From contig NZ_DAMCPG010000011.1 in assembly GCF_032106685.1 (NCBI RefSeq), positions 52,478 to 116,477 on the forward strand: DNA of 64,000 bases, written 5' to 3'. Under the pieces are notes generated by a model that was given only the letters and a program-made list of their open reading frames with translations, had not been told where the DNA came from and ran no database searches. The translations under genes and the position numbers were made by a program. Shown here one piece after another: positions 1-64,000 of this stretch (its first letter is position 1; each line of letters opens with the position of its first letter). Source of the stretch: Massilia sp. (GTDB lineage Bacteria; Pseudomonadota; Gammaproteobacteria; Burkholderiales; Burkholderiaceae_D).

Positions 1-312
1 GCCGGCGGCGATGGCGTCGATGTTGCCGACGCAGAGCATCAGGTCCACCGCCAGGGCCGCCGGCTGGCGCGACAGCGCCTCGATCACGTGCGCGACCATT
101 TCGATCGGCCCGGTCTCGTCGCCGTGCACGCCGACCGACAGCAGCACCGCCGGACGGGAAGCGCCGGCGGCCTTCACCGTCATGACACCCCTTGCGGGGA
201 GCATGACCGTGAAACCGGCCTCGCTGAAACGCTGCGCCACGAGGCCGAAATCGGCCTCGGCCAGCGCGCGCACCGCTTCAGGCACCACGGGTGGTTGGGC
301 GGGCGCGCTCAT
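1..312 (-). CDS. astE: succinylglutamate desuccinylase, N-terminal part only (gene runs off the left edge)
   Basis: My own translation of the minus strand from the ATG at 312..310 gives MSAPAQPPVVPEAVRALAEADFGLVAQRFSEAGFTVMLPARGVMTVKAAGASRPAVLLSVGVHGDETGPIEMVAHVIEAL... The VHGDETGPIE zinc-ligand-type motif and the position at the end of the ast gene string fit AstE. It is absent from the ORF track because it is truncated. Confidence 0.65.
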   Translation of the reverse strand, partial: MSAPAQPPVVPEAVRALAEADFGLVAQRFSEAGFTVMLPARGVMTVKAAGASRPAVLLSVGVHGDETGPIEMVAHVIEALSRQPAALAVDLMLCVGNIDAIAAG

Positions 313-313
313 C

Positions 314-3300
314 TCAGGCAGCCAGGCGCTCGGGGTTCGAGCCTTCCGACAGCGCCCAGACGTCCAGCATGGCCTGTTCGAGCTCAAGGGCCTGGGTGTA
401 GCCGGTCAGGCCCATTTCCGCGGTCACCGTGTCGACGGCCGCCAGCGCATCGCCGCTGCCGGCACGCTCGATCACCTTCAGCAGCAGGCGCTGCTGGGTG
501 CGGCGCAGTGCCTGCATCGCGTAGTTGCGCAGCTGTTCCTGCGACTTGCTGGTGGCGGGCAGCTTCAGGCCGCGCTCGAGCGTGTCGATGCCGGCGCGCT
601 CGCGCAGCGCCATGCCGACCTGCAGGAACTGGGCCAGCGTCATGCCGGCCGGGCGCTGCACCGAGACCGCCGCGAACAGGAAGGTGGCCAGCGACTCGAT
701 GGCCTCGACCGCCTTCCAGGCGCCGACGAAGTTCTTGCTCAGGCCGGCGTAACCGTCGGCTTCCGACTTCGACGGCATCAGCTGGCGCAGCTGGTCGCCG
801 TCGGCGAACAGCGAGGACAGTTCGGTCATGCCGTCGGCGCCCTGCGGCAGCGACAGCACGCCTTCCATCACGGCGCGCAGCAGCGCACGGGTGCGGGCGT
901 CGACCGCGATCGACACTTCACGCGGCACGTTCAGCGCATCGGCGTCGAGCGCATCGAACACCGGCGCCAGCTGCAGCGCCGACCAGCCGCGGCCCCAGGC
1001 CTTGACCACTTCGGTCTCGTCGACACGGTGCTCGGCGGCCAGGTCGCGCAGCATCAGCGGACCGCAGCGGTTGACGGCCTCGTTGGCCAGCACGGTCGCC
1101 AGGATGGCGTTGGCCAGCGGGTGATCCAGCGGATCGCGGGTAGCGACCAGTTGCGCCGGGAAGTAAGGACGCAGCACGGTCGCGGCCCATGGCTCGTCGA
1201 CCAGCGGCAGCGCGGCCAGGGTGCGCTTGAAGCGGTTCTTCACGTTGGCGATGACGACCGCCAGTTCCGGGGCGGTCAGGCCCTGGCCCAGTGCCTTGCG
1301 GCGCTGCAGTTCGGCGTCGCTCGGCAGTTGCTCCAGCTCGCGCGAGACGGCGCCTTCCGCTTCCAGGTTCGCGATCAGGGCGGCGTAGGCATCGACGATC
1401 GAGGCATTGCCTTGGGCCTGGGCTTCGCGGGTCAGCAGGCGGGTCTGCTGGGTGTTGTCGCGCAGGACCAGCTTCTCGACGTCGCCGGTCATCTCGAACA
1501 GGATGCGGTTGCGGTCGGCTTCAGGCAGCTTGCCGGCGCTGACTTCGGTGTCCAGCCAGATCTTGATGTTGACTTCGTGGTCCGAGCAGTCCACGCCGGC
1601 CGAGTTGTCGATCGCATCGGTGAAGATGCGGCCGCCGTTCAGCGCGAACTCGATACGGCCGGCCTGGGTCGCGCCCAGGTTGCCGCCCTCGCCCACCACC
1701 TTGCAGCGCATCTCGCCGCCGTTGACGCGGATGCGGTCGTTGGCGCGGTCCTTCACCTGGGCATGGGTCTCGTGCGAGGCCTTGATGTAGGTGCCGATGC
1801 CGCCGTTGTAGAACAGGTCGACCGGGGCCAGCAGGATGCGGTGCATCAGTTCTTCCGGCGCCAGCGAGGTTTCCTCGATGCCCAGCACTTCACGCACCTG
1901 CGGGGTCAGGTCGATCGAGCGGGCGCTGCGCGGGAACACGCCGCCGCCCTGCGAGATCAGCGACTTGTCGTAGTCTTCCCACGACGAGCGCGGCAGCGCG
2001 AACATGCGCTGGCGTTCCTTGAACGAGACTTCGACGTCCGGGGTCGGATCCAGGAAGATGTGGCGGTGGTCGAACGCGGCCACCAGCTTCAGCTGGCGCG
2101 ACAGCAGCACGCCGTTGCCGAACACGTCGCCCGACATGTCGCCCACGCCGACCATGGTGATCGGGGTGGTGGTCATGTCGTGGCCCAGTTCGTAGAAGTG
2201 GCGCTTGACGGCCTCGAAGGCGCCCTTCGCGGTGATGCCCATCTTCTTGTGGTCGTAGCCGTTCGAGCCGCCCGAGGCAAAGGCGTCGCCCAGCCAGAAG
2301 CCGCGCTGCACGGCGATGCTGTTGGCGATGTCGGAGAAGGTCGCGGTGCCCTTGTCGGCGGCGACCACCAGGTAAGGATCGTCCTGGTCATGGCGCACGG
2401 TGCGCTCCGGCGGCACGATCGCGCCCTGCACGCGGTTGTCGGTCACTTCCAGCAGGCTCGAGATGAACATGCGGTAGCAGGCTTCGCCCTCGGCCGCCAT
2501 GACGTCGCGCGGCGCATCCTTCGGCATCTGCTTGCAGACGAAACCGCCCTTCGAGCCGGCCGGCACGATGACGGCGTTCTTGACCATCTGCGCCTTCACC
2601 AGGCCCAGCACTTCGGTGCGGTAGTCTTCCATGCGGTCCGACCAGCGCAGGCCGCCGCGGGCGACCGGGCCGCCGCGCAGGTGCACGCCTTCGAAGCGGC
2701 GCGAGAACACGTAGATCTCGCGGTACGGACGCGGCTCCGGCGCCAGCGCCAGGTTGCTGGTGTCGACCTTGAAGATCATCTTCTCGCCGCTGTTCTGGAA
2801 GTAGTTGGTGCGCACGGTGGCCAGGGCCAGGTCGACCAGGGCCGCCATGATTTCCTCGGTGTCGGCGTGGTTCACGCTCGACAGGCCGGCCTTCAGCGCG
2901 GCCAGCTTGGCATTGCCGGCGGCGTGCTCGGACTCGCCCAGCGCCGGATCGAAGCGCTGGACGAAGCCGGTGACGAATTCCTTGACCAGGGCCGGCTGGG
3001 TGCGCAGCGTCTCGGCCATGTAGCGCACCGAGAACTTCGAGCCCAGCTGGCGCCAGTAGCTGATGTAGCCGCGCACCAGCTGCACTTCGCGCATCGACAG
3101 GCCGCCCTCGACGGTCAGGCCGTTCATGCGGCCGTCTTCGGCTTCGTCGTTGAACAGGGCGGCGAACAGCTCTTCGGCGACCTGCGCGATGCCCGGCTTG
3201 ACCAGCTTGTCGCCGCTCTCGTCGTCCACCGCCAGCGCGGTGACGTGGTGGCGTACGCCGTCGGCGGTCGTGATCGCCCAGGTCTGCTCGCGGTCGACCG

Positions 3301-5023
3301 CGATGCCGGCGTTCTGCAGGGCCGGCAGGATGCGCGACAGCGACGGCACGTTCTCGCCCGAGTACAGGCGGATCGAGGCGTCGCGCGCGGCGTTGCCGTC
3401 ACCGCTGCCCGGCTCGATGCGCACGGCGACGCGCTCGTGCTGGCCGATGTTCAGCATGGCCTGCAGGTCGCGGAAGGCGACTTCCGGCGCGGTCGCGGTC
3501 ACGAACGAGACCGGCAGGTTGGCGCCGAGCTTGCGCAGGGCGCTGCGCTGGGCGTGCTCTTCGACGCCGTTGGTCATGGCGGCGAAGCGGTCGTGCCAGC
3601 CGTCCAGTACGGCCAGCAGCGGCTGCTGGATGTCGGTTTCGAGGTCGAGCGGATTGCGGGCGGCGTGGGCGATCAGGTAGACGCGGGCCAGCGGACCGTC
3701 GGCGACCAGGGTCTGCACGCGCACGTCGTGCGCGCCCGAGCTGTCCTTCAGGGCCTGGGCCAGCGAGGCGGCCATCGCTGCGCTGTAGCGCTCGCGCGGC
3801 AGGTAGACCAGCGCGTTCAGGTGGCGGCCGTAGACGTCGCGGCGGGCGAAGACTTTCGGGCGCGGCTGCTTGTACAGCGACACGACCGAGCTGCACACCT
3901 GCGCCAGCCATTCCGGATCGGCTTCCAGCGCTTCGGTGCGCGGCAGCGATTCGAGGATTTCCAGGAACTTCTCGGCGCGGAAGCCTTCCTGGCGCACGCC
4001 GGCCAGGCTCAGCACCTTGGCGACGCGGCCGCGCGCGAACGGCAGGCGCGCCAGCGGGGTCGAGGTGGCGGCGCGGGTGAACAGGCCGACGAAGCAGTGC
4101 TCGCCGAGGATGTTGCCTTGCGCATCGGTGTTGCGCACGCCGATGAAGTCGAGCGGCTGGTCGCGGTGCAGGGTGCCCTCGACGTCGGCTTTCACGATCG
4201 ACAGGGTCTCGGCGCGGGCCGACAGGGTTTTCAGTTCGCCCGGGATGTTGGCCAGGCAGGTGCCGTAGACCGGGTGCGCGGTGTCCTTCAGCACGCCGAT
4301 GCGGCTCGGGATGTCGCGCGCCAGTTCGTCCTGGCCCGGCTGCACCACGTAATAGGCGTAGCCGAAGGGCTCGAAGCCTTCGTTCTTGGCCCATTCGAGG
4401 AAGGCGGCCACTTCCTGGCCGGCCGGGGTGCCGGCGGCGGCTGCTGCCGCGGCCACTTCGGTCATGCGGTCGCCCATGGCGACGGCATCGCGGTGCACGA
4501 CGGCGGCGTCGCTGGCGACCATGCGGATGCGCGCGGTCAGCTTGTCGAGTTCCTCGAAGGCCAGTTCGTCGTTCAACAGCACCAGCACGTAGGATTCCAG
4601 CGGCGCGCCGGCGGTGCCGACGTTGACCACCTGGCCCGATGCGTCGCGCTCGACCGGCAGCACGGCGTTCATCACGCCGGCGGCCAGGACGCGTTCCTTG
4701 CGCAGGGCCATGACGAACGAGTCCACCAGGTAGGGCATGTCGTCGTTCAGGATCAGCAGGGCGGTCGCGATGCCGCCGCGGGTGTCGGTGTAGCGCATCT
4801 GCGCGATCTGGCAACCCTGCCCGGCGCGCTTGGCGGCCTGGGTGAAGCCGTCCCACAGGACGGGGGCCAGGGCTTCCGGCGTGGTGCCGGCCAGGTCCTC
4901 TTCGTCGAGCGACCCGAGCCAGGCGCTGATCAGCGCGGTTACCGGTGCGGTCGCGCCCGCGGCCGGCTGGTTCGTGACCAGCGAGAGGGTCTGGGTGCGC
5001 AAATCTTGCGTCATGTCGTTCAT
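314..5023 (-). CDS. gdhB: large NAD-specific glutamate dehydrogenase (about 180 kDa class)
   Basis: A 1569-aa ORF. Its length and sequence (e.g. GGLRWSDRMEDYRTEVLGLVKAQMVKNAVIVPAGSKGGF, VVAADKGTATFSDIAN, GYDHKKMGITAKGA) match the large bacterial NAD-GDH family. A GGAGAAAG Shine-Dalgarno lies before the ATG. Confidence 0.9.
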   Translation of the reverse strand: MNDMTQDLRTQTLSLVTNQPAAGATAPVTALISAWLGSLDEEDLAGTTPEALAPVLWDGFTQAAKRAGQGCQIAQMRYTDTRGGIATALLILNDDMPYLVDSFVMALRKERVLAAGVMNAVLPVERDASGQVVNVGTAGAPLESYVLVLLNDELAFEELDKLTARIRMVASDAAVVHRDAVAMGDRMTEVAAAAAAAGTPAGQEVAAFLEWAKNEGFEPFGYAYYVVQPGQDELARDIPSRIGVLKDTAHPVYGTCLANIPGELKTLSARAETLSIVKADVEGTLHRDQPLDFIGVRNTDAQGNILGEHCFVGLFTRAATSTPLARLPFARGRVAKVLSLAGVRQEGFRAEKFLEILESLPRTEALEADPEWLAQVCSSVVSLYKQPRPKVFARRDVYGRHLNALVYLPRERYSAAMAASLAQALKDSSGAHDVRVQTLVADGPLARVYLIAHAARNPLDLETDIQQPLLAVLDGWHDRFAAMTNGVEEHAQRSALRKLGANLPVSFVTATAPEVAFRDLQAMLNIGQHERVAVRIEPGSGDGNAARDASIRLYSGENVPSLSRILPALQNAGIAVDREQTWAITTADGVRHHVTALAVDDESGDKLVKPGIAQVAEELFAALFNDEAEDGRMNGLTVEGGLSMREVQLVRGYISYWRQLGSKFSVRYMAETLRTQPALVKEFVTGFVQRFDPALGESEHAAGNAKLAALKAGLSSVNHADTEEIMAALVDLALATVRTNYFQNSGEKMIFKVDTSNLALAPEPRPYREIYVFSRRFEGVHLRGGPVARGGLRWSDRMEDYRTEVLGLVKAQMVKNAVIVPAGSKGGFVCKQMPKDAPRDVMAAEGEACYRMFISSLLEVTDNRVQGAIVPPERTVRHDQDDPYLVVAADKGTATFSDIANSIAVQRGFWLGDAFASGGSNGYDHKKMGITAKGAFEAVKRHFYELGHDMTTTPITMVGVGDMSGDVFGNGVLLSRQLKLVAAFDHRHIFLDPTPDVEVSFKERQRMFALPRSSWEDYDKSLISQGGGVFPRSARSIDLTPQVREVLGIEETSLAPEELMHRILLAPVDLFYNGGIGTYIKASHETHAQVKDRANDRIRVNGGEMRCKVVGEGGNLGATQAGRIEFALNGGRIFTDAIDNSAGVDCSDHEVNIKIWLDTEVSAGKLPEADRNRILFEMTGDVEKLVLRDNTQQTRLLTREAQAQGNASIVDAYAALIANLEAEGAVSRELEQLPSDAELQRRKALGQGLTAPELAVVIANVKNRFKRTLAALPLVDEPWAATVLRPYFPAQLVATRDPLDHPLANAILATVLANEAVNRCGPLMLRDLAAEHRVDETEVVKAWGRGWSALQLAPVFDALDADALNVPREVSIAVDARTRALLRAVMEGVLSLPQGADGMTELSSLFADGDQLRQLMPSKSEADGYAGLSKNFVGAWKAVEAIESLATFLFAAVSVQRPAGMTLAQFLQVGMALRERAGIDTLERGLKLPATSKSQEQLRNYAMQALRRTQQRLLLKVIERAGSGDALAAVDTVTAEMGLTGYTQALELEQAMLDVWALSEGSNPERLAA

Positions 5024-5250
5024 TCTGCTTTCTCCAAAGCTTTAGTGTTGTCGCCGTTGCGCGCTACGGCTTGTGGCTCCGCGCGCCCCGGCGTTTGGTG
5101 GACAGGGTTGTCCCGTCCAGGTCCTCGGCTTCCTTGTCCCGGAAGCGTGTAACTCGTTATCGTTGCGACGGCGATGCGTCGTGCGCCGCCGTCGGTCCTT
5201 TGCTGCTTGCTGCCTGCGGCGCTGCGCGCCGCTGTATCTCTTCTCTACCG

Positions 5251-5447
5251 CCGTAGCGCGTGGGTTCGAGAACCCACCCTACGGTGCTGTACCTCTTCTC
5301 TGCCGCCGTACCGCGTGGACTCGGGAGCCTGCGCGGCCCGGTCCACCCTACAACAGCAGCGCACCGTAGGGTGGACACCTGTGTCCACGCGGTCTCACCG
5401 GTTGATCATCCAACATCACAACCGTAGGGTGGGTTCTTGAACCCACC
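5251..5447. repeat. REP hairpin cluster, 4 units in mixed orientation (5251-5284, 5306-5351, 5364-5392, 5422-5447)
   Basis: The units have the form CCGCGTGG[RNNC loop GNNY]CCACCCTACGG or its reverse complement. The cluster lies between the astB stop and the gdhB start. Confidence 0.85.
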
Positions 5448-5472
5448 GTTCCACCGGCCGATCATCCTGAAA

Positions 5473-6816
5473 TCAACCGAAGTCGTACAACCCCGGCAAA
5501 CCGAGAATCCGCTCCAGCGCCTCCAGCGCCGCATGGCACTCGATCGCCAGCTGCGGGTCCATCAAATCCTTCGGCTCGACCCGGTCGCGGTAATGCTTCT
5601 CGACCCACGCGACCAGCTGCGCATACAGCGTCTCGGTCATGATCACGCCGCCGTGCATGGCACCCGCCTGCTCGTCGGTCAGCGCCACGCGCAGGCGCAG
5701 GCAGGCCGGGCCGCCGCCGTTGCGCATGCTCTGGCGCAGGTCGAACTCGATCAGTTCGTCGATCGGACCGCCGCCCGCCACCAGGCCGGACAGGTAGCGC
5801 GCCACCGCCTCGTTCTCGCGGCACTCGTGCGGCACGACGAGCGCCATCTTGCCGTCCGGCTTGGACAGCAGCTGGCTGTTGAACAGGTAGCTGGCCACGG
5901 CGTCGGTCACCGGGACCTGGCCGCCATCGACCCGCACCGGCACGAACTCGAAGCCGACGCCGGCGCTTGCCCTGCGCAGCGCTTCGATGGTCGCCGCTTC
6001 GTCGGCAAAGGCCTGCTCGTGGTAGAACAGCACGTTGCCGTTGCCGACCGCGATCACGTCGTTGTGGAACACGCCCTGATCGATCACGTCCGGATTCTGC
6101 GACGCGAACACGGTGCGCACCGGATCGAGACCGTGCAGGCGCGCGACCGCCTGCGAAGCTTCCAAGGTCTGGCGCGCCGGGTATTTTTTAGGGGCCGGGG
6201 CCGACGGATCGAACTCGACGCGGCCGTAGACGAAGAACTCGACACCCGGCGCGCCATGGTCGGCGGCAAAGCGGGTGTGGTTCGCGGCGCCTTCGTCGCC
6301 AAAGGCCGGGGTCGCGGGCAGCGTGTCGTGCACCACGAAATGGTCGTGGTCGGCGAAGATCGCGCGCAGCGTGCGCGTGGCCTGCACGTGCTCTTCCGAG
6401 CGGTGCAGCTTGTTGTTCAGGTTGGCGGCGGTGAAGTGCACGCGGCCGTCGCGGGTGTCGGCCGATGGGCTGACGGTCGCGGCGTTGGCGGTCCACATCG
6501 GCGCGGCCGACCAGGCGCAGGACAGGATCACCGGCGCCTCGCGCCAGGCCTGCGCCAGCACGTCGGCATCCGTCCCCGAGAAGCCCAGGCTGCGCAGCAG
6601 GCGGAAGTTCGGACGCGCCTGCGGCGGCATCACGGCCTGGGCGAAGCCGCGCGCGGCCAGCGCGCGCATCTTGGCCAGGCCCTGCAGGGCGGCCTGGCGC
6701 GGGTTCGAGGCGCTGCGCACGTTGCTGAACGAGGCCACGTTGCCGAACGAGAGGCCGGCATAGTTGTGCGACGGGCCGACCAGGCCGTCGAAGTTGTATT
6801 CGCGAGCGTTACGCAT
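5473..6816 (-). CDS. astB: N-succinylarginine dihydrolase
   Basis: 447 aa. The N-terminus [29 protein letters not shown]... closely parallels the enterobacterial AstB N-terminus. Confidence 0.9.
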
Positions 6817-6819
6817 GAA

Positions 6820-8301
6820 TTAAAAGCTCAGTCCCGGCGACAGCTTGGCCGGCATTTCAAGTTCGGAAGTCTCGATCGAGGCCACCGGGTAAGCGCAGTA
6901 GTCGGCCGCATAATACGCGCTCGGACGGTGGTTGCCCGACTTGCCGACGCCGCCGAACGGCGCCGAGCTGGCCGCGCCCGTGGTCGGGCGGTTCCAGTTG
7001 ACGATGCCGGCGCGTGCGCGCACCGCGAAGCGCTTCCACAGTTCTTCCGACGGCGACAAGAGCGCCGCGGCCAGGCCGAATTCGGTGGCGTTGGCAACCT
7101 TCAGCGCGCTGTCGAAATCTTTTACGCGCACGACCTGCAGCAGCGGGCCGAACCACTCTTCGTCCGGGATGCCCTGGGCGTTGGTGACGTCGACGATGCC
7201 GGCGGTGACGAAACCGGCATTCGGGTCGAGCTGGCGCATCTGCAGCAATACCTTGCCGCCCTTCTGTTCCATCTCGGCCTGGGCCTGCACCAGGCGCGCG
7301 GCGACCGCGGCGGATACGACCGGCCCCATGAACGGCTGAGGGTCGGCGTTCGACGGGCCAACCTGCAATTTCGACGCGACCTCGACCAGGCGATCGATGA
7401 AGGCTTGCCCTTCCGGCGTATCCTGCACCACCAGGCGGCGCGCGCAGGTGCAGCGCTGGCCGGCCGAGATAAACGCCGACATCACGGCGTGGTGGACGGC
7501 GGCGTCGACATCCTTAGGGTTGTCACTGAGATCCCACACCACGAGCGGATTGTTGCCGCCCATTTCCAGCGCCAGCATCTTGCCCGGCTGGCCCCCGAAC
7601 TGTTTATGCAGGGCGGCGCCGGTCTGGCTGCTGCCGGTGAACAGCACGCCGTCGATCAGGGGATTCGCGCCCAGCGCGATGCCGGTGTTGCGGCCGCCGT
7701 TCACCAGGTTCAGCACGCCCTTCGGCAGGCCGGCCTTTTCCCACAGCTGCACGGTCTTCACGGCGGTGCGCGGCGCGTACTCGCTCGGCTTGAACACGAC
7801 CGTGTTCCCGGCGATCAGGGCCGGCACGATGTGGCCATTCGGCAGGTGGCCCGGGAAGTTATAGGGGCCGTAGACGGCGAACACGCCGTGCGGGCGGTGG
7901 CGCAGCACGGCGTTGCCGTCGGCAACCTTGGCGTTGCTTTCGCCGGTGCGCGCGCCATAGGACTGGACCGAGATGTCGATCTTGTTGGCCATGGTCGCCA
8001 CTTCCGTGCGCGCTTCCCACAAAGGTTTACCGACTTCCTCGGCGATAGTCGCCGCCAGCTCCTCGGCGTGTTCCTTCAGCAGGTCGCGAAAGCGCGTGCA
8101 GACGGCGATGCGCTCGTCGAGCGGGCGCAAGGCCCAGTCCTCGAAGGTGTCGCGGGCGGCCTGGGCGGCGCGCGCCACGTCCTCTTCGGTCGATTCGTTG
8201 CTGGTCCAGGTCTGGCGGCCGGTGGACGGATCGATCGTGACCAGTTCCGCGCCGCTGCCGGCGAGCCATTCGCCGTTGATGTAGTTCGACAGGTTAGCCA
8301 T
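6820..8301 (-). CDS. astD: succinylglutamate-semialdehyde dehydrogenase
   Basis: A 493-aa aldehyde dehydrogenase family protein located between aruG and astB. It overlaps the aruG stop by 8 nt. Confidence 0.85.
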   Translation of the reverse strand: MANLSNYINGEWLAGSGAELVTIDPSTGRQTWTSNESTEEDVARAAQAARDTFEDWALRPLDERIAVCTRFRDLLKEHAEELAATIAEEVGKPLWEARTEVATMANKIDISVQSYGARTGESNAKVADGNAVLRHRPHGVFAVYGPYNFPGHLPNGHIVPALIAGNTVVFKPSEYAPRTAVKTVQLWEKAGLPKGVLNLVNGGRNTGIALGANPLIDGVLFTGSSQTGAALHKQFGGQPGKMLALEMGGNNPLVVWDLSDNPKDVDAAVHHAVMSAFISAGQRCTCARRLVVQDTPEGQAFIDRLVEVASKLQVGPSNADPQPFMGPVVSAAVAARLVQAQAEMEQKGGKVLLQMRQLDPNAGFVTAGIVDVTNAQGIPDEEWFGPLLQVVRVKDFDSALKVANATEFGLAAALLSPSEELWKRFAVRARAGIVNWNRPTTGAASSAPFGGVGKSGNHRPSAYYAADYCAYPVASIETSELEMPAKLSPGLSF

Positions 8302-9325
8302 TGTTCTTCCTTACGTTGAGTGACAGCGTGCGCACCGTGTCGCCCGCCTGGCAATGCAGCAGCGCCAGCTCCTGCGCCGACAACGCGACCTGCGCGCCCT
8401 CGATCGTGGTCTGGGCCAGCACCATCCGGAAATCGTGCAGCTTCGTGTTCGACACCAGCAGGCATTCGGTCTCGCCTTCCGGGCGCCCTTCGGCGGCCAC
8501 GCGCAGCACGCTGTCGCGCACCGAGCGCAGGTCGGACACGCGGCCCTGCAGCACCGGGCCGGCGTCGAAAATGTCGACGTAGCCGTCGTAGTGCATGCCT
8601 TCCTGCTCCAGCAGCTTGCGTGCGGGGAGCGTGGAGCGGTGCACCTGGCCGATGACCTCGCGCGCGGACTGCGGCAGGTAGTCCACGTACAGCGGCTGGC
8701 GCGGCATCAGCTCGGCGATGAAGGATTTCTTGCCCATCGCGGTCAGGCCGTCGACGTGGTTGAAGTCCATCTTGAAGAAGTGGCGGCCCAGGCCTTCGTA
8801 GAAGGGGCTGGTGCCGTCCTCCAGCAGGTAGCCGCGCATCTCGGCGATGATCTTCTCGGTGAACAGCTGCTGGAACTGGGCGATGAACAGGAAGCGGCTT
8901 TTCGAGAGCCACTTGCCGTTGTAGCCGGCCCGGTAGTCCGGCTGCAGGAACAGCGAGCACAGCTCGGTCGAACCGGTCAGGTCGTTCGACAGGTACAGGG
9001 TCTCCATGCGCGTGAACACGTTCAGTTCGCGGCTGGAGTGCACCAGGGTGCCGATGCGGTAGTTATAGAAGGGCTCGGTCAGGCCGACCGCGCCCTTGAT
9101 CGCGCACACGCCGGCCAGGCGGCCATTGGTCGTGTCCTCGAGCGCGAACATGTAGTCGCGCTCGTGCGGCGGGATCGTTTCGGCGAACGAGGCGACGGCG
9201 CATTCGACGCGGTCGCCCAGCATCTTGCGGTCGGGTTTCAGGGTGGTCATGCCGCCGCCGACCTGGGTAGCCAGGTCGATCAGGGCGTCGAGGTCCGATG
9301 CAACGATGGAACGGATGACGAGCAT
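8294..9325 (-). CDS. aruG: arginine/ornithine N-succinyltransferase subunit (second paralog)
   Basis: 343 aa, starting MLVIRSIVASDLDALIDL... It is an AstA-family paralog of the upstream gene. The subunit name is assigned by gene order, as in aruCFGDBE. Confidence 0.75.
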   Translation of the reverse strand: MLVIRSIVASDLDALIDLATQVGGGMTTLKPDRKMLGDRVECAVASFAETIPPHERDYMFALEDTTNGRLAGVCAIKGAVGLTEPFYNYRIGTLVHSSRELNVFTRMETLYLSNDLTGSTELCSLFLQPDYRAGYNGKWLSKSRFLFIAQFQQLFTEKIIAEMRGYLLEDGTSPFYEGLGRHFFKMDFNHVDGLTAMGKKSFIAELMPRQPLYVDYLPQSAREVIGQVHRSTLPARKLLEQEGMHYDGYVDIFDAGPVLQGRVSDLRSVRDSVLRVAAEGRPEGETECLLVSNTKLHDFRMVLAQTTIEGAQVALSAQELALLHCQAGDTVRTLSLNVRKNNG

Positions 9326-9335
9326 GGTGCCTCTC

Positions 9336-10358
9336 TCAGATTCTGACGCAGATGACGGAGTCGCCCGGCGCCACGCCCAGCGCTTCCTGCGCCGCTGGCG
9401 GCAAGCAGATGGCGTCGGAGGTATCGCAGGGTGGGCAGGCCACGGTGACGGCGCGGAAGCGCTCGGCGCTGGTCGCCACCGCGTAGGTGACGGTGGCGCC
9501 GCTGTCGGTCGAAGCGGTTTCGACGCGGCGGTGCTGCGAGCCGCAGAAGGAGCGCAGCGACAGTTTATGGGCCGCCAGGATCGGGCCGCCGTCGAAGATG
9601 TCGACGTATTCGTCGGCCTCGAAGCCCTCTTCGGTCAGCAGCTTGAACGCCAGCTGGCCGCTCGGGTGGATCTGGCCCATCGCCGCCTGGGCGTCGCCCG
9701 GCAGCAGCGGCACGTAGACAGGATAGTGCGGCATCAGCTCGACGATCAGGGTCCGGTTGCGCGCGCCGCCGATGACGCGTTCGGCTTCCAGGAAATCCAT
9801 CTTGAAGAACTTGCGGCCCAGCGCATTCCAGAACGGCGACTGGCCGTCGCTGTCGGTGACGCCGGCCAGCGGCACGAAGAAGCGGTCGCCGAAGCGGTGC
9901 GGCGCCAGCGCCGCGAACAGCAGCCGCGCGCGCGACAGCAGCGCGGCTTCGATACCGGCGTGCTCGCGGTCGCGCAGATTGAAGCCGGCCAGCTGCGAGC
10001 AAGCGGTGAGTTCGGAACACAGCGTCAGCGCATGCACGCTGTGGGAGATGTTCAGGTCGCGCGAGACCTGCTGGATGACGTCGTTGCGGAAAGCGAAATA
10101 AGTGCCGTTCGAGCCGGCCGAGGCGTGGACCGCGGCGGTGCCGACGACTTCGCGGCTGTTCGTATCCTCGAGCACGAACAGGTAGGACTCTTCGCTGGGA
10201 ATATCGACTTGCGCCGCGAACGAAGCAATGGATCGCTCGACGAAGGCGGTGATCGCCTCGCGCGTGCGCGGCAGCGTGTGCACTCCCGGCGTCGCCACCG
10301 CGGCCAGGCTCTCCAGCGCGCCGATATCCGACAGTTCTACCGGACGGACAACATACAT
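9336..10358 (-). CDS. aruF: arginine/ornithine N-succinyltransferase subunit (first paralog)
   Basis: AstA-family protein. I prefer the ATG at 10358 (MYVVRPVELSDIGALESL), which is preceded by GGGAG with a 5-nt spacer. The track start at 10370 is a TTG. Confidence 0.75.
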   Translation of the reverse strand: MYVVRPVELSDIGALESLAAVATPGVHTLPRTREAITAFVERSIASFAAQVDIPSEESYLFVLEDTNSREVVGTAAVHASAGSNGTYFAFRNDVIQQVSRDLNISHSVHALTLCSELTACSQLAGFNLRDREHAGIEAALLSRARLLFAALAPHRFGDRFFVPLAGVTDSDGQSPFWNALGRKFFKMDFLEAERVIGGARNRTLIVELMPHYPVYVPLLPGDAQAAMGQIHPSGQLAFKLLTEEGFEADEYVDIFDGGPILAAHKLSLRSFCGSQHRRVETASTDSGATVTYAVATSAERFRAVTVACPPCDTSDAICLPPAAQEALGVAPGDSVICVRI

Positions 10359-10455
10359 GTGAACTCCCAAAAAACCTGCGTCACTGCGAACACGCCATGG
10401 CCCGCGCAGGAGCGCAGGCCATGGGTTACGACACTTCCGTAAGGCGCTTTGCGGA

Positions 10456-11700
10456 TCAGGCGGCGGCCAGGAATTCCTCGACCGCGGCGCGCAGGATGCG
10501 ATCGGCTTCCGCGATCTGCTCGTCCGACACGATCAGCGCGGGCGCCATGCGCACCACGTCCATGCCGGCCACCAGCAGCATCAGGCCCATCTTCTCGGCG
10601 ACCTTGGTCAGGTCCTTGGCGCGGCCCTTGTAGCCTTCCGCCATCGGCAGGCCGATCAGGAGGCCCATGCCGCGCGCCTTGCCGAACAGCTGCGGGTAGT
10701 CGGCGGAGAGCTTGTCGAGATTTGCGAAGATCTTGGCGCTGGCTTCCTTCACGCGCGCCAGGAAGGCCGGCTGGTTGATGGTCTCGATCACGTTCAGGGC
10801 GACGGTCGCGGCCAGCGGGTTGCCGCCGTAGGTGGTGCCGTGCGAGCCGACGTTGAAGTGCTGGGCGATCTCGTTCGTGGTCAGCATCGCGCCGATCGGG
10901 TAGCCGTTGCCCAGTGCCTTGGCGCTGGTCAGGATGTCCGGGGTGACGCCGCTGTCCATGTAGGCGTACAGCGAACCGGTACGGCCCACGCCCGACTGCA
11001 CTTCGTCGAAGATCAAGAGGGCGCCGGTCTTGTCGCACAGCTCGCGCAGGGCCTGCAGGTATTCCTTGTTACCCGGGATGACGCCGCCCTCGCCCTGGAT
11101 CGGCTCGACGATCACGGCCGCGACGTCGTCGAGGATGGCGGCGCGCGCCGCTTCGATGTCGTTATAGGCGATGTGGTTGATTTCCTGCGGCAGCGGCTCG
11201 AAGCCTTCGGTGTACTTCGGCTGGCCGCCCACCGAGACGGTGAACAGGGTACGGCCGTGGAAGGACGACAGGCAGGAGATGATGCGCGACTTGTGCGGGC
11301 CGAACTTGGTGTGCGCGTACTTGCGCGCCAGTTTCAGGGCCGCTTCGTTCGCTTCCGCGCCCGAGTTGCAGAAGAAGGCGCGGTCGGCAAAGGTGGCTTC
11401 GGTCAGGGCCAGCGCCAGGCGCAGGACCGGCTCGTTGGTGTAGCCGTTACCGAGGTGCCACAGGGTGTTCAGCTGCTTGGTCAGCGCGTCGACCAGCACC
11501 GGGTTGGCGTGACCCAGGCTCGAGACCGCGATGCCTGAGGTGAAGTCGAGGTAGTGCTTGCCTTCCTGGTCCCACACGTCCAGGCCCGAGGCGCGCACCG
11601 GCACCATGCCGGCCGGGGCGTAGGTCGGGACGAGGACTTCGTCGAAGGTCTGCCGAGTGACAGGCCGCGTTGTGACACCCGAATCAAGCTTTGCGTTCAT
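10456..11700 (-). CDS. aruC: succinylornithine/acetylornithine aminotransferase (class III PLP)
   Basis: A class-III aminotransferase sequence and the first gene of the ast string. I prefer the start MNAKLDSGV at 11700 over the track start at 11814. Confidence 0.85.
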   Translation of the reverse strand: MNAKLDSGVTTRPVTRQTFDEVLVPTYAPAGMVPVRASGLDVWDQEGKHYLDFTSGIAVSSLGHANPVLVDALTKQLNTLWHLGNGYTNEPVLRLALALTEATFADRAFFCNSGAEANEAALKLARKYAHTKFGPHKSRIISCLSSFHGRTLFTVSVGGQPKYTEGFEPLPQEINHIAYNDIEAARAAILDDVAAVIVEPIQGEGGVIPGNKEYLQALRELCDKTGALLIFDEVQSGVGRTGSLYAYMDSGVTPDILTSAKALGNGYPIGAMLTTNEIAQHFNVGSHGTTYGGNPLAATVALNVIETINQPAFLARVKEASAKIFANLDKLSADYPQLFGKARGMGLLIGLPMAEGYKGRAKDLTKVAEKMGLMLLVAGMDVVRMAPALIVSDEQIAEADRILRAAVEEFLAAA

Positions 11701-11760
11701 GACTTTTTCCTCATCCATGTAAGTGACAGGCGCGCCTGGAGACGGGCGCCGAACCTGGTC

Positions 11761-11803
11761 ATTATAGGAAGACGGGGTGGCAAGTTCTTGCAGAAGTGCG
11801 ACG
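11761..11803 (-). promoter_or_regulatory. candidate aruC promoter: TATAAT -10 (11766..11761) with an upstream ArgR-like half site CGTCGC-N8-AA (11803..11788)
   Basis: The minus strand reads CCCCGTCGCACTTCTGCAAGAACTTGCCACCCCGTCTTCCTATAATG, about 55 nt upstream of the ATG. The half site resembles the Pseudomonas ArgR motif TGTCGC-N8-AA-N5. The -35 is poor, which fits an activator-dependent promoter. Confidence 0.35.
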
Positions 11804-12173
11804 GGGATTTTCATTTTTGGTCGGGAAGCTCAGCATCCGCCATACCGCGCCAAGACTCTACGGCGCCCTCTTCCTGAGACGATTACACATCTACCGGCAT
11901 ACTAGGCCCCGAGCAACCATAGTGAATTGACAACAAAACATCTGATGCAGTCGCTTCAGACACCGAAAATTCTCATACGGGACCAGATTTCGAAACGTTA
12001 TATGCATCTTACATTATTTTACCCCATCGTAAAAATGACTCGTTGTGGCGATCCATAATAACGGTACAGACAATAATGATTCTTCACTGGCAAACTCTCG
12101 ACGCATCAGAAGAAACCTGCTACATTTAAACCTCCCACATCACAAGAGCTCCGGAAAAATTTCAAGTCAAGCA

Positions 12174-12188
12174 AATGAATTATTCATT
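12174..12188. promoter_or_regulatory. perfect 7+1+7 palindrome AATGAAT-T-ATTCATT about 60 nt upstream of the islet gene
   Basis: Read directly from the sequence. It is a possible operator; its function is unknown. Confidence 0.3.
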
Positions 12189-12248
12189 ACTTAGAGTTGA
12201 CGTGAGATCTTAAAAATAATTGCTTTATTACCTATCGCCAATCGATAT

Positions 12249-13994
12249 ATGAGCAACGATCTTATTAGCATCAACATCCCTACTGAAACAGTCCGTCCAT
12301 CAATATCCTTCGAAGAAATAACATTTTCAGACGGGCAAGCCCTACGTTTTGAAGACGATGAGATTATCGTTTTTGTGGGCCCGAATAATGCAGGCAAAAG
12401 TGCCGCACTGCGGGATCTTCAAAATTGGATTGCGACACCTCGAAAACAGACGGTAGTGATTGATGCCAAAACTAGAAAAACCGGCACGCAAAACGACCTA
12501 AAATGTTATCTCGAACGCTACGCACAGAAAACAGGAGACCCAATAAACTTTAGCTACGGAGGAATTGGCTTTAGCATTCACCACTCAAACATAAGTTGGT
12601 TTGACCAACCTCATGATCGCCATCCTGTAGCGCCTTTTTTCACAACGCGAGTAGCCACAGAAAGTAGAATTAATGGCTCCGACCCTGCTGGCGCCATTGC
12701 ACTTTATCAAACCCCACCATCACATCCAATTCACCTGTTAATGATGGATAATACGCTTGCCTCATCAATTAGTGATTTATTTCGGCGAGCATTTGGCAAG
12801 GATTTAATTGTGTTTAGGGCAGGCGGCTCACAATTTCCTCTATATGTCGGAAAGAAACCAAATCTGGAAACAGGAGAAGATGAACTAGCAAAGCCATATG
12901 TCGACAAACTCTTACGCGATGCGGTTCCGCTTCACTCGCAAGGTGATGGCATGCGAAGCTTTGTAACAGTTTTACTCAACATTTTGGTAGCAGATAATCA
13001 TTCAATTCAATTTCTCGATGAGCCCGAAGCTTTTCTACACCCTCCACAGGCTAGGCTACTAGGAGAATACATAGCAAAGAATAGGCGGGCGCGTTCACAA
13101 CTATTTATTTCCACCCATAGCACCGACATTCTAGATGGATTACTTGCCGGAAGTAGCGATAAAGTTCGAATCGTTCGAATCCAACGCGCTGGAGATGTTA
13201 ATCGCGTAAAAGAATTAAGCAAAGAGCGCACAGCAGCAATATCGAATGATACCCTCACCCAATACTCTGGGGTTTTCAAAGGAATATTTTATCGACATGT
13301 TGTCATCACTGAGGCAGATAGCGACTGCCTCTTCTATAGCTCAATACTTAATTTACCTAGCATAAGTGGAGAAGTGCGCCCAGACGTTTTATTCATCCAT
13401 GCATCAGGAAAACATCGGATGAGTAGACTGGTTGAAACATTAAGATCTCTTGACGTCCCACTTTCCGTAATTGCTGACATTGACATATTAAGTGAGGAGA
13501 ACGCGTTTCGCCAACTATATGAAAATTTGGGCGGTAACTGGGAAGACATTAAGACTGCATGGAGAACAATAAAAACTAGTGTAGAGTCTGTAAGCCCACC
13601 GATTAATGCTAGCCAAATTAAGCAGATGATTTTAAGCGAACTAGAAAGTGTCTCTGGAACCGAAAAATTCCCTAGAGATATCGAGCGAACTATCAAGAAC
13701 ATTTTTCGCACCGTATCGCCTTGGGATAATGTTAAGCATGCAGGACGCAGCGCATTAAGAGGTTCCGCCACAGTCTCGCAGTTTAATTTCCTCTGGGACA
13801 AATGCAAAAATTTAGGTCTATGGATCGTTCCTGTTGGAGAGTTAGAAGGATTCTGTCGCAGTATTGATGCTCGACATGGTCCTAGTTTCGTTGAAAAAGT
13901 ATTAGAAGAAAGAAATCTGGAAACGGATCCTGAGCTTGCTGAAGTTAGGGAATTTGTTACGCAGATCTGGAAGTTCGCGAAGGATCCAAACTAG
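12249..13994 (+). CDS. ABC-type (AAA_15/21-like) ATPase fused to a Toprim-like nuclease domain; OLD-family / DUF4435-style putative defence nuclease
   Basis: 581 aa. Motifs: Walker A GPNNAGKS (aa 44-51); signature-like SQGDGMRS (aa 230-237); Walker B/D-loop IQFLDEPEAFLHP (aa 253-265); H-loop STHS (aa 288-291). The C-terminal half has VVITEADSDCLFY (Glu355), VIADIDIL (DxD at 410-412) and VPVGELEGF. Together these give the E...DxD Toprim pattern seen in OLD, AriB and AbiLii proteins. The gene sits in AT-rich DNA, unlike its neighbours. Confidence 0.7.
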   Translation: MSNDLISINIPTETVRPSISFEEITFSDGQALRFEDDEIIVFVGPNNAGKSAALRDLQNWIATPRKQTVVIDAKTRKTGTQNDLKCYLERYAQKTGDPINFSYGGIGFSIHHSNISWFDQPHDRHPVAPFFTTRVATESRINGSDPAGAIALYQTPPSHPIHLLMMDNTLASSISDLFRRAFGKDLIVFRAGGSQFPLYVGKKPNLETGEDELAKPYVDKLLRDAVPLHSQGDGMRSFVTVLLNILVADNHSIQFLDEPEAFLHPPQARLLGEYIAKNRRARSQLFISTHSTDILDGLLAGSSDKVRIVRIQRAGDVNRVKELSKERTAAISNDTLTQYSGVFKGIFYRHVVITEADSDCLFYSSILNLPSISGEVRPDVLFIHASGKHRMSRLVETLRSLDVPLSVIADIDILSEENAFRQLYENLGGNWEDIKTAWRTIKTSVESVSPPINASQIKQMILSELESVSGTEKFPRDIERTIKNIFRTVSPWDNVKHAGRSALRGSATVSQFNFLWDKCKNLGLWIVPVGELEGFCRSIDARHGPSFVEKVLEERNLETDPELAEVREFVTQIWKFAKDPN

Positions 13995-14176
13995 TTAATT
14001 TCAACGCAGCCCTTGAATATCAGTACTTTAATCGATGAGGCGAAGTCGGCTCGTCTCCGACGATAGCATATGCGCGAATAATGCGTTTTAGCAGCAATAT
14101 TGACGCTTGTATAAAACGCCCGTTTGCGACATCCGTTGCCGGCGGACCCATTGGGTCCACCAGCGATGGTGCGTAA

Positions 14177-14689
14177 TTACACCTTGCGACGGCGGCTGGC
14201 GGCAAAGCCGGCCAGGCCCAGGCCGAGCAGCGCCAGCGAAGCCGGCTCAGGCACGTCGGTCGTCGCCACGTTGCCGTTGATGGTCAAGGTGTAAGCCATC
14301 GGCGTGTGGGCGTGACCGGTGTAGATCGAATTGGTATTGAGGTTCCAATAGCTGCCGTGGGTCGTGATCCAGGCGGTGTAGCTGCCGACGCCCAGGTTCA
14401 GGGACAGGAAGCTGTCCAGGCCGCCGCCTGCGTCGTCATCCTGGGCGATGAAGGTCGCATTGCTGAGCACGTTGGTGCCGGAAAACAGGCCGAGCCATGC
14501 ATCGGTGTTGCCTTCGAGGAAAAGCGTCGTCGCGCCTTCTTCCGTTACGTCGAAGTTGAACAGGGTGTAGGCGCCGACAGGGGCATCCGGCAGGGTACCG
14601 CTGGTCGTGAGCACGCCGGCGTGGGCCGACAACGAGCACATGGCCGCGAGGGCGAATGCGGACATCGTACGGATTATTTTCTTGTGCAT
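14177..14689 (-). CDS. PEP-CTERM sorting-domain secreted protein
   Basis: The C-terminus is VPEPASLALLGLGLAGFAASRRRKV (PEP motif, then a TM helix, then a basic tail). The N-terminal signal peptide is MHKKIIRTMSAFALAAMCSLSAHAG. The start at 14689 is preferred over 14713. Confidence 0.8.
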   Translation of the reverse strand: MHKKIIRTMSAFALAAMCSLSAHAGVLTTSGTLPDAPVGAYTLFNFDVTEEGATTLFLEGNTDAWLGLFSGTNVLSNATFIAQDDDAGGGLDSFLSLNLGVGSYTAWITTHGSYWNLNTNSIYTGHAHTPMAYTLTINGNVATTDVPEPASLALLGLGLAGFAASRRRKV

Positions 14690-14976
14690 GCCAATTGCTT
14701 TGCCATCTTTCATTTTCTTATCCTTGTTGAGTGGTGAATGATTGATGTCGCGGTCTTGTTTGCTTTCAGGACAACAGCGCGACCTCAGCGAAGGGAGCGA
14801 GCCAGCCGTCTGTGCAAACGCGTCGGCTCTGATCGTCCGCTTCAGCGATGAAAAAGCATTAACTATGCCAAGATTGCAAGATTTGCTTTAAGCAATTGAA
14901 TTGGTTGATTTTTATTTCGAATAATCAACTAGTGGCAACGTCAGCGCGGGAGGCACTGTAAATATATCTGACAGTC

Positions 14977-15918
14977 TTATTCCGCCAGCCTGCGCTGCCG
15001 CTCCTCCCGCGGCGTATTCCCGAACAAGGCACCGAATGCCGTCGAAAAATGCGACCCCGACGAAAACCCGCACATCAGCCCGACCTGCACGATCGAGTAA
15101 TTCGTATCCAGCAGCAGTTGCCGCGCCCGTTTCAAACGCAGTTCGAGGTAGTAGCGCGACGGCAAACTGCCCAGGTACTGCTTGAAGAGCCGCTCCAACT
15201 GCCGCCGCGACACCCCGGCCAGTTGCGCAATCTCGTCGGTCGACAGCGGCTCCTCGATATTCGCTTCCATCAAGGTCACCGCCTCGGTCAATTTCGGCTG
15301 CAGCGTGCCGAAACGCGCCTGCAGCGCCACGCGCTGGCGCTCTTCCCGGCCGCGCACGCGGTCGACGCAGAGGATTTCCTTCACCTGCGCCTGCACGGTC
15401 GAGCCGAAAATGGTCTCGATCAGGGTCAGCGCGAAGTCGACCGAGGCGGCGCCGCCGCAGCAGGTCAGGCGGGGGCCGTCGATCTCGTAGAGATGGGGGG
15501 TGAAGACGGCCTGGTCGGCGCGGCTGTCGGCGTCGGCGTACAGGGACCAGGGCAGCGCGGTGCGCACGCCGTTCAGGGCGCCGGCTTCCGCCAGCCACAG
15601 CACGCCGGCGCCGACGCCGCCCCAGAAGGGCGCGGCGCGGCAGCGCTCGACCACGGCGCGGAAGTTGGCGGGCTTCAGGCCGGCCTGGGCTTCGTCGGCG
15701 GCGAGCAGCACCAGGTGCCAGTGGCGCTGGCTGTCGCCGGCGAACTTGTCGGGGCTGCGCACGTCCACGTGCAGGCGCTCGGGGCCGAGGATCTTCGCGG
15801 CCAGGCGCAGCGGCTGGGCCAGGCCCGACCAGCTCATCGTGTCCGGTTCGCCGGCGTTGACGAGCAGGATGCGCAGCGGCCGCTCCTGCGCCAGGACGGG
15901 CAGTTCAGCTTGCGACAT
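14977..15918 (-). CDS. GlxA-family transcriptional regulator (DJ-1/PfpI-like domain plus AraC HTH)
   Basis: 313 aa. The C-terminal AraC-type HTH reads LSTDEIAQLAGVSRRQLERLFKQYLG...GFSSGSHFSTAF, and the N-terminal half is amidotransferase-like. Confidence 0.8.
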   Translation of the reverse strand: MSQAELPVLAQERPLRILLVNAGEPDTMSWSGLAQPLRLAAKILGPERLHVDVRSPDKFAGDSQRHWHLVLLAADEAQAGLKPANFRAVVERCRAAPFWGGVGAGVLWLAEAGALNGVRTALPWSLYADADSRADQAVFTPHLYEIDGPRLTCCGGAASVDFALTLIETIFGSTVQAQVKEILCVDRVRGREERQRVALQARFGTLQPKLTEAVTLMEANIEEPLSTDEIAQLAGVSRRQLERLFKQYLGSLPSRYYLELRLKRARQLLLDTNYSIVQVGLMCGFSSGSHFSTAFGALFGNTPREERQRRLAE

Positions 15919-15939
15919 AGGGGCGGATCGGGAAGGTGT

Positions 15940-16842
15940 TCACTCGGGTGCAAGCGCGGCGGAGGGCCGGCTTTCGGAATTCCATTGGCTGACTATCATA
16001 CCGGAGATCAACAGCAAACCGCCCAGCCAGCCGCGGGCGGTCAAGGCTTCGCCCAGCCAGAAGTAGCCGAAGAAGGCGGCCGCCGCCGGCTCGAAGGCGT
16101 AGACCACCGCCGCTTCGTTGGCCGAGGTGCGCGACTGGCCCCAGGTCTGCAGCGAGATGATGGCCGCGGTCGCCACCACGCCGAGGTAGGCGAAGTTCCA
16201 GCCGGCGTGGCCGAGATTGTCAATCACGCCGGCGAGGTAGGCCGAGCGCGCCACGGCCTCGCCCGGCAACTCGCGCCCCAGCAGCCACACCAGGGCGCAC
16301 AGGGCGACGGTGCCGATCTGGGCGGCGGTGACGGTGAGCAGGCGCGTCGCGCGCCGGGTCTGCACTTCCATCACCTTGATGTAGACGCCGAAGCACAGCG
16401 CGCTCATCAGGGCAAGGGAGTCGCCCGTGCCCCAGGCGCCGCCGTCCCAGCACAGGGCGGCCAGGCCGGCGATCGACATGACGAGGGCCAGCACGATGCG
16501 GCGCTCCGGCAGGCGTCCCGCCAGCACGCCGAGCAGCGGCACGACCAGCACGTTCAGGCCGCAGATGAAGGCGTTGCGGTTCGAGCTGGTCAGCGCCAGG
16601 CCCTCGACCTGGAACACGAAGCAGAAGAACAACAATACGCCGAGGATGGCGCCGGCGCGCATGTCGGCCAGCTTGCCGCGCCACAGGAAGGGCGACAGCA
16701 GCAGCGCAGCCAGGGCGAAGCGCACCAGGATGATCCACACGGCCGAGAAATGCCCGGTCAGGTCCTTCATTGCCGGAAAGGTCGTGCCCCACACGAGGGT
16801 GACGAGCAGCAGGGCGAGGATGCCGTGGAGGTGGCGGGGCAT
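15940..16842 (-). CDS. DMT-superfamily (EamA-type) transporter
   Basis: A polytopic membrane protein starting MPRHLHGILALLLVTLVWGTTFPAMK. The start is trimmed from the track's 17175 to the ATG at 16842. Confidence 0.75.
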   Translation of the reverse strand: MPRHLHGILALLLVTLVWGTTFPAMKDLTGHFSAVWIILVRFALAALLLSPFLWRGKLADMRAGAILGVLLFFCFVFQVEGLALTSSNRNAFICGLNVLVVPLLGVLAGRLPERRIVLALVMSIAGLAALCWDGGAWGTGDSLALMSALCFGVYIKVMEVQTRRATRLLTVTAAQIGTVALCALVWLLGRELPGEAVARSAYLAGVIDNLGHAGWNFAYLGVVATAAIISLQTWGQSRTSANEAAVVYAFEPAAAAFFGYFWLGEALTARGWLGGLLLISGMIVSQWNSESRPSAALAPE

Positions 16843-17041
16843 GTGTGGCTGATGGGCAAAACGCGTATGGTACGCCGCCCGGCCGTAAAAGGCGATAAGG
16901 CGGCGCCAGCCGTCCCGAAAAGGCCGGCGCCACGGGCTGCCCGTTTCCCGGTCGCGCACTGGCGAACACGGCACCATTTTCCCCGCCATGCATAGCGTCG
17001 CGGCGCTGTCGAACGCCCGCTGGCGGCTATAATCCCTGTTC

Positions 17042-17500
17042 ATGGGGGAACGATATTTAAAGAGCGTCCGCTTGCTGGCCGAATGCCTGCAGGGCTTCGA
17101 GCGGTATTCGGGCGAATCGGTGCGGCAGTACGGCTTGACGCATGCGCAGTTCGACATCATCGCCACGCTCGGCAATACCAGCGGGATGAACTACAAGGAG
17201 CTCGGCGAGCGCACCCTCATCACCAAGGGTACGCTGACCGGCGTGATCGAGCGGCTCGAGCTGAAAGGCCTGGTACTGCGCGAACGCAGCCTGGACGACA
17301 AGCGCTCGTATTTCGTGCGCCTGACGGACAGCGGCGATGCCGTGTTCCGCGACGTCTTCCCGAAAGTTGTTGATCACGGCAAACAATTGTTTGCTGGATT
17401 TAGCGACGCCGAGTTCGATGAGGTCGATAGCGCGTTGAAGAAGCTGCGCGAACGGATACTCGGGTCCCCTTTACTAACACAACAAAAGGAATCATCTTGA
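17042..17500 (+). CDS. MarR-family transcriptional regulator
   Basis: 152 aa. A winged-HTH core is present (LTHAQFDIIATLGNTSGMNYKELGERTLITKGTLTGVIERLELKGLVLRE). The gene is divergent from the DMT transporter gene. Confidence 0.85.
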   Translation: MGERYLKSVRLLAECLQGFERYSGESVRQYGLTHAQFDIIATLGNTSGMNYKELGERTLITKGTLTGVIERLELKGLVLRERSLDDKRSYFVRLTDSGDAVFRDVFPKVVDHGKQLFAGFSDAEFDEVDSALKKLRERILGSPLLTQQKESS

Positions 17501-17778
17501 AAACTTCCCTGATCGCAGGCAAAAAGCCGGCCCACTTCGACAAGCACATCATCGGCAACCTGTTGCTCGACGTGGCTTCGGAAGAAGAAGTGCGCGAGGA
17601 AGCGATGCTGATCGGCGTGCGCAACGAAGACGGCGAGATCTACCGCTTGATCGGCGCCACCAAGCTGAACAGCTTCATGAACGCCGTCGAAGAATTGTTC
17701 GACCTCGGCCTGGTCGACGAACTGGAAGACACCGAGGAAGCGAAGGAAGACTGTGACGCCATCTTCAGCGAACCCTGA
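17497..17778 (+). CDS. small acidic hypothetical protein (93 aa)
   Basis: A TTG start at 17497 overlaps the MarR TGA (TTGA). An AAAGGA Shine-Dalgarno lies 6 nt upstream. Codon usage is GC3-rich like the neighbouring genes. I do not recognise a family. Confidence 0.5.
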   Translation: MKTSLIAGKKPAHFDKHIIGNLLLDVASEEEVREEAMLIGVRNEDGEIYRLIGATKLNSFMNAVEELFDLGLVDELEDTEEAKEDCDAIFSEP

Positions 17779-17852
17779 GCGGCGGCGTTGTAAAACCATG
17801 CTCTAAGGCAAATACTCCCGGCGTGTCCAGCCGTTGGGGGTATAATTTTTCG

Positions 17853-18686
17853 ATGGACAGACTTGACGCCCTCAAGAGCATCGCCGCCCAGGCCATCCGG
17901 GGCGAGCTCAGTTTTCCCACCAATGTCGACGCCACGCTCAGGCTGCAGCGTGCGCTGAACGATCCCGAGTGCCATGCCGACGCGGCGGCCCGCCTGGTCC
18001 AGGCCGAGCCGCTGCTGGCCGCGCGCACCGTCGCGATCGCAAATTCCGTCACCTACAACCGCGCCGGCAACGACGTGACCAACGTGCGCGCCGCCGTGCA
18101 GCGCGTGGGTTTCCGCACCCTGGGCGCGCTGGCCGCTTCCGTCATCGTGCGCCAGCTCAGCAGCGAGATCACCGACCCGGCACTGCGCGCCCGCGCCGAC
18201 CAGCTGTGGCGCCACTCGGCCCACGTGGCCGCGTTGGCCCAGGTGATCGCGCGCCGCGTCTCCTTCGTCGATCCGGAAACGGCGATGTTCGCCGGCATCG
18301 TGCACGAAGTCGGCGGCTTCTACCTGCTCTCGCGCGCCCATGAATACCCGGGCCTGCTCGAGGGCGGCGCCGACGACTGGCTGGAACATGGCGAAGTGGC
18401 GATCGGCCGCGGCGTCCTGCTCAAGCTGGGCGTGCCGGCGCCGGTGATGGGCGCGATCGAGGCCATGTGGAACGGCATGCGCGCGCTGCCGCCGGAAACC
18501 CTGGGCGACACCCTGCTGCTGGCGAACGACCTGTCGCCGGAACCTTCTCCCTTGCTCGAGCGGCCGGGCGCGACCACCGCGCAGGCGGCGGCGACCATCG
18601 ATTTCGCGGTGGGCGACGGGACGCTGGCCCGGATCATGGAGGAGTCGGCGCAGGAAGTGCAGAGTTTGACGTCGGCGTTGATGTAA
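17853..18686 (+). CDS. HDOD-domain signalling protein
   Basis: The HDOD-like sequence reads FPTNVDATLRLQRALNDPECHADAAARLVQAEPLLAARTVAIANSVTYNRAG...VGFRTLGALAAS. The ATG at 17853 is preferred. A TATAAT at 17841-17846 sits just upstream. The track start at 17823 is a GTG. Confidence 0.75.
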   Translation: MDRLDALKSIAAQAIRGELSFPTNVDATLRLQRALNDPECHADAAARLVQAEPLLAARTVAIANSVTYNRAGNDVTNVRAAVQRVGFRTLGALAASVIVRQLSSEITDPALRARADQLWRHSAHVAALAQVIARRVSFVDPETAMFAGIVHEVGGFYLLSRAHEYPGLLEGGADDWLEHGEVAIGRGVLLKLGVPAPVMGAIEAMWNGMRALPPETLGDTLLLANDLSPEPSPLLERPGATTAQAAATIDFAVGDGTLARIMEESAQEVQSLTSALM

Positions 18687-18723
18687 GCCTTTTCATTTTT
18701 TCTCTGAAATCCGATTGACGCTT

Positions 18724-18904
18724 GTGGGGCTGTTGCCTGCCCTGCTAGCGGCTTTCTTGATCCGCGTGGGCTCGAGAGCCCACCCTACGGTCATCGCCAA
18801 CGGCGAGTTCATACGAAACCCGGATACGCAGCGTGTCCTGTAGGGTGGGCACTCGTGCCCACGCGGATTAAGAATACCGATACCGCCACAGGCAACAGCC
18901 CCAC
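18724..18904. mobile_element. 181-bp composite palindromic element, copy A: 16-bp terminal inverted repeats enclosing an inverted pair of REP hairpins
   Basis: The left arm GTGGGGCTGTTGCCTG (18724-18739) is the exact reverse complement of the right arm (18889-18904). The internal REPs lie at 18762-18790 and 18838-18866. By eye, copy A aligns along its whole length with copy B at 44426-44606. Confidence 0.75.
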
Positions 18905-18932
18905 CAACGCCTGCATCCGAATCCCAACCCGC

Positions 18933-19043
18933 AAAAAAAAATGCCCACTCCGGAGAGTGGGCAAAGTCCAAAACTAGGGATGTCCTGAAAGAGACAGTTC
19001 CACTATAGTTCCCGCCCCCCGCGCACTCTGTGCGCCAATTCAC
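18933..19043 (-). ncRNA. candidate small RNA, tandem unit 1, with an intrinsic terminator
   Basis: The minus strand reads ...TATAGTGGAACTGTCTCTTTCAGGACATCCCTAGTTTTGGACTTTGCCCACTCTCCGGAGTGGGCATTTTTTTTT. This is a GC hairpin followed by a T9 run. The roughly 45-nt core is near-identical to unit 2. There is no plausible ORF. Confidence 0.5.
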
Positions 19044-19089
19044 TTTCGTGTGACATTTGTATTAAATGTCGATGGCACGCAATCGCGGC

Positions 19090-19201
19090 AAAAAAAACCC
19101 GCTCCGAAGGGGAGCGGGTGAAGTCCAAAACTAGGGATGTCCTGAAAGAGACGGTTCCACTATAAGGTTCGGCTACCCCGACCTTCTGTGCGATAACTCA
19201 C
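19090..19201 (-). ncRNA. candidate small RNA, tandem unit 2, with an intrinsic terminator
   Basis: The minus strand reads ...TATAGTGGAACCGTCTCTTTCAGGACATCCCTAGTTTTGGACTTCACCCGCTCCCCTTCGGAGCGGGTTTTTTTT. The core matches unit 1, but the terminator stem has a different sequence that is still self-complementary. Confidence 0.5.
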
Positions 19202-19336
19202 ACAAGGCTGGGAAATGTCACATTTCGAACAATTCTTTGTGAAAATCGAGATGAGCAAATGGTCCATGCATAAAAAATGCCGCCACGGCCAGGCCGGGCG
19301 GCATCTTTATGCAGGCAGAATAATCAAGCCACGGCG

Positions 19337-20356
19337 TCAGACCACGGCGCCGTCGGTCTCGTCCTTTGCCTTGACCGGCTTGACCAGGTCTTCGCGCTTG
19401 ACGCCGAACCACATCGCCAGCGCGGCGGCCACGAACACCGACGAATAAATGCCGAAGCAGATACCGATCGTCAGGGCCATCGCGAAGTAGTGCAGCGACG
19501 GGCCGCCGAAGAACAGCATCGACAGCACCATCATCTGGGTCGAGGCGTGGGTGATGATGGTACGCGAGATGGTGCTGGTGATCGCGTGGTCGATGACCTC
19601 GGTCACGCTCATCTTGCGCTGTTTGCGGAAGGTTTCGCGGATCCGGTCGAAGATGACGACCGATTCATTGACCGAATAGCCCAACACCGCCAGGATCGCG
19701 GCCAGCACCGTCAGCGAGAACTCCCACTGGAAGAAGGCGAAGAAGCCCAGGATGATGACGACGTCGTGCAGGTTCGCCAGGATCGCGGCGACCGCGAATT
19801 TCCATTCGAAGCGCACGGCCAGGTAGATCACCACGCCGACCACGACCATGATCAGCGCGTTCAGGCCGCTCTGCGCCAGTTCGTCGCCGACCTGCGGGCC
19901 GACGAAGTCGACGCGCTGCAGGCTCACCACTTCGGCGCCGGCCGCATTCGCGCAGCTGGTGCGCTCGATCTGCTGGCCCTTCTCGGTGACGTTGATCTGT
20001 TTCGGGGTGCCGCCTTCCGAGGCGCAGATCGCCTTGAAGGCTTCGCCCGAGACGGTCGCGCCGGCGGCGGTCTTCACCGGCGGCAGGCGCAGCATGATGT
20101 CCTGGGCGGTGCCGAAGCTGGCCACTTCCGGCGCTTCATGGCCGATCGCGCGCAGCGTGCCGCGGATCTTTTCCTGGTCGGCCGCGTGCGGGTAACGCAG
20201 TTCCATCACGGTGCCGCCGGTGAATTCGACCGAGAAGTGCAGGCCCTTGGTCACCAGGAAGAACACTGCGGCGAGGAAGGTCAGCGCCGAGATCACGTTG
20301 AAGATCAACGCGTGGCGCATGAACGGGATGTCCCGCTTGATTTTGAAAAATTCCAT
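19337..20356 (-). CDS. secF: protein translocase subunit SecF
   Basis: 339 aa. The sequence is SecF-like (FSVEFTGGTVMEL..., C-terminal TM bundle) and the gene follows secD directly. Confidence 0.9.
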   Translation of the reverse strand: MEFFKIKRDIPFMRHALIFNVISALTFLAAVFFLVTKGLHFSVEFTGGTVMELRYPHAADQEKIRGTLRAIGHEAPEVASFGTAQDIMLRLPPVKTAAGATVSGEAFKAICASEGGTPKQINVTEKGQQIERTSCANAAGAEVVSLQRVDFVGPQVGDELAQSGLNALIMVVVGVVIYLAVRFEWKFAVAAILANLHDVVIILGFFAFFQWEFSLTVLAAILAVLGYSVNESVVIFDRIRETFRKQRKMSVTEVIDHAITSTISRTIITHASTQMMVLSMLFFGGPSLHYFAMALTIGICFGIYSSVFVAAALAMWFGVKREDLVKPVKAKDETDGAVV

Positions 20357-20368
20357 GATTCCTAGTCC

Positions 20369-22246
20369 TTAATTCTTTTCAGCGGGCAGGCCCGGCGTCC
20401 AGACGGTGCCGACCGACAGCTTGCTCAGTTTCTTGCCGCGGCGACCGTACCACAGGTTGACGAAGCCGCGCGAGACGAACACCGCCGAGAACATCGAGGT
20501 CAGAATGCCCAGGCTGTGCACGACCGCGAAGCCGCGCACCGCGCCGGTACCGAAGATCAGGAGCGCCAGGCCGACGATCAGGGTGGTCACGTTGGAGTCG
20601 AAAATCGTGTCCCAGGCGTGGCTGAAGCCGTTCGTGATCGCCTGCTGCGGCGTGGCGCCGGCGCGCAGCTCCTCGCGGATGCGCTCGTTGATCAGGACGT
20701 TGGCGTCGATCGCCATGCCGAGCGCGAGCGCGATTGCCGCGATACCCGGCAGGGTCAGCGTTGCCTGCAGCATCGACAGCAGCGCCAGCAGGAACAGCAC
20801 GTTGGCGGCCAGCGCGATGGCGCTGAAGATGCCGAACATGTGGTAGTAGACGATCATGAAGACGGCGATGGCCACGAAGCCCCACAGGGTCGAGTGCAGG
20901 CCGCGGCTGATGTTCTCGGCGCCGAGCTGCGGGCCGACCACGCGCTCCTCGATGAATTCCATCGGCGCCGACAGCGCGCCCGAGCGCAGCAGCAGCGCCA
21001 GTTCGTTCGCTTCCTGGGCGTTGCCGATGCCGGTGATCTGGAAGGTCGAGCCCAGTTCGCTCTGGATGGTCGGGGCCGACGGCACGGTGTACTTGCCCTT
21101 CTCCTTCAGCAGGATGGCCATACGCTTGCCGACGTTTTCACGGGTGACGAGGCGGATCTTGCGGCCGCCGTCGCCGTTCAGGTCGACCGAGACGGCCGGC
21201 TGCTGGTTCTGGTCGAAGCTGGCGACGGCGTTGGTGATGTAGTCGCCGGTCAGGATGATGTCCTTCGACACCACGACCGGGGCGCCGCGGCCTTCGGTGA
21301 ACAGTTCCGAGTTCAGCGGAATCGCGGCCGACAGTTCGGTGCCCGGGGTCACGGTCGGATCGACCAGGCGCAGTTCCAGGGTGGCGGTGCGGCCGATCAG
21401 GTCTTTCGCACGGGCGACGTCCTGCACGCCCGGCAGCTGGACGATGATGCGGTCGGCGCCCTGGCGCTGGATGACCGGCTCGGTCACGCCGAGTTCGTTG
21501 ATACGCTTGGACAGGGTCGAGATGTTCTGGTTGACGCCTTCCTCGACGATGCGCTTGAGCGCGTCGGCCTTCATGGTGGCGACCAGCTTCAGGTCGGTGC
21601 CGTCGGCAGCATCGGCCAGGGCCAGGTCGGCCATCTGCTTGGCCAGCACGGTGCGGGCGGCGGCGCGGGTCTGTTCGTCGCGGAAGCTGATCTCGATCGC
21701 GTTGCCGCTGCGCTCGATGCCGGCGTGGCGCACGTTGGCGTCGCGCAGGACGCTGCGCACGCTGGCCAGGGTGCCCTTCAGGCGCGTTTCGAGCACGGCT
21801 TTCGAGTCGACTTGCAGCAGGAAGTGGACGCCGCCGCGCAGGTCGAGGCCGAGGTTCATCGGCAGCGCGCGCATGGCCTGCATCCAGGCGGGGGTATTCT
21901 TCACCAGGTTGACGGTGACGATGTAGTCGGGGTCGGCCTGGTCGCGGTTCAGCTGGCGCTCGAGCGCGAGCTTGGCCTTGAACTGGGCATCGGTGGTATC
22001 GAAGCGGGCACGCACGGCGGTCGAGTTACCCGAGCCGTCGAGCGTGACCTGGTTGGCCGGAACACCCTCGCGTTTCAGCACTTCCGCGACCTGGGCCGTG
22101 GTGTCGCTGTTGATCTTGACCGTGGTTTTGCCGGTCGTCACTTGCAGCGCCGGCGATTCGCCGAAGTAGTTGGGCGCCGTGTACAGCGCGCCAAGCAGGA
22201 GCGCGACAGCGATCAGTATATATTTCCAGAGCGGATAGCGATTCAT
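20369..22246 (-). CDS. secD: protein translocase subunit SecD
   Basis: 625 aa. It begins MNRYPLWKYILIAVALLLGALYTAPN and contains LGLDLRGGVHFLLQVD, both typical of SecD. Confidence 0.9.
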   Translation of the reverse strand: MNRYPLWKYILIAVALLLGALYTAPNYFGESPALQVTTGKTTVKINSDTTAQVAEVLKREGVPANQVTLDGSGNSTAVRARFDTTDAQFKAKLALERQLNRDQADPDYIVTVNLVKNTPAWMQAMRALPMNLGLDLRGGVHFLLQVDSKAVLETRLKGTLASVRSVLRDANVRHAGIERSGNAIEISFRDEQTRAAARTVLAKQMADLALADAADGTDLKLVATMKADALKRIVEEGVNQNISTLSKRINELGVTEPVIQRQGADRIIVQLPGVQDVARAKDLIGRTATLELRLVDPTVTPGTELSAAIPLNSELFTEGRGAPVVVSKDIILTGDYITNAVASFDQNQQPAVSVDLNGDGGRKIRLVTRENVGKRMAILLKEKGKYTVPSAPTIQSELGSTFQITGIGNAQEANELALLLRSGALSAPMEFIEERVVGPQLGAENISRGLHSTLWGFVAIAVFMIVYYHMFGIFSAIALAANVLFLLALLSMLQATLTLPGIAAIALALGMAIDANVLINERIREELRAGATPQQAITNGFSHAWDTIFDSNVTTLIVGLALLIFGTGAVRGFAVVHSLGILTSMFSAVFVSRGFVNLWYGRRGKKLSKLSVGTVWTPGLPAEKN

Positions 22247-22304
22247 AGTGTTCCAGCGTTCTATGTTGAGCGGCGCGCGGCCCTGGGCGGGCCGCGGCGC
22301 CGGC

Positions 22305-22637
22305 TTACAGGGACTTCAGGGTGCCCTTCGGCAGCAGCGTGGTGACTGCGTTCTTCTGCACGACCATTTCGGTGCCGGCAGCCACTTCCAGGGTGACGTA
22401 GGCGTCCTTGACCTGCACGACGCGGCCCAGGATGCCGCCGGCGGTGACCACTTCATCGCCCTTCGCGAGCGCATCCATCATGGCTTTCAATTCTTTCTGG
22501 CGCTTCTGCTGGGGGCGGATCATCAGGAAATACATGACCACGAACATGATCAGCAGCGGCGCGAAGGTCGTCAGGTTGCCCATCAGGCCAGGATCGGCGG
22601 CGGCGGTGGTTTGCGCGTAAGCGTTGGAAATGAACAC
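22305..22637 (-). CDS. yajC: preprotein translocase subunit YajC
   Basis: A GTG start at 22637 is preceded by GGAG with a 5-nt spacer. The 110-aa product contains LIMFVVMYFLMIRPQQKRQKE...GDEVVTAGGILGRV, the YajC hallmark. The track ORF is over-extended to 22802. Confidence 0.8.
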   Translation of the reverse strand: MFISNAYAQTTAAADPGLMGNLTTFAPLLIMFVVMYFLMIRPQQKRQKELKAMMDALAKGDEVVTAGGILGRVVQVKDAYVTLEVAAGTEMVVQKNAVTTLLPKGTLKSL

Positions 22638-22760
22638 AAGGACTCCGATTATGAGATAAAAAAAACAGCGCTGTATTCTAGCACCGGCGAACTGCCAGCG
22701 GCCATTCCGCCGCATCTGGGGGTGGGTGCAAAAAATGCAAGTAGGAAATGGTAACGTTTT

Positions 22761-22910
22761 TGTAGGGTGGGTACTTGTACCCACGCGGCCATGCCCATGC
22801 ACACCGCATCGGGCGAGCTTGCCCGAAATAGCCGATCACATGTTTTGGCTGAGCTTAAATGTGCGATTGTTCAGGAGGGGTACCGCGTGGGCTCAAGAGC
22901 CCACCCTACA
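22761..22910. repeat. REP doublet (22761-22788 and 22883-22910, inverted relative to each other)
   Basis: The units read TGTAGGGTGGGTACTTGTACCCACGCGG and CCGCGTGGGCTCAAGAGCCCACCCTACA. Confidence 0.85.
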
Positions 22911-23092
22911 AAATCCTTGGCCAGCACGAAAGTGACCGCTTACACACCATTCAAAACGAGTACGGTCTCAGCAGGAATTGTCCGGCGGGAGTATGATCCG
23001 CCCCCTTCACCGATCAATCCCGATTACTTGCCCTGTGCAGCCCCCTCCGGCCGCACCGGGCCCGTTTTACCCTTGCAAAAAGAAACACACGA

Positions 23093-24193
23093 ATGTCAGC
23101 ACTGTTTAGCCCCTTCTCCCTCAAGGACGTCACCCTGCGCAACCGCATCGCGGTGCCGCCGATGTGCCAGTACAGCGCCACCGACGGCCATACCAGCGAC
23201 TGGCACACCACCCACTACGAAAGCATCGCCCGCGGCGGCGCCGGCCTGGTGATTGTCGAAGCGACCGGCGTCTCGCCGGAAGGCCGCATCACCCCGGGCT
23301 GCCTGGGCCTGTGGTCCGACGCGCACGTGCCGGGCCTGGCGCGCATCGCCGCCGGGATCAAGGCCGGCGGCGCCGTCGCCGGCATCCAGATCGGCCACGC
23401 CGGCCGCAAGGCCAGCGCCCAGCGCCCCTGGGAAGGCGACGACCACATCCCGGCCGGCGACCCGCGCGGCTGGGACACCATCTCGCCGTCCGCCGCCGCC
23501 TTCGGCGCCAACCTGCCGCAGGTGCCGAAAGCGATGACCATCGCCGACATCGAGCGCGTCAAGGCCGACTTCGTCGCCGCCGCCCGCCGCGCCCTGGAGG
23601 CCGGCTTCGAATGGCTGGAGCTGCACTTCGCGCACGGCTACCTCGGCCAGAGCTTCTTCTCGGTCCACGCCAACCAGCGTACCGACGAATACGGCGGCGA
23701 CCTCGCCGGCCGCAGCCGCTTCCTGCTCGAGACCCTGGCGGCGGTCCGTGAAGTCTGGCCCGAGCGCTTTCCGCTGACGGCGCGCTTCGGCGTGATCGAG
23801 TTCGACGGCCGCGACGAAGAGACGCTGGCGGAGTCGATCGAACTGGCGCGCCAGTTCCGCGCCGGCGGCCTGGACCTGTTGAACGTGAGCGTCGGCTTCT
23901 CGACCCCGGACGCGAACATTCCCTGGGCCTCGGGCTTCCTTGCGCCGATCGCCGAACGCGTGAAACGCGAAGCCGGCCTGCCGGTGGCCTCGTCGTGGAA
24001 CATCGACTCGCCGGCGGTCGCCAACCGCGTGGTGGCGGACGGCCAGATGGACCTGGTCATGATCGGCCGGGCACACCTGGGCAATCCGCATTACCCGTAT
24101 GCGGCGGCCAAGGCGCTGGGTCTCGATAAACCGTCGTGGACGCTGCCGGCGCCGTATGCGCACTGGCTGGAGCGTTATCGCGCGGCTGAATAA
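23093..24193 (+). CDS. NADH:flavin oxidoreductase, Old Yellow Enzyme family (YqjM/NamA-like)
   Basis: 366 aa. It begins MSALFSPFSLKDVTLRNRIAVPPMCQYSA...HY...GGAGLVIVEATGVSPEGRI, a typical OYE N-terminus. Confidence 0.85.
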   Translation: MSALFSPFSLKDVTLRNRIAVPPMCQYSATDGHTSDWHTTHYESIARGGAGLVIVEATGVSPEGRITPGCLGLWSDAHVPGLARIAAGIKAGGAVAGIQIGHAGRKASAQRPWEGDDHIPAGDPRGWDTISPSAAAFGANLPQVPKAMTIADIERVKADFVAAARRALEAGFEWLELHFAHGYLGQSFFSVHANQRTDEYGGDLAGRSRFLLETLAAVREVWPERFPLTARFGVIEFDGRDEETLAESIELARQFRAGGLDLLNVSVGFSTPDANIPWASGFLAPIAERVKREAGLPVASSWNIDSPAVANRVVADGQMDLVMIGRAHLGNPHYPYAAAKALGLDKPSWTLPAPYAHWLERYRAAE

Positions 24194-24198
24194 AAACA

Positions 24199-24226
24199 AA
24201 GCGGCGCCGAGGCGCCGCTTTTTATT
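24199..24226 (+). terminator. intrinsic terminator after the OYE gene (possibly bidirectional)
   Basis: The sequence is AAGCGGCG-CCGAGG-CGCCGCTTTTTATT. It is preceded by an A-rich run (AAAAACAAA). Confidence 0.65.
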
Positions 24227-24260
24227 GGGGTTCTGCTTTCTGTCGGGATCGCGAACGTAG

Positions 24261-24358
24261 GTTGAACGCGTGGACGGGAGACCCGTCCACCCTACGGGTA
24301 TCGATACGTAAGCCGAAGGAACGTAGGGTGGACGGCTCCGCCGTCCACGCGTTCAACC
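24261..24358. repeat. REP doublet forming an extended palindrome (units 24265-24297 and 24321-24353)
   Basis: GTTGAACGCGTGGACGGGAGACCCGTCCACCCTACGG is mirrored by ACGTAGGGTGGACGGCTCCGCCGTCCACGCGTTCAAC. Confidence 0.85.
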
Positions 24359-24381
24359 AGCCCCGGAAAAGCCGCGACAGC

Positions 24382-26552
<2,171 letters not shown>

Positions 26553-26658
26553 TCTGGTCAATTCTGGGAAAATGGGGGCTGGCAGCTTTACAATAGAGGC
26601 TGCAGCGCGTGCGGCGAACCCTCTATTTTACGCTGATGCACGCCAACCTGCCGCATCT

Positions 26659-28719
26659 ATGCCCGCTTCCAAGACCACTTCCGCCCCGAAAACCACAGAA
26701 AGCAAGCTCGCCAAGCTCGGCCTGCGCAGCGACATGGACCTGGTCCTGCACCTGCCGATGCGCTACGAGGACGAGACCAAGATCGTGCCGATCCGCGAGG
26801 CCTGCCTGCGCGGCGGCCATGTGTCGCAGGTCGAGGGCGTGGTCACCAAGAACGAGATCGCCCTGAAACCGCGGCGCCAGCTGCTGGTCACGATCGCCGA
26901 CGAGAGCGGCGACATCCTGCTGCGCTTCATGAATTTCTACGGCAGCCAGGTCAAGCAATTGGCCGAAGGCGTGCGCGTGCGCGCCCGCACCGAGGTCAAG
27001 CACGGCTTCTTCGGCGCCGAGATGGTCCATCCGACCTATAAGGTGGTCAACGAGGGCGCGCCGCTGCCGACTTCGCTCACGCCGGTCTACCCGTCGGGCG
27101 AGGGCTTGTCGCAGCCGATCCTGCGGCGCGCGATCGCGCAGGCGATGCAGCGCGTGGACTGGGTCGACACCGTGCCGCCGGGCGTGCGCCGCAAGCTGGG
27201 CCTGGTCGACTTCGAGCCGGCCGTCAAACTCCTGCACTATCCGCCGAAGGACGCCGACGAATACGCGCTGATGGACAAGTCGCACCCGGCCTGGACGCGC
27301 GTGAAGTTCGACGAGCTGCTGGCGCAGCAGCTCTCGCTGAAGCGGGCCCAGCGCGCACGGCGCGACAAGGGCGCACCGACCCTGCGCGCCGTCGGTGCAT
27401 TGTCCAAGGCCTTCTTGCGCGCCCTGCCCTTCGAGCTCACCAATGCCCAGCAGCGCGTGGTGGAGGAAATCCGCGCCGACCTGCGCGAGGGTTACCCGAT
27501 GCAGCGCCTGCTGCAGGGCGACGTCGGCAGCGGCAAGACGGTGGTGGCCGCGCTGGCGGCGGCGCAGGCGATCGACAGCGGCTACCAGGCCGCGCTGATG
27601 GCGCCGACCGAGATTTTGGCCGAGCAGCATTTCAGGAAGATCGCCGCCTGGATGGAGCCGCTCGGCGTGAAGGTCGCCTGGCTCACCGGCAGCCTCAAGA
27701 AAAAGGAAAAGACGGCCGCCAGCGAAATGGCCGAGTCGGGCGAGGCGCACCTCGTGATCGGCACCCACGCCCTGATCCAGGATTCGGTGCAGTTCGCGAA
27801 ACTCGGCCTGGTGCTGGTCGACGAGCAGCACCGCTTCGGCGTCGGCCAGCGCCTCACGCTGCGCAACAAGGGCAGCGACGGCCTGGTGCCGCACCAGTTG
27901 ATGATGTCGGCCACGCCGATCCCGCGCACACTGGCCATGACGTATTACGCCGACCTGGAAGTGTCGGTGATCGACGAGCTGCCGCCGGGCCGCACGCCGA
28001 TCGTCACGCGCGCCATCGACCAGAACCGGCGCGATGAAGTCATCGAGCGCGTGCATGCGGCCGCGCTCGAAGGGCGCCAGGTCTACTGGGTGTGTCCGCT
28101 GATCGAGGAATCCGAGGCCCTGCAGTTGCAGACGGCCACCGAGACCTACGAGACCCTGGCCGAGGCCCTGCCCGACCTGCAGGTCGGCCTGGTGCACGGA
28201 CGCCTGAAGCCGGCCGAAAAACAGGTGATCATGGACGCCTTTGCCGCTGGCGAGGTGCACGTGCTGGTCGCGACCACCGTCATCGAGGTAGGCGTGGACG
28301 TGCCGAACGCTTCGCTGATGGTGATCGAACACGCCGAACGTTTCGGTTTATCGCAGCTGCACCAGCTGCGCGGACGGGTCGGGCGCGGTTCGGCGGCCAG
28401 CGTCTGCCTGCTGCTGTACCAAAGCCCGCTCGGCCAGGTGGCCAAGCAGCGTTTGATGACGATGCGCGAGACCACCGACGGCTTCGAGATCGCGCGGCGC
28501 GACCTGGAGATCCGCGGCCCCGGCGAATTTTTGGGTGCGCGCCAGTCGGGGCAGGCGATGCTGCGCTTTGCGGACCTGGAGACCGACCAGTGGCTGGTGG
28601 AAGACGCGCGCGACGTGGCGGCGGCGCTGCTGGAGCGGGACAGTCCGGAGGCGATTGCCATCGTCGATGCGCACCTGGCGCGCTGGCTGGGTGGGCGCGA
28701 GGAATTCTTGAAGGTGTGA
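26659..28719 (+). CDS. recG: ATP-dependent DNA helicase RecG
   Basis: A 686-aa product from the ATG at 26659. It has a wedge domain followed by SF2 helicase motifs (LLQGDVGSGKTVVA, LVLVDEQHRFGV, MSATPIPRTL, QLHQLRGRVGRG). The track ORF is over-extended upstream into queA antisense. Confidence 0.9.
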   Translation: MPASKTTSAPKTTESKLAKLGLRSDMDLVLHLPMRYEDETKIVPIREACLRGGHVSQVEGVVTKNEIALKPRRQLLVTIADESGDILLRFMNFYGSQVKQLAEGVRVRARTEVKHGFFGAEMVHPTYKVVNEGAPLPTSLTPVYPSGEGLSQPILRRAIAQAMQRVDWVDTVPPGVRRKLGLVDFEPAVKLLHYPPKDADEYALMDKSHPAWTRVKFDELLAQQLSLKRAQRARRDKGAPTLRAVGALSKAFLRALPFELTNAQQRVVEEIRADLREGYPMQRLLQGDVGSGKTVVAALAAAQAIDSGYQAALMAPTEILAEQHFRKIAAWMEPLGVKVAWLTGSLKKKEKTAASEMAESGEAHLVIGTHALIQDSVQFAKLGLVLVDEQHRFGVGQRLTLRNKGSDGLVPHQLMMSATPIPRTLAMTYYADLEVSVIDELPPGRTPIVTRAIDQNRRDEVIERVHAAALEGRQVYWVCPLIEESEALQLQTATETYETLAEALPDLQVGLVHGRLKPAEKQVIMDAFAAGEVHVLVATTVIEVGVDVPNASLMVIEHAERFGLSQLHQLRGRVGRGSAASVCLLLYQSPLGQVAKQRLMTMRETTDGFEIARRDLEIRGPGEFLGARQSGQAMLRFADLETDQWLVEDARDVAAALLERDSPEAIAIVDAHLARWLGGREEFLKV

Positions 28720-28743
28720 GCGGCGCGCTGGCGTTCTGCGCTA

Positions 28744-29240
28744 TTACGCGCAGTTCGTAGGGTGGACTCCCGAGTCCACGCTGTGCATCGGTTGAGTAAC
28801 CGTACATATCATGAATACCGATGCGCTCTGATCGAACGCCGTACCGCGTGGACACAGGTGCCTTGCGCGGCCCGGTCCACCCTACGAAACCCGGCTCTTG
28901 CGGACGCAATCTCTGATCGAACGCCGTACCGCGTGGGTTCGAGAACCCACCCTACAGGACTGTGCTGTTACGCGCAGTTCGTAGGGTGGACTCCCGAGTC
29001 CACGCTGTGCATCGGTTGAGCAACCGTACACATCATGAATACCGATGAGCGCTGATCGAACGCCGTACCGCGTGGACACAGGTGCCTTACGCGGCCCGGT
29101 CCACCCTACGAAACTCGGCTCTTGCGGACCGATCTCTGATCGAACACCGTACAGCGTGGGTTCGAGAACCCACCCTACCGATCATCGGGTTTCGTAGGGT
29201 GGGTTCTTGAACCCACGCCGTACACATCATGAATACCGTT
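28744..29240. repeat. REP array: a 224-bp block (3 REP units) tandemly duplicated, plus one further partial unit. Units lie at 28756-28781, 28839-28886, 28924-28955, 28980-29005, 29063-29110, 29147-29178 and 29192-29218.
   Basis: Unit-to-unit offsets are 224, 224 and 223 nt, read directly. The array lies between the convergent ends of recG and the VOC gene. Confidence 0.85.
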
Positions 29241-29275
29241 AAGCTGACCGCGCTGCGCCGCTCACGGAAGCCCCC

Positions 29276-29644
29276 CTACGTGTCGCCCGCGCCGGTGAAC
29301 ACCAACCGGTTCCCGAACGGATCCTTGATCGACATCTCGCGGCTCCCCCACGGCGTGTCGTCAACGCCCGGCCGGGCATAACCATAGTTCTTCGCCGCGA
29401 GCTCCGCCTGGTAAGCGTCGACGTCGTCGACCTCGATGCGCAGCGCGGCGCCGGGGCAGCAGTCGCCGTGGTGTTCGCTCAGGTGCAGCACGCAAGCGCC
29501 GTGCGAGACTTGCAGGTAGAGGGGAAAACCCGGCTCGAAGCGGTGCTCCCAGTCGACTTCGAAACCGAGGAAATCCACGTAAAATTCGCGCGCCTTCGCT
29601 TCGTCGAAGATGCGCAGGATGGGGGTGACGGAACCGAGCTGCAT
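29276..29644 (-). CDS. glyoxalase/bleomycin-resistance (VOC) superfamily protein
   Basis: 122 aa. It reads ILRIFDEAKAREFYVDFLGFEVDWEHRFEPGFPLYLQVSHG...LHLSEHHGD...PWGSREMSIKDPFGNRLVF, a bleomycin-resistance-like fold signature. Confidence 0.75.
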   Translation of the reverse strand: MQLGSVTPILRIFDEAKAREFYVDFLGFEVDWEHRFEPGFPLYLQVSHGACVLHLSEHHGDCCPGAALRIEVDDVDAYQAELAAKNYGYARPGVDDTPWGSREMSIKDPFGNRLVFTGAGDT

Positions 29645-29657
29645 GTCCGGCCCCCGC

Positions 29658-30008
29658 TCAATCGACGCGGGTCAGCTCGACGCCATCGACCGTCATTTTC
29701 CACTTGTCGCCCTCGCGATGCGGCGGCTTGCTGACGACAAACGTCGAGCGCACGATGCCCCAGCCGATGTCGAAGTTGTCGCCGTCAAAACCCCGCAGGT
29801 CGACGCTGAGGTCGAGCTTCTTGCTGGGGCGGTCGCGCTTGTACTTGATCTTGCCGTCCTTCGCCATCTGGATGCGCATGTCCTTGCCCTGCCAGTCGCC
29901 GACATAGGCCTGCTTGTCGGCGGGGACGGGAACGGGGTCGGCGTGGGCGTGGGCGGCAAAGGGCAGCAGGCAGGCGGCGGAGAAAATGGCGGCGCGCAGG
30001 ATATGCAT
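29658..30008 (-). CDS. small secreted hypothetical protein
   Basis: A 116-aa product from the ATG at 30008, with the signal peptide MHILRAAIFSAACLLPFAAHAHA. I do not recognise a family. Confidence 0.5.
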   Translation of the reverse strand: MHILRAAIFSAACLLPFAAHAHADPVPVPADKQAYVGDWQGKDMRIQMAKDGKIKYKRDRPSKKLDLSVDLRGFDGDNFDIGWGIVRSTFVVSKPPHREGDKWKMTVDGVELTRVD

Positions 30009-30113
30009 GATGGATTCGGCAAGGCCAGGTGGACGTAACAGGTCCAGTATTCGACCCGAGGATTGTATTGTCAACATGCATACGCCGGAGAGCGTCGCAC
30101 TGCCGTTGCAAAT

Positions 30114-31106
30114 CTACCGCACGCGGTCGGCGTCGTAGACCAGCCCGATCTGGCGCCGGATCTCGTCCATCACCCCCATCAGCGCCAGCGTCTCGTCCTG
30201 GGTCATGCCGGGGCTCTCGAGCAGGCCCGCCTGGAAGCAGCGCTGGGCCTCGATCGCTTCGTGCACGTAGCCGTTGCCCAGATACGGCGTATCGACCGTG
30301 CGCGTGCTGCCGTCTTCCAGCGCCACCGTCACCGAGCGGGCGCGGTGGAACATGGTGTTCATGCGCACGTGGCCGCGCGTGCCCGATACCGTCAGTTCGC
30401 CCGGCGTGCGCGCCAGGAAGGAGCAACTGCAGACCGACATGCCGCCGCCTTCGTGCAGCAAGGTGAAGCCGGTCTGGAGGTCGACGCCGGTCGGCCCCAT
30501 CCGGGCCTGCGCCCGCACCGATGCGACCGGCCCGAGCAGGCTGGCCGCGATCGACAACGGATAGATGCCCAGGTCGAGCAGCGCGCCGCCGCCGAGTTCA
30601 GGATTGAAGGCCCGGTGTTCGGGGCCGAAATTCGCGGTGAAGCCGAAATCCGCCACGACCTGGCTGACCTCGCCGATTTCTCCGGAGGCGACGATGCGCT
30701 TCACTTCGAGCAGGGACGGCAGGTAACGCGTCCACATCGCCTCCATCAGGAACAGGTTTTTCGTACGCGCCAGCGCCACGACTTCCTCGGCCTCGCGCCG
30801 GTTGATCGTGAAGGCCTTTTCGACCAGGGTGCCCTTCCCGGCGCCCAGCACCAGCAGGGCATTCGCGGCGTGCTGGGGGTGCGGGGTGGCGATGTAGACC
30901 AGGTCGACGCCCGCGCTGGCGGCCAGTTCCTCGTAGGAGCCATGGGCGGCAGCGGCGCCGAATTCGGCGGCGAAGGCCTCGGCCTTCTCGATGCTGCGCG
31001 AGGCGACCGCGGCCAGCTGCGCGCCGGGCACGTCGCGCAGCGCGGTGGCAAAGGCGCGCGCGATCTTGCCGGTGCCGAGGATGCCCCAGCGGACCTGGGC
31101 ACTCAC
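30114..31106 (-). CDS. Gfo/Idh/MocA-family NAD(P)-dependent oxidoreductase
   Basis: A GTG start at 31106 (GTGA overlap with the upstream stop). The Rossmann N-terminus reads VRWGILGTGKIARAFATAL. The track ORF is over-extended to 31388. Confidence 0.75.
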   Translation of the reverse strand: MSAQVRWGILGTGKIARAFATALRDVPGAQLAAVASRSIEKAEAFAAEFGAAAAHGSYEELAASAGVDLVYIATPHPQHAANALLVLGAGKGTLVEKAFTINRREAEEVVALARTKNLFLMEAMWTRYLPSLLEVKRIVASGEIGEVSQVVADFGFTANFGPEHRAFNPELGGGALLDLGIYPLSIAASLLGPVASVRAQARMGPTGVDLQTGFTLLHEGGGMSVCSCSFLARTPGELTVSGTRGHVRMNTMFHRARSVTVALEDGSTRTVDTPYLGNGYVHEAIEAQRCFQAGLLESPGMTQDETLALMGVMDEIRRQIGLVYDADRVR

Positions 31107-31900
31107 GGCGCCACCCGCTTGGGACGGAACACGCTCGTGTCGGCGTAGAAGGCGGCATCCTGCTCCGGCCACCAGCCCGGCACGCCGAGCACCGGCAGCG
31201 GCGTGAAGCTGGAGGTGGTCAATGCGCTGTCCGCCAGCTCGGCCGCCACGCGTTCGTCGATCCAGGCGCGCTGGGCGTCGGGCGACAGGGCAAAATAGGC
31301 GTCGTCGGCGAACACCACGCGCGTGTGCGCGGTGATCGCCTTGCGCGGCGCGACCAGCTTTTCCATCAGCGCGTGGCCGAACAGCCATACCTGCGCGTCG
31401 CGGCCGAACATGCCGCGCTTCTCGAACAAGGCGGCATCCCAGCAGTGGGCGCGCAGCTCGTCGACCAGCTCGCGCCCCGCACTGGAGGCGCGCACCACCA
31501 GCAGGGCCGCGTTTTCGTCGAAGATGGTGGCGGCGTCGCGCGCCGCGCCGCGCGACTGCCCTACCCCGCCGGCGGCCTCGATCTGCGCCGCCTGCAGGGC
31601 GTTCAGCTGGCGTTTAATCGCCGGGAAGGTCTGCCACACCAGGCCGTTGAAGAAGTCGTGCAGGTTGTCGCGCGTGGGCACGCCGCCGGTGGCGCTGATG
31701 AAAGCCTCATAGGCCGTCCCTTCCGGCAGCGATTCCTGCGGCACGAAGGTGATCGGCAGGTCGCGGTGGTTGCGCAGGGCCAGGCTGGCCGCATTGCGGT
31801 TGAAGGCGGCGACAAACGCCTCATCGTCGAGCTGCAAGCGCTCGAAGGCGGGACGCACCGCGTCGTACCAGGGGCGGGACCAGTCGATCTGCGCAAGCAT
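31103..31900 (-). CDS. DUF3025-like conserved hypothetical protein
   Basis: 265 aa. It contains LHDFFNGLVWQTFPAIKRQLN and PLPVLGVPGWW motifs and lies immediately downstream of pyrC. The family assignment is from memory. Confidence 0.55.
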   Translation of the reverse strand: MLAQIDWSRPWYDAVRPAFERLQLDDEAFVAAFNRNAASLALRNHRDLPITFVPQESLPEGTAYEAFISATGGVPTRDNLHDFFNGLVWQTFPAIKRQLNALQAAQIEAAGGVGQSRGAARDAATIFDENAALLVVRASSAGRELVDELRAHCWDAALFEKRGMFGRDAQVWLFGHALMEKLVAPRKAITAHTRVVFADDAYFALSPDAQRAWIDERVAAELADSALTTSSFTPLPVLGVPGWWPEQDAAFYADTSVFRPKRVAP

Positions 31901-31909
31901 CGTCCGGCC

Positions 31910-32959
31910 TTAGACCATCTTCCAGTGGATCTGCTCGCCGGCGTTGAGCGGCACCAGGCGCGCGCTCCCCATCGGCACCGTTTCCGGCAGGGTCCAGGTC
32001 TCGCGGGTCAGGGTAATCGTGCCCTCGTTGCGCGGCAGGCCGTAGAAGGCCGGGCCGTTGAAGCTGGCAAAGGCTTCCAGTTTGTCGAGCGCGCCGGCGT
32101 CGGCGAAAGCCTGCGTGTACAGCTCCATCGCATGCAGCGCGGTGTAGCAGCCGGCGCAGCCGCAGCTGGTTTCCTTGGCGTTGATGGCGTGCGGGGCCGA
32201 GTCGGTGCCGAGAAAGAAGCGCTCGTCGCCGCTGGTGGCGGCCGTCACCAGCGCCAGGCGGTGTTCTTCGCGTTTCAGGACCGGCAGGCAGTAGTAGTGC
32301 GGGCGGATGCCGCCGCGGAAGATCTCGTTGCGGTTGTACAGCAGGTGGTGGGCGGTGATGGTCGCCGCGATCGGGCCTTCGGCTTCGGCCACGTACTGGG
32401 CCGCGTCCTTGGTGGTGATGTGCTCGAACACGATGTTCAGGGCCGGCAGGTCGCGGCGCAGCGGGCGCATCACGCGCTCGATGAACACGGCTTCGCGGTC
32501 GAACAGGTCGATGTCGTTATCGGTCACCTCGCCGTGCACCAGCAGCGGCATGCCGACTTCCTGCATCACTTCCAGGGTCTTGTAGCACTTTTTCAGGTCG
32601 GTGACGCCGGCCGCCGAATTGGTGGTGGCGCCCGCCGGGTAGAGCTTCACGGCGTGGATGAAGCCGGTGTCCTGGGCGCGGCGGATCTCGTCCGGATCGG
32701 TGTTGTCGGTCAGGTACAGCGTCATCAGCGGCTCGAACTTCATCCCCTCCGGCAGCGCGGCCAGGATGCGGTCGCGGTAGGCGGCAGCGTCGGCGGCGGT
32801 GGTAACCGGGGGTTTCAGGTTCGGCATCACGATCGCGCGCGCGAACTGGTGTGCGGTATGCGGCAGCACGCTGGCCAGCGCCGCGCCGTCGCGCAGGTGC
32901 AGGTGCCAATCGTCGGGGCGGGTGATGGTGATGGATTGCGGGATCTCGATGGTGGACAT
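31910..32959 (-). CDS. pyrC: dihydroorotase (class II, homodimeric type)
   Basis: 349 aa. It reads [14 protein letters not shown]...[11 protein letters not shown], a typical PyrC metal-binding N-terminus. Confidence 0.9.
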
Positions 32960-33114
32960 GGCGGCTCTCGGATTGCGGACGGCGATATTTTACCCGTATA
33001 GGGAATGCGCAGCGCGCCCTGCTTCCACGCTTGCGCATTCCCTGCCCTTCAATCCAGCCACCGCCGCCGCGCCGGCCCGGGTTTCTTGCATCATTGGCAT
33101 CCCGGGCCCTCGAC

Positions 33115-34959
33115 TTACTTCGCGCCGCCCTCCAGCTTCAATGCCCTGGCAATGTCCTCCCAGGCCACGGCCTTGAAGTTCTGCGGCCCGTCCGGCAGGC
33201 GCTTGAAGCCGTCCTGCACCACCAGCATGCCGCGCGTGTACGGCCCGCCGAGATTGGCCGACGTCACTTCCAGGCCATCCGTTTCGGATGCCCCGTCGAT
33301 GCCGCGGACAGGGTCGGTACCGATGCGGAAGGCGCCGCGCACGGCGAACGGCGCCGCCGCGTCCAGCACCACGTAGCTGTTGTTGCCCTGGCTCGACACC
33401 ACCAGGTAGCTCCGGTCGGCGCCATGGTAGATGCCCATGCCTTCGACGTCCGCATGCAGCATCGCGCCCACCGGCAGCACCATCTCCAGCGCCGCCGGCT
33501 GGTCGGCACGGGCCGAGGTCACCCACAGGCCGCGCTTTTCCTCGCCGACGAACAGCAGGCCGCTGCGGTCGTCGGCCACGCAGCCCTCGGGCTGGCTGGC
33601 GACGCGGAAGCTGCGCGCCAGCCTGGCGCCAAAGCGTCCGCCGCTGCGGGTGATCCGGTAATGCTCGTAGCGGCCGTCCTTGTCGTTGACGAAGGCATCC
33701 AGGCCGCCCTCGGGCGTGCGCAGCACGCAGGTGCCGTAGATGTCGTTCAATCCGGTCGGCAGGCGCGCCGCCTCGGCCAGCACTCCGTGCGCATCGATGG
33801 TGAACAGCACCATCGCGTTCTCGTCGCGCTGGGTGGCCAGCGCCAGGTCGAAGCGTTCGTCGCCGAAGCGCAGGTCCTGGCGCAGGTCGACGTTGTTCAG
33901 GCGGCCCGCTTCCAGCAACTGCGTCTGGCGGCCCTGCAGGTCGTACACCAGCAAGCCCTGCTTCTTGTTGGTGCCCAGGATGCGCGACTGGCCCGGATCG
34001 CCCGGGTGGACCCAGATCGCCGGATCGTCGGCGGCGTCGCCCAGGCGCGCGACCGGTGCGGTCTGCATGCGCGGCAGCACGACCGGCAATGGCGGGGGCG
34101 GTGCGCTGCCGTCTTTCCATGCCAGCGCCGGCACCTGCCAGCCCTTGCCGGTGCGGACCAGCAGGCGCGCCGACGACGGTTCGAGCGCGGCCAGCCGGGT
34201 CGCGCCCAGCGGTCGGGCCGGCAGCGCGCGCCATGTCGCGGCGTCGCGGCGCCAGGTGTGCAGCGCGCCCTTGTCGTCGAGCGCGGCGACGCCGCCCGGC
34301 AGCACGGCCAGCGCGCCGATCTCGCCATGGAGCTTGCCGAGCGGGGCGCGCAACGCCACCGCGGCGCGCGCCGACGGACCTTCGGCCTCGGCGCCATAGG
34401 CCCACAGTCCGAATCCCTCCTCGGCGGCGAACAGGGTGGCGTGCGCGTCGTCGACGCGGCACAGTTCGACCGCGGTCGGCAGCGCCAGGCGGCGCACCAT
34501 CCGGTAGTCGCCGCCCAGCAGCCACTGCTGCGCCTGGCCATCCTTGCCCACGACGAAAACGTGGTCGAGCTGCTGGGCGTCGCGGTACATGCAGGCGGCC
34601 TCGATGCCGAAGCCGGCTTCGGGCAAGGGCGGCAGCGCGGTCAGCGCGCCCTGGCGCAGGTCGACGCGCACCGGCTGCACGCGCTCGGCGTTGGAATCGA
34701 TCACCACGGCCAGCGCGCCGCCGTCGGTCAGGCGCACGTCGAGCTGCTCGGCGCGCATGGCCAGGCTGGCGCGCTCGCGGCCGTCGGCCCCGACCAGGCG
34801 CAGGCCGCGCTTGTCCAGGGCCAGCCAGGCGCCGCCGGGCAACGCGGCCAGCTGGCCGGCATCGGCCACCAGGGCCGGCACGGCGGGTGCGGTGGAGGAT
34901 GCCGCCGGCGCGACGGCAAGCACTGCCGCCAGCAAAACAAGGGAGACGACGTTTTTCAT
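33115..34959 (-). CDS. secreted beta-propeller phytase (3-phytase) with an additional N-terminal propeller-like half
   Basis: 614 aa with the signal peptide MKNVVSLVLLAAVLAVAPA. The C-terminal half has BPP motifs (DDPAIWVHPGDPGQSRILGTNKKQGLLVYDL, ...EGCVADD..., ...ETDGLEVT). Its ATG overlaps the TonB-receptor stop (TAATG). Confidence 0.8.
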   Translation of the reverse strand: MKNVVSLVLLAAVLAVAPAASSTAPAVPALVADAGQLAALPGGAWLALDKRGLRLVGADGRERASLAMRAEQLDVRLTDGGALAVVIDSNAERVQPVRVDLRQGALTALPPLPEAGFGIEAACMYRDAQQLDHVFVVGKDGQAQQWLLGGDYRMVRRLALPTAVELCRVDDAHATLFAAEEGFGLWAYGAEAEGPSARAAVALRAPLGKLHGEIGALAVLPGGVAALDDKGALHTWRRDAATWRALPARPLGATRLAALEPSSARLLVRTGKGWQVPALAWKDGSAPPPPLPVVLPRMQTAPVARLGDAADDPAIWVHPGDPGQSRILGTNKKQGLLVYDLQGRQTQLLEAGRLNNVDLRQDLRFGDERFDLALATQRDENAMVLFTIDAHGVLAEAARLPTGLNDIYGTCVLRTPEGGLDAFVNDKDGRYEHYRITRSGGRFGARLARSFRVASQPEGCVADDRSGLLFVGEEKRGLWVTSARADQPAALEMVLPVGAMLHADVEGMGIYHGADRSYLVVSSQGNNSYVVLDAAAPFAVRGAFRIGTDPVRGIDGASETDGLEVTSANLGGPYTRGMLVVQDGFKRLPDGPQNFKAVAWEDIARALKLEGGAK

Positions 34960-37454
34960 TAGAAGATGCTCGCTTTCAGGCCGATCCTGTAGGTGCGGCC
35001 ATATTGTTCAAATTGCGCGTTGCGCGCCTTGTCGCCCTGGTAAACGTAATACTTCTCGTTATTCAGGTTGCTGGCGTCGAAGCTCAGCTGCCAGCGCTTG
35101 TCCAGCTTCCACGACATCGAGAAGTCCAGTTGCTTCTGGCTGTCGACGTAGCGGTCCTGGCCGGCGTCGAGCACGTCCTCGCCCAGTTCCAGCAGGTAGG
35201 GCGACTTGTAGTTCAGCGCCAGGCGCGTGCTGAACGGACCCGCTTCGTAGCCGATCATCGCGTTGCCGGTGCGCTTCGATTGTCCCGGCATGCGGATGCT
35301 GCGCGTGGCGCGGACGCCGCCCTCGCTTGCGCTGTCGATGCCGGCGCGCGACTGGGTGAGGCTGCCGTTGATGCCGACCAGCAGACCGTTCCAGGGCGCC
35401 GGCAGCATGCGCAGCGGCTGCTGCCAGGCCAGCTCGATGCCGCGCACCCGGGCCTTGCCGCCGTTGGCGTACGAGATCGCGCTGGCGTAGTCCGCCCAGG
35501 CGCCGCTGCCGGCCAGGTTGGTGGCGTAGGTGAAGTCGCGGATCTCCTTGTTGAACAGATAGGCCGACACCACGCCTTCGCGGCCGATCACGCGCTCCAG
35601 GCCGAGGTCCAGGTTGTGCGAACGCAGCGGCGCCAGCGCCGGGTTGCCGATGGTGGCCTCGTCTTCGCCGTCCAGGCTAATGCCGGGCGCCAGCTGGCTG
35701 AAGTTGGCGCGCACCACCGAGTTGCTCCACGCGGCGCGCAGGCTGGTGGCCCTGTCGATGTCGTAGCGCAGGTGCATGCCCGGCAGCCAGTTGGTGTACG
35801 AGCGGCTGGCCGCACGCGGCGTGATCTCGTCGTCGGACACCTGGGCGCCCGTGGCCCGGAAGCGGGTGCGCTCGGCGCGCACGCCGGCCAGCAGCGACCA
35901 GGCGCCGCGGCGCAGGCCGGCCTGCAGGTAGGCCGCATCGATGTCTTCCGCCATGGCGAAGTCGTCCAGCGCGGACTCGGCTGCCACGCGCGCCGGAGCG
36001 CGCGCCAGGCCGGCCAGGCGCGCACGCACCAGGACCGGATCGATCGCCTGGCCGATGCTGCCCAACTTGTAGTCCAGCCGGCGGGGAGCGACGAAGGCGT
36101 TCAGCGAGGTCGGGCCCGCGCCGAAGTAATCGCCGTCTTCCGGATCGTCGCTGCCGTATTCCCATGCATCGGTGTCGTTGTCCTTGTCGCGCCGGGTCGC
36201 CTTGGCGCCGAACTTGACAGCGCCGCTCCAGTCCCCCAGCTCGAGGTCGCGTTGCAGGTCGAGGCGCAACTGGCGCGTGGCATCGCTGGCGTGGCTGCGT
36301 TCCAAGGCCAGCGTGTGCAACTCGTAGCTGGCCGGGTCGAACACGGCGGCCGGCGCGACCAGGCGCGGCGTGCGGCCGTTCGTGAAGCCGATGCCTTCGA
36401 AGTCGTCCGCGCCGCGAAAGCGCGCATCGCTGATCGCATCCGGCGTGTCGTCGGTGGCGCGGCTGTGCGCCGCTTCCAGGTGCAGCTTCCAGGCATTCCC
36501 GAAGCGGTGGTCGAGCGAAGCGGTGAGCGAACGGATCTCCTGCGTGTACTTGCGCTGGCGCAGGCGGCGCTCGAGGCGGGCGCTGTCGGTGTCGCCCTCG
36601 GCGATGTCGTCGTCGCCAAACTTGCCCACGGTGAGGCGGTCGCGCACCTCGTCGTCCGAGAAGCGGCTGACGAAGCCGCGCAGGGCGGCGCTGCTCGCCG
36701 CGTCCGGACGGTAGTCGAGGTTGACGGCGGCGGCGCGGCGCTCGCGCCGGGGCAGGTAGTCGCGCAGCTCGAAGCCGGACAGGCGCTGGCCATCCCAGGC
36801 GCCGCCCGTTTCGACGTTGTCGGAACCGAACTTGCGCTTCTCGCCCGACACGCCGGCCGCGACGCCGAGTTTCCCGTCCAGGTAGCGCTGGGCCCAGAGC
36901 AGGTTGGCGCTCGGGCTGTTCTGGCCGGTGTTGCCGTCGCGGCTGACGGCCGTGCCGGCGCTGAACAGGCTGCCCGGCAGGTCGAAGGCGGACAGGGTTT
37001 TCACTTCGACGCTGCCGCCCAGAGAGTTCGCATCCTGGTCGGGCGTGAGCGACTTCGACACTTCCAGCGAACGCACCAGGCCCGCCGGCAGCACGTCCAG
37101 CGCCACCGCACGGCGCGTCGCTTCCGGCGAGGGTACCAGGGCGCCGTTGATGGTCACGCTGTTGTAGTCGGCGTCCAGGCCGCGCACCACGACGTAGCGG
37201 CCTTCGCCCTGGTCGCGCTGGACCGACACGCCCGGCATGCGCGCCAGCGCTTCGGCGGCGTTCTTGTCGGGCAGGTGGCCGATGTCGTCGCTGCTGACGA
37301 CGCTGACGATATGGTCGGCCTGTTCCTGGGCGGCGATGGCGCGCGCCAGGCTGGCGCGCTGGCCGGTAACGATCACGCTGGCCGGTTCGGCGGCATGGGC
37401 GCCAGCGGCGGCCAGCAGGCTGGCGGTCACGGCGGGTAGGGCTAGATGGCGCAT
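34959..37454 (-). CDS. TonB-dependent outer-membrane receptor
   Basis: An 831-aa product from the ATG at 37454. It has the signal peptide MRHLALPAVTASLLAAAGAHA, a plug domain (VIVTGQR...DIGHLPDKNAAEALARMPGVS) and a terminal aromatic residue (...GLKASIF). Confidence 0.85.
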   Translation of the reverse strand: MRHLALPAVTASLLAAAGAHAAEPASVIVTGQRASLARAIAAQEQADHIVSVVSSDDIGHLPDKNAAEALARMPGVSVQRDQGEGRYVVVRGLDADYNSVTINGALVPSPEATRRAVALDVLPAGLVRSLEVSKSLTPDQDANSLGGSVEVKTLSAFDLPGSLFSAGTAVSRDGNTGQNSPSANLLWAQRYLDGKLGVAAGVSGEKRKFGSDNVETGGAWDGQRLSGFELRDYLPRRERRAAAVNLDYRPDAASSAALRGFVSRFSDDEVRDRLTVGKFGDDDIAEGDTDSARLERRLRQRKYTQEIRSLTASLDHRFGNAWKLHLEAAHSRATDDTPDAISDARFRGADDFEGIGFTNGRTPRLVAPAAVFDPASYELHTLALERSHASDATRQLRLDLQRDLELGDWSGAVKFGAKATRRDKDNDTDAWEYGSDDPEDGDYFGAGPTSLNAFVAPRRLDYKLGSIGQAIDPVLVRARLAGLARAPARVAAESALDDFAMAEDIDAAYLQAGLRRGAWSLLAGVRAERTRFRATGAQVSDDEITPRAASRSYTNWLPGMHLRYDIDRATSLRAAWSNSVVRANFSQLAPGISLDGEDEATIGNPALAPLRSHNLDLGLERVIGREGVVSAYLFNKEIRDFTYATNLAGSGAWADYASAISYANGGKARVRGIELAWQQPLRMLPAPWNGLLVGINGSLTQSRAGIDSASEGGVRATRSIRMPGQSKRTGNAMIGYEAGPFSTRLALNYKSPYLLELGEDVLDAGQDRYVDSQKQLDFSMSWKLDKRWQLSFDASNLNNEKYYVYQGDKARNAQFEQYGRTYRIGLKASIF

Positions 37455-37497
37455 GGGAGCACAGGGTTGGTTGATGTGCGGCGGATTGTCGTGGGCG

Positions 37498-37518
37498 AAT
37501 GTGACGTATCGGTGACCG
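37498..37518 (-). promoter_or_regulatory. candidate Pho box upstream of the TonB-receptor/phytase operon
   Basis: The minus strand reads GTCACCGATACGTCACATTC. Two GTCAC repeats are spaced exactly 11 nt apart (plus-strand GTGAC at 37501 and 37512), about 45-65 nt upstream of the ATG. A GACAAT -10-like hexamer lies 10 nt downstream. Confidence 0.3.
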
Positions 37519-37746
37519 ACTCCGCTCCCTGTCCGGCCGCCAGCCTCCTGGCGTCTCCGAATGAGCCGAATTGACCCGGCGCTCGCGCTGGGCCGCGCGC
37601 ACGGCCGGCGCGGCAGGGCGCGTCGGCGCACGATGAAGTGAGCCGTTTGAACCCCGCACCGCGGCGCAACGGCATTGCCATCCTGTCACGCTGCGGTCAC
37701 ATGGCCGCGCTATGGTGCGGCGATCCGCTTCTTGCCATCCGCTCCC

Positions 37747-38607
37747 ATGCATGCCCTGATCCGCCCTGCCCTCCTGGTCGCCAGCCTGGCCGGCGCCTGC
37801 ACCTTGCTGTTCGCCGCAGCCGGACAAGCCATTCCGGTCGCCCAGTGGAACTGGATGGACATCGCCGGCGAGGGCGGCACCGCCCTGCTGGCGGCGCTGT
37901 GGTGCCTGATCGTCCTGAGCAGCCGACCGGACGGCCGCGTCACGCGCCTGCTGGCGGGCGGCCTGGCCTGCATCATGCTCGGTTCCTGGGCCGATTGCCT
38001 GGACGAGATGATCGATATCGAGCGCGGCGCCGTGTGGGATAACGCGCTCGAATCCCTGCTGCCGCTCGGGATGCTGGTCCTGACCGCGGGATTGGTGTAC
38101 TGGCGTCACGAACAGGCCACGCTGACCGACCACATGCGCAAGCGCGAGCGGTTGTTCCGCAGCCATCGCCCTTTCGACCGCATCACCCAGCTCGCCGACG
38201 CCGCCTACCTGCGCCAGCAGCTCGTTCTGGAAGCCCGGCGCGAGGACCAGGCCGGCTGCGCGCTGGTGCTGTTCGACATCGATGCATTCCACCGCATCAA
38301 CCGCGCGCACGGCCATGCCGAAGGCGACCGCGTCCTGCAGGCGGTGGCGCACATGCTGCTGCTGAACCTGCGCAACGAGGACCTGCTGTGCCGCTATGCC
38401 GGCGACCGCTTCGCGGTGCTGATGCCGGGCGTCGGCGAGCCCGAGGCGCGCGACGCCGCCCGCCACCTGTGCCGGATGGTGTCCGCGATGCGCCACCACG
38501 CGGCGGGGCAGCGGGTAGCGCTGACGCTGCGTTACGGCTGCGCGCCGGCGCGCGGCGCGCCGGACGCGCTGCTGGCCAGCCTGTGCCGCCAGATGGACGC
38601 GGCATGA
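37747..38607 (+). CDS. membrane-anchored degenerate GGDEF-domain protein (A-site AGDRF, I-site RNED retained)
   Basis: 286 aa from the ATG at 37747, with about 4 N-terminal TM helices. The GGDEF fold reads LFDIDAFHRINRAHGHAEGDRVL...LRNEDLLCRYAGDRFAVLM. The AGDRF motif lies at nt 38398-38412. Confidence 0.8.
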   Translation: MHALIRPALLVASLAGACTLLFAAAGQAIPVAQWNWMDIAGEGGTALLAALWCLIVLSSRPDGRVTRLLAGGLACIMLGSWADCLDEMIDIERGAVWDNALESLLPLGMLVLTAGLVYWRHEQATLTDHMRKRERLFRSHRPFDRITQLADAAYLRQQLVLEARREDQAGCALVLFDIDAFHRINRAHGHAEGDRVLQAVAHMLLLNLRNEDLLCRYAGDRFAVLMPGVGEPEARDAARHLCRMVSAMRHHAAGQRVALTLRYGCAPARGAPDALLASLCRQMDAA

Positions 38608-39659
38608 TCGCCTGGCAGCCGGCCGGAGAGCCCTCGATTCCGGCGCGCCAGCAGCCGGCGCTGGCGCTGGAATACGGCCGCGCGCGCGAGGCGAGCGACG
38701 CCGACCTGCTGCGCAATACCGGCCTGCTTGCGGGCCTGGATGCCGACAGGCTGGTCTCGCCGGCCCAGTACCTGCAGCAGTTGGCCAACACGCTGCGCGC
38801 GCTGGACAGCCCAGACACCAGCTTCATGCTGGGCCAGATGCTGCTGCCGGGCCACGACGGCGCGGCCAGCCATGCGCTGGTGCAGGCGCCGAGCCTGCGT
38901 GCGCTGCTCCAGACCCTGTGCCGCTTCCATGCGCACCTGACACCGTTGCTGCGCCCGCGTTTCGAGACCTGGGGCGATGTCGCGCTGCTGTATTGGGTCG
39001 ACGCCTACGGCGCGCCGAGTCTGCGTGCGGCCCTGGTCGAGATGTACATGACAGCCGTGGTTGCGCTCTGCCGCTGGCTGAGCGGGGAACGCCTGCCCTG
39101 GCGCTTCTGCTTCAACCGCGGCGCCCCGCGCCACCTCGAGCAGCATCAGGTCCATCTCGGCGCCGATTTGCGTTTCGGCTGCCAGCTCGACGCCATGCTG
39201 ATCCCCGCGTCCTGGCTCGACCGGCCATGGCCGCGCGCCAGCGAGCTGGCCGCGCGCCTTGCCCGGCAGGCCGCCGAACAGGAAGCGCGGCGCGTTCCCG
39301 GGCTGCTCGCCGCGCTCTACGATTACCTGCTGGCGCAGGTGCGCGAGGCGCCGACGCTGGAGCGCACCGCGGGCGACTTCGGCGTCAGTCCCGCGACCTT
39401 CAAGCGTCAACTGCTGCGCCACCATACTCATTTCCAGGCCGAGCTCGACCAGGTACGCACCCATGTGGCGCTATGGCTGTTCCAGGTCGAGCGCGCCGAC
39501 AACGAGGCAGTGGCGCGCTACCTGGGCTTTCACGATGCCGCCAACTTCCGGCGCTCGTTCAAGCGCTGGACCGGGCTGACGCCCGCGCCGATCCGCGCCG
39601 CGCTGGATGGGGAACTGAGCTGGTTCGCCGGACTGCCGGGCATGCCGGCGAGCGCGTGA
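38604..39659 (+). CDS. AraC-family transcriptional regulator with an N-terminal arabinose-binding-like ligand domain
   Basis: 351 aa from the ATG at 38604 (ATGA overlap with the upstream stop). The C-terminal HTH reads LERTAGDFGVSPATFKRQLLRHHTHFQ...LGFHDAANFRRSFKRWTGLTP. Confidence 0.8.
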   Translation: MIAWQPAGEPSIPARQQPALALEYGRAREASDADLLRNTGLLAGLDADRLVSPAQYLQQLANTLRALDSPDTSFMLGQMLLPGHDGAASHALVQAPSLRALLQTLCRFHAHLTPLLRPRFETWGDVALLYWVDAYGAPSLRAALVEMYMTAVVALCRWLSGERLPWRFCFNRGAPRHLEQHQVHLGADLRFGCQLDAMLIPASWLDRPWPRASELAARLARQAAEQEARRVPGLLAALYDYLLAQVREAPTLERTAGDFGVSPATFKRQLLRHHTHFQAELDQVRTHVALWLFQVERADNEAVARYLGFHDAANFRRSFKRWTGLTPAPIRAALDGELSWFAGLPGMPASA

Positions 39660-39701
39660 GCGCATGCACAGCGGCGCTACGGTCCGGCCGGCGCCGGGCA
39701 T

Positions 39702-40427
39702 TCAATGGATGATCCTGGCCAGGAACTCGCGGGCGCGGTCGGATTGCGGGGCGGTGAAGAAGGCGTCCTTCGGAGTGTCCTCGACGATGCGGCCGTGGTC
39801 CATGAAGACGATGCGGTCGGCGACCTTGCGCGCGAAGCCCATCTCGTGGGTCACCACCATCATGGTCATGCCGTCCTGCGCCAGGCCCACCATCACGTCC
39901 AGCACTTCGCCGATCATCTCGGGGTCGAGGGCGGAGGTCGGTTCGTCGAACAGCATCGCCACCGGGTCCATCGCCAGCGCGCGCGCGATCGCGACGCGCT
40001 GCTGCTGGCCGCCGGAGAGCTGGTTCGGGTACTTGTCCTGGTGCGCCAGCAGGCCGACGCGGTCGAGGTAGGCCAGGCCGCGTTCGATCGCTTCCGCCTT
40101 GCCGCGGCCGAGCACCTTGACCTGGGCCAGCGTCAGGTTGTCGCGCACCGACAGGTGGGGGAAGAGCTCGAAGTTCTGGAACACCATGCCGATCTTCGCG
40201 CGCAGTTTCGGCAGGTCGGTCTTGCGGTCGGTAACCAGCACGCCGTCGACGCGGATGCTGCCCTGCTGGACGGGCTCGAGGCCGTTGACGGTCTTGATCA
40301 GGGTCGACTTGCCGGAGCCGGAAGGGCCGCACACGACCACCACGTCGCCCCGCGCCACCTGCGTGCTGCATTCGGCGAGCACCTGGAAGTCGCCGTACCA
40401 CTTGCTGACCTTGTCTATTTCAATCAT
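39702..40427 (-). CDS. polar amino-acid ABC transporter ATP-binding protein (GlnQ/GltL-like)
   Basis: 241 aa from the ATG at 40427. Motifs present: GPSGSGKST, LSGGQQQRVAIARAL, LFDEPTSALD. Confidence 0.85.
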   Translation of the reverse strand: MIEIDKVSKWYGDFQVLAECSTQVARGDVVVVCGPSGSGKSTLIKTVNGLEPVQQGSIRVDGVLVTDRKTDLPKLRAKIGMVFQNFELFPHLSVRDNLTLAQVKVLGRGKAEAIERGLAYLDRVGLLAHQDKYPNQLSGGQQQRVAIARALAMDPVAMLFDEPTSALDPEMIGEVLDVMVGLAQDGMTMMVVTHEMGFARKVADRIVFMDHGRIVEDTPKDAFFTAPQSDRAREFLARIIH

Positions 40428-40459
40428 GTTTACCAATCGTTTCAAGCCCTTGGGCGTGC

Positions 40460-40488
40460 TTGACAGCACTAACAGTGCCTAGGATACT
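40460..40488 (+). promoter_or_regulatory. candidate sigma-70 promoter, TTGACA-N17-GATACT, for the symporter gene
   Basis: TTGACA at 40460-40465 and GATACT at 40483-40488, about 135 nt upstream of the ATG at 40623. Confidence 0.4.
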
Positions 40489-40622
40489 GCGGAACTTGCC
40501 AGGATAATCAGAACGAATTCCGTTCGCACGCAGAAGCACCCCCATTTTGCCCCAGCCCGCCGGCGCCAGGACCACGAATTCCGGCGTGCGCGGACAGAAC
40601 GCAGGTCGACCACAGGAAGCAC

Positions 40623-41891
40623 ATGAACAATCGAAACCGCCTCACCACCTACATCCTGATCGGCCTCGTGCTCGGCGTCGTCGTCGGCTACGTCGCCAAC
40701 ACCACCATGGACGACGCGAAAGGCTTCGCCGACACGCTGGCGCTGGTGACGACCATGTTCCTCCGCCTGATCAAGATGATCATCGCGCCGCTGGTGTTCT
40801 CGACCCTGGTGGTCGGCATCGCCAAGATGGGCGACGCCAAGGAAGTCGGCCGCATCGGCATCAAGGCGCTGGGCTGGTTCGTGATCGCTTCGGTCATCTC
40901 GCTGTCGCTGGGCCTGGTCCTGGTGAACCTGTTCCGTCCGGGCGACGCGATGCACCTGGCCGGCATGGCGCCGCCGGTGGACGCCAAGACCGATATCGTC
41001 ACCACCGGCCTGACGCTCAAGGAATTCATCACCCACCTGATCCCGGCCTCGATCGTCGACGGCATGGCCAAGAACGAGATCCTGCAGATCGTCGTGTTCT
41101 CGGTCTTCTTCGGCACCGCCGCCGCCGCCGTCGGCGCCCGCGCCACGCCGCTGATCGATGCCGTCGACGGCATCGCCCACATCATGCTGAAGGTCACCGG
41201 CTACGTCATGAACTTCGCGCCGATCGCCGTGTTCGCGGCGGTGGCCGGCATCGTCGCCAAGAGCGGCCTGAGCGTGCTGTCCACCTACGGCATCTTCATG
41301 GCCGAGTTCTACCTCGGGATCATCCTGCTGTGGGTGGTGCTGATCCTGATCGGCATGGCCTTCCTCGGCCCGCGCGTGCTGCGCCTGGTCTCGGAACTGA
41401 AGGAACCGACCATCCTCGCCTTCTCGACCGCCTCCTCGGAAGCGGCCTTCCCGAAGACCCTGGAAGGCCTGGAGCGCTTCGGCGTCAAGAACCGCCTGGC
41501 CGCTTTTGTCCTGCCGATCGGTTACTCGTTCAACCTGGACGGCTCGATGATGTACTGCACCTTCGCCGCCGTGTTCATCGCCCAGGCCTACGGCATCGAG
41601 CTGCCGCTGTCGACCCAGATCATGATGATGCTGGTGCTGATGCTGACCTCGAAGGGCATGGCCGGCGTGCCGCGCGCCTCGCTGGTCGTGATCGCCGCCA
41701 CGCTGGCCCAGTTCAACATCCCGGAAGCGGGCCTGCTGCTCCTGCTGGGCATCGACCACTTCCTGGACATGGCCCGTTCGGCCACCAACGTGATCGGCAA
41801 CGGCATCGCCACCGCCGTGGTGGCGAAGTGGGAGGGCGACCTGGAGAAGCCCGTGCCGCACAAGGACGTCGCCACATCGCCGCTGCGCTAG
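40623..41891 (+). CDS. dicarboxylate/amino acid:cation symporter (DAACS family, GltP/DctA-like)
   Basis: 422 aa. Typical DAACS sequence ([51 protein letters not shown]). Confidence 0.85.
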
Positions 41892-41911
41892 CCGCGCACA
41901 CGGTACTACCG

Positions 41912-41942
41912 AGGCCTTCCAGCGATGGGAGGCCTTTTTTTC
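41912..41942 (+). terminator. intrinsic terminator after the symporter gene
   Basis: AGGCCTTCC-AGCGAT-GGGAGGCCT (a 9-bp stem with one G.U pair) followed by T7. Confidence 0.65.
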
Positions 41943-41961
41943 ATCACATCACAAGAAGAGC

Positions 41962-43260
41962 ATGGAGGAGAACAAGATGAAACAGCTGGTCGCGGCAGGT
42001 TTGCTGCTTTCCCTGAACGGCGCGCACGCCGCCACCCAGACGGTCGATTGCGGCCGCCTGCTCGACGTCAAGAGCGGCACCTGGCGCGAGCGCGTCAGCA
42101 TCGTGATCGAGGACGGCACCATCAAATCGGTGGGGCCGATGACCCCGGGGCCGGACCACATCGACCTGTCGACCAGATCCTGCCTGCCGGGCCTGATCGA
42201 CATGCACGTCCACCTCACCAGCGAAACCCAGCCGGTGGTCGATTCCTACCGCGACCGCCTGACCGCCGACCCGGCCGACCTGGCCTTCCGCTCGGTGAAG
42301 TATGCCGAGCGCACCCTGATGGCCGGCTTCACCACCGTGCGCGACCTCGGCGCGCAGGACGGCCTGAACGTGTCGCTGAAACGCGCGATCGCGGCCGGCG
42401 CGATTCCCGGCCCGCGCATGTTCACCGCCGGTAAATCGATCGCCACCACCGGCGGCCACGCCGATCCGACCAACAACCTGTCGCACTTCCTGAGCGAGAA
42501 GGTCGGTACCCCGGGCCCGCAGGAAGGCGTGATCGACAGCCCCGAAGAAGGTCGCCAGGCCGTGCGCCAGCGCTACAAGGAAGGCGCGGACCTGATCAAG
42601 ATCACCGCCACCGGTGGCGTGCTGAGCCAGGCCGCGAACGGCCAGAACTCGCAGTACACCGAGGACGAACTGAAGGCCATCGTCAGCACCGCGAAGGACT
42701 ACGGTTTCCGCGTCGCGGCGCACGCGCACGGGGCCGAAGGCATGAAGCGCGCCCTGCGCGCCGGCGTCGATTCGATCGAGCACGGCACCCTGATGGACGA
42801 CGAGACCGTCAGCCTGTTCAAGAAGACCGGCCACTGGTACGTGCCGACCATCTCGGCCGGCCGCTACGTCGCCGACAAGGCCAAGGACCCGAATTATTAC
42901 TCGGCCCTGGTGCGCCCGAAGGCGGCCGCCATCGGCCCGCAACTGCAGGCCACCTTCGCCCGCGCCCACAAGGCCGGCGTGAAGATCGCCTTCGGCACCG
43001 ACGCCGGCGTGTTCCCGCACGGCGAGAACGCCAAGGAATTCGGCTACATGGTCGAAGCCGGCATGACGCCGATCGAGGCCATCCGCGCCGCCACCATCCA
43101 CGCCGCCACCCTGCTCGATCAGCCGCAACGCCTGGGCCTGGTCGAGCCGGGCTTCGCGGCCGACATCGTGGCGGTGGACGGCGATCCGCTGCGCGACGTG
43201 AAACTGCTCGAGCAGGTCAAGTTTGTGATGAAAGAAGGCGTCGTCTACAAGAAGCTGTAA
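41962..43260 (+). CDS. periplasmic metal-dependent amidohydrolase-family protein
   Basis: 432 aa with a signal peptide ([18 protein letters not shown]; alternative start at 41977). It has the GLIDMHVHL metal motif and ...AAHAHG...SIEHG... Confidence 0.75.
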
Positions 43261-43296
43261 GCCAGCTTCGGCACGCCACGTTTAAGGAGAAGTAGC

Positions 43297-44382
43297 ATGC
43301 TGTTCCAGAAAACCGCCCGCTCGGCCGCCGCGCTGTTCGGGTTCCTGTTCTGCGTGGCCCTGGCGGCGCAGGCGCAGGCCCAGACCACGTCCAAACCCAA
43401 CGTGACCATCCTCGCCACCGGCGGCACCATTGCCGGCACCGGCGCGACCAGCACCACCACCGTCGGCTACACCGCCGCCACGGTCGGCGTGCAGGCGCTG
43501 ATCGCGGCGGTACCGGAAATCACCAAGGTCGCCAACGTCACCGGCGAGCAGGTGTTCCAGATCGCCAGCGAGAACATGGGCAACGAACACTGGCTGACGC
43601 TGGCCAAGCGCGTCAACACCCTGCTGGCGCAACAGAACGTGGACGGGATCGTCATCACCCACGGCACCGACACGCTGGAAGAAACGGCCTACTTCCTGAA
43701 CCTGGTCGTCAAGAGCAGGAAGCCGGTGGTGGTGGTGGGGTCGATGCGCCCGTCCACCGCCCTCTCGGCCGACGGCCCGATCAACCTGTACAACGCGGTC
43801 GTGCTGGCCGGCTCGCAGGAGGCGGTCGGGCGCGGCGTGCTGGTCGCGATGAACGACCAGATCCAGGCCGCGCGCGACGTCACCAAGACGAATACGACGA
43901 CCGCCGACACCTTCAAGGCGAGCGACCTGGGCATGCTGGGCTACATCCAGGGCGGCAAGCCGTATTTCTACCGCCAGCCGACGCGCAAGCACACGGTCGA
44001 GACCGAGTTCGACGTGACGAACTTGTCGACCCTGCCGCAGGTGGAAGTCGCCTATGCGCATGCGAACGTGGGACCGGTGGCGGTCGAGGCGCTGGTGGCC
44101 TCGGGCGCGAAGGGCCTGGTGCATGCAGGTGTCGGCAATGGCTCGCTGCCGGCGAAGGTGCGTCCGGCGTTATCAAGCGCGCGCAAGAAGGGCGTGGTCA
44201 TCGTGCGTTCGAGCCGCGTCGGCCAGGGGATCGTGGCGAGGAATGGCGAGGCGAACGACGACGAGCTCGATTTCGTGGCGGGGGATAATCTGTCGCCGCA
44301 GAAGGCGCGCATTTTGCTGATGCTGGCGTTGACCAGGACGAACGATACGCGCGAGATTCAGCGGATGTTCGGGACGTATTGA
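43297..44382 (+). CDS. ansB: periplasmic type II L-asparaginase / glutaminase-asparaginase
   Basis: 361 aa with a signal peptide. It has the catalytic TILATGGTIAG and HGTDTLEETAYFL motifs. Confidence 0.85.
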   Translation: MLFQKTARSAAALFGFLFCVALAAQAQAQTTSKPNVTILATGGTIAGTGATSTTTVGYTAATVGVQALIAAVPEITKVANVTGEQVFQIASENMGNEHWLTLAKRVNTLLAQQNVDGIVITHGTDTLEETAYFLNLVVKSRKPVVVVGSMRPSTALSADGPINLYNAVVLAGSQEAVGRGVLVAMNDQIQAARDVTKTNTTTADTFKASDLGMLGYIQGGKPYFYRQPTRKHTVETEFDVTNLSTLPQVEVAYAHANVGPVAVEALVASGAKGLVHAGVGNGSLPAKVRPALSSARKKGVVIVRSSRVGQGIVARNGEANDDELDFVAGDNLSPQKARILLMLALTRTNDTREIQRMFGTY

Positions 44383-44425
44383 TCGATGTGTGGCGGATCG
44401 GCGTACAGCCGGTTCGCATCGGGTC

Positions 44426-44606
44426 GTGGCGCTGTTGCGTGTGCTGTTCGTGGATGGTTGAATCCGCGTGGGCTCGGGAGCCCACCCTACGGTCACCGCC
44501 AACCGCGAGTTCATACGAAACCCGGATACGTAGCGTGTCCCGTAGGGTAGGCACCTGTGCCCACGCGGATCAAGAACACCGATAACGGTCCACGCAACAG
44601 CGCCAC
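44426..44606. mobile_element. 181-bp composite palindromic element, copy B
   Basis: The arm GTGGCGCTGTTGCGTG (44426-44441) is the exact reverse complement of 44591-44606. The arms extend to 23 bp (44419-44441 / 44591-44613). The internal REPs and spacer align with copy A. Confidence 0.75.
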
Positions 44607-44616
44607 GACCCGAAAC

Positions 44617-46464
44617 TTACTCCCCCTGCAACTCCAACGGCGGCGACGCCAACTCCTCGTCCGGGCGCGCCAGCTGGCGCTCCCACATCTGCGCATATAA
44701 ACCGCGCGCCGCCAGCAAACTCTGATGCGTGCCGCGCTCGACGATCTTGCCATGGTCGAGCACGATGATCTGCTGCGCATCCGCGATCGTCGACAGCCTG
44801 TGCGCGATCACCAGCGTCGTGCGGCTCTTCGCAATCTCCTTCAGCTGCGCCTGGATCGCCTGCTCCGACTTCGAATCGAGCGCGGAGGTCGCCTCATCAA
44901 AAATCAGGATCGCCGGATTCTTCAGCAGGGTGCGTGCGATCGCCACGCGCTGCTTCTCCCCGCCCGACAACTTCAAGCCGCGCTCGCCGACCATGGTCGC
45001 GTAGCCATCCGGCAGGCTCTCGATGAACTCGTGGATGGACGCCGCGCGCGCCGCCGCCACGATGTCGTCGCGGCTCGCACCCGGCCGCCCGTAGGCGATG
45101 TTGTACTCGATGGTGTCGTTGAACAGCACCGTATCCTGGGGCACGATGCCGATGTGGGAACGCAGCGATTCCTGGGTCACGTTGCGGATGTCCTGGCCGT
45201 CGATGCTGATCGATCCCCCGTTCACGTCGTAGAAGCGGAACAGCAGGCGCGACAGGGTCGACTTGCCCGAGCCGCTGTGGCCGACCACCGCCGTGGTGGT
45301 CCCGGCGGGGATCGCGAAGTCGACGTCGAACAGGATCTGGCGCTTGGTCTCGTAGCTGAACTCGACGTGCGAGAACTCGACGCGCGCGCCTTTCGTGACC
45401 AATGGCTGCGCACTTGGCGCGTCGGCCACCTCGCGGTTCTGGTCCAGCAGGCCGAACAGGCGCTCCATGTCGGCCAGCGCCTGCTTGATCTCGCGGTAGA
45501 TCACGCCCAGGAAGTTCAGCGGAATGTACAGCTGGATCATGAACGAGTTCACCAGCACCAGGTCGCCCAGGCTCATGGTGCCGGCGATGACGCCCTCGGT
45601 CGCGCGCCACAGGATCAGCGTGACGGCGGTGGCGATGATCAAGGACTGCCCGGTGTTCAAGACCGACAACGAGGTCTGCGAGCGCACCGCCGCGTTCTCG
45701 TAGTGCTGCAGGCCCTGGTCGTAGCGCTTCGCTTCATAGTCCTCGTTGCCGAAGTACTTCACCGTTTCGTAGTTCAGCAGCGAGTCGATGGCCTTGGTGT
45801 TGGCCTTCGAGTCGAGCTCGTTCATCGTGCGCCGGAAGTGGGTCCGCCATTCGGTGACGACGACGGTGAAGGTGATGTAGGTGACCAGCGCGCCGGCGGT
45901 GATGATGGAGAACCAGATGTCGTAGTTGAACACCAGGTAGCCGAGCACCAGCGTGATCTCGACCAGGGTCGGCAAGACGTTAAACAAGGAGTACGAGATC
46001 AGCGAATTCACGCCGCGCGTGCCGCGTTCGATATCGCGCGTCATGCCGCCGGTCTGGCGGTTCAGGTGGAAACGCAGCGACAGCGCATGCAGGTGACGGA
46101 ACACCTTCAGGGCGATGGTGCGCACCGCGCGCTGGGTGACGCGGGCAAATAAAAATTCGCGCAGCTCGGTGAAGACCGTGGTCGACAGGCGCAGCAGGCC
46201 ATAGGCGATCAGCGCGCCGACCGGCAGCACCAGCAGGGCTTGCGGGTGCGCGGGGTCGATGGCGAGCTGGTCGATCAACTGCTTGAGCACGAGCGGCACG
46301 CCGACGTTGGCCATCTTGGCGCCGATCAGCGCGCCGAGCGCGGCGATCACGCGCCATTTATAGACCCAGAGGTAGGGAAACAGGGTGCGCAGCGTGGCCC
46401 AGTCGGTGCGCTGCCGGTCCTTGTTATCGGGCGGCGGAAGGGAACTGGCGGAGGAGCGTCGCAT
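44617..46464 (-). CDS. ABC exporter, fused permease/ATPase (Atm1/HmtA-like)
   Basis: An N-terminal 6-TM domain followed by an NBD (GHSGSGKSTL, LSGGEKQRVAIARTL, ILIFDEATSALD). The start could be 46464 (MRRSSAS) or 46515. Confidence 0.8.
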   Translation of the reverse strand: MRRSSASSLPPPDNKDRQRTDWATLRTLFPYLWVYKWRVIAALGALIGAKMANVGVPLVLKQLIDQLAIDPAHPQALLVLPVGALIAYGLLRLSTTVFTELREFLFARVTQRAVRTIALKVFRHLHALSLRFHLNRQTGGMTRDIERGTRGVNSLISYSLFNVLPTLVEITLVLGYLVFNYDIWFSIITAGALVTYITFTVVVTEWRTHFRRTMNELDSKANTKAIDSLLNYETVKYFGNEDYEAKRYDQGLQHYENAAVRSQTSLSVLNTGQSLIIATAVTLILWRATEGVIAGTMSLGDLVLVNSFMIQLYIPLNFLGVIYREIKQALADMERLFGLLDQNREVADAPSAQPLVTKGARVEFSHVEFSYETKRQILFDVDFAIPAGTTTAVVGHSGSGKSTLSRLLFRFYDVNGGSISIDGQDIRNVTQESLRSHIGIVPQDTVLFNDTIEYNIAYGRPGASRDDIVAAARAASIHEFIESLPDGYATMVGERGLKLSGGEKQRVAIARTLLKNPAILIFDEATSALDSKSEQAIQAQLKEIAKSRTTLVIAHRLSTIADAQQIIVLDHGKIVERGTHQSLLAARGLYAQMWERQLARPDEELASPPLELQGE

Positions 46465-46526
46465 GGCAGGGGTCCGGGATTTATGGTTCAATTCGGGACG
46501 ATTGTAGCTTTTCACGGAAAAACAAG

Positions 46527-46967
46527 ATGACCACGCCAGAAAACAATGCCGCCCCGACCAACCGCCTGCCTGAAGGGAAGATCCCGCAGCTGCGCGTGAT
46601 GCCGGGGCCGCCGGACGCCAACGTCTACGGAGACGTGTTCGGCGGCTGGATCATGGCCCAGGTCGACATCGCCGGCTCGCTGCCTGCCACCCGCCGCGCG
46701 AATGGCCGCGTGGCCACCATCGCCGTCAACTCCTTTCTGTTCAAGAACCCGGTGTTCGTGGGCGACCTGTTGTCGTTCTACGCCGATATCGTCAAGGTTG
46801 GCAACACCTCGATCACGGTCTACGTCGAGGTCTATGCCGAGCGCAACCGCCTGCAGTCGAACATCGTCAAGGTGACCGAAGCGACGCTGACCTACGTCGC
46901 CACCGGCCCGGACCGCAAGCCGCGCCAGCTGCCGCCGCTGGAGTCCTTGATCTCGCACCAGCAATAA
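46527..46967 (+). CDS. acyl-CoA thioesterase, hotdog fold (YciA-like)
   Basis: 146 aa. It reads ...ANVYGDVFGGWIMAQVDIAG...VATIAVNSFLFKNPVFVGDLL... Confidence 0.75.
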   Translation: MTTPENNAAPTNRLPEGKIPQLRVMPGPPDANVYGDVFGGWIMAQVDIAGSLPATRRANGRVATIAVNSFLFKNPVFVGDLLSFYADIVKVGNTSITVYVEVYAERNRLQSNIVKVTEATLTYVATGPDRKPRQLPPLESLISHQQ

Positions 46968-46970
46968 ACG

Positions 46971-48551
46971 ATGCATGAGGCGCGTCGGACTTTCCTGCTC
47001 GACGCGGCGCGCCTCACAGCCGCGGCTGGCACCGGTCTCGGCGTTATCGCCGGCGCCGGCGCGGCCGGTCCCTCCTACCCGTTCTCCCTCGGGGTCGCTT
47101 CCGGTTCGCCGCTGCCCAACGCGGTGATCCTGTGGACGCGCATCCTGCCCGATCCGCTGAACGCGGCATCGATGCCGCCGCTCGCCCTCACCGTGCGCTG
47201 GGAAGTGGCCGAGGACGAGGCCTTCCGCAAGATCGCCGCGAAGGGCAGCGCCACCGCCTCCCCGCACCTGGCGCACAGCGTGCACGTCGATGCGACAGGA
47301 CTACAACCCGACCGCTGGTACTGGTACCGCTTCATGCTGGGCGATGCCGTCAGCCCGGTCGGCCGCACGCGCACCGCGCCGGCAATCGACGTCATGCCGG
47401 CCCGGCTGAAGCTGGCGGTGGCGTCGTGCCAGCACTGGGAGTTCGGCCACTATGCGGCGCACCGCCACATCGCCGCCGCCGCGCCCGACCTGGTCGCCTT
47501 CCTCGGCGACTACATCTACGAGTGGGGTCCCTACCAGCTGCGCCATCCGCCGCGCGCGGTGCGCTCGCACGAATCTTTCACGCTGGCCGACTACCGCGCC
47601 CGCTACGCGCAGTATAAAAGCGACCCGGATCTGCAGGCCGCCCACCGCGCCGCGCCCTGGATCGTGACCTGGGACGACCACGAGGTCGCCAACGATTACG
47701 CGGGCGACGTCGACGAGCGCCTGGCGCCGGACTTCGCAAGGCGCCGCGCCGGCGCCTACCAGGCCTTCTATGAGCACATGCCGCTGCGTCTGCCTGCACC
47801 GCGCAGCTTCGGCGCGCTGCGCATGTTCCAGCGGTATGACTGGGGACGGCTGGCGCGTTTCCACTTGCTCGACGACCGCCAGTACCGCTCGCCGCTGGCC
47901 TGCTCGAAGCCCGGGCGCGGCGGCTCGAACGTGGTGCTGGCGCGCGCCTGCGCCGAGCTGCGCGATCCGCGGCGGACGATGCTGGGTCTTGAACAGGAAG
48001 CCTGGCTGGCCCGGGGTTTGTCGTCCTCGCGGGCGCGCTGGAACATCCTGGCCCAGCAGACCCTGGTGGCGCAGTCGAGCGGCGTGCCGCTGCGCTCGCC
48101 CGACGATGGCCGCTTCTGGACCGATGGCTGGGACGGCTACCCGGCCGCGCGCCGGCGCCTGCTCGACACGCTGGCGACAAGCCGCGCCCGCAATCCGCTG
48201 GTGCTGTCGGGCGACGTCCATACCTTCTACGCGGCCGAGCTGCGGCGCGATTTCGCGCGGCCGGTCTCGAAAGCGAACCCGGTCGTTGCGGCCGAGTTCT
48301 GCGGCAGCTCGATCACCTCGAGCTCGCGCCCGCAGGCGCGCACCCAGGAAAACGTCGAGCGCAATCCGCATATCCTGTACGGGCGCAGCGACCGGCGCGG
48401 CTACATGCTGCTCGACGTCACGCCGGCCAGGACCGAGGCGTGCTTCCTGGCGCTCGACGACGTGCGCGCCGCCGGCACGCGCCAGGCCCGGCTGGCCACC
48501 TTCGCGGTGGCGGACCGCACGGCCGGCATACGCGGCATCGACGCATTGTAA
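46971..48551 (+). CDS. phoD: alkaline phosphatase D family (PhoD), Tat-exported
   Basis: 526 aa. It has a twin-arginine leader (MHEARRTFLLDAARLTAAAG), then FSLGVASGSP...ILWTR and a metallophosphatase core (VTWDDHEVANDY). Confidence 0.85.
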   Translation: MHEARRTFLLDAARLTAAAGTGLGVIAGAGAAGPSYPFSLGVASGSPLPNAVILWTRILPDPLNAASMPPLALTVRWEVAEDEAFRKIAAKGSATASPHLAHSVHVDATGLQPDRWYWYRFMLGDAVSPVGRTRTAPAIDVMPARLKLAVASCQHWEFGHYAAHRHIAAAAPDLVAFLGDYIYEWGPYQLRHPPRAVRSHESFTLADYRARYAQYKSDPDLQAAHRAAPWIVTWDDHEVANDYAGDVDERLAPDFARRRAGAYQAFYEHMPLRLPAPRSFGALRMFQRYDWGRLARFHLLDDRQYRSPLACSKPGRGGSNVVLARACAELRDPRRTMLGLEQEAWLARGLSSSRARWNILAQQTLVAQSSGVPLRSPDDGRFWTDGWDGYPAARRRLLDTLATSRARNPLVLSGDVHTFYAAELRRDFARPVSKANPVVAAEFCGSSITSSSRPQARTQENVERNPHILYGRSDRRGYMLLDVTPARTEACFLALDDVRAAGTRQARLATFAVADRTAGIRGIDAL

Positions 48552-48663
48552 ATACGCGCCAGGTAAGTGCATAATATGTAACTTTCAGGTCGAAAATAAC
48601 CCATTTCGCTTAGAATGTGATGCCAACCGCCGCGTTCCCTCATCCATTCCAGACCCGACCTTC

Positions 48664-52896
<4,233 letters not shown>

Positions 52897-52934
52897 GCCG
52901 CCGGCCGCGCCCTCGGCGAACGCTGCCGCAGGCG

Positions 52935-52974
52935 AAAAAAAACCGGCGCGCCGCCCAAGGCGGACTTGCCGGCT
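52935..52974 (-). terminator. intrinsic terminator after the first fadD paralog
   Basis: The minus strand reads GCCGGCAAGTCCGCCTTGGGCGGCGCGCCGG followed by T8. The plus strand shows A8 at 52935-52942. Confidence 0.55.
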
Positions 52975-52993
52975 TCCCTCTTGAGGCTAGGGC

Positions 52994-54676
52994 TTAAGCG
53001 GTCTGCTTCTCGTCGCGCAGTTCGCGGCGCAGGATCTTGCCGACGTTGGTCTTGGGCAGCGTGTCGCGGAACTCGATGTGGCGCGGGCGCTTGTAGCCGG
53101 TCAGTTCGTCCTTGCAGAAGTGCAGCAGGTCCTCGGCGGTCAGCTTCGGGTCCTTTTTCACCACGTAGAGTTTCACCGCTTCGCCCGAGTGCTTGTCCGG
53201 CACGCCGACGCAGGCCACTTCCAGCACGCCCGGGTGCGAGGCGACCACGTTCTCGACTTCGTTCGGGTAGACGTTGAAGCCCGAGACGATGATCATGTCC
53301 TTCTTGCGGTCGACGATGCGGGTGTAGCCCTTCTCGTCCATGATGCCGATGTCGCCGGTCTTCAGGAAGCCGTCGGCGGTCATCACCTTGGCCGTTTCGT
53401 CGTCGCGCTTCCAGTAGCCCGCCATCACCTGCGGGCCGCGCACGGCGATCTCGCCGGACTGGCCGAACGGGACCGGCTTGTTCGCCTCGTCGAGGATCAG
53501 CACCTCGGTCGACGGCAGCGGCAGGCCGATGGTGCCGGTGAAATCGCTGATGTCGCAGCGGTTGGCGGTGACCACCGGCGAGGTCTCGGACAGGCCGTAG
53601 CCCTCGACGATCGGGCAGCCGGTCATCTTGAGCCATTTGTCGGCCACCGCCTGCTGCACGGCCATGCCGCCGCCCGGGCAGACCAGGTAGGTGGAATGGT
53701 CGAGATTGGCGAAGGCCGATTGATTGACCAGGCCGTTGTACAGGGTGTTCACGGCCGGGAAGACGTTGATCTTGTACTTGCCCAGTTCCTTGATGAAGCC
53801 GTCCATGTCGCGCGGGTTCGGGATCAGGACGTTCATCGCGCCCAGGCGCATGCCGAGCAGGGCGCAGACCGTCAGCGCGTAGATGTGGTACAGCGGCAGC
53901 GCGCACATGAACTCGAGCTGGCGGCCGGCCGGCGCATTCGACAGCGAAGGACCGAACCAGGCTTCGTTCTGCAGCACGTTGGCCAGCACGTTCTTGTGCA
54001 GCAGCACGGCGCCTTTCGACACGCCCGTGGTGCCGCCGGTGTACTGCAGGAAGGCGATGTCGTCGTGGCCCAGCGTGACCGGCTTGAAGGTCGAACGCGC
54101 GCCTTCGGCCAGCATCTTCTTGAAACCGGTATGGCCGGGCAGCGACCAGGCCGGCACCATCTTCTTGACCTTGCGCACGACGAAGTTGACGATCGCGCCC
54201 TTCACGCCACCCAGCAGGTCGCCCATGGTGCCGACCACGACGTGTTTCACCTGGGTGTTGGCGATCACCTGCTCGACGGTGTGGGCGAAGTTCTCCAGCA
54301 CCACCAGCACCTCGGCGCCCGCGTCGTTCAATTGGTGCTGCAGTTCGCGCGGCGTATAGAGGGGATTGACGTTGACGATGGTGTAGCCGCCACGCAGCGC
54401 TGCCGCCATCGCGACCGGGTATTGCAGGACGTTGGGCAGCATGATCGCCACGCGCGCGCCCGGCTGCAGGCCGCGGCTTTGCAGCCAGGCCGCCATCTGC
54501 TGCGACATGCGATCGAGGTCGCCGTAGGTGATGACCTTGTCCATGCAGGCGAAGGCCTTCTGGTCAGCGTACTTGCGGAAGGATTCTTCCAGCAAATGGG
54601 TCAGGGAGCGGTACTGCGTCGGGTCGATCTCCGCCGGCACGCCTGCCTGGTACGACTTGAGCCAAAACTTGTCCAT
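52994..54676 (-). CDS. fadD: long-chain fatty acid-CoA ligase
   Basis: 560 aa from the ATG at 54676 (MDKFWLKSYQAGVP). It has the AMP-binding motifs YTGGTTGVSKGA and GYGLSETSP. Confidence 0.85.
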   Translation of the reverse strand: MDKFWLKSYQAGVPAEIDPTQYRSLTHLLEESFRKYADQKAFACMDKVITYGDLDRMSQQMAAWLQSRGLQPGARVAIMLPNVLQYPVAMAAALRGGYTIVNVNPLYTPRELQHQLNDAGAEVLVVLENFAHTVEQVIANTQVKHVVVGTMGDLLGGVKGAIVNFVVRKVKKMVPAWSLPGHTGFKKMLAEGARSTFKPVTLGHDDIAFLQYTGGTTGVSKGAVLLHKNVLANVLQNEAWFGPSLSNAPAGRQLEFMCALPLYHIYALTVCALLGMRLGAMNVLIPNPRDMDGFIKELGKYKINVFPAVNTLYNGLVNQSAFANLDHSTYLVCPGGGMAVQQAVADKWLKMTGCPIVEGYGLSETSPVVTANRCDISDFTGTIGLPLPSTEVLILDEANKPVPFGQSGEIAVRGPQVMAGYWKRDDETAKVMTADGFLKTGDIGIMDEKGYTRIVDRKKDMIIVSGFNVYPNEVENVVASHPGVLEVACVGVPDKHSGEAVKLYVVKKDPKLTAEDLLHFCKDELTGYKRPRHIEFRDTLPKTNVGKILRRELRDEKQTA

Positions 54677-54783
54677 CTGATGCCTCGCCTTCTTCAACTT
54701 TGTGTGTTCAATTAAACGCAAAGCCGCCCGGATCACGGGCGGCTTCGCCGGCCGAACTCGCGCCGTCCTGCGATCGTTCTACG

Positions 54784-56481
54784 TCAGGCGGCCTGCTTCT
54801 GCTTCTCTTGCTGCTCGTCGCGCAAGGCCCGCCGCAGGATCTTGCCGACGTTGGTCTTCGGCAGTTCGTCGCGGAATTCGATGTACTTCGGTTTCTTGTA
54901 GCCGGTGAACTGGGTCTTGCAGTAGTCCATCAGCGCCTGTTCGGTGAGATTCGGGTCCTTGCGCACCACGAACACCTTCACCGCTTCGCCGGAATGCTCG
55001 TCCGGCACACCCACCACGGCGCACTCGAGCACGCCGGGGTGGCCGGCGATCACGCCTTCCAGTTCGTTCGGGTAGACGTTAAAGCCCGACACCAGGATCA
55101 TGTCCTTCTTGCGGTCGACGATCTTCACGTAGCCGCGCTCGTCCATGATGCCGACGTCGCCCGAGCGGAAGAAGCCGTCGGCGGTCATCACCTTGGCGGT
55201 CTCGTCCGGACGGTTCCAGTAGCCGGCCATCACCTGCGGGCCGCGGATGCCGATCTCGCCGGTCTGGCCGATCGGCAGCACGTTGCCGTCGTCGTCCAGG
55301 ATCGCGATGTCGGTCGAGGGCACCGGCAGGCCGATGGTGCCGGTGAAGCCCTGCTCGTCGGCGCGGTTGCAGGTGGCCACCGGCGACGTTTCCGACAGGC
55401 CGTAGCCCTCAATGATACTCTTGCCGGTTGCTTGTTTCCACTTGTCATTAACCGCCTGTTGCACCGCCATGCCGCCGCCATTCGCGGTCTTCAGGCTGGA
55501 GAAATCGAGGCTGGCGAAATCCGGGTGGTTGACCAGCGCGTTGTACAGCGTGTTCACGGCCGGCAGCATGGTGATCTTGTACTTGGCCACTTCCTTGATG
55601 AAGCCCGGGATGTCGCGCGGGTTCGGGATCAGGATATTCAGGCCGCCGACGCGCATGCCCCACATGGCGCAGGCGGTCAGCGCGAAGATGTGGTACAGCG
55701 GCAGGGCGCAAACGATGGTCGGGAACTCGACCACGGGCGGCTGCGTCAGCGCCGGCTGGGCCCAGGCCTCGGTCTGCAGCACGTTGGCGATGATGTTGCG
55801 GTGGGTCAGCGTGGCGCCCTTCGAGACGCCGGTGGTGCCGCCGGTGTACTGCAGGAAGGCGATGTCGGAGGACGTCAGCTCGGGCGCCGTGAACGGCATC
55901 TTCGCGCCTTGCGCCAGCGCGTCCTTGAAGCGCACCATGTTCGGCAGCGCGAAGTCCGGCACCATCTTCTTGACGTTGCGCACCACGAAGTTGACCAGCA
56001 TGCCCTTGGCGCCGCCGAGCAGTTCGCCCATGCTGGCGACCACGATGTGGCGCACCGGGGTGTTTTTCTGCACCTGCTCGAGGGTGTGTGCGAAGTTCTC
56101 GAGCACGATGATCGCTTCGCTGCCCGAGTCCTTCAGCTGGTGCTCGAGTTCGCGCGCGGTGTAGAGGGGATTGACGTTGACGACGGTGTAGCCGGCGCGC
56201 AGGACCGCGGCGATCGCGATCGGGTACTGCAGGACATTGGGCATCATCACCGCGACGCGCGCGCCCTTGGCCATGCCGCGGCTTTGCAGCCAGGCGGCCA
56301 GCTTCTTCGAGCAGGCGTCGAGTTCGGCGTAAGTCAGGAACTTGTCCATGCAGACGTATGCGTTGTTATTCGCGTACTTCTGGAAGGACTCTTCCAGCAT
56401 GTGGACGAGCGATCGGTATTGATCCGGGTTGATTTCAGCCGGCACGCCAGCCGGGTACGACTTCAGCCAAATTTTGTCCAT
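54784..56481 (-). CDS. fadD: long-chain fatty acid-CoA ligase, tandem paralog
   Basis: 565 aa, starting MDKIWLKSYPAGVP. It has the same motifs and is collinear with the downstream paralog. Confidence 0.85.
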   Translation of the reverse strand: MDKIWLKSYPAGVPAEINPDQYRSLVHMLEESFQKYANNNAYVCMDKFLTYAELDACSKKLAAWLQSRGMAKGARVAVMMPNVLQYPIAIAAVLRAGYTVVNVNPLYTARELEHQLKDSGSEAIIVLENFAHTLEQVQKNTPVRHIVVASMGELLGGAKGMLVNFVVRNVKKMVPDFALPNMVRFKDALAQGAKMPFTAPELTSSDIAFLQYTGGTTGVSKGATLTHRNIIANVLQTEAWAQPALTQPPVVEFPTIVCALPLYHIFALTACAMWGMRVGGLNILIPNPRDIPGFIKEVAKYKITMLPAVNTLYNALVNHPDFASLDFSSLKTANGGGMAVQQAVNDKWKQATGKSIIEGYGLSETSPVATCNRADEQGFTGTIGLPVPSTDIAILDDDGNVLPIGQTGEIGIRGPQVMAGYWNRPDETAKVMTADGFFRSGDVGIMDERGYVKIVDRKKDMILVSGFNVYPNELEGVIAGHPGVLECAVVGVPDEHSGEAVKVFVVRKDPNLTEQALMDYCKTQFTGYKKPKYIEFRDELPKTNVGKILRRALRDEQQEKQKQAA

Positions 56482-56656
56482 CAGATGCCCCTGTCTCCAA
56501 TAGTATCGTTGTCATTCGATTCACATTGCCAAATAATATTTGCAAACCGAACGTGCGTGCTTATGCCTTTGCTATTGCCGCATATGATGCTATCGGGCAG
56601 CGCGCTTGCATGCAAGCGCTTTTGCCTTAATTGGAACAGGGACTCTACGCGCTGCC

Positions 56657-57775
56657 TTACGGCAGGGCGCTGGTGCTGCGCTGCACCATGATCGGCGCGT
56701 TCGGTACGCTGGCATCGAACACCTTCAGCGCGGCCGTGCGGTCCGGCTTGTCGAGCTTGGACAGCTTCGTGACCTGGCGATAAAAACGGCGGAAATCCTT
56801 CTCCTGGCGCAGCAGGCTGCGGAAGGCCGGCACGTAGTCGTTGTAGGTCGCGATCGAGGCCAGGTGGGCGTTCGACAGCGGCTCGGCGAAGAAGCGGTCG
56901 TAGCCGGCGTAGCCGCCCCAGTTGGCCTTCAGCACCTGGTATTCGTCCTTCAGCGCCAGGAACAATCTCGCCTTGGCGATGCGCTTGTCCTCGTCGCCGA
57001 TGGGGGACGCATAGGTGCGCTCGAGCTCGCGGCGGTACTTCAGCAGCAGGTGCAGGAAATCCTTGCGGCGCGTGGAGTAACGCTCGTAGGCCTCGCGCAT
57101 GGACGGGTTGCCATGTTCCTGCAGCCACATTTCGACGCCCGCCTCTTCCACCGCGCTAGCGAAGGATTCGTTGAAGCGCGAATCGCCCGGCACATAGACC
57201 ACCTGGTGCGCCAGCTCGTGGAAGATCAGGCGCGCCAGCTCCGCGTCCGGGTAGTTGATGAAGGTCGAGATCAGGGGATCGCTGAACCAGCCCAGGGTCG
57301 AGTAGGCGCTCACGCCGCCGACCTCGACGTCGCGCCCTTGCGCCCGCAGTTCGCGCGCGTAGGACTGGGCGTCGTCCTTGTTGTAGTAGCCGCGGTAGTT
57401 CACGCAGCCGGCCACCGGGAAGCACCATTGCAGGGGTTTCAGCGACAGCTCGGGGGTGGCGACCACGTTCCACAGCACGTATTTGCGCTTCAGGTCGGCG
57501 TAGTTCTTGTAGCTGCCGTTGTCCGGCAGGCCCAGCTTCTGGACCGCGAACAGGCGGATCTGGCGCGCCATTTCCAGGCGGTGGCGCAGGGTGGTGTTGG
57601 TGCTGGGATCGGCCAACCAGTCGTCGATCGGCCTTGCGTCGGAGAGGAGTTCAAGCTGGCCTTGCGCCGCCTGGGTGTAGTAATTCAGAGTAGAACAACT
57701 GGCAAGCATTCCGGCGGCCGCGCCTGCGATCAGCGCGTGCCGGAAAAATCGGGGAAGTCTAGAGCGTCGTGTCAT
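56657..57775 (-). CDS. putative zinc aminopeptidase lipoprotein (DUF2265-type)
   Basis: 372 aa. It has a lipobox (LIAGAAAGMLASCS) and an HExxH motif (IFHELAHQVVY). Confidence 0.65.
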   Translation of the reverse strand: MTRRSRLPRFFRHALIAGAAAGMLASCSTLNYYTQAAQGQLELLSDARPIDDWLADPSTNTTLRHRLEMARQIRLFAVQKLGLPDNGSYKNYADLKRKYVLWNVVATPELSLKPLQWCFPVAGCVNYRGYYNKDDAQSYARELRAQGRDVEVGGVSAYSTLGWFSDPLISTFINYPDAELARLIFHELAHQVVYVPGDSRFNESFASAVEEAGVEMWLQEHGNPSMREAYERYSTRRKDFLHLLLKYRRELERTYASPIGDEDKRIAKARLFLALKDEYQVLKANWGGYAGYDRFFAEPLSNAHLASIATYNDYVPAFRSLLRQEKDFRRFYRQVTKLSKLDKPDRTAALKVFDASVPNAPIMVQRSTSALP

Positions 57776-59864
57776 GTCCGGATCGGGGCGCGGCCTTTTC
57801 GACCTGCACCAGGGTGTCGTAGAAAGTGGGCGCCCTGCCCATGTCGGTCAGGCGCTGGCTGGTCACTTCGTTGGCGTTCTTGCCGTCGCTGGCCAGCTTC
57901 TTCCACCAGATCGACAAGCCCACCACGAGGCCCGGTCGCGCTTTCTCGGTCACGCGCGCCTTGGCAACAAAAGAGCCGCGGTCGTTGAAGATACGTGCCA
58001 TGTCACCGTGGGCGATGCCGCGCGGGGCGGCGTCGTTCGGGTGGATGTCGAGGTGCGGCTCGCCCTCGGTTGCACGCAAGCTCTGTACATTGACAAAGGT
58101 TGAGTTGAGGAAGTTCCGTGCCGGCGGAGAAATCATCGCCAGCGGGTATTTTTTTGCAAGCGTCGGGTTCGACGCCACGGATTCGTACGGTGCGATATAA
58201 GTTGGCAGCGGGTCGAGGCCGTCCGCCGCCATCGTGCTCGAATAAAACTCGCATTTACCGGACGGGGTCGGGAAGCCGCCTGCGGCAAACGGCGCGTCCG
58301 GCATGTTCAGCTTTTGCCAGCCCTTCCGTTTCAGCGATTCCCAGTCGAAGTGGATCGCGCGCTCGTGGGTCTTGTCGAAGGCCTGGGCCGCCAGTTCCTC
58401 ATCCGACTCCTGGAAGCAGGGGTCGGTAAAACCCATGTGCGCGGCCAGCAGGCGGAAAATCTCCGTGTTCGGCTTGGCTTCGCCCAGCGGCGCGATCGCC
58501 GCGTTGTTCGCCATCATGTACAAGTGGCCATAGGCCAGGTGGGCGTCGACGTGCTCGAGCTGGGTCGTGGCCGGCAGCAGGATGTCGGCGTAGTCCGCAC
58601 TGTCGGTGCGGAAGTGTTCCAGCACCACCGTGAATAAATCTTCGCGCTCGAAGCCTTGTTGCACCTTGCGCGAGTCGGGCGCGATCGCCAGCGGATTCGC
58701 GTTGTACACGATCACGGCCTCCACTTTCGGGCCGAATTCGGGCGAGGCGTCCTTCAGCAAATCGTCGCCGATGGTGGTCATGTTGATGGTGCGCGGCTTG
58801 CGGCCGGCCAGCAGGTCCGGCCGCTGCAGGCCGGCGCGGTTGGCCGGGAAGGAGCCCGAGGTCGACAGCTGGATGCCGCCGGCCGGGTGGCGCCAGGCGC
58901 CGACCAGGGCCGGCAGGCAGCTCATGTTACGCACGGCCATGCCGCCGCCCCTGGCCCGCTGCACGCCGTAGTTGCAACGGATCGCGACCGGTTCGCCGCG
59001 CTTCGCGGTCTCGCCGTACAGGCGCGCCAGGTCGACGATTTCCTGGGCCGTGATGCCGCAGGTCTCGGCGGTGCGCTCGGGCGTCCATTCAAGCGCGCGT
59101 TGTTTCAGCTCTTCGAAACCCAGCGTGTGGTCGGCGATGTAGTCGTGGTCGAGCAGGTCTTCCTTGATGAGGACGTGCATCAGGCCCAGCGCCAGCGCGG
59201 CATCCGTGCCCGGCAACAGGGCGATGTGCTGGTGGCACTTCTCGGCCGTCAGCGAGCGGTAGGGATCGATCGCGATCAATTTTGCGCCGCGGCGCTTGGC
59301 TTCCTGGGCGCGCATCCAGAAGTGCAGGTTCGAGGCGATCGGGTTGCCGCCCCAGATGATGATGACTTTCGCGTCCTGGAACTGCTCCATGTCGGTGCCG
59401 ATCGAGCCGCCGACCGTGTACTTGTAGCCGGTGAAGCCGGCGGTGGCGCAGATGGTGCGGTCGAGCAGCGAAGCGCCCAGCTTGTTGAAGAAGCGCATCG
59501 CCATCGCCTCGCCCTGCACCAGGCCCATGGTGCCGCAGTAGCTGTAGGGCAGGATGGCTTGCGGGTCGCGGGCGGCGATCGGCGTCAAACGCGCCGCGAT
59601 TTCATCCAACGCTTCATCCCAAGTGATTTGCTCGAACTTGCCTTCCCCCTTCTTGCCGACGCGGCGCATCGGATGCAGCAGGCGGTCCGGCGAATAGGTG
59701 CGCTCGACGTAGCGCGACACCTTCGTGCACAGCACGCCCGCGGTGGTCGGATGCGCCGGGTCGCCGCGCACTTCGGTCGCCACGCCGTCCTCGACGGTGA
59801 CGAGCAGGGCGCAGGTATCGGGGCAGTCGTGGGGGCAGGCGGCGCGGACTTGGGTGATGCTCAT
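57759..59864 (-). CDS. molybdopterin (bis-MGD) oxidoreductase family protein
   Basis: 701 aa. It has an N-terminal 4Fe-4S motif (CPHDCPDTCALLV) and a typical Mo/W-bis-MGD catalytic subunit body. Its substrate is unknown. Confidence 0.8.
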   Translation of the reverse strand: MSITQVRAACPHDCPDTCALLVTVEDGVATEVRGDPAHPTTAGVLCTKVSRYVERTYSPDRLLHPMRRVGKKGEGKFEQITWDEALDEIAARLTPIAARDPQAILPYSYCGTMGLVQGEAMAMRFFNKLGASLLDRTICATAGFTGYKYTVGGSIGTDMEQFQDAKVIIIWGGNPIASNLHFWMRAQEAKRRGAKLIAIDPYRSLTAEKCHQHIALLPGTDAALALGLMHVLIKEDLLDHDYIADHTLGFEELKQRALEWTPERTAETCGITAQEIVDLARLYGETAKRGEPVAIRCNYGVQRARGGGMAVRNMSCLPALVGAWRHPAGGIQLSTSGSFPANRAGLQRPDLLAGRKPRTINMTTIGDDLLKDASPEFGPKVEAVIVYNANPLAIAPDSRKVQQGFEREDLFTVVLEHFRTDSADYADILLPATTQLEHVDAHLAYGHLYMMANNAAIAPLGEAKPNTEIFRLLAAHMGFTDPCFQESDEELAAQAFDKTHERAIHFDWESLKRKGWQKLNMPDAPFAAGGFPTPSGKCEFYSSTMAADGLDPLPTYIAPYESVASNPTLAKKYPLAMISPPARNFLNSTFVNVQSLRATEGEPHLDIHPNDAAPRGIAHGDMARIFNDRGSFVAKARVTEKARPGLVVGLSIWWKKLASDGKNANEVTSQRLTDMGRAPTFYDTLVQVEKAAPRSGHDTTL

Positions 59865-60034
59865 CTGAATCAGTTCCAGGAAAAAAACGTCGAGAAACCA
59901 ATACTTTATCCGATTCCGGCTGGCTTCGTGGCGGACCGGCCCGCCGGCTTCCGGCCGGGCTGGATTTCACATGGTGACAAGGGCTACAATAGCCCGGACA
60001 CTTGCATCGATTGCATGCTGCTAGGGAGAACAAG

Positions 60035-61228
60035 ATGAGACTCGTAGAACCTATCCTCGCTTTCCAAACCGAACTGGAACAGATCCGGCGCGACATCCAC
60101 GCCCATCCGGAGCTGTGCTACGAAGAGCAACGCACGTCCGACGTGGTCGCCGCGCGCCTGACGGAATGGGGCATCCCCGTCGTGCGCGGCCTCGGCGTGA
60201 CCGGCGTGGTCGGCATCATCAAGAACGGCAGCTCGGAGCGCGCGATCGGCCTGCGCGCCGACATGGACGCGCTGCCCATGCAGGAGCTCAACACATTTGA
60301 CCACGCGTCGCGCCACCCCGGCAAGATGCATGCATGCGGCCACGACGGCCATACGGCGATGCTGTTGGGCGCAGCCCACTATTTGTCGCGCCATCGCAAC
60401 TTCGACGGCACCGTGTACCTGATTTTCCAGCCCGCCGAGGAAGGCGGCGCCGGCGCGCGCAAGATGATCGAGGACGGCCTGTTCGAGCAGTTTCCGATGG
60501 ACGCCGTGTACGGCATGCACAACTGGCCGGGCCTGCCGGCGGGCAGCTTCGGCGTGATCCCGGGGCCGATGATGGCCTCCAGTAACGAGTTCCGCGTCGT
60601 CGTGAAGGGGAAGGGAGCGCACGCGGCCCAGCCCCACCGCGGCATCGACCCGGTGATGGTGGCGGTGCAGATCGCACAAAGCTGGCAGACGATCATCTCG
60701 CGCGAAAAGAATCCGCTGGAAACGGCGGTGCTGTCGATCACGCAAATCCACGCCGGCAGCGCCACCAACGTGATTCCGGACGAGGCGGTCCTGATCGGCA
60801 CCGTGCGCACCTTCTCCACCGAGGTGCTCGATTTGATCGAACGGCGCATGGAAGAGATTGCGAATGGCGTCGCGGCCGGCTTCAACGCCAGTGTCGACTT
60901 CGGCTTCAAGCGCAATTATCCGCCGCTGGTCAACCACCCCGAGCAGACCGCGTTCGCGGTCGAGGCGATGCGCGCGGTGGTGGGCGACAAGAACGTCAAC
61001 ACCGCCGTCGAACCGACCATGGGCGCCGAGGACTTCGCCTTCATGCTGCAGGCCAAGCCGGGCTGCTACGTCTTCATCGGCAATGGCGACGGCGAGCACC
61101 GCGCCGGCGGCCATGGGCTCGGGCCTTGCCAGCTGCACAATGGCTCGTACGACTTCAACGACCAGCTGCTGCCGATCGGGGCCAGCTTCTGGGCGCGGCT
61201 GGTGGAGATGCGCTTGCCGGTGGCGTGA
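60035..61228 (+). CDS. M20-family amidohydrolase (hippurate hydrolase / N-acyl-amino-acid amidohydrolase type)
   Basis: 397 aa from the ATG at 60035, with a GGGAGAACAAG Shine-Dalgarno region. It reads IRRDIHAHPEL..EE..T...MHACGHDGHTAMLLG. Confidence 0.8.
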   Translation: MRLVEPILAFQTELEQIRRDIHAHPELCYEEQRTSDVVAARLTEWGIPVVRGLGVTGVVGIIKNGSSERAIGLRADMDALPMQELNTFDHASRHPGKMHACGHDGHTAMLLGAAHYLSRHRNFDGTVYLIFQPAEEGGAGARKMIEDGLFEQFPMDAVYGMHNWPGLPAGSFGVIPGPMMASSNEFRVVVKGKGAHAAQPHRGIDPVMVAVQIAQSWQTIISREKNPLETAVLSITQIHAGSATNVIPDEAVLIGTVRTFSTEVLDLIERRMEEIANGVAAGFNASVDFGFKRNYPPLVNHPEQTAFAVEAMRAVVGDKNVNTAVEPTMGAEDFAFMLQAKPGCYVFIGNGDGEHRAGGHGLGPCQLHNGSYDFNDQLLPIGASFWARLVEMRLPVA

Positions 61229-61277
61229 GGCGCCGCGCTGGTTTCTGTCGCTTCGCTGCATTTCAACCAGTGAAGCC

Positions 61278-61540
61278 TCGTGGGCTCGAGAGCCCACGCT
61301 ACGAAAACGCGGCATTACATGCGGCCGATCATTCATCGGCTGCGCCGCATTTCGACCGGTGGACCGCGTGGACACAGGTGTCCACCCTACAACTGCTTTT
61401 CGTAGGGTGGGCACCTGTGCCCACGCGGTCGTACCTGTGCGCACCCTGAAATTTCCCTTATCTGCGCCAGCTGCGTACTGGGGTTCGCTTCGGCGCGGTT
61501 CAACCGGTGAGACTGCGTGGGCTCGAGAGCCCACCCTACG
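61278..61540. repeat. REP cluster, 4 units (61278-61303, 61364-61390, 61401-61428, 61514-61540)
   Basis: The same GTGG-stem/CCTAC family. The flanks TTCAACCRGTGA...GTGGGCTCGAGAGCCCAC are repeated about 237 nt apart. Confidence 0.85.
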
Positions 61541-61552
61541 CAACCCCACTAC

Positions 61553-62452
61553 TCACGGCAGGCGATCCTCCCCCTCCCCCAGCCTGATACCCGGATTGAT
61601 CCGCTCCAGCGACAGCAGCGCCGCGGCGTGGTCCGCGCCGCCCAGCTCGGCCTCGATGGCCTCGTAGCTGCGGGTCGCCGCCGCGGTCAGGGGCAGCGCC
61701 AACCCGGCCTCGGCTGCGGCGGCGAGCACGTTGCGCAGGTCCTTCAATTGGCTCTTCACCTGGCCGCCGGGGACGAAATTACGGTCGAGCATGCGTTGTC
61801 CGTGCAGCTCGAGGATCCGGCTGCCCGCGAAGCCGCCGCGGATCGCCTCGCGCACCGCGGCCGGGTCGGCGCCGGCGGCCTGGGCCAGCAGCAGGGCTTC
61901 GGCCACGACGTTGATCGTCGCCCCGACGATCAGCTGGTTGCACAGCTTGGCCACCTGGCCGCTGCCGGCCGGGCCCACCAGGCGCGCGCTGCCCAGCACG
62001 GCGAACAGCGGCAGCGCCGTCTCGAAGTCGCGCAGGCTGCCGCCCGCCATGATCGCCAGCGTGCCGCCCTCGGCCCCCGGCACCCCGCCCGAGACCGGCG
62101 CGTCGAGAAAGCGCATGCCCTGCGCCTCCAGGCGCGCGTGGAAGTCCAGCGCCTCGTCGTGGCGGGTCGAGCTCATGTCGATCCAGAGCGCGCCAGGCGT
62201 CATCGCCGGCAACGCGGCGGCGATCGTTGCGCCGACCGCCGGCCCGGCTTCCAGCATCGAAACGACAATCGCGGCGCCTCGCACCGCCTCCTCCACCGAA
62301 TCACAGACGAGCGCTCCATGCTCGGCAATCGTGCGCGCCTTGGCCGTGGTACGGTTCCATGCACGCAGCGGGAAACCGGCGTCAGCCAGGCGGGTGGCCA
62401 TCGGGCGGCCCATCAGGCCGGTACCCAGGAATGCAATCGTTAAACGGCTCAT
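61553..62452 (-). CDS. NAD(P)-dependent oxidoreductase of the 3-hydroxyisobutyrate/2-hydroxy-3-oxopropionate reductase family
   Basis: It reads IAFLGTGLMGRPMA (Rossmann fold), with a GG..D.E...P and SGGV..A..G.L pattern. The start is 62452 or 62467. Confidence 0.75.
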   Translation of the reverse strand: MSRLTIAFLGTGLMGRPMATRLADAGFPLRAWNRTTAKARTIAEHGALVCDSVEEAVRGAAIVVSMLEAGPAVGATIAAALPAMTPGALWIDMSSTRHDEALDFHARLEAQGMRFLDAPVSGGVPGAEGGTLAIMAGGSLRDFETALPLFAVLGSARLVGPAGSGQVAKLCNQLIVGATINVVAEALLLAQAAGADPAAVREAIRGGFAGSRILELHGQRMLDRNFVPGGQVKSQLKDLRNVLAAAAEAGLALPLTAAATRSYEAIEAELGGADHAAALLSLERINPGIRLGEGEDRLP

Positions 62453-62547
62453 GCGGCTCCTTGACAATTTTCCGAGGGGCTGGCGACGCTGTTTTGTTCG
62501 TGCCAGTACAATATTCGTCGTTCGCCAGCAGGGACTGGCGCCTATTC

Positions 62548-63117
62548 ATGAAAGCAATTATGGTCTCTATCAAAAAAATCGGCAGCGCCCTCGCAGCAGT
62601 TGCCCTGATGAGCGCCGGCCAGGCATGTGCGGCCGACAACGGCTGGGTCGACTCCGTATCCTTCGAATACGGCACCGGCTCCAACGTGCGCATGGGCCGC
62701 CTGGCCCTGCAGTCGAACTGGGACAAGCAGTGGTTCGCCTCGAACGGCCGCCACCTGGGCGGCTACTGGGACCTGTCCGCCGCCTACTGGCGTGGCTCGG
62801 CCTACCGCAACGTGCATGGCGAGCACCAGAATATCGGCGTGATCGGCATCACCCCGGTGTTCCGCTACCAGCGCGACGACAAGCTCGGCTGGTACGTCGA
62901 GGGCGGCGTCGGCGCCAACCTGTTCTCGGAACTGTACAACAACTCCGACAACCAGCTGTCGACCGCCTTCCAGTTCGGCGACCACCTCGGCATTGGCTAC
63001 GTCACCCACGACAAGTGGGATCTCGGCCTGAAGATCCAGCATTACTCGAACGCCAGCATCAAGAAGCCCAACAGCGGCGTGAACTTCCTGGTGGCCCAGG
63101 TGCGCTACCAGTTCTAA
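62548..63117 (+). CDS. outer-membrane acyloxyacyl hydrolase / lipid A 3-O-deacylase (PagL-like)
   Basis: 189 aa from the ATG at 62548. It has a signal peptide (...ALMSAGQACA), a beta-barrel-like alternating pattern, the catalytic-type motif HYSNAS, and a terminal ...VRYQF. Confidence 0.7.
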   Translation: MKAIMVSIKKIGSALAAVALMSAGQACAADNGWVDSVSFEYGTGSNVRMGRLALQSNWDKQWFASNGRHLGGYWDLSAAYWRGSAYRNVHGEHQNIGVIGITPVFRYQRDDKLGWYVEGGVGANLFSELYNNSDNQLSTAFQFGDHLGIGYVTHDKWDLGLKIQHYSNASIKKPNSGVNFLVAQVRYQF

Positions 63118-63179
63118 GCACGTCCAGCCCCCGGTCCCGTTCAGGAACGTCCGCTTGAAATCGGCGTTTCCTGATTTAT

Positions 63180-64000
63180 GTGACAATCCGGGCAGGCGCA
63201 TGCACCCGCTGCGCCGGACCGGATGAGGGCCGATTGGATAGTTCCACCGTCAAGAAATACCTGCCATGGCTGGTCGCCACTGCCCTGTTCATGGAGCAGC
63301 TCGACGCCACGGTCGTCAACACCGCCATTCCGAGCATCGCGGCCAGCCTCGGGGTCACGCCGCTGAGCCTGAAGTCGGTCGTCACCAGCTACATCCTCGG
63401 CCTGGCCGTCGGCATCCCCGTGAGCGGCTGGATGGCAGACCGCTTCGGCACCCGCCGCGTGTTCCTGACCGCAATCGGCATCTTCACGTCCTCGTCGGTC
63501 CTGTGCGGCCTGTCGGTGAATGCCGAGATGCTGACCGCCGCCCGCCTGTTGCAGGGCCTGGGCGGCGCGATGATGATGCCGGTCGGGCGCCTCGCGATCG
63601 TCCGCACCTTCCCGAAATCGGAACTGCTGGGGGCGATGAACTTCGTCATCATCCCCGCCCTCATCGGCCCGCTGCTGGGGCCGACCGTCGGCGGCCTGAT
63701 GGTGCACTGGACCTCGTGGCGCGCCATCTTCTTCATCAACGTGCCTTTCGGGCTGATCGCGATGTTCCTGGTATACCGGCACATGCCGGACTACCACGGC
63801 GACGAACGCCGCCCGCTCGACGTGCTGGGCCTGATCCTGTTCAGCACCGGCACCGCGATCCTGTCCTGGCTGCTGGAGATCTTCGGCGAACACACGCTTA
63901 GCGGCATGACGATGGCCCTGCTGCTGGTGTTGTCGATCGCCCTGCTCGCCAGCTACGCCCTGCATGCCAGCCGCATCAAGTTCCCGCTGCTGCGCCTGAC
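63180..64000 (+). CDS. MFS transporter (DHA2/EmrB-like), N-terminal part; runs off the right edge
   Basis: My own translation gives ...KKYLPWLVATALFMEQLDATVVNTAIPSIAASLGVTPLSLKSVVTSYILGLAVGIPVSGWMADRFGTRRVFL...LLQGLGGAMMMPVGRLAIV... The frame is open after the TGA at 63156. Candidate starts are the GTG at 63180 or the TTG at 63234. It is absent from the track because no stop lies within the window. Confidence 0.75.
   Translation, partial: MTIRAGACTRCAGPDEGRLDSSTVKKYLPWLVATALFMEQLDATVVNTAIPSIAASLGVTPLSLKSVVTSYILGLAVGIPVSGWMADRFGTRRVFLTAIGIFTSSSVLCGLSVNAEMLTAARLLQGLGGAMMMPVGRLAIVRTFPKSELLGAMNFVIIPALIGPLLGPTVGGLMVHWTSWRAIFFINVPFGLIAMFLVYRHMPDYHGDERRPLDVLGLILFSTGTAILSWLLEIFGEHTLSGMTMALLLVLSIALLASYALHASRIKFPLLRL

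Follow-up and report, generated by a model that had tools for sequence, protein, structure and literature searches.

A 2.3-kb AT-rich islet in the DNA of Massilia sp. carries a single gene, whose 581-aa product joins an ABC-type ATPase at the N-terminus to an OLD-type Toprim region at the C-terminus. The islet is best explained as a horizontally acquired, single-gene OLD cargo that lies in a variable hotspot and encodes a predicted anti-phage ATPase-nuclease, a reading to which a probability of roughly 70% may be given. The features of the window (the whole 64-kb stretch of DNA that was analyzed) on which this reading depends are as follows.

12249-13994, + strand: single-gene OLD-family ATPase-Toprim gene, 581 aa (open reading frame, profiles and structure model)
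12297-13253, + strand: ABC/SMC-type ATPase region, aa 17-335 (Pfam AAA_21, AAA_15)
13284-13991, + strand: OLD-type Toprim region with helical insert and C-terminal helices, aa 346-581 (Pfam OLD-like_TOPRIM)
11824-14132, no strand: AT-rich islet, 2.3 kb, 43% G+C, between the hairpin at the 3' end of the PEP-CTERM gene and the aruC upstream block
11824-12248, + strand: non-coding leader, about 425 nt, 42% G+C
13995-14132, + strand: non-coding tail of the islet, about 140 nt
11701-11823, - strand: conserved aruC upstream block, the fixed left border of the hotspot, outside the islet
14133-14169, no strand: inverted repeat (I7) at the 3' end of the PEP-CTERM gene, the right border, outside the islet
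14177-14713, - strand: PEP-CTERM protein gene (Pfam PEP_exosort_dom recorded on an identical protein)

Domain architecture of the 581-aa protein

The open reading frame is present as described in an earlier note on this DNA, and the motifs quoted there are all in place (GPNNAGKS at 44, SQGDGMRS at 230, FLDEPE at 255, STHS at 288, ITEADSD at 353, IADIDIL at 408 and GELEG at 530, with residues K50, E355, D410 and D412). The ATPase half contains a Walker A motif (G44PNNxGKS51), a signature-like motif (Q231GDGMRSF), a Walker B motif (F255LDEPE260) and an H-loop histidine (H290), and an alignment of 41 homologues demonstrated that GPNNxGKS, QGDGMRSF, FLDEPE and H290 are invariant. Conserved residues of the Toprim region comprise E355-x-D357-x-D359, G387-K388-H389-R390, D410-x-D412, G530-E531-x-E533 and H543-G-P, and the window protein retains every residue that is invariant in the same alignment.

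Pfam searches placed AAA_21 (7.6e-15) and AAA_15 (8.7e-13) on the protein, both above their cut-offs. OLD-like_TOPRIM was matched at aa 346-412 with an E-value of 3.2e-4 and a score of 21.6 bits, slightly below the Pfam cut-off of 23.2, and the same model matched all 41 aligned homologues, the best at 1.3e-6. Among the PADLOC models, Old gave a partial match at 1.1e-18, and GajA models reached only about 1e-10 and AbiLi models, on the ATPase part, only about 1e-11. PHROG profiles also matched, and no NCBIfam model reached its cut-off, the best being retron_eff_Eco8 with 27 bits against a cut-off of 250. A PDB search with the single sequence returned generic ABC transporters alone. A family profile was required to reach Thermus scotoductus OLD (TsOLD, PDB 6P74), a Class 1 OLD; by sequence, no other solved relative scored better (E 4.7e-5, with the alignment spanning Walker B to DxD), and by fold TsOLD ranked among the best. 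The family profile also aligned with P2 Old at 94% probability (E 1.2e-7, 259 columns). The conserved E..D, GK, DxD and G[DE]xE elements of both proteins align with the family, the P2 Old alignment running through all of them, and both alignments put E355 and D410xD412 on the corresponding motifs.

Structure models led to the same assignment. The full-length model (pLDDT 86) had Retron-Eco8 OLD, TsOLD and GajA as its top Foldseek matches (E 1e-10 to 1e-8) and also matched SMC, Rad50 and PtuA heads, and for the C-terminal model (pLDDT 87) the top five folds were C-terminal regions of Xcc and Bp OLD (E 7e-4 to 3e-3); TM-scores of both models to solved OLD structures were low, at 0.35-0.45. Taken together, Pfam, profiles and folds bear out the lone ABC-ATPase/Toprim fusion of OLD-family architecture that had been read from the motifs, with a Toprim region returned for the C-terminal half by profile and structure searches alike. 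In a viral structure library, nothing was matched beyond giant-virus proteins named 'ATP-dependent endonuclease'.

Class assignment and relation to known systems

Class 1 OLD proteins are defined as products of a single gene without a conserved partner, the class being set by genomic context (PMC10568477, PMC12392090), and their part in defense has been described in several studies (PMC10568477, PMC12392090, PMC12445682). Since no conserved partner gene exists, the window gene is a Class 1 (single-gene) OLD gene by this published context-based definition, and its product is a further member of a kind already defined in the literature. The suggestion of an undescribed variant, made when the sequence was first read, was thus overstated: the protein belongs to a divergent clade of the already defined Class 1 OLD nucleases.

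Kinship with the studied Class 1 proteins (P2 Old, TsOLD and Vc OLD) is very distant, with about 13-16% identity in structural alignments, and P2 Old was not found at all by tblastn. The first Toprim motif is E-G-x-x-E/D in these three proteins, whereas it is E-A/S-D-x-D in the window family, which further differs from them by its own invariant residues (C360, H384, H389-R390, C536 and H543-G-P) and by some 100 helical residues (roughly aa 417-520) inserted between the strands that carry DxD and GELEG. The E. coli protein YbjD showed no relation to the family profile past the P-loop. The family is a large, divergent and uncharacterized clade, distant from all studied OLD members.

The two-domain architecture is shared with Gabija GajA (Class 2) and with Burkholderia and Xanthomonas OLD proteins (PDB 8SM3, 6NK8, 6NJX), the C-terminal regions of Xcc and Bp OLD being the best folds for the isolated C-terminal half. 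In Gabija, however, a GajB/UvrD-type helicase gene (UvrD/PcrA/Rep-like) adjoins, which is absent here and in 88 related loci; the neighbors of the islet gene are aruC and the PEP-CTERM protein gene. The Retron-Eco8 OLD effector (Class 3) was the top full-length fold match (E 3.7e-10), but its chains are about 150-170 aa longer than the window protein, and open reading frame and Rfam searches found neither a reverse transcriptase nor a retron non-coding RNA in the islet. AbiL (AbiLi/AbiLii) has separate ATPase and Toprim genes, unlike the one fused open reading frame of the window. The earlier statement that the gene stands alone, with neither a helicase of the GajB type nor a reverse transcriptase nor any other gene beside it, was borne out by the islet reading frames and the 88 loci.

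Borders and composition of the islet

The islet stands out sharply by composition. The G+C content of 11824-14134 is 43.2%, compared with 66.8% for the remainder of the window, and nowhere else in the 64 kb does the G+C content over 1 kb drop below 52%. At third codon positions the G+C fraction is 0.36 in the OLD gene and 0.91 in aruC. Hand counts reported previously (25/60 G+C at 12301-12360 and 24/60 at 13441-13500) proved exact.

A related genome (L004) aligned to 16500-14135 and 11819-10000 of the window with 89 bp between the two blocks, and relative to it the islet is a clean insertion. The left break lies at 11823/11824 in every relative examined by junction alignment. Based on the L004 blocks and this shared break, the islet extends from about 11824 to about 14132; the islet of the earlier note is confirmed as real, and the limits of 11880 and 14176 first proposed for it are hereby corrected. 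The non-coding flanks are likewise present, with a leader of about 425 rather than 370 nt and a tail of about 140 rather than 180 nt. The aruC upstream block is near-identical in eight aligned relatives, and all cargoes stop exactly there. On the other side, the hairpin at 14133-14169 is part of the PEP-CTERM gene at its 3' end; L004 has it too, and the window contains a single copy. The islet was acquired by horizontal transfer and is of foreign origin.

No further functional element was found in either flank. Open reading frames of the leader are all at most 49 aa, an Rfam search of it gave no match above a meaningful threshold, a scan found no consensus sigma-70 promoter site, and at the nucleotide level it shares no similarity with its counterpart in front of the L085 allele, a diverged homologue. 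In the tail, a scan found no terminator-like site; the region folds more stably than shuffled sequences (z = -2.9), mostly due to the adjoining conserved hairpin. The islet contains no second substantial open reading frame and no recombinase or other mobile-element gene. The absences noted before for the borders were confirmed: the whole 64-kb window is free of tRNA genes, and the islet borders lack any meaningful repeat, whether direct or terminal inverted; a REP-like repeat was also sought there, with nothing meaningful found, and tandem repeats of note were absent. A search for islet-free strains via identical PEP-CTERM proteins returned the same locus alone.

Homologues and their neighborhoods

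More than 3,200 homologues of the window protein were detected, the family forming about 1,240 clusters at 50% identity (E<=1e-30), and identities of at least 60% occur within it across alpha-, beta- and gamma-proteobacteria. The OLD gene is intact and under purifying selection, with a dN of 0.12 and a saturated dS against the L085 allele, and the identical protein is present in two independent sequencing runs.

In the 88 homologue-bearing loci, no family of neighboring proteins within 3 kb is present in more than four, and no conserved flanking small open reading frame was found. The upstream genes of three other loci, tried as partners, were mutually unrelated and absent from the leader of the window gene. 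Some homologues adjoin integrases, IS3 transposases, resolvases or Fic/Doc genes, and others lie beside HEPN_AbiU2 with HsdR or in the neighborhood of a Tn7-like element; ten hand-picked neighbors were verified, and such counts are illustrative rather than a rate, crude calling of open reading frames in high-G+C contigs having given many spurious neighbors. The homologue in L084 sits between housekeeping genes. Relatives in phages are rare, with 2 among 2.9 million viral contigs and one full-length match in 50,697 phage records.

A variable cargo site upstream of aruC

In 67 loci, the gap between an AraC-type regulator gene and aruC measures 148 bp to 8.5 kb, and it is empty in most species. 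None of the 80 species representatives of the Massilia/Telluria lineage carries the OLD gene at this site. Cargo found there in relatives includes Septu PtuA/PtuB (9e-208 and 1e-94), a NACHT protein, a second ATPase-Toprim fusion and DUF488/PDC-M45C. The ATPase-Toprim gene in question (in L015) and the window OLD gene are not alleles, because the former showed only a weak relation to the family profile. In two metagenome contigs, a deeply diverged allele of the window gene occupies the same site, in one of them with near-identical flanking genes. A second variable cargo, and an older one, is the PEP-CTERM gene, which only two of the 80 species loci (L004 and L012) carry.

In Massilia/Telluria, the gap between the AraC-type gene and aruC is a variable cargo hotspot bounded by core genes, and it combines conserved core flanks with differing cargo that includes known defense systems, as a core defense hotspot does. 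The route of acquisition, previously left unexplained, is in this respect partly clarified, as the site is a recurrent one for cargo between core genes. In Pseudomonas aeruginosa, cDHS1 and cDHS2 are hotspots bounded by core genes (PMC10250203). The gap resembles them in its fixed core flanking pair, low-G+C cargo, different defense systems between genomes and lack of a single responsible mobile-element family, but at 0.15-8.5 kb it is much smaller and as a rule contains a single system, and it has been observed across species representatives of a genus, whereas cDHS1 and cDHS2 were observed across many isolates of one species.

Predicted function and alternative explanations

The window protein is probably an anti-phage protein. 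We infer its nuclease activity, anti-phage function, substrate and trigger, and the mechanism considered here is borrowed from characterized OLD proteins. The ATPase heads would bind ATP, hydrolyze it and govern the nuclease, perhaps in response to an infection cue, and the Toprim site would cleave nucleic acid with two metal ions coordinated by the acidic residues E355, D359, D410, D412 and E531/E533. The cut might be a DNA nick or a tRNA cleavage, by which phage replication would be stopped or the infected cell killed. Class 1 is the least understood OLD class, with few members studied and with different substrates among them: P2 Old cleaves the tRNA anticodon stem (PMC12445682) and Vibrio cholerae Vc OLD nicks DNA (PMC12392090). 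The family is large and well conserved, and defense-system models match it in part only; it appears to be a reasonable further test case for broad phage defense by a lone OLD protein and for the target of such a protein. Current understanding is unchanged by these findings and the gain is modest; the hotspot is the more useful by-product, which could serve as a small discovery site.

It is unlikely, though less so than the other alternatives, that the gene is not an immune gene and represents either a selfish addiction or stabilization module or an accessory ATPase-nuclease for DNA repair or chromosome maintenance that lands in variable regions by chance. OLD-family members with non-defense or unclear roles do exist: the archaeal OLD-family ATPase Cran1 acts in cell-cycle progression (PMC12796447), so that such ATPases are not always defensive, and the Toprim domain of E. 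coli YbjD was reported to be dispensable (PMC13261556). Many homologues adjoin genes for integrases, transposases or Fic/Doc toxins, and some, such as the one in L084, lie between housekeeping genes, which would also suit this alternative. However, the islet holds no recombinase or mobile-element gene that an addiction module could stabilize, and the gene is not a housekeeping one, since all 80 species representatives lack it at the site. In addition, established defense systems occur at the same site in relatives, and an exchange of defense genes would fit the occurrence of deeply diverged alleles at a single site amid near-identical surroundings.

A fused PARIS-type system (AriA-AriB, Class 4), which would be triggered by a phage anti-restriction protein and whose Toprim would cleave host tRNA, seems quite improbable. 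PARIS also combines an ABC ATPase with a Toprim, and weak profile matches to it were obtained, PADLOC AriA (1.5e-17) and fused AriAB (1.1e-15, about three orders of magnitude worse than Old) lying near the Old value. The E-x-x-x-D-x-x-F-Y spacing of the window protein presumably resembles DUF4435 motifs, which would favor such a system, and the earlier note had placed the Toprim closer to DUF4435/AriB than to OLD. Fused PARIS genes have been reported (PMC12392090). That placement was not upheld: the window protein did not match DUF4435 at E<=1, nor did any of the 41 homologues at E<=0.01 (very weak matches being hidden by the HMMER filters), as opposed to 41 of 41 for OLD-like_TOPRIM. The AriA matches are confined to the Walker B and H-loop stretch of the ATPase, which is generic, the P2 Old profile alignment covers the whole C-terminal region, and PARIS chains are absent from the top 50 folds of the full-length and C-terminal models.

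It is very improbable that the gene is a leftover of foreign DNA that is decaying or silent and now serves no function. A scan found no promoter-like or terminator-like site for it, its start codon lacks an obvious ribosome-binding site and its AT-rich composition is unadjusted towards that of the host. Against this, it is a full-length open reading frame with all family-invariant residues and with dN far below dS relative to the L085 allele, and two independent sequencing runs contain an identical protein.

Two further suggestions going beyond the reading as a horizontally acquired Class 1 OLD cargo are doubtful, if conceivable. The family may be a distinct, unclassified branch of single-gene OLD proteins with its own substrate or trigger, as the E-x-D-x-D motif, the invariant Cys, His and Arg residues and the insert of about 100 aa might indicate; separately, the gap may be an integrase-free core defense hotspot in which recombination within the core genes on either side exchanges deeply diverged alleles. 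A text search of one E. coli defense-island paper found no wording on integrase-free hotspots. The gap also gathers several AT-rich genes without annotation, and these could be new defense genes if such a hotspot were real.

The OLD-like gene and its islet

ORF calling in the window places the OLD-like gene at 12249-13994 (+), encoding 581 aa, and a composition scan shows a G+C of 0.64-0.70 in the flanks dropping to 0.38-0.45 over ~11800-14150. The islet has 43.2% G+C versus 66.8% in the remainder of the window, the OLD-like gene has a third-position G+C of 0.36 versus 0.91 for aruC, and no 1-kb stretch outside the islet falls below 52% in the whole 64 kb. L004, a corresponding locus from a related genome, aligns to window positions 16500-14135 and 11819-10000, with 89 bp between the two blocks versus 2.3 kb in the window. 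In all relatives examined, the left break falls at 11823/11824, and on the right side homology with L004 continues through the PEP-CTERM stop codon and an inverted repeat; the islet is therefore delimited to approximately 11824-14132. An earlier note on this sequence had recognized the insert and its order of leader, gene and tail, both of which hold, whereas its limits (11880-14176) and lengths (~370 and ~180 nt) are corrected here. Its G+C hand counts (25/60 and 24/60) proved exact on recount, and all the motifs and residue numbers it quoted are present in the 581-aa protein.

Features of the islet and its borders
11701-11823, (-), conserved aruC upstream block, 123 bp, near-invariant across relatives, adjoining the left break
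~11824-14132, no strand, islet: 425-nt leader, OLD-like gene and 140-nt tail, from alignment to L004
14133-14169, no strand, inverted repeat on the 3' side of the PEP-CTERM gene, homologous with L004
14177-14713, (-), PEP-CTERM protein gene beside the islet

At its longest, the aruC ORF begins at 11814, but the start that is conserved is the ATG at 11700, with GAGGAA ahead of it; a TATAAT sequence lies at 11762-11767 on the minus strand, within the 123-bp block. As the earlier note had stated for integrase, tRNA and obvious direct repeats at the borders, there was no tRNA in the entire window, no significant terminal or tandem repeat at the islet borders or in the window, and no recombinase gene in the islet. 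In a MAFFT alignment, a GCAT-rich, partly palindromic stretch close to the right end of the islet (window 14060-14090) lies opposite a similar stretch of the 89-bp empty site in L004 (~9835-9860); the similarity is weak, making it at most a tentative mark of the insertion point.

Protein family and predicted structure

Pfam searches of the 581-aa protein matched AAA_21 (7.6e-15), AAA_15 (8.7e-13) and, at aa 346-412, OLD-like_TOPRIM (E 3.2e-4; 21.6 bits, slightly below the 23.2 cut-off), with no match to DUF4435. The best PADLOC model was Old (1.1e-18), followed by AriA, NsnB, AriAB and GajA, every match being partial, and nothing in NCBIfam came close to any cut-off. Homologues number more than 3,200, the top 120 being full length with 60-83% identity and the top ones coming from Massilia, Nitrosomonas, Nitratireductor, Bradyrhizobium, Ancylobacter and Dyella, under such source names as 'ATP-dependent nuclease' and 'AAA family ATPase'. 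Searched exhaustively, the 50%-identity representatives yielded 3,864 clusters at E<=1e-3, of which 1,242 reach E<=1e-30 (best full length, 32-47% identity); phage and plasmid collections contain few relatives.

A 41-member alignment revealed invariant Walker A (GPNNxGKS, with K50), signature-like (QGDGMRSF), Walker B (FLDEPE) and H-loop (H290) motifs, as well as the Toprim residues E355-x-D357-x-D359, G387-K388-H389-R390, D410-x-D412, G530-E531-x-E533 and H543-G-P. The best PDB match of the family profile was the Class 1 protein TsOLD (6P74; E 4.7e-5, from Walker B to DxD), and comparison with P2 Old gave 94% probability (E 1.2e-7) over 259 columns, including E..D, GK, DxD and G[DE]xE; for E. 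coli YbjD, the relation was limited to the P-loop.

The full-length AlphaFold model (pLDDT 86.3, pTM 0.80) matched best Retron-Eco8 OLD, TsOLD and GajA (E 4e-10 to 1e-7), and then SMC, Rad50 and PtuA heads. When aa 338-581 were modelled separately (pLDDT 86.9), the best matches were the C-terminal regions of Xanthomonas and Burkholderia OLD (E 7e-4 to 3e-3), followed by TsOLD, in support of a Toprim-type C-terminal half. TM-scores were low (0.35-0.45), which fits a distant relationship together with a family-specific helical segment, placed by the models at ~aa 417-520 between the DxD and GELEG strands. A DUF4435-like Toprim, as previously suggested from the motif, is unsupported: OLD-like_TOPRIM matches 41/41 members (best 1.3e-6) and DUF4435 0/41, and no PARIS chain appeared among the top 50 fold matches of the aa 338-581 model, which speaks against a DUF4435/AriB-type domain.

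Gene neighbourhoods and classification

Homologues occur in diverse contexts: with a peptidase M3 gene on one side and a THF dehydrogenase/cyclohydrolase gene, presumably folD, on the other in Massilia sp. PAMC28688 (L084); amid small unknown genes in Nitratireductor (L086); adjoining a resolvase, HEPN_AbiU2 and HsdR in Bradyrhizobium (L087); and flanked by an RHS gene and a Tn7-like transposon in Dyella (L088). In a viral-collection contig (L090), a tyrosine integrase gene (4874-5971; Pfam Phage_integrase 7e-15) overlaps the start of a homologue (5968-7701; 52% identical to the window protein) by 4 nt, which places this homologue at an integrative element's edge. These five contexts have no partner gene in common. 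When all ORFs of 80 aa or more lying up to 3 kb from the homologue were clustered across 88 loci (39-100% identity), no neighbour family was present in more than 4 loci and no conserved small ORF was found flanking the gene; the top cluster comprised aruC-type aminotransferases from the aruC-upstream site (window and metagenome contigs L085 and L094) and one at L113. Of ten hand-picked neighbours, Pfam identified four as tyrosine integrases, two as IS3-type transposases, two as Fic/Doc proteins and one as a resolvase, and the tenth had no match.

OLD classes are set by genomic context, Class 1 being a single gene, Class 2 accompanied by a UvrD-like helicase (Gabija) and Class 4 being PARIS, with AriA/AriB split or fused (PMC10568477; PMC12392090). 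The gene has the OLD architecture and a Class 1 context and, as far as testable, lacks what defines Classes 2, 3 and 4. The profiles, models and 88-locus survey agree with the initial reading of a lone ABC-ATPase/Toprim gene of OLD architecture, for which the most fitting description is that of an uncharacterised clade of Class 1-type OLD proteins. It is far from all characterised members: P2 Old was not reached by tblastn, and structural alignments had 10-16% identity.

If the protein works like the OLD proteins studied so far, its Toprim domain would be a two-metal nuclease under the control of the ABC ATPase. P2 Old cleaves tRNA anticodon stems depending on ATP hydrolysis (PMC12445682), the DNA-nicking Vc OLD prevents phages from replicating (PMC12392090), and TsOLD cuts DNA without specificity (PMC10568477); as far as its sequence tells, the present protein could act on either tRNA or DNA. 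A defence role needs caution, given the cell-cycle role of an archaeal OLD ATPase (PMC12796447) and the reported dispensability of the YbjD Toprim (PMC13261556).

The aruC-upstream site as a recurrent hotspot

Scanning species-representative genomes with the AruC protein gave 80 loci, nearly all from Massilia/Telluria (AruC 85-100% identical), and the 581-aa gene was absent from this site in 80/80. The spacing from the AraC-type regulator gene to aruC is 150-450 bp in most species and reaches 8.5 kb, often AT-rich, in the clade nearest the window. Gap contents vary from species to species, and all cargoes terminate exactly at the 11701-11823 block. The PEP-CTERM gene is also variable cargo, present only in L004 (82% identity) and L012 (68%) among the 80 loci and absent from the sister contig L085.

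Cargo of the AraC-aruC gap in other genomes
L007 (Telluria sp. B2): Septu PtuA/PtuB (PADLOC PDC-M01A 9e-208, PDC-M01B 1e-94); directly upstream, at 5309-7053, two unannotated AT-rich genes (296 and 290 aa)
L010, 7272-9548, (-): lone 758-aa NACHT protein gene, 43% G+C (Pfam NACHT 4e-9)
L015, 6811-8616, (+): lone 601-aa ATPase-Toprim fusion (PADLOC retron model ATPase-Toprim_I-B 4e-21, AriAB 3e-20)
L013, L018: DUF488 protein (PADLOC PDC-M45C 3e-60)
L008: gene for an 873-aa protein, by eye presumably VgrG-like, and AT-rich unknowns, including a 393-aa ORF at 8350-9531, (-)
L059, 1945-2697, (-): AT-rich ORF, 250 aa
L005, 451-822, (-): AT-rich ORF, 123 aa
L006, 820-1218, (-): AT-rich ORF, 132 aa, near-identical to that of L005

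The L015 fusion differs from the window gene, to which it is weakly related (hhalign E 8e-4). Neither the two L007 genes nor the gap ORFs of L008 (393 aa), L059 and L005 have a Pfam or PADLOC match; the L007 pair could be additional defence genes, or accessories of Septu.

At the aruC-upstream site, L085 (6160-7905) and L094 (826-2505) have an allele of the OLD-like gene with 83% identity. Between the window and L085, flanks are 95-97% identical in nucleotides versus 73.5% for the gene, in which dN is 0.12 and dS saturated, versus dN of 0.003-0.006 and dS of 0.09-0.22 in aruC, AraC and EamA; divergence of the two alleles thus long predates that of their hosts. Both alleles are under purifying selection, and the pattern points to replacement of cargo or allele at this site rather than vertical descent.

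Core defence hotspots are bounded by core genes without a tie to one mobile-element family, a concept that the AraC-aruC gap matches (PMC10250203). The recurrent hotspot largely accounts for the acquisition, which the earlier note had left unexplained, except for the mechanism of entry, for which we infer recombination in the conserved flanks. The value of these findings is modest, lying mainly in how large the unstudied clade is and in the hotspot as a place to seek further defence genes. The gap of other species also holds genes (L044 9107-9826, L057 8829-9578, L082 9067-9789 and L030 9308-9850) which, by motif only, we take to be RAYT-like (REP-associated tyrosine transposases; motif PLHITQRGNNR), with one IS110-type transposase, and which may bear on how the site recombines.
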